From positions 1-30,338 of IMG/VR virus record IMGVR_UViG_3300036856_000108: 30,338 nucleotides of DNA. One strand, 5' to 3'. Both the position numbers and the translations under genes were made by a program. Shown in pieces: positions 1 through 30,338 of the stretch. Source of the stretch: a virus. Lineage: Duplodnaviria > Caudoviricetes. Each line of letters begins with the position of its first letter. Position 1 is the first letter of the stretch. A model generated the notes under the pieces. It did not search any database and was not told the DNA's origin. It saw nothing but the letters and a program-made list of their open reading frames with translations.

Positions 1-219
1 TTACATCAGGAAGGTTTGCTGGCCGTGTGAGGTCGGGTGAGGCATAACGGCGCAGATAAGGCTCGGTTTTACGATTGAGCCGTCGAACGACTCCATTGTC
101 TTAAATGTATGGCCGCAATTGATGTTTTGGCACTGGTTGTAACGCTCTTTCGTATTCTCGCTCAGGTAACGGCTGGAGCGGGTATGTGCAGCATTTTTAC
201 AGATAGGACAATGGAACAT
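1..219 (-). CDS. ogr: Late-gene transcriptional activator, Ogr/Delta C4 zinc finger
   Basis: MFHCPIC...AHTRSSRYLS...ERYNQCQNINCGHTF; ATG at 219 with GAGGTG SD upstream; 72 aa; position after gene D. Confidence 0.95.
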   Translation of the reverse strand: MFHCPICKNAAHTRSSRYLSENTKERYNQCQNINCGHTFKTMESFDGSIVKPSLICAVMPHPTSHGQQTFLM

Positions 220-255
220 AGATAACACCTCAATCAGTCGCCTTTTGATGTGATG

Positions 256-284
256 ATTTTAGCCATTTAAACCAATTAAAACAA
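256..284 (-). promoter_or_regulatory. Putative sigma70 promoter of ogr
   Basis: TTGTTT-17 bp-TAAAAT on minus strand in the D-ogr gap. Confidence 0.55.
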
Positions 285-308
285 ACAGTTATGAGTTATT
301 TTAGTGAT

Positions 309-1472
309 TTAATCTTCGGTCTCGTACTCCACGTCAGAAAGCTTGACCTCAAGCTCTAGGCTCGTCGTGTAGCCGTTATTGCTGAGTGAGTGGACAACCT
401 TAGTGATAACCCACTTCTGCTCGTCTATGACGCGCTTAAACCCGCTGACGCTGACCGGCGTCTCGGGGTATAAATCCGCCCGCCCCATTGCCAGCGTGAT
501 GGAGAACTCCGCCACGCCGCGTTGCAGCTTGTCCCACTTGGCCGCCGCTGCCCGCATCGCCTGCGCCTTGCTGGCGTAGGTGGTGGTGATCGCAAAGACG
601 TTATCCGCCTCTCCGGCCATGTACTCGCCCTCTTTGGCCTCCGGTGTTTTGGCGGGGGCTTTGGCCTTTGGCGCGGCCTTGGCCTTGGGATGCTGGAGCG
701 CGCGCAAAAACTGCACCTTGGGCTTGCGCTTGATTTTCACCACCTTCGGCTTTTTCGGCTTCGGGTCTTTAGTGTGCAGCCACTTGGCCGTCACGCCGGT
801 GTATGCCCCTCGGTCAGCAATGGCGAACTGGTGGCGATCGCCGTCGCCGCGCTCGATGGTCATCGCGGGAATGGGTTTCCCGCTGGCCGTGGTGCCGTTG
901 CCCGCTTTCAGGAATAGCAGCTTACCGGCCTTGACCGACACCTCGGCCCCGTTGCGCGTGGCGAGCCGCGTCAGGAATTTGGCGTCAGACTCCTGCGACT
1001 GGTCGATGTGCGGCACCTTGATAGCGGCAAGCTGACCGGCGACGCTGGCCGTCAGCTTATTGCGTCCTGCAATCTGCTCAACCACCTGACCGAGCGTGGT
1101 GTCGTGGTAGGACACCTCGCGGCGGGAGTTGAGCGTCCCGCGAAAATCCGCACTGCGCGCGCGAATGGTCAGCGTATCCGGCGCGCCGCGATGCTCAATC
1201 TCATCCACGGTGAAATCGCCTTTGCCAATCAGCGCCGCCCCCTGCCAGCCCAGAAACAGGGTTAGCACCGCGCCGCGCGGCGGCATGGTGACAAGCCCGT
1301 CGGAATCGTCGAGCTCGATGTCGAGCTGGTCGGCCTCAAAGCCGCGGTTGTCACTCAGGGTCAGCGACAGCAGGCGGTTACTGATATCACGCGTGATGTC
1401 TTTACCACCCAGCGTCAGCATAAAAGCGGGCGCAACCTTGGCGCCCGCGTCGAACGTCATCCCACTAATCAT
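309..1472 (-). CDS. D: Tail/baseplate hub protein gpD (late control D family)
   Basis: RLLSLTLSDNRGFEADQLDIELDD motif, 387 aa, synteny U-D-ogr. Confidence 0.93.
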   Translation of the reverse strand: MISGMTFDAGAKVAPAFMLTLGGKDITRDISNRLLSLTLSDNRGFEADQLDIELDDSDGLVTMPPRGAVLTLFLGWQGAALIGKGDFTVDEIEHRGAPDTLTIRARSADFRGTLNSRREVSYHDTTLGQVVEQIAGRNKLTASVAGQLAAIKVPHIDQSQESDAKFLTRLATRNGAEVSVKAGKLLFLKAGNGTTASGKPIPAMTIERGDGDRHQFAIADRGAYTGVTAKWLHTKDPKPKKPKVVKIKRKPKVQFLRALQHPKAKAAPKAKAPAKTPEAKEGEYMAGEADNVFAITTTYASKAQAMRAAAAKWDKLQRGVAEFSITLAMGRADLYPETPVSVSGFKRVIDEQKWVITKVVHSLSNNGYTTSLELEVKLSDVEYETED

Positions 1473-1933
1473 GTTAACAGCCCCTTGGTGTATCCTCCGG
1501 CATCGGTCAGGAGGGTGTCCGCCTGCGCCTTAAGGTCGCCAAACATGGCGAATAGTGACTCATCCACGCGGGTGAGCGACAGCGTAAACTCAATCTTTCG
1601 TGCCGCGCCGTCGCTGAAAAACTCGGTTCGCGTCTCACTGATACTGTTCACCACAAACATGCCGTAAATGGTACCGCTCCCCTCCAGCAGCGGCCACGCC
1701 TTGCCCTCATTAGCCATGACGTTGAGCGCCAGCAGGGAAAGCGTGCCGCCGGTGATTTCCGGCATCAGTACGCCGGACAGGGTAATTTTCTCCTCGTTGA
1801 CCCCGAGAAACTGCACCGTCGGGCGCTGGCCGATACGGCTGTTTGACGGCCAGCGATAATCCACGCTGCGTTGCAGGCTCTGGTAAGGCACCGTCTTAAG
1901 GTGAAAAACAAAAAAGCCGAGTGTTAACATCAT
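1469..1933 (-). CDS. U: Tail protein gpU
   Basis: MMLTLGFFVF..T.PYQ...R...YRWPSNSRIG.RP..QFLG; between T and D. Confidence 0.92.
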   Translation of the reverse strand: MMLTLGFFVFHLKTVPYQSLQRSVDYRWPSNSRIGQRPTVQFLGVNEEKITLSGVLMPEITGGTLSLLALNVMANEGKAWPLLEGSGTIYGMFVVNSISETRTEFFSDGAARKIEFTLSLTRVDESLFAMFGDLKAQADTLLTDAGGYTKGLLT

Positions 1934-1945
1934 CCTGAATTCTCC

Positions 1946-4390
1946 TTAGTCGTGGCTCATCTGTGAGCGGGCTTGGGCGCGGCGCTGGCGGTCTCGGGCT
2001 TCGAGCTGCTCGCGAATTTCCCGCCCGCTGTCCCGACCGTTGCCGCCGTCGGTCACAATCTGGTAGTTGTGCGTGCTGTTATCCTGATAATTACGGCCGC
2101 CACCGGCGGACACCGGCACGTAACCCCCACCCAGCAGCCCACCCGCTGGGGGGTAAGCCGGATCCCTGCCACCGTTTTCTTTGCTGCGGGCCAGCGCTTT
2201 GTCCGCATTTTTATCAAGGTCGGCGGACTCATTTTTAATGACCCCGAGCTTTTCCAGCAGCCAGACCACGCCGCTGCGCAGCTTGTTAGCCACCTGTAGC
2301 GGCCAAGTAAGCGCGTTAGCGAGTGCATGACCAAACGTCACCCCCGCATCCTTGCAGCTATTGAGCGTGTCCTGCGTGGATTTCACCGGCTCAATCAGGT
2401 CTTTAAACCACTGCCATACGGCTTTGAGCTTGTCGCCCAGCCACTCAAACACCGGCTTAAGCGGGGCAAACATTTCTTTCACTGGCTCAAACGCAATGCC
2501 CAGCCCCTCAATCACGCCTTTGAAAAAGGCGCTAATTGGCTCCCAGTATTTACGGATGAGCAGCGCACCGGCGACGATAGCCACGCCAACGGCGGCAATC
2601 GGCCACGTCAGCCCGCCGATGACCGTCGCAATAGCCCCACCGATGACGGTTAACCCCGACCAGAGAAAACCGGCGGCCATGATAATGGCGTTTATCCCGC
2701 CAATAACCGGCCCGATAACCAGCCCGATAGCCCCCAGCGCGCCGGTGATAATCAGCGCCCCGCCGGCAAGCTTGGCAATGGTGCCCGCCAGCGACTTATT
2801 GTTAACAATCCACTTATCGAGCTTGAGCACGTACTTTGTCGCGGTCTGCACCAGATGGCGCAAAGACTTCTCCTGCTGGTCAAAGAGATCGGTACCCACG
2901 GCTTCGTAAGCAGACTGAAATTCCTTAAAGTCGCCGCCGAGGTTGTTCTGCATGATCGCGACCAGCGCGGCGGTTTTGCCGTCAGACTCCTGTAACGCCT
3001 TGGTCAGCGCGTCAAGCTTGCCCGAGCTGGCACCGGTCATCAGCACCGCCGCCGCCGAGCTGGCCTCCTCGCCAAAGACGGCTTTCATGTACTGCGCGCG
3101 CTGGGCGTCGCCGAGCTTGTTTTTATCAAAGCTCTTTTGCATTTCTTTCAGGATGACGAACAGCGGGCGCATGTTGCCCTTGCTGTCCGCCGTCTTGACC
3201 CGCAGCTCACTCAGCGCCGTGGCGGCGTTATTGGTCGGTGCCTGTAGTCGGGTAATGACCGCGCGGGTACCCGTACCGGCCATGGAGCCGGTAATTTTGG
3301 CGTCAGCCAGCGCGGCGGCCATGGCGGCGGTTTGCTCGACGCTGATACCGGCATTTTTCGCCACCGGCGCGGCGTAGGTCATGGTGTCGCTCAGGCCGTC
3401 GAACGTGGCCGCCGACTTGTTCATGGCGGTAGAAATCACGTCACCAATGTGCTCGGCCTTGTCGTTGCTCATGCCAAACGCGGATTTCACCCCCATCAGC
3501 AGCGTGGCGTTTTCCTCCATGCTGCGTTTGTTGGAAAGCGACAGGTTCAGAATGGTCGGCGTGGCCGCCAGAATGCCGTCTTTGTCCGCGCCGGATTTCG
3601 CCACGATGATTTGCGCGGCGGCGGCGTCATCGGCGCTGGCCGCCGTGTTATCCCCCAGTAAGCGCGCCTGTTTTTTAAGGCTCTGCATGTCCGCCGAGTC
3701 TTTCTCTAAACCGAGCACCGCCTGCAACTCAGAGTTTTTCTGCGCGAAGTTATAGCCGGGCATGAGCACAGCACCACCGGCCACCACTCCGGCGGTAGCC
3801 ACGCCCACGCCCATGGCACCGGCGGCGGTGACGCTGCCCGCTACGTGCTTACCGGCCTGATAGCGGTTCTGAATGCCGTTGAGCCTCGCCTGCTGCGAAC
3901 TGACGCGGGCAAGGGAGGCGCGCTGGCGGTCGAGCTGGGCATTGGTTTCACTCAGGGAGGTTCTGAGGCGTCGCTCGGAGTCGGATAGGGTGCGGGTGCT
4001 GATACCCGCCTGCGAGAGCTCAAGCCGCTGGCGCTGTACCGACTGGCGCAGGCCGTTGTACTTGGTTTGCAGCTCGGAGGCCGAGCGCTTGGCCGAGTCC
4101 AGCGCCTGCGCCTGCGCGCGGGTCGGGTTCTCGGTGTTTTTAAACTGAATGGCGAGCTGTGCAGCCTCCTGCTTGGCGTCTTTCAGTTTCTGGCCGGTGA
4201 CGGCGAGCTGCGCGCTGGTTTTACGAAAACCCTCAATCCGCCCCGCTTGGGCGTTCATTTCCTTAATCGAGCCTTGGGTTTTGCGGATGTCCTCAGACAG
4301 CGATTTACTCGCTGTCTGGACGGTTTTAAACGGGCGGCTTGCTTGGTCAACGGCTTTGAGTAATACCTGCAACGTCACGTTGTTACTCAT
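1946..4390 (-). CDS. T: Tail tape measure protein gpT
   Basis: MSNNVTLQVLLKAVDQASRPFK start, coiled-coil N-terminus, TP901-type core, hydrophobic segments; ATG at 4390 overlaps the E' end. Confidence 0.93.
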   Translation of the reverse strand: MSNNVTLQVLLKAVDQASRPFKTVQTASKSLSEDIRKTQGSIKEMNAQAGRIEGFRKTSAQLAVTGQKLKDAKQEAAQLAIQFKNTENPTRAQAQALDSAKRSASELQTKYNGLRQSVQRQRLELSQAGISTRTLSDSERRLRTSLSETNAQLDRQRASLARVSSQQARLNGIQNRYQAGKHVAGSVTAAGAMGVGVATAGVVAGGAVLMPGYNFAQKNSELQAVLGLEKDSADMQSLKKQARLLGDNTAASADDAAAAQIIVAKSGADKDGILAATPTILNLSLSNKRSMEENATLLMGVKSAFGMSNDKAEHIGDVISTAMNKSAATFDGLSDTMTYAAPVAKNAGISVEQTAAMAAALADAKITGSMAGTGTRAVITRLQAPTNNAATALSELRVKTADSKGNMRPLFVILKEMQKSFDKNKLGDAQRAQYMKAVFGEEASSAAAVLMTGASSGKLDALTKALQESDGKTAALVAIMQNNLGGDFKEFQSAYEAVGTDLFDQQEKSLRHLVQTATKYVLKLDKWIVNNKSLAGTIAKLAGGALIITGALGAIGLVIGPVIGGINAIIMAAGFLWSGLTVIGGAIATVIGGLTWPIAAVGVAIVAGALLIRKYWEPISAFFKGVIEGLGIAFEPVKEMFAPLKPVFEWLGDKLKAVWQWFKDLIEPVKSTQDTLNSCKDAGVTFGHALANALTWPLQVANKLRSGVVWLLEKLGVIKNESADLDKNADKALARSKENGGRDPAYPPAGGLLGGGYVPVSAGGGRNYQDNSTHNYQIVTDGGNGRDSGREIREQLEARDRQRRAQARSQMSHD

Positions 4391-4562
4391 TGGCGTGTCC
4401 ACTTCGTTCGAGCGCTTTTTCGCGCCAGTTGACGAGCTCGGTCAGGCTCATCGGATAGAGTTCTGACGGCGGCCAGTGAAACACCGCCGCCACGTCGGCC
4501 ATGAGGTCATCCACCCCCAATTTTGGCGGGTAGGTTATTGGCCCGAATTCGGCGCTAAAAAA
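4383..4562 (-). CDS. E': gpE' extension (-1 frame) of tail assembly chaperone E+E'
   Basis: -1 frame from the T6 run reads FFSAEFGP...VDDLMADVAAVFHWPPSELYPMSLTELVNWREKAL, the P2 gpE' signature. Confidence 0.9.
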   Translation of the reverse strand, partial: FFSAEFGPITYPPKLGVDDLMADVAAVFHWPPSELYPMSLTELVNWREKALERSGHANE

Positions 4563-4837
4563 CCGATCACCTTGCTGGCAAGCGTCACGAAGTCCGGCAG
4601 CTCCAGCGCGGCACACTCCTCTTTGGTAAGGCTCGGGTAGGTAATGCGCGGCAACACCGTGATTAGGGCGTCAACGTTAGAGTTTGCCACGTCGGCCAGA
4701 CTGACCCCGCGCAGCGTTCCCGCGTTCGGGCGGATAACGGTAACGGTCTCGATAACCGTCTCACCGCGTTTAATCGGCGTGTCCAGCGTGATGACGTTCG
4801 GGTTTTCTGCACTATTTGTGGTCGCTAATTCGCTCAT
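4535..4837 (-). CDS. E: Tail assembly chaperone gpE
   Basis: ITLDTPIKRG...PNAGTLRGVSL...VDALITVLPR; between FII and T. Confidence 0.92.
   Translation of the reverse strand: MSELATTNSAENPNVITLDTPIKRGETVIETVTVIRPNAGTLRGVSLADVANSNVDALITVLPRITYPSLTKEECAALELPDFVTLASKVIGFLAPNSGQ
4556..4562 (-). other. Programmed -1 frameshift site T TTT TTA in gene E
   Basis: GGT TTT TTA near the 3' end of E with open E' frame; P2 uses a T6 run at the equivalent position. Confidence 0.88.
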
Positions 4838-4868
4838 CTTTTTATCTCTTCAATTTGGGAAAGTGGGA

Positions 4869-4888
4869 GCGGCCAGCTTACTGGCCGC
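4869..4888 (-). terminator. GC-rich hairpin between FII and E (stabiliser or partial terminator)
   Basis: GCGGCCAG-4 nt-CTGGCCGC perfect 8-bp stem; only a weak U-tract. Confidence 0.45.
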
Positions 4889-4895
4889 CGGTGTA

Positions 4896-5414
4896 TTACA
4901 GGCCGATATTGCGGCGGTGCGCTTCGAGCATGTCCTTACCGTTGACGATTTCGACCATGTTCACGGTGTCGATTTCAATCAGTGTCTTACCGTCGATCGT
5001 CAGCTTGTAATACGTGCATTGCGTCGAGATTTTGCTCTCGGTGTTCTCGCCCTGCTTCATGTCGCCGAGGTCGATTTCTTTGTGACGGCCACGCAGCACA
5101 ATCTCGACGGCGGACACGTCGCCGGTGTCGTCGCGCTGGAATGAACCGGCAAAGCGCAGCGGCACGGCGGCGCTGCTGGCGGCGGCGTACTGCGCCCACA
5201 GCGTTTCGTCAGGCAGGCCACCGAGCGACCACTCGACGGTCAGCGCGTCGTCGTCCAGCCCCAAGTCCACCGCTGCCGAGCCGTTCATGCCGCCACCGCG
5301 ATAGTTCTCAAGCTTGCGGGTCAGCTTCGGCAACGTGACCGACTGCACCACGCCCATGTAGCTCAGGCCGTCGTTAAACAGGTTGAGGTATTTCAGTTTG
5401 CGAGGGAGTGCCAT
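4896..5414 (-). CDS. FII: Major tail tube protein
   Basis: MALPRKLKYLNLFNDG...LPKLTRKLENYRGGGM; 172 aa. Confidence 0.96.
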   Translation of the reverse strand: MALPRKLKYLNLFNDGLSYMGVVQSVTLPKLTRKLENYRGGGMNGSAAVDLGLDDDALTVEWSLGGLPDETLWAQYAAASSAAVPLRFAGSFQRDDTGDVSAVEIVLRGRHKEIDLGDMKQGENTESKISTQCTYYKLTIDGKTLIEIDTVNMVEIVNGKDMLEAHRRNIGL

Positions 5415-5427
5415 GTCTCAGGGTTCC

Positions 5428-6615
5428 TTAGCTGTTTACGGAGGCGGCCAGACTGACCAGATAGGTGTCGGTAATACGCTGGCGCAAAATCAGGCTTTCC
5501 AGCGGCGGTACCGGCGTGTAGTCGTAATCGATATAGAGCTTCCCAGCTTTCAGGGTCTCTTTACCGTTCGACGCCGGATCAAACCAGCAGGTGCCGTCAA
5601 TGATGTAGCCGTTAGATTTCAGCTCGCGGAACTTGGCGTTAATGCCGTCCACGATGTCGCGGATTAGCGTAGGGGTCACCGGCTTATCAACGGCCCACAT
5701 GTGCGCCTCGGCCATAGTGTCGGCCAGCACCTGCGCGGTGCGGGTGTAGTTCTCAAACTGGAATAGCGGGTCATCGGCACAGGTGCGGTTTCCCCAGAAG
5801 CGAAAACCGTCTTTACGAACCAGCGTGGTGACGCCCGCCTCGTTGAGCAGGTCGGCATCGGTGCCGGACGCCTGTAAATCCCAGAACACCGAGGCATCGA
5901 TACCGGACACGCCGTTAACGCCAACGTTTGACAGGGTTTTATGCCAGCCGGTCTCTTGGTCGATTTTGGCGCGCAGGCCCAGCGCGCGGGCGGTGGCGTA
6001 GGCTTTTTGGCTGCTGTTTGTCACGGTGTCCCACGCGAGGAAGTCAGGCCAGATAAGCATCAGCTCGCGCTGGCTGAAATTGTCGCGGTACTTGATAGCG
6101 TCGGAGATCGTGCGACAGCCCCACGCGCTGATATAGCCAAAGGCGCGCAACGACTGGCACACGCCCGCCAGCGCCGTGGCAACGTCGAGCGAATCGAGTG
6201 CCGGAACGCCGAGAATGCGCGGCTTCACGCCGGTGACGGCCTCGGCGGTAAGCAGCGCTTTCAGGCCGGTGTATTTACCGTTTTCATCCGCGCCGCCGAT
6301 GATGTTAGAGACGGTTTCCGCCTGCGCTTCGGCAGGGTCTTTATTCTCGGATTCCGCCACGCGCACGACGACGGTCACGGGGTTGCACTGGTCAGCAATC
6401 GCGGCCAGAGAAGCGGCCAGCGTGCCTTTTTTACCGGCCTTGCCTTGGGCGGCGATCACATCGGTGATTAATACCGGCGTATTCAGTGGGAAAAGGGTAG
6501 CGTCGGCATCGTTGGCCGTGCAGACCATGCCGATAATTGCCGTCGAAACGGTGGAAATAACGCGCGTGCCGTCGTTGATTTCAACAACCTGCACGCCGTG
6601 GTGAAAGTCACTCAT
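5428..6615 (-). CDS. FI: Major tail sheath protein
   Basis: MSDFHHGVQVVEINDGTRVISTVSTAIIGMVCTA...GFRFWGNRTC; ATG 6615 with GGAG SD. Confidence 0.96.
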   Translation of the reverse strand: MSDFHHGVQVVEINDGTRVISTVSTAIIGMVCTANDADATLFPLNTPVLITDVIAAQGKAGKKGTLAASLAAIADQCNPVTVVVRVAESENKDPAEAQAETVSNIIGGADENGKYTGLKALLTAEAVTGVKPRILGVPALDSLDVATALAGVCQSLRAFGYISAWGCRTISDAIKYRDNFSQRELMLIWPDFLAWDTVTNSSQKAYATARALGLRAKIDQETGWHKTLSNVGVNGVSGIDASVFWDLQASGTDADLLNEAGVTTLVRKDGFRFWGNRTCADDPLFQFENYTRTAQVLADTMAEAHMWAVDKPVTPTLIRDIVDGINAKFRELKSNGYIIDGTCWFDPASNGKETLKAGKLYIDYDYTPVPPLESLILRQRITDTYLVSLAASVNS

Positions 6616-6646
6616 CGGGTTAACTCCGTAATGGATTTGCAAGGTC

Positions 6647-6708
6647 ATTTTGTTGTTTCGGGCGAGTCAGGGCGAGGCGCTAGCGTTCTGGGAGGAGAGA
6701 CACAACAG
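6647..6708 (-). promoter_or_regulatory. Ogr-activated late promoter pF
   Basis: CTGTTGT-N12-AGAACG (6708-6684) and -10-like CAAAAT (6652-6647); same spacing as pV and pO. Confidence 0.75.
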
Positions 6709-6712
6709 ACAG

Positions 6713-6735
6713 AAAAAAGCCCCAGTCATGGGGCT
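6713..6735 (-). terminator. Rho-independent terminator of the V-G operon
   Basis: AGCCCCA-4 nt-TGGGGCT stem followed by a T run on minus strand, just downstream of G. Confidence 0.8.
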
Positions 6736-6757
6736 ATCATTGCGATTCAGGGCGCGG

Positions 6758-7270
6758 CTATTTAGGTGGGGCGGGCCAGTCGATATCTGGTGCGGCGGAA
6801 ACATCAATGCGACTGAGCAAAACGCTGTATTTCTCCCAGTCTTCGAGCTGGCTTTTTTCTCCGTCGGTTGCCATTTTCAGTCTGACCGCGCGGGAAAGCT
6901 GCTCAATCGTTTTTTCAGCCGTGGCAATAAGCGATCCCTTTTTAGCCATGGCATCCATCACCAGCGTATCAGGGGCAATTAATTTGCCCTCTTTTAACAT
7001 CCAGTCAAACTTGTCAATCAACCCGTCTGGCGCGGACTTCTTCGGCATTTCATACACGTTAAATCCGCTTGGAAAAAGCATTTCGCCTCGGTCACTGGCA
7101 CAGGAGACATTACCTTCATCATCAACCAGCAGGTAAATATTTTTACTTACCCGCTCCGCATCATGAGAAATGCTGTACCAGTCGATGCCCTCATCATTTT
7201 TTAAATAGTTCGCCGTCGGCAGGGGCGGATTTTTCGGCGTGTAACGTTCAAATTTTCCCAACAATTTCAT
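6758..7270 (-). CDS. G: Tail fibre assembly chaperone (Tfa/gpG-like)
   Basis: C-terminal L.RAVRL.MATD.EK..LEDWEKYSVLLSRIDVS.APDIDWP..P; follows the fibre gene. Confidence 0.88.
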   Translation of the reverse strand: MKLLGKFERYTPKNPPLPTANYLKNDEGIDWYSISHDAERVSKNIYLLVDDEGNVSCASDRGEMLFPSGFNVYEMPKKSAPDGLIDKFDWMLKEGKLIAPDTLVMDAMAKKGSLIATAEKTIEQLSRAVRLKMATDGEKSQLEDWEKYSVLLSRIDVSAAPDIDWPAPPK

Positions 7271-7274
7271 TTTA

Positions 7275-9365
7275 TTACCCCCCTAAGTTGTACCAGTTAC
7301 CGTTAATAAGTTTCATGACATAGGCGTAGACCACGCGGTTAACGCGGTTGTCGTTGTATGTCTGCGAGGCAATGTTGACCGCACCGGCTGGGATGAGGTT
7401 TTCCCACGCATCACTCCAGCCTGCGCCGCCACTCCAAAACACCACACGCGGCCCAATTTTTACATCAGCAACAAAATTAGCGGTCGCCCATCGAATAACG
7501 TCGTCGATTCGGACGTTAACCCAGTCATAGCGAGCAAGAGCTACAACCTCATTATTGCTTGAGTGGCGCATATATGGCGATTGAGGGTTGCCAGCAGCGA
7601 AACCGGCGTAACTACAGGTGTCCGCTGCTACCGCACCAATCTCATTAGGCAGTGGGCGATAGTTAGGACTGTACACGCGGACGTTAGGCGTATCGTAAAC
7701 CCCCGAACCCGCCTGAATAATCCCTTTGTTCCAGATGTTGCGATCTGTGTAAATATCATTAACCGCATTAATGCCGCCTCCGGCCGTAACGCTGCCCACG
7801 GCTGAAATGTTTTTCTCCGCGTATACGTCGCCTGGACTATAGAAATTACCGTTTGCGGGGTCGAATGACCAAGAAACTGAGGTTTTGCCGTCGGTAGTAA
7901 TGTTGATCACTCCGATGGGAAAATTGTTATTCCCCGTTGTTACCCCGCCCAGACTAATCGCCGCAGCATAGCCATAACCTGTGGTTTGAAGGATGCCTTT
8001 AACGATAGGGTGATACTGACTAACCCCCTGTGGGGCCATAAATCCGTAAGGCACCATAAACGGCGCGGAGCCGTTATCGTATTGAGATGCATATGCACCC
8101 GCACCCTCCCAAGAGCCGGACTTACTCGCAAAGTGTCGAGCACCATTGATGTACTCTACGTCTCCGCCAGCCGTGGAAAGTGCACCAACATCGCTCGCAG
8201 ACGGTACATTGTTGGGGCTGTATACGCGGACATGTCCGCCTGATTCATAAAGCGCTCTTGATGCAATAACATCCCGCCCTGACGCAATATCTCGGTCGCC
8301 TCCAGACGTTACGTCACCCGTTGCATTCATAGAACCATTGAGCTGACCGCCCGTTGCTGGATATGCCCCGACATCAGCCGAATTGGGCTTATTGCTCTCA
8401 CAATAAAGTGCGCCAAAAGGCGTATTATCAATCTGAGCTAATATTTTGTTGCCGTCGCTCCACCCAATATGCACCACATTATTGCTTCTCATTCCAACGC
8501 CGCCGCCTTGCTGCACGGCACCCACATTGCCTGCGTTGATAGCAATATCTCTAGACCCGTCAAAATCGACACCGGCAATCTTTCGCGCGGTTGCGAGCTT
8601 ACTGGCGGCGACAGCAGTCCCGTTCGAGGGCAGCGCGTCAACATCCGAGGCGCGGATAGAAATGTCTTGGGTTCCGTCAAAGGTATTACCGGCAATCTTG
8701 CGCGCGGTCTCCAGTTTTTTGGCAGCGACAGCGGTACCGCCCGAGGGTAGTCGCCCGTTTGCGTTGTCATTCGCCGCTTTAACAGCTTTCGGCGTGGCCG
8801 CCAGCGTTTCACTGGTGCTGTTTGTCGCGCTGTTAAGCTGCACAAAGCCTTTCGCGGTGAGCGTGCCGTCAGGGTGGTTGCGGCTTTTCTCATGCGCGGC
8901 CAGCAGGTCATTCACATACTCTTCGGTGGCGACAATCAGCGAGTCGTCAAGGGTCAGCGTCACCGCGCTGGTATCTGTCACGGTAATAACCATGCGCAGG
9001 GTCTGCGTGCGCCCTGACCCCTCGGCCAGTGTCGGCTTGTAGGTGTCGGCCATGTTGCAGACGGCAATCAGCACGCCGTCAGCGTCGTACAGCCCCATTT
9101 CACGCATCCAGAAGCCGCCCACGCTGGCGGAAATAATCGCCTCGGCAATCACCCAGTTGGCATTTTTTGCATCTAGCCTTAACGAGTTCAGCTTGGTGCG
9201 GTACACCTCTTTTACGAGCTGGGTTTGCGTAGCAACCGGCTGCACGGACTTTCCGCCGCCGTCACCGATTGCCATTTCAATAATATTAATGTCTTTGCCG
9301 GACTGGATAGCGCCGGCGATGCTCGCCTGACCAAGCGTGGTCACGACGGATTTAAACGTAGCCAT
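7275..9365 (-). CDS. H: Tail fibre protein gpH
   Basis: P2-H N-terminus (GGFWMREMGLYD..G.LIAV.N...YKP.LAEGSGRTQT), HPDGTLTAKGFVQLNSATNS repeat, variable C-terminus. Confidence 0.92.
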   Translation of the reverse strand: MATFKSVVTTLGQASIAGAIQSGKDINIIEMAIGDGGGKSVQPVATQTQLVKEVYRTKLNSLRLDAKNANWVIAEAIISASVGGFWMREMGLYDADGVLIAVCNMADTYKPTLAEGSGRTQTLRMVITVTDTSAVTLTLDDSLIVATEEYVNDLLAAHEKSRNHPDGTLTAKGFVQLNSATNSTSETLAATPKAVKAANDNANGRLPSGGTAVAAKKLETARKIAGNTFDGTQDISIRASDVDALPSNGTAVAASKLATARKIAGVDFDGSRDIAINAGNVGAVQQGGGVGMRSNNVVHIGWSDGNKILAQIDNTPFGALYCESNKPNSADVGAYPATGGQLNGSMNATGDVTSGGDRDIASGRDVIASRALYESGGHVRVYSPNNVPSASDVGALSTAGGDVEYINGARHFASKSGSWEGAGAYASQYDNGSAPFMVPYGFMAPQGVSQYHPIVKGILQTTGYGYAAAISLGGVTTGNNNFPIGVINITTDGKTSVSWSFDPANGNFYSPGDVYAEKNISAVGSVTAGGGINAVNDIYTDRNIWNKGIIQAGSGVYDTPNVRVYSPNYRPLPNEIGAVAADTCSYAGFAAGNPQSPYMRHSSNNEVVALARYDWVNVRIDDVIRWATANFVADVKIGPRVVFWSGGAGWSDAWENLIPAGAVNIASQTYNDNRVNRVVYAYVMKLINGNWYNLGG
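8517..8750 (-). repeat. Two tandem 117-bp (39-aa) repeats in the tail fibre
   Basis: LPSGGTAVAAKKLETARKIAGNTFDGTQDISIRASDVDA / LPSNGTAVAASKLATARKIAGVDFDGSRDIAINAGNVGA. Confidence 0.85.
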
Positions 9366-9371
9366 GGATAC

Positions 9372-9899
9372 TCACTCCGGATAAACGATTAAGATTTCAG
9401 CGTCCGAGGACGCCGCCGCGAGATACACCATGCCGGTGATATCCTGCGTAATGGTCAGCCCGATAAGATGACGGCTGGCGGGCTTGGCGTCGGCGATGAG
9501 CCGCTCCATTTCCTGATACATTTCTTCGGTGATGCCGGTTTCCAGCACCCCGATATCGAGGCGGAACGTGCCCGCCTCGTCATTGGTTTCCCACCATTCC
9601 GTCACCTTGATGAGATACCCGAGCGGCTCCACCACGCGGCGAATCGCGCCAATCGTGCCTTTGTGGCTGTGAATAAACCACGCGGACTGAATGACGCGAC
9701 GCTTGGTGGCCTCGGGCCATTTCTCGTCCCAGCGGTCAACCGACAGCGCCCACGCCAGATAGGGCAAAAACTCCAGCGGGCAGGCCAGCGGATCCCAAAG
9801 CTCACGCAGCGGCACCGGCACGGTTTCAAGCTTGGCGCAGGCAGCGGCGGCGGCAACCTCCAGCGGTGATGAGCCCACCGGCAGCAGGCGGCTACTCAT
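9372..9899 (-). CDS. I: Baseplate/tail protein gpI
   Basis: MSSRLLPVGSSPLEVAAA...LPYLAWALSVDRWD...HKGTIGAIRRVVEPLG. Confidence 0.94.
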   Translation of the reverse strand: MSSRLLPVGSSPLEVAAAAACAKLETVPVPLRELWDPLACPLEFLPYLAWALSVDRWDEKWPEATKRRVIQSAWFIHSHKGTIGAIRRVVEPLGYLIKVTEWWETNDEAGTFRLDIGVLETGITEEMYQEMERLIADAKPASRHLIGLTITQDITGMVYLAAASSDAEILIVYPE

Positions 9900-10800
9900 C
9901 GTAGCCACCGATGGTCAGCGCGTAGGCGCTGCAAAATGACGCCTGCGTTTTGTCGAGCTCGAGGTCGGCGGTGGGTTTTACCAGCTCGACGCGCTGGACA
10001 CCTTCAACGTGCAGGGCGGCGTAAATGGCTGAAAGGCGAATGTCGCGCCCTAAACGGTGCTGCGCGCTGACGTATTTCTTGAGCTTGGTCTCGGCGGCCT
10101 GCTTGATGGGCTCCGCTTCTGGCCCCGGAAAAAGATAGAGCTTGGCCTGAATCTCATAGTTGACGATGCTGGCCGACTGCACCGTCACGCGGTCAGCAAC
10201 GGGGCGCACGTTCTCATCGTTGAGCGCGGCCTGTACCACGGCCAGCAGGTCAGCCGAGGCCGAGCCGTTGCCGGTCTGCGCCAGCACTGAGACGGTAACG
10301 CATGCAGGCGACGGGCTGATAACCGAGATGTCGGCCACGCGCCCGTCGGCAGAGCGTCCGTGAAACTCATACGCGCCCACCGGCCCCGCCACGCTCAGCC
10401 CTTCAAACGCCTGCTGTACGCGGATACGCAAATCAGCATCAGTTTCCATCACCGCCGCCGTCACCGGCAGCGCGGAGGTATCGGCAGGCGTCACGGTCAG
10501 GCGCTCAACGTCATAGCGGGCGGCGATATTTTCGAGGTCGCTACCCGTGGCATATGCCAGCATGACGCCCTGCGCCGCCTCGTTGACGCGCTGGCGCAAA
10601 ATCACCTCGCGGTAGGCGTTCTCCTGCAACAACTTGACGATGGGCTCGGACTCCAGCGTCAGGGTGCGGGCGATAGCCGCCTGCTGCTCGGGCGGATAAA
10701 GCGACACCAGCGTTGCTTTGCGCTCGGCTAATAGCACTTCGTAATCAATCACCTCGACAACGGTCGGGGCGGGTAACTGGCTCAGGTCGATAGTCGCCAT
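9892..10800 (-). CDS. J: Baseplate assembly protein gpJ
   Basis: MATIDLSQLPAP.VVE...AFEGLSVAGP.GAYEFH; 302 aa. Confidence 0.95.
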   Translation of the reverse strand: MATIDLSQLPAPTVVEVIDYEVLLAERKATLVSLYPPEQQAAIARTLTLESEPIVKLLQENAYREVILRQRVNEAAQGVMLAYATGSDLENIAARYDVERLTVTPADTSALPVTAAVMETDADLRIRVQQAFEGLSVAGPVGAYEFHGRSADGRVADISVISPSPACVTVSVLAQTGNGSASADLLAVVQAALNDENVRPVADRVTVQSASIVNYEIQAKLYLFPGPEAEPIKQAAETKLKKYVSAQHRLGRDIRLSAIYAALHVEGVQRVELVKPTADLELDKTQASFCSAYALTIGGYDE

Positions 10801-10804
10801 GGTG

Positions 10805-11155
10805 TCAGCTCACTGGAATGTTAAGAGAGAAATCAACGCCGGTGTCGCTGCGGACGCCGTTAATATTCACCACCGTTTTACCGTCAGTAGTCGTGTCAAC
10901 GGTGAGGCCGGTGAGGATGACGCGCGGCTCCCATTTCAAAATTGCGCCATAGCAGGCGGCCATGATTTGCAAGCGCAGCGCGGCGTTTTGCGGGCGGTCA
11001 ATGAGCTGGAAAATCAGCGAGCCGTACTCACGGCGCATCACCCGAGAGCCAACCGGCGTCAGCAAAATGTCACTGACCGACTGGCGAATATGCGCCATGT
11101 CATCAATGGCGCGCCCAGACTCGCGGGCCATGCCGAGATATTTCGCGTTAGTCAT
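10805..11155 (-). CDS. W: Baseplate wedge protein gpW (gp25 family)
   Basis: HIRQSVSDILLTPVGSRVMRREYGS...KWEPR; ATG 11155 overlaps the upstream TAA. Confidence 0.93.
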   Translation of the reverse strand: MTNAKYLGMARESGRAIDDMAHIRQSVSDILLTPVGSRVMRREYGSLIFQLIDRPQNAALRLQIMAACYGAILKWEPRVILTGLTVDTTTDGKTVVNINGVRSDTGVDFSLNIPVS

Positions 11156-11295
11156 TACGAGACAGCCGCTAAAAAACCGATGAATAAAAACCACCCCCAG
11201 CCCTCAGCACCGGCCACGGCGATAGCAGCCGCCCCAGTAAAACAAATTGCCGAGGGAATTTGAGCAATCAGCATTTTCATTGCGGGACTTTTCAT
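11155..11295 (-). CDS. Small hydrophobic 46-aa protein between V and W (not in ORF track)
   Basis: MKSPAMKMLIAQIPSAICFTGAAAIAVAGAEGWGWFLFIGFLAAVS*; TGATG overlap with V stop and TAATG overlap with W start. Confidence 0.75.
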   Translation of the reverse strand: MKSPAMKMLIAQIPSAICFTGAAAIAVAGAEGWGWFLFIGFLAAVS

Positions 11296-11936
11296 CACTG
11301 TGGAGCTCCTGTATTACCGCCGCCGGTTTGCACGCCGCCGTGTTTATGGGTGTGAAGCGCGATGCCGTTTGAGGTCAGGCTCCCGCCGGAATGGCTGATA
11401 TTTCCGCTCATCGTGCCGCCCTGTTTCACCTCCAGCGAGCCGGTGGTCAGCTTGTTGGTGCAAACCACTTCCGGCGTATCGAGCGTGATTTTTTCACTGG
11501 CCGTGACCGTGACATTTGGCGCGGTCACGCTGACCGACGTTGAGGCCACGACGCTGGCCGTTTTAATGCCGGTGACGTTTAGCGCGCCGGTTTCCGGCTC
11601 GTACTCCATCACGGCACCGTCAGAAAACTGGACGTGATAAGCCTGCGCAGAGGCAGACGGGGCGGGGAAATCGTCGCTGTAAATAGCGGGCAGCACAAAA
11701 GCAGTATCGAGCTCGCCGCCGAGCGACAGAATTAACACCTGCTCGCCCACTGAGGGAGCCCACCACGTGCGCGCAGCACCGGCGCGAGGCGTCAGCCAGT
11801 GCAGCCAGTCGGTCATCAGCTCGCCGGTCTGCACGCGACAAAGCGCCTGCTCGGTATCAATTTCAGACACCACGCCGATACGGATAAGGTCGCGCACCGC
11901 GCGGGCCAGTTCAGAGAAGTTTTCGAGAGTATTCAT
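11295..11936 (-). CDS. V: Baseplate spike gpV
   Basis: LIRIGVV...RVQTG...TDWLHW...RAG..RTWWAPSVGEQV; C-terminal HTHKH metal motif. Confidence 0.95.
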   Translation of the reverse strand: MNTLENFSELARAVRDLIRIGVVSEIDTEQALCRVQTGELMTDWLHWLTPRAGAARTWWAPSVGEQVLILSLGGELDTAFVLPAIYSDDFPAPSASAQAYHVQFSDGAVMEYEPETGALNVTGIKTASVVASTSVSVTAPNVTVTASEKITLDTPEVVCTNKLTTGSLEVKQGGTMSGNISHSGGSLTSNGIALHTHKHGGVQTGGGNTGAPQ

Positions 11937-11943
11937 GAGGGAA

Positions 11944-12005
11944 AGGATGCCGCCGGAGAGATCCGGCGACAACGTGCGGGCGTAGGACTATCGGTAGTAC
12001 AACAG
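11944..12005 (-). promoter_or_regulatory. Late promoter pV (probably leaderless mRNA)
   Basis: CTGTTGT-N12-CCTACG (12005-11981); -10-like CATCCT (11949-11944) ends 7 nt before the V ATG; no SD. Confidence 0.75.
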
Positions 12006-12007
12006 GG

Positions 12008-12457
12008 TTATTGACTGAGGCGGGAGAGGATCACATCTTCAACTATTTGGCGGTCTGCGGCACTAAAGCCTAGCAGCGGACGCGCCTCATACTGCACCAG
12101 CTGACTGTGCCGGTTTGGCCTGTCTTTTAGCCCCTCTTGGTGGATGCGCGCAATACGCTGAACCTTGCCCGCAAACTCCACCGTCGCCGCCTCGGTCGAG
12201 CCTTTGGCCTTGAGGTAGCGGGCGGTGCGCATCTTGGCGAACATTTCCCGCTTTACCCGCCCCTTTTTGCCCTTGATGGGCTGGCGTTTTCGGCCCGCAT
12301 ACGGGGAGCCGTCCGGTGCCTGCTGGCGCTTGATACGCTGCTGCTGACTGGCGCGTAACCGCTTGGCAATCTCGGCGGCCATTTGGCGGCGGCTCGCCGG
12401 TGACAGGCTGGCAAGCAGCGCGGCCAGCTTGTCGTCAAAGGCTTTAAAATCACTCAT
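12008..12457 (-). CDS. S: Tail completion protein gpS
   Basis: LRASQQQRI..QQAPDGSPY..RK...MFAK.R...IARIHQEG...Y.ARPLLGF. Confidence 0.92.
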   Translation of the reverse strand: MSDFKAFDDKLAALLASLSPASRRQMAAEIAKRLRASQQQRIKRQQAPDGSPYAGRKRQPIKGKKGRVKREMFAKMRTARYLKAKGSTEAATVEFAGKVQRIARIHQEGLKDRPNRHSQLVQYEARPLLGFSAADRQIVEDVILSRLSQ

Positions 12458-12917
12458 CCCACTGGCTCACCAGCTCGCCGTTGATGTAAAACTCCATCGG
12501 GCGAGTCACCGGCTCAGGCTCCGGCGGCTCCCCGAGCTGGGTCACGTGCAGCGCGCCGCCGCTCTCTTTCACCAGCGTGCGCTCGGTCAGGCTCAGCGAA
12601 ATGCGCAGGTCGATGCTGTCATCGTTATTAATATCGGCCACGTAGGTGAATCCGTGCCTTTTGCCCGCGTCGGTGGTCATGATGTCGGGCTGATTCTCAC
12701 GCAGCCACGCGGTCACCGGCACCAACAGCATATTCATATCACCGGTGTAATCCGTTACCGTGACATCCAGCGAGTAACGATTCTCAAATGACAGCGACGC
12801 GGCCAGCGTCCCGTCAATCGCGCCGTTATCAATAAACAGGCGCAGCATGTCGGGGTTCTGGCGCAGCAGCGGCACGGACTTAAAGAGCGCTTTTTTGAGG
12901 CTGGCTGGTTTTAACAT
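12450..12917 (-). CDS. R: Tail completion protein gpR
   Basis: MLKPASLKKAL...NPDMLRLFIDNG...SLSFE.RY...WLRENQPD. Confidence 0.93.
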   Translation of the reverse strand: MLKPASLKKALFKSVPLLRQNPDMLRLFIDNGAIDGTLAASLSFENRYSLDVTVTDYTGDMNMLLVPVTAWLRENQPDIMTTDAGKRHGFTYVADINNDDSIDLRISLSLTERTLVKESGGALHVTQLGEPPEPEPVTRPMEFYINGELVSQWDE

Positions 12918-13170
12918 CGTGGTTCTCCTGACACTGTTTCACGGTTTCAACTTGCAGCGCGCAACTGACGAGCGCCCCCTCAAGCTGGCGAATATCGTCG
13001 CTCAGGTCGCCGTTAGTTTTCGGCTGGCTGGCCGGTACCTTGCAACTGCTGACCCTCGGACAGCCAGCGTAAATAATCGTCGGGGGTGGCGAACTCGGGG
13101 CGGTTGTGCAGCCTTGCAACGTCATCAGGCAGAGCAGACTGATACCAGCGGCGCAGGGTTTCATTTTCAT
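12880..13170 (-). CDS. lysC: Outer-membrane spanin lipoprotein (LysC/Rz1-like)
   Basis: Signal peptide with lipobox LQGC, Pro-rich stretch, CPRVSSC..P...P.TNGDL; overlaps lysB and R. Confidence 0.88.
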   Translation of the reverse strand: MKMKPCAAGISLLCLMTLQGCTTAPSSPPPTIIYAGCPRVSSCKVPASQPKTNGDLSDDIRQLEGALVSCALQVETVKQCQENHDVKTSQPQKSAL

Positions 13171-13438
13171 TGAGAAGCCTCGTAATGGTCTGGTTGCGGC
13201 GCGTCGCCAACTGGTGCGCCGCGCTAATTTGCCCGCGTAAAACAACCTGCGCGCGCTCGTTGCGGGCAGTGCTGGCTTTCAGTTCGTCCAGCGCCAGACC
13301 GCTGTCTTTCAGGTCGCGCTTGAGCGTGCTAATGCTCTCATTAGCCGCTTCCAGCCTGCTGTTAGCCCGTTTTAAGCCGTTCAGGGTGGCGACCAATAGC
13401 ACCAGCGTGACCAGTAAAAAAATCAGCGCTGTTTTCAT
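13013..13438 (-). CDS. lysB: Inner-membrane spanin (LysB/Rz-like)
   Basis: N-terminal TM, coiled coil, RLLNENETLRRWY...LPDDVARL. Confidence 0.9.
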   Translation of the reverse strand: MKTALIFLLVTLVLLVATLNGLKRANSRLEAANESISTLKRDLKDSGLALDELKASTARNERAQVVLRGQISAAHQLATRRNQTITRLLNENETLRRWYQSALPDDVARLHNRPEFATPDDYLRWLSEGQQLQGTGQPAEN

Positions 13439-13944
13439 GACGCCCCCTTAAGGCAGTGTTTCAGCTCGGCGCTGCGCCGGTTGATTAACCCGTCACTTTT
13501 CACGCCGTTGATAAACACCCAGCGCGGGAGCTGCTGGCAGGCTTTGGCCCATTCGCCTTTGTTGATGAAAAACGCCAGCGTCGAGCGACAGGCGGCACCG
13601 GTGCCGACGTTAAACGCAAAGCTCACCACCGCGTCATACACCGGCTGCGGCATGGCAACGCGCATACACTTATCGACGGCCCGCTCGGTCATCAGCACGT
13701 CGCTAATCAGGTTTTGCGCCGCAATAGGCTCGGTGATCGCCTGCGCGGGTTTGACGCCTGCGGTGTGGCCGATGCCCGACGTCCAGACACCGCCGCAATC
13801 CTGATAGGGATTAAGGCGGCACCCTTCCAGATTGGTGAGCAGCGCGAGCCCTTCATCAGAGATTTTGACCGCTCGGTGGTCAGGCAACGCCAGCGCCAGC
13901 AGCAACACCACGGCCACGCTGCACTTTCTAACGATTGAGCTCAT
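13435..13944 (-). CDS. Endolysin, GH24 lysozyme with probable SAR anchor
   Basis: E40-X8-D49-X5-T55 catalytic triad, DAVVSFAFNVG, GL..RR..E; N-terminal hydrophobic stretch. Confidence 0.9.
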   Translation of the reverse strand: MSSIVRKCSVAVVLLLALALPDHRAVKISDEGLALLTNLEGCRLNPYQDCGGVWTSGIGHTAGVKPAQAITEPIAAQNLISDVLMTERAVDKCMRVAMPQPVYDAVVSFAFNVGTGAACRSTLAFFINKGEWAKACQQLPRWVFINGVKSDGLINRRSAELKHCLKGAS

Positions 13945-14137
13945 CGTAAACCCTCTGCGACAGGCCGTTACGCTCCAGCAACTTGTAGCTTTTGCGCCGG
14001 TAGTACCAGTTTAAAAAGAAGGTGCCCACGGCCACGGCGGCACCCACCAAAAACGCAATATCCTGCGGCGTCAGCGCGCCAAGGAAGGCCAGAAAGGTGG
14101 CAATGGCGTAGGCCATTGAAGACATAATTTTTTCCAT
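13928..14137 (-). CDS. Holin (HP1-like, two TM)
   Basis: Two hydrophobic segments, TFFLNWYYRRK, directly upstream of and overlapping the endolysin. Confidence 0.85.
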   Translation of the reverse strand: MEKIMSSMAYAIATFLAFLGALTPQDIAFLVGAAVAVGTFFLNWYYRRKSYKLLERNGLSQRVYDELNR

Positions 14138-14139
14138 CG

Positions 14140-14343
14140 TCAGTCCCATAGCTGAACGGTTTCAGAAGTGGCGGCAGTATCGAGGTCGGGTAGCTCGACG
14201 GCGGTACCGTGCGGCAAAATATCGCCGAGCTCGGCCAGCCCGAAATTAGCGGTCAGCACCAGCTCGACCACGCCCTCGGTTCGCCCGTAGTGCCGGTAAC
14301 AGAGGGCGTCGAGCGTGTCCCCCTGCTGCGCGATAACCTTCAT
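14140..14343 (-). CDS. X: Tail protein gpX (LysM-like)
   Basis: AQQGDTLDALCYRHYGRTEGVVE.VL.AN.GLAELG..LPHGT; 67 aa. Confidence 0.95.
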   Translation of the reverse strand: MKVIAQQGDTLDALCYRHYGRTEGVVELVLTANFGLAELGDILPHGTAVELPDLDTAATSETVQLWD

Positions 14344-14837
14344 CAGAGCTGGCTCACCATGCCGCGCGCCTGACCCTGCAATCGCGACAGGTGCCAGCGC
14401 ATGTCACGCCACTGGTCATCGACCGACACCTCCAGCGCGTCGGCCTTTTTGTCGCCCTTGGCACTGGAGTCATAGCTGCGATAGCGCTCAAAAATCACGG
14501 CGGCGGTCATCGCGCAGACCGCGCTCAGGTAGTGGAAACACTTCACGCTTTCGCCGTCGAGCACCTCGGCGGGCACGTCTGCAAGCTGCTTATAGCCGTC
14601 ACGCATCTGCTGTTCGCGGTAGAGATACAGCTCGGCATTCACCTCTGCCATGGCCGACTTAATGGCCTCTCTCATGCGCTTGTCGGTGACGACGTGGCCC
14701 AGACGCACCCGCTCACTGACCTGTGCGGGGTCAACGTCGGGAAAGAAAAACGTGTTAACAATTGCCGGACTGGCGACCGCTACGGGCGGGATAACCACGG
14801 TGGCGCTGTCCGCTGCTGCGGTCATAACAATGTCCAT
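14343..14837 (-). CDS. L: Head completion protein gpL
   Basis: NTFFFPDVDP...AMAEVNAEL...ERYRSYD..AKGDKKAD. Confidence 0.92.
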   Translation of the reverse strand: MDIVMTAAADSATVVIPPVAVASPAIVNTFFFPDVDPAQVSERVRLGHVVTDKRMREAIKSAMAEVNAELYLYREQQMRDGYKQLADVPAEVLDGESVKCFHYLSAVCAMTAAVIFERYRSYDSSAKGDKKADALEVSVDDQWRDMRWHLSRLQGQARGMVSQL

Positions 14838-14946
14838 TTTGAAACCTCAATAGGTGGACGGTGGACGCAGGCGTCAGGCAAGGTAAAAACCTGCATCAGC
14901 CTGCGTGCCGTCCGGCGCGGGGCGCGTTCTGTTCACAACCGGAGAG

Positions 14947-15693
14947 TCATACCTTGCGCGGGCGTCCGCGCTTTGCCGGTGTCGCTTTCGGCTTGGCCTT
15001 GCGCGCGCTCGGGGCGGCTTTGGGCTTGGCCGGTGCGGCAACCGGTGCCGGTTTTAGCTCTCTCTCCAGTCGCTCAATGTCTTTTTTTACACCGGCGTTG
15101 ACGTCGAGCTGCATCGCGCGGGCCAAATGCTCCAGCGCCTGTTCGGGCTTCTGCTCGGCGCGCAGCGCCAGACCGGTGATTTTGTGCAGCTTGGCACGCA
15201 CCTCGTCCGGCATGTCGGCGGGGAGGGTCATGTCAATCACGGTCAGCAGGTTGGCGGCGTTCACCGGCTCGCCGGTTTTAAAGGCGCGCATGGCGGCCAT
15301 TGCCACGTCTTCGGCATACAGATAGCCGACGGGGCGCTGGTTGTTCGGCACGCTCAGGCCGTATTTCAGGGCATAGCGGGCCATGTCAAACGAGCCGGAA
15401 ATGTCGCCCGCGTCCAGCGTCCACTGGAGCATGGTCATCAGCACGTCGTCCTGCGTACCGACATCACCGGCCAGCACGCCCGCCACCCACGGCGCATACG
15501 AAGGCAGCATGGCGCGCTTGTGCTCCGCCTTGGTTTCTACGGAACGAATGGTTTTGAGTTTCAGGCGGTCTCCGCGCAGCTTCACCAGCATCTGCCCGTA
15601 AGGCAGTGCCGAACGCAGCGGATCACTTTTCCGCTGCGCCGAGGTGTGTTGAGCAGAGACCCGCATCATGTGACGCTGTGCGGGACTCAACAT
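14947..15693 (-). CDS. M: Terminase small/endonuclease subunit gpM
   Basis: MLSPAQRHMMRVSA...QDDVLMTM..W.LDAGD...DMPDEVRAKLHK...GVKKDIERLER. Confidence 0.94.
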   Translation of the reverse strand: MLSPAQRHMMRVSAQHTSAQRKSDPLRSALPYGQMLVKLRGDRLKLKTIRSVETKAEHKRAMLPSYAPWVAGVLAGDVGTQDDVLMTMLQWTLDAGDISGSFDMARYALKYGLSVPNNQRPVGYLYAEDVAMAAMRAFKTGEPVNAANLLTVIDMTLPADMPDEVRAKLHKITGLALRAEQKPEQALEHLARAMQLDVNAGVKKDIERLERELKPAPVAAPAKPKAAPSARKAKPKATPAKRGRPRKV

Positions 15694-15696
15694 GGT

Positions 15697-16800
15697 TTAC
15701 GCCTCGCTTTCGGTATTGACGGTCTCACCCGCATCGGCGGTTTTTGCTTCCGCTTTCACCGGCGTGAAATCACCGAGCTCGATGTTTTCAATCATCGCCG
15801 CGCAGCCGTAATCCTCGACCACAAAGTCCACCTTCAGCGACTCGTAGTTTTCGATGCGGTCCAAGCTGGCGACCTCATCGATATGGCGGCGGTGTGAGCT
15901 GTCCATGATGTAGATAGACAGGTTATCGAGACGGGTGATTAACAGCGCGTTGTCAGGGAAGTACGGCACGCGCACGGCGGGCAGATTGCCGATGCGCTTC
16001 TGGCTGACGATGATGTCACCAGCCAGCTTCTCGCTGTTTTCCTGAGTCTTATTCACCAGCGGGAAATACTTGTCTGACAGCATTTTACGGCCACACACCA
16101 CGACCAGATTCGGGTCTTCTGAGTGCCACGTATCCAATAGAAAATCGGTGGCGTTCATCACGGCGGCGTCGATATTTGCAAAATCGCCCTGCGCACCGAT
16201 GCGCACCTTGTCTGAGATAACCTTGCCCTCTTCGTCGGTGATTTCAGACATCACACGCTCAGGCGCTTCGTTGCGCAGCTTTTGCAGCCAGCCGACGGCC
16301 ACGTCCTGCAACATCGGATACAGTTCGCGGTCTGAATCTTCCGAGCGGGTCACGCCGTTAAATCCGGCCATGATGTAGTCAAGCGCCTGACGCTTGGCAA
16401 TAGAGTCACGCAGACGGATTTGGAAGTCCTGATAGCGCGCCCACAGGTCGAGGGTGTTGTAGCGAATGTGGAAATCGAAATTAATCTGTTCGCATTTGTA
16501 TTTACGCGACTTGAGCGCCATAAAGTCGGCGGTTTTGCGCTTCTTGCCAGCGGCAGTGTTGGAGTTGCTGGCAATGGAGCCGGTCACGCCAAGGCCGAGT
16601 TTTTCACCCTCGAGATCATCCACCGGCTCCATGTTGATTCTGGTCAGGAATTCTGACGACTCCTGAACGGTGGTGATGAGGCTTTGCGTGACGGACGGCT
16701 CTACGCTGAATTTTTTGTTCAAATCCACCACGTCAACGCCGTTCAGTTCAGCAAGACGGGTCAGGTAGGTATTAAATTTAAAACGGGTATTCGGGCGCAT
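15697..16800 (-). CDS. N: Major capsid protein gpN
   Basis: MRPNTRFKFN.YL..LAELNG...FSVEPSVTQ...ALDYIMAGFNG...LQDVAVGWLQK. Confidence 0.96.
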   Translation of the reverse strand: MRPNTRFKFNTYLTRLAELNGVDVVDLNKKFSVEPSVTQSLITTVQESSEFLTRINMEPVDDLEGEKLGLGVTGSIASNSNTAAGKKRKTADFMALKSRKYKCEQINFDFHIRYNTLDLWARYQDFQIRLRDSIAKRQALDYIMAGFNGVTRSEDSDRELYPMLQDVAVGWLQKLRNEAPERVMSEITDEEGKVISDKVRIGAQGDFANIDAAVMNATDFLLDTWHSEDPNLVVVCGRKMLSDKYFPLVNKTQENSEKLAGDIIVSQKRIGNLPAVRVPYFPDNALLITRLDNLSIYIMDSSHRRHIDEVASLDRIENYESLKVDFVVEDYGCAAMIENIELGDFTPVKAEAKTADAGETVNTESEA

Positions 16801-16845
16801 GGTTTCTCTCTTTCAAATTAGGGAATGTTTACAGGTATTGGCCGG

Positions 16846-17691
16846 TTAGCAGTTGGTCATAAAGCTGGCGTCACCGTTACCGCCGTGCGACTGCTGGCGG
16901 CGCGGCTGGCTGAAACTCTCGGTGGTATCCAAGGACGTTTTCAGCGTGGTAAACGCCTCATTTCCGGCGGTCACGTCGCTTTTCAGGCCCATAATCTGCT
17001 GCTCAAGCTGGGAGAAACGCGTCGCCACGCTCTCGCCCTCGGCCTGCACCGTCTCAGCAACTACCGTGATAGCGGCCTGCACGTCGGAAAAGCGGGCGTC
17101 GTCGGTGGTCTGCTTGGCGCTGAACATGCCTTTGATTTTGTCCGCGAAGGTGTTCAGCAGCGTGTCCGGCAACTCTTCAAACTCCAGTTCTGCAAGGGTC
17201 GCGACAGAGAACAGGTCATCGGGCTGCTCTTTCTTACCGGCGAATGGGTTCACTTTGGCGCGGGCGCTGAATTCCAGCATTTCAGTGCCGAGGCTTGCGG
17301 GGTCATCGGTGACCGCCAGCCCGACCAGATAGGCTTTGCCGGTGTTGGCGAAATTCGGGCGAATTTCCATGGAGGTGTAAATCTTCTGACCGGCTTTGAC
17401 CATAGAGGCCAATTCATCGGTCGGGGTAATTCTGGCAAACAGCGCCCACTTGCCGTTAAGCGCTGAGTCATCATCAATCTGCTCGGCCTTTACCTCGGCG
17501 ACGTCGCCCAGACGTTTGAAATCACCCGTCGGCAATAAGCCGCGAATGTGCTCCAGATTGATACGGCAGCCGTAAACGCGCGGGTCGAACGACGCGCCCA
17601 TTTGCTGGATGTCGCCTGCCTCGATGTTGCGGCCGTCGCAGGTATCACCCTCGACGCCAATACGAAACCACTTCGATACTTTCTTTGCCAT
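16846..17691 (-). CDS. O: Capsid scaffolding protein/protease gpO
   Basis: MAKKVSKWFRIGVEGDTCDGR...YLVGLAVTDDPASLGTE, ends TNC. Confidence 0.96.
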   Translation of the reverse strand: MAKKVSKWFRIGVEGDTCDGRNIEAGDIQQMGASFDPRVYGCRINLEHIRGLLPTGDFKRLGDVAEVKAEQIDDDSALNGKWALFARITPTDELASMVKAGQKIYTSMEIRPNFANTGKAYLVGLAVTDDPASLGTEMLEFSARAKVNPFAGKKEQPDDLFSVATLAELEFEELPDTLLNTFADKIKGMFSAKQTTDDARFSDVQAAITVVAETVQAEGESVATRFSQLEQQIMGLKSDVTAGNEAFTTLKTSLDTTESFSQPRRQQSHGGNGDASFMTNC

Positions 17692-17729
17692 GTGATTGAC
17701 TCCACTCGTTGGGTATTTCTGAGGGGGTC

Positions 17730-17827
17730 AGTTTCCCGAGCTTGCGCCTCAACGACCAGCGGTGGCCGTCTGACGATCTTTGATACAACAGCAGCGTAAT
17801 GCGCGGGCTTACGGTGGTGCGTAGCGT
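17730..17827. promoter_or_regulatory. Divergent late promoters pO/pP sharing one activator site
   Basis: CTGTTGT-N12-CAGACG at 17791-17767; -10-like GAAACT (minus, 17735-17730) and TAGCGT (plus, 17822-17827) symmetric about the site. Confidence 0.72.
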
Positions 17828-17858
17828 GGCGTTTATTCTTTCCAACCAAGGCGAAAGC

Positions 17859-19631
17859 ATGAACGACAACAACGGCATGACACTCATCAGCGACCCGCGC
17901 AGAAAGGCCGCCCTGCTTTACTGGCAGGGATTTTCCGTGGCGCGAATCGCGGAAACGCTCGCCCTTAAAAAACCGACGGTGCAAAGCTGGAAACAGCGGG
18001 AGAAATGGGATGCCGTCGCGCCGATTTCCCGCATTGAAACCAGCATTGAGGCGCGCGTCGTCCAGCTCGTGATGAAAAGCAAAAAAGACGGGCAAGACTT
18101 CAAAGAAATCGACCTGTTAGGCCGCCAGATTGAGCGACTGGCGCGGGTGAACCGCTACATGTCGACGGGCAGCGAGGCGGATCTCAATCCGGCGGTTGCG
18201 AACCGCAACAAAGGGGAACGTAAAAAGGTAGAAAAAAACGTCTTCACCGATGAGGCGATCGCCAAACTCAGCGACGTGTTTATCGACGATGCGTTTGAGT
18301 ACCAACTCGGCTGGCATCAGGCGGGTTTACAGCACCGTATCCGTAACATTCTAAAATCCCGTCAGATTGGCGCGACCTTCTTCTTTGCCCGCGAGGCGCT
18401 GCTCGACGCGCTGAAAACCGGACGTAACCAAATCTTTATTTCGGCCAGCAAGTCGCAGGCGCACGTCTTTAGAAATTACATCATCGACTTTGCCCGGCTG
18501 GTTGATGTTGACCTCAAAGGCGACCCGATGCAGCTCGCGAACGGCGCGCGCCTGTTCTTTCTCGGCACCAACATCCGCACCGCGCAGAGCTACACCGGTA
18601 ACCTGTATCTGGATGAGTATTTCTGGATCCCCAAGTTTCAAGAGCTGCGCAAAGTCGCCTCGGGGATGTCGCTGCACAAGAAATGGCGAACGACCTATTT
18701 CTCGACCCCTTCCAGCCTGACCCACAGCGCCTATTCGTTCTGGTCGGGAGAGCTATTTAACAAGGGGCGTCGTAAAAAAGACGAGCGTATCCAGCTCGAC
18801 CTCAGCCACAGCCATTTAGCCCAAGGCGTGCAGTGTGCCGACGGCCAGTGGCGGCAGATTGTGACGGTGGAGGATGCGCTCGCGGGCGGCTGCGATCTGT
18901 TCGACATCAACCAGCTTTCGCTGGAATACAGCCCGTCGGAATATCAGAACCTGCTCATGTGTGAGTTTGTGGATGATAAGGCGTCGGTCTTCCCGTTCGA
19001 GGAGTTGCAGGGCTGCATGGTGGACAGTCTCGAAGAATGGACGGATTTCAATCCCTACGCTTTCCACCCGTTCGACGACAAGCCGGTGTGGATTGGTTAC
19101 GACCCGTCCGAGGCCAACGGCGGCGACAGCGCCGGTTGCGTGGTGATTGCCCCGCCGGAGCAGCAGGGCGGCATCTTCCGCATTCTGGAACGCCACCAGT
19201 GGCAGGGCATGGATTTTGACGCGCAGGCGAAGGCTATCGAGGCGCTGACGGAAAAATATAACGTGGAATATATCGGCATTGATGCGACCACCGTCGGTCA
19301 GGGTGTTTACCAGCTCGTCCGGCAGTTTTTCCCCGCGGCGCGCGAAATCAAATACACGGCGGAATTAAAAACCGAGATGGTGCTGAAAGCCAAAAACACC
19401 ATTCATCGCGGCTGCTTGCAGTACGACGCGGGTCATAGCGACATCACCGCCGCATTTATGGCTATTCGCAAAACCATGACGGCCAGCGGCGCAAAGTCCA
19501 CCTATGTCGCCAGCCGCAGCGAAGAAGCCAGCCACGCCGACGTGGCGTGGGCGACGATGCACGCGCTCATCAATGAGCCGCTGACGGCGGGTTCCGGCAA
19601 GCAATATAAATCCACCATTGAATGGCACTAA
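17859..19631 (+). CDS. P: Terminase large (ATPase) subunit gpP
   Basis: ILKSRQIGATF Walker A, LYLDEYFW Walker B, WIGYDP nuclease motif; start 17859 or 17877. Confidence 0.95.
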   Translation: MNDNNGMTLISDPRRKAALLYWQGFSVARIAETLALKKPTVQSWKQREKWDAVAPISRIETSIEARVVQLVMKSKKDGQDFKEIDLLGRQIERLARVNRYMSTGSEADLNPAVANRNKGERKKVEKNVFTDEAIAKLSDVFIDDAFEYQLGWHQAGLQHRIRNILKSRQIGATFFFAREALLDALKTGRNQIFISASKSQAHVFRNYIIDFARLVDVDLKGDPMQLANGARLFFLGTNIRTAQSYTGNLYLDEYFWIPKFQELRKVASGMSLHKKWRTTYFSTPSSLTHSAYSFWSGELFNKGRRKKDERIQLDLSHSHLAQGVQCADGQWRQIVTVEDALAGGCDLFDINQLSLEYSPSEYQNLLMCEFVDDKASVFPFEELQGCMVDSLEEWTDFNPYAFHPFDDKPVWIGYDPSEANGGDSAGCVVIAPPEQQGGIFRILERHQWQGMDFDAQAKAIEALTEKYNVEYIGIDATTVGQGVYQLVRQFFPAAREIKYTAELKTEMVLKAKNTIHRGCLQYDAGHSDITAAFMAIRKTMTASGAKSTYVASRSEEASHADVAWATMHALINEPLTAGSGKQYKSTIEWH

Positions 19632-19632
19632 T

Positions 19633-20646
19633 ATGACCAGCAAAAAATCACGCAAGGCCAAGAAATTCACCTCGACCAACAACGTGCAGCAGAGCGAGTT
19701 TTTCCGCTTTGATGAACCGGCAAAGGTCATGGATCGCCGCGACATTTTAAATTACGTGGAGTGCATCAGTAACGGGAAGTGGTACGAGCCGCCGGTCAGC
19801 TTCTCGGGGCTGGCAAAGAGTATGCGCGCCGCCGTGCATCACAGCTCGCCGATGTACGTCAAACGTAACATTCTCGCCAGCACCTTTATCCCGCACCCGC
19901 TGCTTTCACAACAGCAGTTTAGCCGCTATGCGCTGGATTATATTGTCTTTGGTAACGGATTTATGGAGCAGCGCAGAAGCCGCACCGGCCAGCTATTAAG
20001 GCTTGAAACCTCACCGGCGAAATATACCCGTCGCGGTTTAGAAGATGACGTCTTCTGGTTCGTGGAAAACTACGCCGCGCCGCACGATTTCGCCGCAGGA
20101 ACCGTTTTCCATTTGCAGGAGCCGGACATTAACCAAGAGCTGTACGGCCTGCCCGAATACCTCAGCGCGTTAAACAGCGCGTGGCTTAATGAGTCCGCGA
20201 CGCTGTACCGCCGCAAGTATTTTGAGAACGGCGCGCACGCGGGCTACGTGATGTACGTGACCGACCCCGCCCAGAACAAAGAGGATATTTCGGCACTGCG
20301 CGACATGATGAGCAAATCGAAGGGCGACGGGAATTTCAGAAACATTTTTTATCACGCGCCGAACGGCAAACCGGACGCGATTAAAATCATCCCGCTCAGT
20401 GAAGTGGCAACCAAAGATGATTTCTTTAACATCAAGAACGCGACCCGCGACGACCTGCTCAGCGTGCATCGCGTGCCGCCACAGATGATGGGGATTATCC
20501 CAAGCAATACCGGCGGATTTGGTGACGTTGAGAAAGCGGCAAAGGTGTTTGTGCGTAACGAGCTGGTACCGCTACAGGAGCGGATGAAGGAATTAAACCA
20601 GTGGGCCGGTCAGGAGGTGATCCGCTTTACGGACTACGAATTATAA
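19633..20646 (+). CDS. Q: Portal protein gpQ
   Basis: KWYEPPVSF.GLAK..RA..HHSS..YVKRN...DINQE.YGLPEY...HRVPPQMMG. Confidence 0.96.
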   Translation: MTSKKSRKAKKFTSTNNVQQSEFFRFDEPAKVMDRRDILNYVECISNGKWYEPPVSFSGLAKSMRAAVHHSSPMYVKRNILASTFIPHPLLSQQQFSRYALDYIVFGNGFMEQRRSRTGQLLRLETSPAKYTRRGLEDDVFWFVENYAAPHDFAAGTVFHLQEPDINQELYGLPEYLSALNSAWLNESATLYRRKYFENGAHAGYVMYVTDPAQNKEDISALRDMMSKSKGDGNFRNIFYHAPNGKPDAIKIIPLSEVATKDDFFNIKNATRDDLLSVHRVPPQMMGIIPSNTGGFGDVEKAAKVFVRNELVPLQERMKELNQWAGQEVIRFTDYEL

Positions 20647-20666
20647 AACCAGAATAGAGGTGACAT

Positions 20667-20691
20667 AGCCGCCTGATATGGCGGCTTTTTT
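20667..20691 (+). terminator. Rho-independent terminator after Q
   Basis: AGCCGCC-6 nt-GGCGGCT stem followed by TTTTT. Confidence 0.85.
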
Positions 20692-20831
20692 ACGCCTGCG
20701 CTCTAAGGCCGTGAGACGCACGACACGCCGCGAAAGCCTGAACGCACGCCAATATCGGGCGGGGATTCGAAAACCTCACCACGGCGCGCTCAGGCGCGGG
20801 AATAAATACCTAAAAACAGCCCCCGCGCGCA

Positions 20832-20850
20832 ATGCTATCCCCGCCACGCC
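20832..20850 (-). other. cos site (19-nt cohesive end)
   Basis: GGCGTGGCGGGGATAGCAT on minus strand, close to the P2/186 cohesive ends as I recall them (GGCGAGGCGGGGAAAGCAC), in AAGCGGGCA...TGCGCGC context downstream of Q. Confidence 0.9.
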
Positions 20851-21033
20851 TGCCCGCTTTATGTGTCGCTTTTAATGCAGTTGTATTTATCTGTTTTTTC
20901 AACCAACGCCTACCTTTACATGTAAATTAAATAAGATTTATTTTGATGCAAAACCATGCAGCCGCATGCATCAGCTACAAATGGAAATTTCCATTACAAG
21001 CTGGGCGCGGCCTACTGGGAAAATAACTGTATA

Positions 21034-21062
21034 TTTACACATAAGTGATCAATTGACACAAT
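21034..21062 (+). promoter_or_regulatory. Putative sigma70 promoter of the accessory operon
   Basis: TTTACA-17 bp-CACAAT with extended -10 TG at 21054-21055. Confidence 0.5.
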
Positions 21063-21103
21063 TATGCTAAAAGTAGGTCTGCACACTACTTTTTACACAG
21101 CTA

Positions 21104-22531
21104 ATGGTATTTCTAATGGATAAAGAAATTATTGAGGCTTTTCCAGCCAAGCGCTTTTTTGTTGATATGCTGACCCGAGACATCGAACTAGAAGACGCTA
21201 TTTTAGACCTTTTAGACAACTGCTTAGATGGAGCTCTACGATGTATATCAAGTAGTGAGGAAGAAATTAATGAAGGAGAAAAATATAACAATTTCTTTTC
21301 ACGCATAAGTTTTGATGAAAATCATTTTTCCATTGAGGATAATTGTGGTGGTATTTCAGGCGATTTAGCAACAGATTATGCATTCCGCCTAGGCAGGCCA
21401 AATGAACGTAAGGGTGAAAAAATACCAACAATAGGTATTTATGGAATTGGTATGAAACGTGCCATTTTCAAAATGGGAACATCCGCAGACGTATTAAGTA
21501 AAACTGCCGACGAGCAATTTAAAGTATCAATTTCCCCTGAATGGATTTCTAGAGATGATCTGTGGGAACTCGAGCTAGAAAGAGAAAATATAGATCTGCC
21601 ATCCACTGGGGTGAAGATATTAATTGATACTTTAAGGGTGGACGTAAGTAATGTTTTCCATAAAGATAGAGGATTCCAAGAAAAACTTATAACTGCCGTA
21701 TCAAATCACTACAGCGTAATACTAAGCAAAGGCTTTAAAGTATTTATTAATGATACTGAAGTAAAACCCAACCTGACAACACTTATAGTTGATGATAAGG
21801 CGTTAGGGGAAGGACATGGGGGCATAACACCTTATTTTTACAAGGGAGAAAGCAAAGGTGTTTCAATACAGATAGCTGTGGGTTTTTATAGAGATTTCGC
21901 CAGCGAAGATGAGGAAAACTCTATACTATCGGGCCGAAACACTACTGAAAAAGCAGGCTGGACAATTATATGTAATGACCGAGTTGTTCTATACGCAGAT
22001 AAAACTCGCCTCACCGGATGGGGAGAAGCGGGCGTTCCACAATATCACACACAGTTTATAGGCATTGCAGGTGTAGTTATATTTACCTCCGATGATGCAG
22101 AAAAGTTACCCATTACAACAACAAAGCGTGGAATAGATGGTAATTCCGACCTCTATTTAGCAACAAAAGACTTTATGCGCGAAGGTTTGAAAATGTTCAC
22201 AGATTTCACTAACCGGTGGAAAGGGAACTCTGAAGAAAAAAGAAAAATGTTTACTGATGCACCTAGAATGATGCCATTAGTGAACAATAAAGTTGAGAAT
22301 GTTGTACCCGACGACCAATGGTCGCGAGTCAATCGTTCAATTGGTGGTAACGCTTTCAAACCAAAACTTCCAATCCCTAGAGAAACGGATCCATTAAGAC
22401 AAATTAAATTCAACAGAAAGCTAAGTGATATAAAATTGGTTTCTGAGTTTATTTTTGATGATGATTCAATTGCTCCTACAGAAGTAGGTAACTACTGCTT
22501 TGAGGACTTTTTAAAGAGGGCTAAGGAATGA
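21104..22531 (+). CDS. GHKL (MORC/MutL-like) ATPase, accessory
   Basis: N-box DAILDLLDNCLD, G1 IEDNCGGI, G2 IGIYGIGMKRA, G3 TGVKI, S5-like GWTIICNDRVV; AT-rich; alternative start 21116. Confidence 0.85.
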   Translation: MVFLMDKEIIEAFPAKRFFVDMLTRDIELEDAILDLLDNCLDGALRCISSSEEEINEGEKYNNFFSRISFDENHFSIEDNCGGISGDLATDYAFRLGRPNERKGEKIPTIGIYGIGMKRAIFKMGTSADVLSKTADEQFKVSISPEWISRDDLWELELERENIDLPSTGVKILIDTLRVDVSNVFHKDRGFQEKLITAVSNHYSVILSKGFKVFINDTEVKPNLTTLIVDDKALGEGHGGITPYFYKGESKGVSIQIAVGFYRDFASEDEENSILSGRNTTEKAGWTIICNDRVVLYADKTRLTGWGEAGVPQYHTQFIGIAGVVIFTSDDAEKLPITTTKRGIDGNSDLYLATKDFMREGLKMFTDFTNRWKGNSEEKRKMFTDAPRMMPLVNNKVENVVPDDQWSRVNRSIGGNAFKPKLPIPRETDPLRQIKFNRKLSDIKLVSEFIFDDDSIAPTEVGNYCFEDFLKRAKE

Positions 22532-23520
22532 GTTCCGGTGGTAGTATCCCTTATCACTTAAGACAGCATAAAGCTGTGGAGAGGAACCTTTTCATTGAGT
22601 TATTAAGAAAACTTAATAACTACACTAATATATCTGATTATGTCTATATCGGATTTGGTGGTCCGTTCCTTGAGGATTTTAAGCAACTACATACTTCTTT
22701 AAAAATATGTAACATGATCTCTTTAGAAGTTGATAGCAATGTTCATAAACGACAGAGGTTCAACACACCGGTTTCTTGTATAGATATCGGAGAAGAGCCC
22801 AAAAGTAGTAGTGAATTCATTAATACTTATGACTTCGATAAACCTGCATTAATTTGGTTAGATTATGCTATCCCTAGTCAACTGAATGAGCAAATGAATG
22901 AAATTGCAAATTTGGTCAGCAAGTTAAAGCCAAAGGATATTTTCAAAATAACATTAAACGCCACACCTGAAACTTTAGGCAGAGACTATAGTAATCAGGA
23001 TCCTAAACCCTTCAGACTAGGTAAGTTGATTGAATTGCTAACTGAAGATTTTTGCCCAATAAATCCTGAAGTTGATGACGTCACTTTCAAGCGATATCCT
23101 AAATTGTTAATTAAAGCAGCACAGCGTGCGATTAACATGGGATTGAGAGGAAGAACTGATATACAAATACACCCTCTGTGTACTTTTATTTATAAAGATG
23201 GTCAGCAAATGATAACATTTACAGCCATTGTATTAGAAAATACTCCTGAAGAGTACGAACGATTTATTTCGGAATCAAGAATTACAAATTGGCCATTTTA
23301 TAGCGGGAGTTGGGATACGCTGAAAAACATTAGCATCCCAACCATGTCATTAAGAGAAAGAATATTCATTGAAGAAAAACTTCCATTAAATACAGCAGAT
23401 CAAATAAATGCGGACCTCGAATTTTTTCTTGGCGAAAATGAAAATGAAGCCCGTACGAATCTTGAAAATTTTATTGAGTATTACAAAGTAATTCCGTGGT
23501 ACTCGAAAGTTCTTTTTTAG
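22528..23520 (+). CDS. Putative SAM-dependent methyltransferase-fold protein
   Basis: YVYIGFGGPFLEDF Gly loop, MISLE (acidic end of beta2), ALIWLDY (beta4); ATGA overlap with the ATPase stop. ORF is secure, function tentative. Confidence 0.6.
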   Translation: MSSGGSIPYHLRQHKAVERNLFIELLRKLNNYTNISDYVYIGFGGPFLEDFKQLHTSLKICNMISLEVDSNVHKRQRFNTPVSCIDIGEEPKSSSEFINTYDFDKPALIWLDYAIPSQLNEQMNEIANLVSKLKPKDIFKITLNATPETLGRDYSNQDPKPFRLGKLIELLTEDFCPINPEVDDVTFKRYPKLLIKAAQRAINMGLRGRTDIQIHPLCTFIYKDGQQMITFTAIVLENTPEEYERFISESRITNWPFYSGSWDTLKNISIPTMSLRERIFIEEKLPLNTADQINADLEFFLGENENEARTNLENFIEYYKVIPWYSKVLF

Positions 23521-24622
23521 CCAAAAGGCAGTACTCAAATAATGGTAATAGCATGGCCTCAGCAACAAGGGGGCTAACGCTATTACCAATCTGTCTAAAA
23601 CTATGCCATTTGGTCGGATGAAATCTAAACCAGTCAGGAAAGCCCTGTAATCTTGCAGCTTCACGAGGTGTTATGACCCTCGCTTGAGTTGGATGAATGG
23701 GGCGAACTGCCTGATAGCTTCCTTTGTCACTTCCGGTACCAGCCCTCAACGTTGGGCAGAAACCATTAGGATTTAACCGCTGAGAACGTGAAATCTTGTC
23801 AGTTTCGCCGAATGACAATTTGTTATATCTATTAATTATTTCGTCATTGTGAACTGTGCCCAAGAAACCGGAAACTATACCTTCATTTAATTTATTAAGA
23901 GACTCAGCATCTCCAACTTTGTCAGGTATACATCCCCACAACCTATTAAAGTAATAACCCTCCCGATCTAATTTAACACGACGCCAACCTTGTTTCTCTT
24001 CTTGCCATTCTTTTTTTATAACACGAGGCAATCCATACAAAGCTTCCTTTACAAGAGTTTGTTCCATTATATCTTTTGGAAAAAAATCAGATTCTTTTAA
24101 CTGATTAGTAAAATCTTTTCTAAAACCAATAAAGAATATTCTGGTTCTTGTGGTAGGCGCACCGTAGTTTGATGCATTGACTTTTATCGGGTGTAATAGT
24201 GAATAACGATCACTCACTAAAGAGAACGCTTTTTCTCTCACGGAATTATATTTTTCATTCATAATTCCAGGGACGTTTTCAGCTAAAAAACAAATTGGAG
24301 ATAGTTCATTAACTAATCTAAAAAAATGAATATACAACTCATTTCTGGTGTCATCTGCGTCACCTTTCCCAATGGAGCTAAAACCTTGGCAAGGAGGCCC
24401 TCCAATAACGCAATCAATTTCACTAACATTACAAGTAGAGAGTATATCTCTAGCCGAGAGTTTACTCACATCTTTATGTAAGTGAGTTGATTTTGGGAAG
24501 TTTAAAGCATGGGAATAAATAGCATGTTTATCTAACTCAACAGCACCAGCCAAGTTGAAGCCTGCTCTTGTCGCCCCCAAGCTCAAACCGCCTACCCCTG
24601 CGAACAAGTCAATTACATTCAT
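23471..24622 (-). CDS. C5 DNA cytosine methyltransferase
   Basis: Motif I DLFAGVGG, IV GGPPCQGFS, VI ENV, VIII PTTRTR, IX REAARLQGFPD, X RQIGNSV. Confidence 0.95.
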   Translation of the reverse strand: MNVIDLFAGVGGLSLGATRAGFNLAGAVELDKHAIYSHALNFPKSTHLHKDVSKLSARDILSTCNVSEIDCVIGGPPCQGFSSIGKGDADDTRNELYIHFFRLVNELSPICFLAENVPGIMNEKYNSVREKAFSLVSDRYSLLHPIKVNASNYGAPTTRTRIFFIGFRKDFTNQLKESDFFPKDIMEQTLVKEALYGLPRVIKKEWQEEKQGWRRVKLDREGYYFNRLWGCIPDKVGDAESLNKLNEGIVSGFLGTVHNDEIINRYNKLSFGETDKISRSQRLNPNGFCPTLRAGTGSDKGSYQAVRPIHPTQARVITPREAARLQGFPDWFRFHPTKWHSFRQIGNSVSPLVAEAMLLPLFEYCLLAKKELSSTTELLCNTQ

Positions 24623-24683
24623 ATTTTTATAACCATGCTAAAAATCCAATTTATGATCTACGATCTTATCATTATTTTTCTTA

Positions 24684-26990
24684 TTAATTAAAGAAATCAT
24701 TAATTTCAAAGCTTGGCGACTCTATTAAATCAATTACATACGTAATTTTTTTCTCTTCATAACTTACTGTAGCGCCTCTCGCCAGCACTTCAAGCTCCCA
24801 ACGCTCAGGCGTAATGCCTTGGCTCACTAAATCTCTATAAATCCGCGGTACTTTAGCTCGCTCACTCTTCGTTAATCGCGCTGACGGGGCAAGCTCACGA
24901 GGTTTTGACGGATTAAAACTTTTTTGATGATGATTCACTGACGGCGATTGTCGTCTTACAGCGTCTCCCAGCACCTTAGCGACGTCTGGCTCATCCCATC
25001 CAACATTACCGCTCTCAACTAATTTCATCACCGCCGCGGCGTACTCAGAAGGTGTAGGAGGCAAACTCTGTCCGAGTCCTGTCTGAACCTCCCCACAGTT
25101 ATTGACAGGACTCCGAGGCGCGCCGAAGGCGCTTTTTAACGTCAAAGGATGAGGGGCAACGGCCACAGACTTAGCGACAATTTGCCATTGCGTTGTGCGT
25201 GTTTCATGGATACGGCCAGACCCGAGGTGCGGGGCAAAAATGCCGATAACCTTCTGGACTTCCTCGTCATATTCGTTGAGCTCGTCAATAACGTGGCGGG
25301 CCGTTCGCACGGTCTGCGTATCACGCGGAACATTCGCGCCGCCCTGTGCCGCCATGTACGCCGCAAAATCACCGGCATCCGCTGCGGCTCTCACCGCTTC
25401 TACAAGCTCGTCAAAGTCTGCGGACAGGCTAACGCCACGGATGCGTCGGCATTCGCGGTAAGCGCCCATGGTGGGAACGCCGATAGCTTTAAACTGAGGG
25501 ATGCGCCAGACCGAGGCCCACGCAGTAACAGCGGCGGCAGTGTCAGACAACGCCTGACCGGTTTCATGGTCGAGCTGGCCGTCTAGCGCGTAACCGTCGA
25601 TATTCTTCGCAATATATTTAGCGATGTAACCCGCCGCGCCGCCCTTGTTCAGGTGCTTGCACTCAAAGCGCTGGCTTTGCGCGCCGCGTTCGTCGCCGTC
25701 TTCTTTCAGCGCGTAGCTGCGCATAATGTCAATGACTGCCTGACGCTGAGACCGCTCGCAAAAAAGCATCATGTGCCAGTGCGGCGTGGCGTCGTGGTGA
25801 GGCTCAACAACGCGCATACCGTAGACTTTGAGCCCTTGGTCTTTAAACGCTGTGCGCATCTTGCCCCAGATTTTCACCAGATAGCGCTGGCCGTCTTTTG
25901 GCGAAAATGCCTCATCGTCCCAACGGTGATTGAAGTTAACGCGACGGTCTGATTTTTTACCGACCATTCGCGTGGGGTGATATTTCGACGGCGTGGTGAT
26001 GGTGAGAAACATCCCAACGTGCCCGACGCTGGCCGCATATTTTTCAATGCCGGCAATCGTGCTCATCAGCTCCATGCGGCGAATTTCAGGGTTAGAAATA
26101 CTCGCCAGAACCTTGTCGATAAGGTCGATGCGTTCGCCGGTGTCGACGTTCTCCAGTTCGCGGGATTTCAGGTATTCCATATTAGCCAGACGGCGGGCGC
26201 GTACGTCGCGGATTGCCTGCTTGCTGGCATAGCCTGATTTCTGCAAATTGACCTCACCGGCGGCAATTAGCAGGGATTCGCGCCACTGGGTGCGCTGCGC
26301 TTTAAGCTGACGAACCCACCACTCGTCGTTAACCAAACGAGCCACACTAGAAAATGCACAGCGCATGTCTAATTTATGTTTGCGGTATTTTTTCCAGTGC
26401 ATCGGGGTGATATTGAAAACCCGCGCGGCACCGGCAACGTGGCCGTAAATTTCTGACTGTTCAAGGTCTGTAAATAGCGCTTTCTGCTCGCCGTCGTTTG
26501 CCGCCAGAGCGTCATCGCTGCGGCTTTCGTACTCGACAAAGAGACGCGCAGCGATACGGGCAGCGAGCTTTTTCAGCTCTTTGTCATGCATACCCGCTAA
26601 ACCGCTATAACAATCAGCCTCATCACTAAAGAGCCTGAGTGAATTCTCATTAAATCTCAGCGCGAATTTATCGTTAACTAAAGCGATGCGCGGCCATATG
26701 CGCGGCATGAAAACGTTGATTAAGTAACGATGAGCCGTCAGCAGGCCCGAGGTTTTGAGCAGGTAAGCATGGCGGCCTGAGAAAATACCGCCGAGGAAAT
26801 TAGGCAGAGCGTCGATTTTGCGTAAGGCATCTTGCCCCTGACGGTATTCGTCACGGGTAAGAGGTCTCTCTTTAGAGATTGCTGGGCGCGGGGCATTCCA
26901 AGAAAAAGCGCCAACAAAGGGGGATTTGTCGGCGGCATTACATGGCGCTAATGGCGTGGGGGCTTTACGCCCCCGAGAATCAGCCTGCAC
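24684..26990 (-). CDS. A: Rolling-circle replication initiator gpA
   Basis: EPHHDATPHWH (HUH), AGYIAKYIAKNIDG (two Tyr), SISNPEIRRMELM; GTG start. Confidence 0.96.
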   Translation of the reverse strand: MQADSRGRKAPTPLAPCNAADKSPFVGAFSWNAPRPAISKERPLTRDEYRQGQDALRKIDALPNFLGGIFSGRHAYLLKTSGLLTAHRYLINVFMPRIWPRIALVNDKFALRFNENSLRLFSDEADCYSGLAGMHDKELKKLAARIAARLFVEYESRSDDALAANDGEQKALFTDLEQSEIYGHVAGAARVFNITPMHWKKYRKHKLDMRCAFSSVARLVNDEWWVRQLKAQRTQWRESLLIAAGEVNLQKSGYASKQAIRDVRARRLANMEYLKSRELENVDTGERIDLIDKVLASISNPEIRRMELMSTIAGIEKYAASVGHVGMFLTITTPSKYHPTRMVGKKSDRRVNFNHRWDDEAFSPKDGQRYLVKIWGKMRTAFKDQGLKVYGMRVVEPHHDATPHWHMMLFCERSQRQAVIDIMRSYALKEDGDERGAQSQRFECKHLNKGGAAGYIAKYIAKNIDGYALDGQLDHETGQALSDTAAAVTAWASVWRIPQFKAIGVPTMGAYRECRRIRGVSLSADFDELVEAVRAAADAGDFAAYMAAQGGANVPRDTQTVRTARHVIDELNEYDEEVQKVIGIFAPHLGSGRIHETRTTQWQIVAKSVAVAPHPLTLKSAFGAPRSPVNNCGEVQTGLGQSLPPTPSEYAAAVMKLVESGNVGWDEPDVAKVLGDAVRRQSPSVNHHQKSFNPSKPRELAPSARLTKSERAKVPRIYRDLVSQGITPERWELEVLARGATVSYEEKKITYVIDLIESPSFEINDFFN
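25102..25121 (-). other. Replication origin (gpA nick site) inside gene A
   Basis: GCGCCTCGGAGTCCTGTCAA, matching the P2 ori as I recall it, at the expected place in A. Confidence 0.85.
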
Positions 26991-27267
26991 TCAAACCACC
27001 GGCGGCCGTAAATGCATCACCGCACATCGCACTAATACGCTCTAACTCATCAGCTAAAGCGGAAATGCTTTTAACGTCAGAATCACGTACTTGGAAATGG
27101 ATTAGGCCATTTACGAGCTGGGACATCCTCGGGTAATAACCCACGGCCTCTAAATAGACTTCTCCCTTTTTAATACCGGACTGAGCCACTTTTGTTTTAT
27201 TTAAAATAAACTGCAAGCTGTCACTGGTAATAACCCACTTATCACCCACCTTAATATTAATCATCAT
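26980..27267 (-). CDS. P2 Orf83-like (DUF5405-type) early protein
   Basis: GDKWVITSD..QFILN.......G...GE..L...GYYP; directly upstream of A. Confidence 0.8.
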   Translation of the reverse strand: MMINIKVGDKWVITSDSLQFILNKTKVAQSGIKKGEVYLEAVGYYPRMSQLVNGLIHFQVRDSDVKSISALADELERISAMCGDAFTAAGGLSAG

Positions 27268-27275
27268 CCAGCCCC

Positions 27276-27392
27276 TTAATCGTAATTGCGGTTTTCAGGC
27301 CGCTTATCAAAATCCGCATCACTAATATCAGCAGCAAAAAAACCGCTGGCGATAACCGCTAACAAACCGAGCAACACCCACAGGGCCGTCAT
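27276..27392 (-). CDS. Small 38-aa single-TM protein (not in ORF track)
   Basis: MTALWVLLGLLAVIASGFFAADISDADFDKRPENRNYD*; ATGA overlap with upstream stop; fills the gap. Confidence 0.65.
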   Translation of the reverse strand: MTALWVLLGLLAVIASGFFAADISDADFDKRPENRNYD

Positions 27393-27613
27393 GCACGCCC
27401 CCGATAGTGTTTGTTTCTTTCTTCGATGAGTTCAGCGCAATGGACGCAATACTCGACGCCGACCAGCGTTGCGCGGCGCGCCTCGGGGATTGGGCGGTCG
27501 CAATCGATGCAGAACATTGCGGAGACGCCTGTCATACGCTTGCGCGCGGCGTTGATTTGCGCCTCCAGCGTTTCGGCCTGACGTTCGGTGATTAAATCCA
27601 TTAAATCCGGCAT
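27389..27613 (-). CDS. TraR/DksA C4 zinc-finger protein (Orf82-like)
   Basis: MPDLMD...CIDC..PIPEARR.....V..CVHC. Confidence 0.9.
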   Translation of the reverse strand: MPDLMDLITERQAETLEAQINAARKRMTGVSAMFCIDCDRPIPEARRATLVGVEYCVHCAELIEERNKHYRGRA

Positions 27614-27861
27614 CAGATAACCCCTCTGTCTTTTAAACCTGCGTAATGAAGCTGAATTGACTCTTGGCTAAGCAATTCTAAAATTTCAGCTCTATTAAGT
27701 TGTTCAGTTGCGGCGTGACGGATTAATGAATCCAGTCGGGATGAAAAGCTAATAGCCGCATCGGCTTTCGCTTCGGTTCTGGCTTTATTTAACATCCAGT
27801 TTCGCGTGTCGTTATCAGCCTTATTTTTCATTTCTTGGCCGACGGTTTTATACATGTGCAT
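27613..27861 (-). CDS. P2 Orf80-like (DUF2732-type) early protein
   Basis: LNKAR.EAKAD.A..FSSRLD.L.......L...EI.ELL.QES; ATG 27861 with GGAG SD. Confidence 0.75.
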   Translation of the reverse strand: MHMYKTVGQEMKNKADNDTRNWMLNKARTEAKADAAISFSSRLDSLIRHAATEQLNRAEILELLSQESIQLHYAGLKDRGVI

Positions 27862-27924
27862 ATAAACTCCAGATAATGGGAAGCCCGACGCAATCAAGCG
27901 CCTTTAAAAAGGTGTCAGGTTTAA

Positions 27925-28425
27925 TTAGTGCAGGTAGGTTTCTGGACGTACCGACGTTAATACAGTGGGTGCGTTTTCAAATAAGCTAAAGAGCTCTTTT
28001 AATGCGCGGAAAAGGGCATCACGCCACGTGCAACGTTCATCATCAATACGCCAGTAAGGTTGACTAAATTCATCCTCGGTGAGCCCAGCGTGAAGAAACA
28101 AAGAGCGGCGCTCGCTGATACTTAAACGGCCAATAAAACCGGATTTACTAATCCCACGGCTACGGTATTTAGCAAAGGCCGCGCGCAGTTCATCAATGGC
28201 GCAGACGATACGCTCGCGATCCCCGTCGGTCATTTCTTGTAGTTTCATAACAGAATGTCGCTGCTTAAGTTGAGCATGGAAACAAATAGTCAGGCGCTCC
28301 CGCTCACTCATTCTGTTATAGAACTCACAGGAGTTTTCCCAGCGGGCAGGTGCCAAGCGCTCACCAACGGCAGCGCGTAAACCTGCGGGCTGATTCATTA
28401 CAGTTGCGATAGTGATGACAGTCAT
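27925..28425 (-). CDS. B: Replication protein gpB
   Basis: ERERLTICFHAQLKQRH...RERIVCAIDELR...LFLHAGLT..EF.QPYW; 166 aa. Confidence 0.9.
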   Translation of the reverse strand: MTVITIATVMNQPAGLRAAVGERLAPARWENSCEFYNRMSERERLTICFHAQLKQRHSVMKLQEMTDGDRERIVCAIDELRAAFAKYRSRGISKSGFIGRLSISERRSLFLHAGLTEDEFSQPYWRIDDERCTWRDALFRALKELFSLFENAPTVLTSVRPETYLH

Positions 28426-28592
28426 TTTTGCCCCCGAGAAAATAAGTTTTTGATGCGCGATAAGCGGCTTTGGCGGCGGGTGCGGATAATTACACCTTTG
28501 CGACCTTTACCATGAGTAATTTTTGAATCTAATACGCGCTGTGACTGGTTATTCCAGAGCAATGGCGCGATTGAAATTACGGAAGTATTCAT
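28422..28592 (-). CDS. P2 Orf78-like early protein
   Basis: IAPLL.......ITHGKGRKGVIIR; 56 aa; between cox and B. Confidence 0.8.
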   Translation of the reverse strand: MNTSVISIAPLLWNNQSQRVLDSKITHGKGRKGVIIRTRRQSRLSRIKNLFSRGQK

Positions 28593-28594
28593 GT

Positions 28595-28867
28595 CTATAG
28601 CCCCATCCATAACAGCCACGCATCACGCTGCTCTACTGGGCGATTATAAAAAGCCTCTTTAACTGCTCGGTTGAACTCGGGGATATAAATCCACTTCTCA
28701 CCAGCCCGCGCATTGGGCTTGTCTGGATCACGTAACTCAATGACCGGTAACTTTCTATGTTTGGTCATTTCTTTAACTGCTGATTCAGTTTTACCTATCA
28801 ATTCGGCAAATTTGGACTCATGAACTGCGTCCAAAGGGTATCGAATCACATAATCATCATCTTTCAT
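28595..28867 (-). CDS. cox: Cox excisionase / lytic repressor
   Basis: KFAELIGKT..AV..M....KLPVI...DP......GE.W.Y.PE...WLLWMGL; ATG 28867 with GAGG SD. Confidence 0.9.
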   Translation of the reverse strand: MKDDDYVIRYPLDAVHESKFAELIGKTESAVKEMTKHRKLPVIELRDPDKPNARAGEKWIYIPEFNRAVKEAFYNRPVEQRDAWLLWMGL

Positions 28868-28971
28868 CTGTGCTAACCTCTTTTGATCCAACCCTCTGTA
28901 AACCGTTTAAAACCATTTACGGGGCAGTTGGCTTTTCGTTTTGGTACTTAGTTGAGTACCAATAGGTGTGG

Positions 28972-29001
28972 AATATAGTCTTGAGGTTAGTACCATGTCA
29001 A
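28972..29001 (-). promoter_or_regulatory. Early lytic promoter Pe
   Basis: TTGACA (overlapping the C start codon)-18 bp-TATATT, flanked by TGGTACT direct repeats. Confidence 0.7.
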
Positions 29002-29276
29002 GTAGTTACGCTATGAAGCTAAAAGCTATGAGAAAGGCTGAGAAATTGACCCAAGCTGCCATGAGCAGTGTCACAGGTGTAGGTCTCAGCACCATTAAAA
29101 ACTATGAAACTCAAGGGGTTGAAATTGGGTTGAGTGTTATTGAGAGAGTTTTATCAGCTCAAGTGTTCCAAAAATATACACTTTGGCTAATGACAGATAA
29201 GACCGCGCCGGAAGCTGGACAAATAGCCCCGGCTATCGCACACATTGGGCAAGAGAAAATCATCTCAAACCGTTAA
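28995..29276 (+). CDS. C: Immunity repressor C (short HTH)
   Basis: LKAMRKAEKLTQ...TGVGLSTIKNYE...FQKYTLWLMT.KTAPEAGQIAP; GAGGT SD before ATG 28995. Confidence 0.9.
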   Translation: MSSSYAMKLKAMRKAEKLTQAAMSSVTGVGLSTIKNYETQGVEIGLSVIERVLSAQVFQKYTLWLMTDKTAPEAGQIAPAIAHIGQEKIISNR

Positions 29277-29360
29277 GGCCTGAGAACTGGCTAGATATTT
29301 GTTATCAATACGCTGACTGGCTTTGGTTGCAGGCTGGTAGGTACATCGGAGGGCTGTCTT

Positions 29361-30338
29361 ATGACAATTAAGAAGCTCGATGATGGTCAATATGAAGTGG
29401 ACATAAGACCTTGCGGACGCGAAGGACGTCGTTTTCGTAAGAAGTTTGGCAGGAAAGCCGAAGCTATCGCCTTTGAGCGATATGTGATGGCCAACGCGAA
29501 CAAAAAAGAGTGGGCAAACAAGCGAGCAGATCGCCGCCTGCTTAGCAAACTGATAGACATTTGGTGGCTTTACCATGGCCAAAATCTAAAAAATGGTGCT
29601 ATAGAAAAACGACACCTGATGAAAACGGTAACTGCTATCGGAGACCTAACGGTAAACCAGCTAAGTAAACGGGTATTAATGGAGCATCGCAGCCAGCGCC
29701 TAACCGACGGTATTAGCGCTGCCACTATAAATCGCGATCTTTATAGATTCTCAGGCATGTTTACAGCGTTGATAAAACTTGAAGAATTTTCAGGTCAAAA
29801 TCCGCTGCATGGTTTACCGCCTTTAGCTGAAAAAAATCCCAGCATGACGTTTTTAGATACAGACGAAATTAGTTCGTTGCTGACGGTTTTGAATGGAGAC
29901 GAAAGGCTTATTGCTTTGTTGTGCTTAAGTACCGGCGGTAGGTGGGGAGAAGTAAGTACCCTAACCCCAGCTCAAATAGCGAATAGTCGTGTAACATTTT
30001 TAGAAACTAAGAATGGGAAAAAACGCACGATTCCAATTTCGAAAGAATTGGAAGAGGAAGTGAAAAGTAAGGCAGGTGGGAAGCTCTTTAAAGTGGATTA
30101 CGAAAAATTCTGTATGAAGCTTAGAGATGTAAAGCCGGATCTGCCACGCGGTCAGGCGACCCATATATTACGGCACACTTTCGCTAGCCATTTTATGATG
30201 AACGGCGGGAATATAATTGCTCTTCAGCAAATCCTAGGACATGCCAACATCCAGCAGACAATGGCCTATTCCCACTTGGCACCCGACTATCTTCAAAACG
30301 CCGTTATACTCAATCCGTTAAAGGGGGGAGTTGGCTGA
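29361..30338 (+). CDS. int: Tyrosine integrase
   Basis: TGGRWGE, TKNGK, HILRHTFASHF, LGH..I..T..Y catalytic residues; GGAGGG SD. Confidence 0.96.
   Translation: MTIKKLDDGQYEVDIRPCGREGRRFRKKFGRKAEAIAFERYVMANANKKEWANKRADRRLLSKLIDIWWLYHGQNLKNGAIEKRHLMKTVTAIGDLTVNQLSKRVLMEHRSQRLTDGISAATINRDLYRFSGMFTALIKLEEFSGQNPLHGLPPLAEKNPSMTFLDTDEISSLLTVLNGDERLIALLCLSTGGRWGEVSTLTPAQIANSRVTFLETKNGKKRTIPISKELEEEVKSKAGGKLFKVDYEKFCMKLRDVKPDLPRGQATHILRHTFASHFMMNGGNIIALQQILGHANIQQTMAYSHLAPDYLQNAVILNPLKGGVG

Follow-up and report, generated by a model that had tools for sequence, protein, structure and literature searches.

Operons of prokaryotic MORC and paraMORC proteins were described by Iyer, Abhiman and Aravind (2008; PMC2292703), as predictions only in the available part of that paper. 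In them, an ATPase combining GHKL and S5 domains with a MORC motif has a cytosine methylase and Vsr as neighbours, joined in some operons by another GHKL protein; nucleases were predicted for most of these operons, and a minority in which MORC and methylase are neighbours without a helicase is named. The cassette reported here has the same ATPase architecture and the same kinds of neighbours, but neither a helicase nor an endonuclease is recognisable in it, and it has an obligate partner of family PF20553 that the accessible text does not name. No test of a helicase- and nuclease-free bacterial MORC form was found in the literature.

DISARM, Dnd (DndFGH/Pbe), Mza and, from the part of its description that is available, Tiamat are likewise modification-linked or GHKL-containing defences. 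None of their core genes occurs in the window, the whole stretch of 30,338 nucleotides of viral DNA analysed here; drmA, drmB and drmC are not among the three genes between the portal gene and gene A, and Mza is represented in that block by a trace MzaB match only (E 0.053, 11.9 bits vs a cut-off of 850). With Type II restriction-modification (R-M) systems the locus shares a cognate DNA methylase, and no nuclease family or fold was found in it, the C-terminal parts of the proteins being barely covered.

The trio itself has been recorded before. Table S5A of Rousset et al. (2022) lists it at the same site, with WP_029401228 in 69 rows; in the available portion of the cloned-systems file of that study the protein motif is absent, there is no methyl, MTase or ATPase entry, and the trio was apparently left uncloned. 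In the lambdoid Rac-like prophage CP-933R/Sp10 of E. coli O157:H7 EDL933, Z2386-Z2387-Z2389 form the same trio with the same layout; the methylase, which is likely Z2389, is 64% identical to that of the window and has a near-identical TRD, and is thus better conserved than the pair (41% and 35%). A 2010 paper is said to show that z2389 protects NotI sites. The Z numbers were given by gene order and a table in PMC1890555, and the literature found on Z2389 consists of table mentions only. Studies of the cassette were not found, although supplementary tables and subscription journals, largely outside the coverage of the search, may name it. The first-pass annotation could not match the combination to a named system, and no named system was matched here either; the parts were nevertheless on record, given that PF20553 is catalogued in Pfam, the 2008 paper predicted the class and the 2022 table includes the trio.

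Results

The three genes occupy the P2 hotspot, a known anti-phage site (PMC9122126), and are the only genes between a P2-type portal gene (19618..20646, + strand; PF04860, phrog_68) and the P2-type replication gene A (24684..26990, − strand; PF05840, phrog_91). GC content is 0.35–0.42 across 21001–25000 vs 0.50–0.58 on either flank, and all three ORFs are intact, in agreement with the earlier reading of an AT-rich three-gene block in the P2 cargo position. The ATPase gene (21104..22531, + strand) encodes 475 aa, with a likely start at 21116 (471 aa) that is both the database call and the start used in the closest relatives. It overlaps the PF20553 gene (22528..23520, + strand, 330 aa) in an ATGA stop/start at 22528–22531, and the second gene is, judging from this overlap, translationally coupled to the first, as had been proposed. 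The C5-cytosine DNA methyltransferase gene (23471..24622, − strand, 383 aa) faces the pair, complete and convergent as first noted, and shares 50 nt with the 330-aa gene, 3′ end to 3′ end. A terminator-like hairpin 3′ of the portal gene (20667..20696, + strand) came from a consensus scan whose count was not above that of shuffles, and promoter and terminator scans were at chance level.

The identity of the 475-aa protein as a GHKL/MORC ATPase is supported by family, motifs and fold. It matches HATPase_c_3 in Pfam (PF13589, E 1.8e-9), and its nucleotide-binding motifs (D34-N35, D75-N-C-G-G79, G107-G110-G112 and G165) are 99–100% conserved (n=70 sequences). In the model (pLDDT 87), residues 5–366 align with the ATPase cassette of MORC3 (VIA Z 19.9, rmsd 3.9, 293 aligned), which indicates an S5-fold domain after the GHKL domain, followed by a short conserved C-terminal domain; SMCHD1 (19.2), GRP94 (19.1) and MORC2 (19.0) are the other top VIA matches. 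The MORC S5 motif GhXhhpXXRhl fits residues 281–291, where G281, C286, N287 and R289 are 97–100% conserved. The Foldseek PDB list was filled by Hsp90 chains, and a PDB sequence search with the pair gave weak MORC3/MORC4 matches only (E 0.025–0.042). GHKL ATPases usually have a catalytic Glu at the N-box position held here by Asp31 in 176/176 motif matches, so ATPase activity may be low. A ribbon-helix-helix tail was considered and rejected: the pattern fits by eye and two helices are modelled, but no Pfam or PDB profile matches.

The 330-aa protein, first read as a Rossmann-like ORF, does have a methyltransferase fold. Residues 3–328 match Methyltransf_35 (PF20553; E 1.5e-83, 281 bits vs a cut-off of 27), and the model (pLDDT 91) consists of a class I SAM-methyltransferase fold and a C-terminal helical part. 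VIA matches to Tt1595 (Z 14.1, rmsd 3.2, 168 aligned) and Trm1 (Z 14.0, rmsd 3.9, 221 aligned), found over residues 5–327, are on a par with those to many RNA and small-molecule methyltransferases; a viral fold library returned generic methyltransferases only, and the PDB sequence search found no relative of this protein. The Rossmann fold carries a Gly-rich motif I (G44, G45) and an acidic motif II (E67), and the SAM-pocket residues G44, G45, E67 and D112 are 95–100% conserved. Among 83 sequences K15, R19, G44, D50, R75, W110 and D112 are invariant, and the charged residues on the pocket side (K15, R19, D50, R75, D112 and D224) do not vary across 24–76% identity. Neighbours in the ESM Atlas were phage clusters and PF28273, with scores of 0.91–0.93. 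A search for Methyltransf_35 or PF20553 by name retrieved no literature, subscription journals being mostly outside its coverage.

Co-folding of the ATPase with the PF20553 protein scored 0.64 vs 0.00 for the best control, on a scale whose mark is passed by 116/157 solved complexes and 2/215 mismatched pairs. The runs share at least 85% of contacts with a partner pLDDT of at least 83, and the PF20553 protein is predicted to bind the S5 domain of the ATPase. Conservation of the predicted interface residues is not above average (0.56 vs 0.56 in the ATPase, 0.29 vs 0.46 in the partner).

The third protein matches DNA_methylase (PF00145, E 3.2e-62), TIGR00675 (172.9 bits vs a cut-off of 100.65) and the Type II MTase model of PADLOC (MTase_II, E 4e-96), which has no model for the other two; its translation shows motifs I, IV (Pro-Cys) and VI (ENV) and a TRD. 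One TRD motif is dominant across phyla, three near-identical variants accounting for 114/140 intact trios, and the best methylase match in each of five cyanobacterial genomes (41–43% identity) has the TRD core in common. In the available part of Elhai (2015; PMC4390886), the m5C CGATCG methylase common among cyanobacteria is DmtC. The self mark of the cassette would be m5C, placed in a CG-flanked hexamer that belongs to the CGATCG family. The kinship to Type II systems with such methylases (M.XorII, DmtC/M.Ssp6803I; PMC4390886) runs through cyanobacterial genome matches, not through characterised enzymes; there is no endonuclease gene here, and the end of the TRD differs, so the specificity may differ as well. 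Depletion of CGATCG was tried as an indication of the target and dropped: a first set held 17 sites vs 45 expected (control genes, 85 vs 141), but a larger de-duplicated set of 63 loci gave 0.48 of expected in modules and 0.45 in control genes. Genome-wide, the hexamer is abundant in four of five carrier genomes and low in one only.

Co-occurrence of the three genes in other genomes, which the first-pass annotation had left to be checked, is supported by viral, GTDB and metagenome loci. In 194 of 195 loci, drawn from partly redundant sets (viral 53/54, the miss being at a contig edge; GTDB 61/61; metagenome 80/80), the ATPase gene lies directly 5′ of the PF20553 gene; it does so too in 9/9 further Pfam-model loci, one with a truncated ATPase. 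Where at least 1.5 kb was present on both sides, the C5 gene adjoins the pair in 50/50 viral, 44/52 GTDB and 27/34 metagenome loci. Its position in GTDB loci varies (upstream 26, downstream convergent 15, downstream co-oriented 6) and Vsr is present in 19/61, as is the case for M genes of R-M systems. Three unrelated temperate phages carry the trio as cargo (P2 hotspot, Rac-like CP-933R and Pf phage PfAC20); it is common in E. coli (256/5426 complete genomes) and patchy in presence (5/301, 4/401 and 3/401 genomes, the centre genome counted in each). The cassette is under purifying selection, with dN of 0.02–0.04 vs dS of 0.83–0.96 for loci L001/L002, many dS values being saturated and the L001/L003 ATPase row, which was out of register, left out. 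In two copies (L020 and E. coli GF43) the PF20553 gene is broken and the neighbouring methylase intact, and in one (L071) a stop interrupts the methylase next to an intact pair.

Pairs without the C5 gene were found beside dnd phosphorothioation genes in two genomes and inside a DISARM operon in one locus (L056; Drm core in 1/232 loci). They also occur in cyanobacteria, where the pair stands alone among housekeeping genes and a related methylase is encoded elsewhere in 6/6 genomes tested; 4/4 tested genomes of the named cyanobacterial loci also carry dndE. These named loci form one clade and are thus not independent losses of the C5 gene. In two Parabeggiatoa genomes with the pair, both incomplete, no C5 match was found, and a viral scan using the Dnd-linked subtype gave no match.

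Discussion

Our results indicate that the three genes form one conserved cassette, which probably has a defence role of some kind. As a tentative reading of how it may work, we propose an R-M-like defence in which the ATPase-PF20553 pair is a nuclease-free effector arm. The C5 methylase probably marks host and prophage DNA, and the predicted complex would target incoming DNA that lacks the mark, leaving it uncut. GHKL/MORC proteins dimerise and clamp DNA, and the ATPase may do the same, while the PF20553 protein would transfer a methyl group from SAM to a base of unprotected DNA, a modification that would block phage replication or transcription. Defence is suggested by the linkage, the conserved TRD motif, the better conservation of the methylase than of the pair, the three phage cargo sites, the C5-less pairs beside other marking systems, the complex score, the conserved SAM pocket and purifying selection; the two copies with a broken PF20553 gene and an intact methylase also count in favour of the proposal. 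Against it stand the fold matches of the PF20553 protein, which single out no one kind of methyltransferase, the Asp-for-Glu N-box, an interface no better conserved than average, the unspecific site avoidance, L071, the Parabeggiatoa pairs, the single cyanobacterial clade and the GHKL-HEPN loci.

The ATPase might instead be the effector, with the PF20553 protein only reading SAM or the DNA mark and licensing a MORC clamp. Unmarked DNA would then be silenced by trapping or compaction, with no chemical step. MORC3, SMCHD1 and MORC2, the top structural neighbours, are silencing or compacting ATPases, and both the predicted direct binding and the occurrence of the pair with different marks (m5C, phosphorothioate) agree with such a role; however, the invariant charged pocket residues look catalytic and the N-box has Asp for Glu, and we regard this account as unlikely. 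There is similarly little probability that the pair is an abortive-infection guard or addiction module, arresting the cell once it senses that the host mark or SAM has been lost (through a phage SAM-degrading enzyme, for example), with the methylase as antidote. Abortive systems, PARIS among them, abound in the hotspot (PMC9122126), and the insertion of the pair in a DISARM operon and next to dnd clusters is a placement that a guard might have. In 7/61 GTDB and 10/80 metagenome loci there is an additional GHKL protein, whose tail is HEPN-like and which could be the true effector where it occurs, but its gene is absent from all 54 viral loci and no toxic domain is recognisable in the trio.

A role other than anti-phage, in which the cassette shields the element against restriction by the host or changes the host's methylation and the pair is a second modifier or repair helper, would fit the methyltransferase folds of both recognisable enzymes, the frequent presence of Vsr alongside and the persistence of the cyanobacterial pair, on its own, amid housekeeping genes; it is distinctly improbable in view of the patchy presence, the low GC, the three unrelated prophage cargo sites and the fact that the pair has diverged faster than the methylase. 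Least credible is a cryptic restriction endonuclease, its site lying towards the C-terminus of one of the proteins: nucleases were predicted for most of the 2008 operons (PMC2292703, available part) and fold searches barely cover the ATPase beyond ~375 and its partner beyond ~252, but the nuclease that the earlier annotation had thought might hide in the 330-aa protein finds no support, the invariant residues of the ATPase tail are only Gly and Phe, E277 is the sole invariant acidic residue in the partner tail, and profile searches of the three proteins (short opposite-strand ORFs inside the genes being outside the scan) matched no nuclease, Vsr or helicase family, as that annotation had observed.

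An extension of the proposed R-M-like defence, which we hold to be doubtful, is that the MORC-PF20553 pair serves as a portable restriction arm that has no nuclease and can be combined with any of several self marks (m5C, phosphorothioate, methylation by DISARM). It would disable unmarked DNA by ATP-driven clamping and toxic methylation, and would be a bacterial prototype of MORC silencing guided by a mark.

The 2008 work predicted a role in R-M for bacterial MORC ATPases, and a 3.5-kb cassette of three genes makes that role directly testable. It would offer a simple model for how a DNA mark guides a MORC ATPase, and for whether methylation itself can be the weapon. Given that the cassette is common in E. 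coli, both the methylome and the host range of phages may be affected by it in this species.

Results

A P2-like prophage makes up the window (integrase at 29361, gene A at 24684-26990, portal gene at 19618-20646), and its portal-gene A interval holds three intact genes with a GC content of 0.35-0.42 vs 0.50-0.58 in the surroundings. The ATPase gene (21104-22531, plus strand; start at 21116 in the database call, giving 471 aa) has an ATGA overlap with the PF20553 gene (22528-23520, plus strand), which shares a 50-nt 3' overlap with the C5 methylase gene on the minus strand (23471-24622). The AT-rich block and the complete methylase facing the other two genes are as the first-pass annotation described them, and the P2 cargo position it proposed matches the gpA-gpQ site, a hotspot for anti-phage systems according to Rousset 2022 (PMC9122126). 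Some P2-like relatives have a DinI-like gene added between methylase and gene A (L002, L010 8221-8802).

Profile searches matched the ATPase to HATPase_c_3, all GHKL motifs are conserved across 70 relatives, and residues 281-291 agree with the MORC-specific S5 motif as defined in Iyer 2008 (PMC2292703). The predicted structure (pLDDT 87) fits MORC3 with Z 19.9 (rmsd 3.9, 293 aligned), tied with SMCHD1 (19.2), GRP94 (19.1) and MORC2 (19.0), in support of the MORC identity first assigned. Where GHKL ATPases usually have a catalytic Glu in the N-box, the cassette ATPase has Asp, in 176/176 motif matches. The final 60 residues follow a conserved strand-helix-helix pattern, which on inspection lacked an acidic catalytic set; a ribbon-helix-helix reading of this tail gained no support from profile searches.

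The 330-aa partner belongs over its full length to PF20553 (1621 representatives at 50% identity). Neither NCBIfam nor PADLOC has a model matching it, and sequence search retrieved no solved relative. The methyltransferase fold suspected from the start is borne out by a class I model (pLDDT 91), whose best matches, a mix of RNA and small-molecule enzymes, are on a par, the longest in span being Trm1 (Z 14.0, residues 5-327). K15, R19, Y40, G44, D50, R75, W110, D112, D224 and E277 do not vary among 83 sequences, whose identity falls as low as 24%; this is suggestive of a functional SAM site. Asp112-Tyr113, located after strand 4, resembles motif IV of amino-methyltransferases. Residue 14 (22567-22569), within the conserved N-terminal motif, is His in the window's clade and Asn in 178/185 locus matches. 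Neighbours of PF20553 in the ESM Atlas are PF28273 and unnamed, mostly phage clusters (301-384 aa, scores 0.91-0.93), possibly phage-encoded relatives.

An ATPase-partner complex was predicted with a score of 0.64 vs 0.00 for the best control, the pass mark being reached by 116/157 solved complexes and 2/215 mismatched pairs. At least 85% of contacts agree between runs, with partner pLDDT of at least 83, and the interface would join the ATPase S5 domain to partner residues 95-104, 121-134 and 204-211. The conservation of these residues is no higher than average, which counts against the complex.

In overlapping locus sets, all found through the partner, the ATPase gene lies immediately upstream of it in 53/54 viral, 61/61 GTDB and 80/80 metagenome loci, and in all 9 additional loci that the Pfam model retrieved. 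Where each flank spans 1.5 kb or more, a C5 gene adjoins this pair in 50/50 viral, 44/52 GTDB and 27/34 metagenome cases, counts to which L024 contributes an unrelated methylase and L071 one with a stop. The proposed co-occurrence is supported. The C5 gene varies in position, so its convergent overlap is a local feature. Among the 61 GTDB loci, 19 have an adjoining Vsr gene and 7 a GHKL-HEPN protein. Purifying selection acts on all three genes, as measured in the one unsaturated pair of loci.

The second GHKL protein, which accompanies the trio (546-610 aa; L025, L028, L031, L037, L038, L040, L062), also has an N-box Asp, and its HEPN-like tail is Ymh or PD-Lambda-5_A-like in the four scanned. 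At L024:3916-8978 the neighbours of the pair are a NotI-family endonuclease and a C5 methylase unlike that of the cassette (34% identity, with another TRD). At L039:8001-13706 a single C5 methylase and an HNH-like protein lie between two convergent pair copies, whose partners share 41% and 25% identity with the window's.

The eight C5-less GTDB loci with full flanks comprise five cyanobacterial, two Parabeggiatoa and one DISARM insertion. Three further cyanobacterial loci likewise have no C5 gene; the named cyanobacterial loci form one clade, and dndE is present in 4/4 of their genomes tested. In two genomes belonging to a single order (L225:13-7267, L231:5927-14944), a divergent pair subtype faces the dnd phosphorothioation genes in convergent orientation. 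These pairs are 41% identical, their loci gave no C5 methylase match, and the L225 pair ends 7 bases from dndE. At L056:239-12323 a DISARM class 1-like operon carries the pair as an insertion between its SNF2 helicase and drmA-drmB-drmC, with a drmMI-like ORF upstream.

Profile searches identify the methylase as a complete C5 enzyme. Its target-recognition motif hardly varies over a range that runs from enterobacterial phages to Planctomycetes and an archaeon, and three near-identical variants account for 114/140 intact trios. The methylase shares 64% identity with its counterpart in the same trio of the E. coli O157:H7 EDL933 prophage CP-933R, which is Rac-like (L214:7908-11407); by gene order and a table in PMC1890555, that counterpart is Z2389. 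The TRD core is shared by the best match in each of five cyanobacterial genomes, and DmtC, the common cyanobacterial m5C enzyme, is described as recognising CGATCG (PMC4390886); a CG-flanked hexamer is therefore the likely target. Site-depletion tests, however, confirmed no target site. A 2010 study reportedly found NotI sites to be protected by z2389.

The trio is carried as cargo by P2-like phages, by a Rac-like prophage and by a Pf phage, and occurs in 256/5426 E. coli genomes and about 1% of sampled genomes (5/301, 4/401, 3/401, centre genomes counted in). Z2389 is listed elsewhere as lineage I-specific (PMC1890555) and RpoS-repressed (PMC2907692). In the filamentous Pseudomonas phage PfAC20 the genes are all co-oriented in the accessory region (L213:280-3711). 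Elsewhere the cassette adjoins Tn7-like or Tni transposon genes (TnsD/TnsE, TniQ, TniB; L038:3434-11961, L028:7048-8073, L050:2951-4302).

Discussion

The pair is fixed, the methylase is mobile and better conserved, Vsr recurs, marking systems are exchanged and some copies keep an intact methylase beside a broken partner; the pattern is that of a restriction arm and a modification arm. One locus has a broken methylase and an intact pair, and no methylase was found for the Parabeggiatoa pairs, which argues against strict dependence of the pair on the methylase. Since no nuclease is in view and the SAM pocket is conserved, we favour, tentatively, a MORC clamp that would deliver a methyltransferase onto unmarked DNA. 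Silencing by the clamp alone seems unlikely, and an abortive guard is about equally so. Modification with no defensive role is less probable again, and a hidden nuclease is the least probable.

The novelty claimed at first stands in part. The trio was not found among the cloned systems of Rousset 2022 (PMC9122126), and our literature search found no study of the cassette, although supplements and subscription papers may contain one. Helicase-less MORC and methylase neighbourhoods were nevertheless predicted in 2008 (PMC2292703), and the trio is listed in Table S5A of Rousset 2022, with 69 rows for one accession (PMC9122126). Taken as a whole, the cassette is real and widespread, of a kind already predicted, with a putative function, to which the present analysis adds the copies at Z2389 and in the Pf phage, a Dnd-linked subtype, a predicted complex and the Asp in the N-box.
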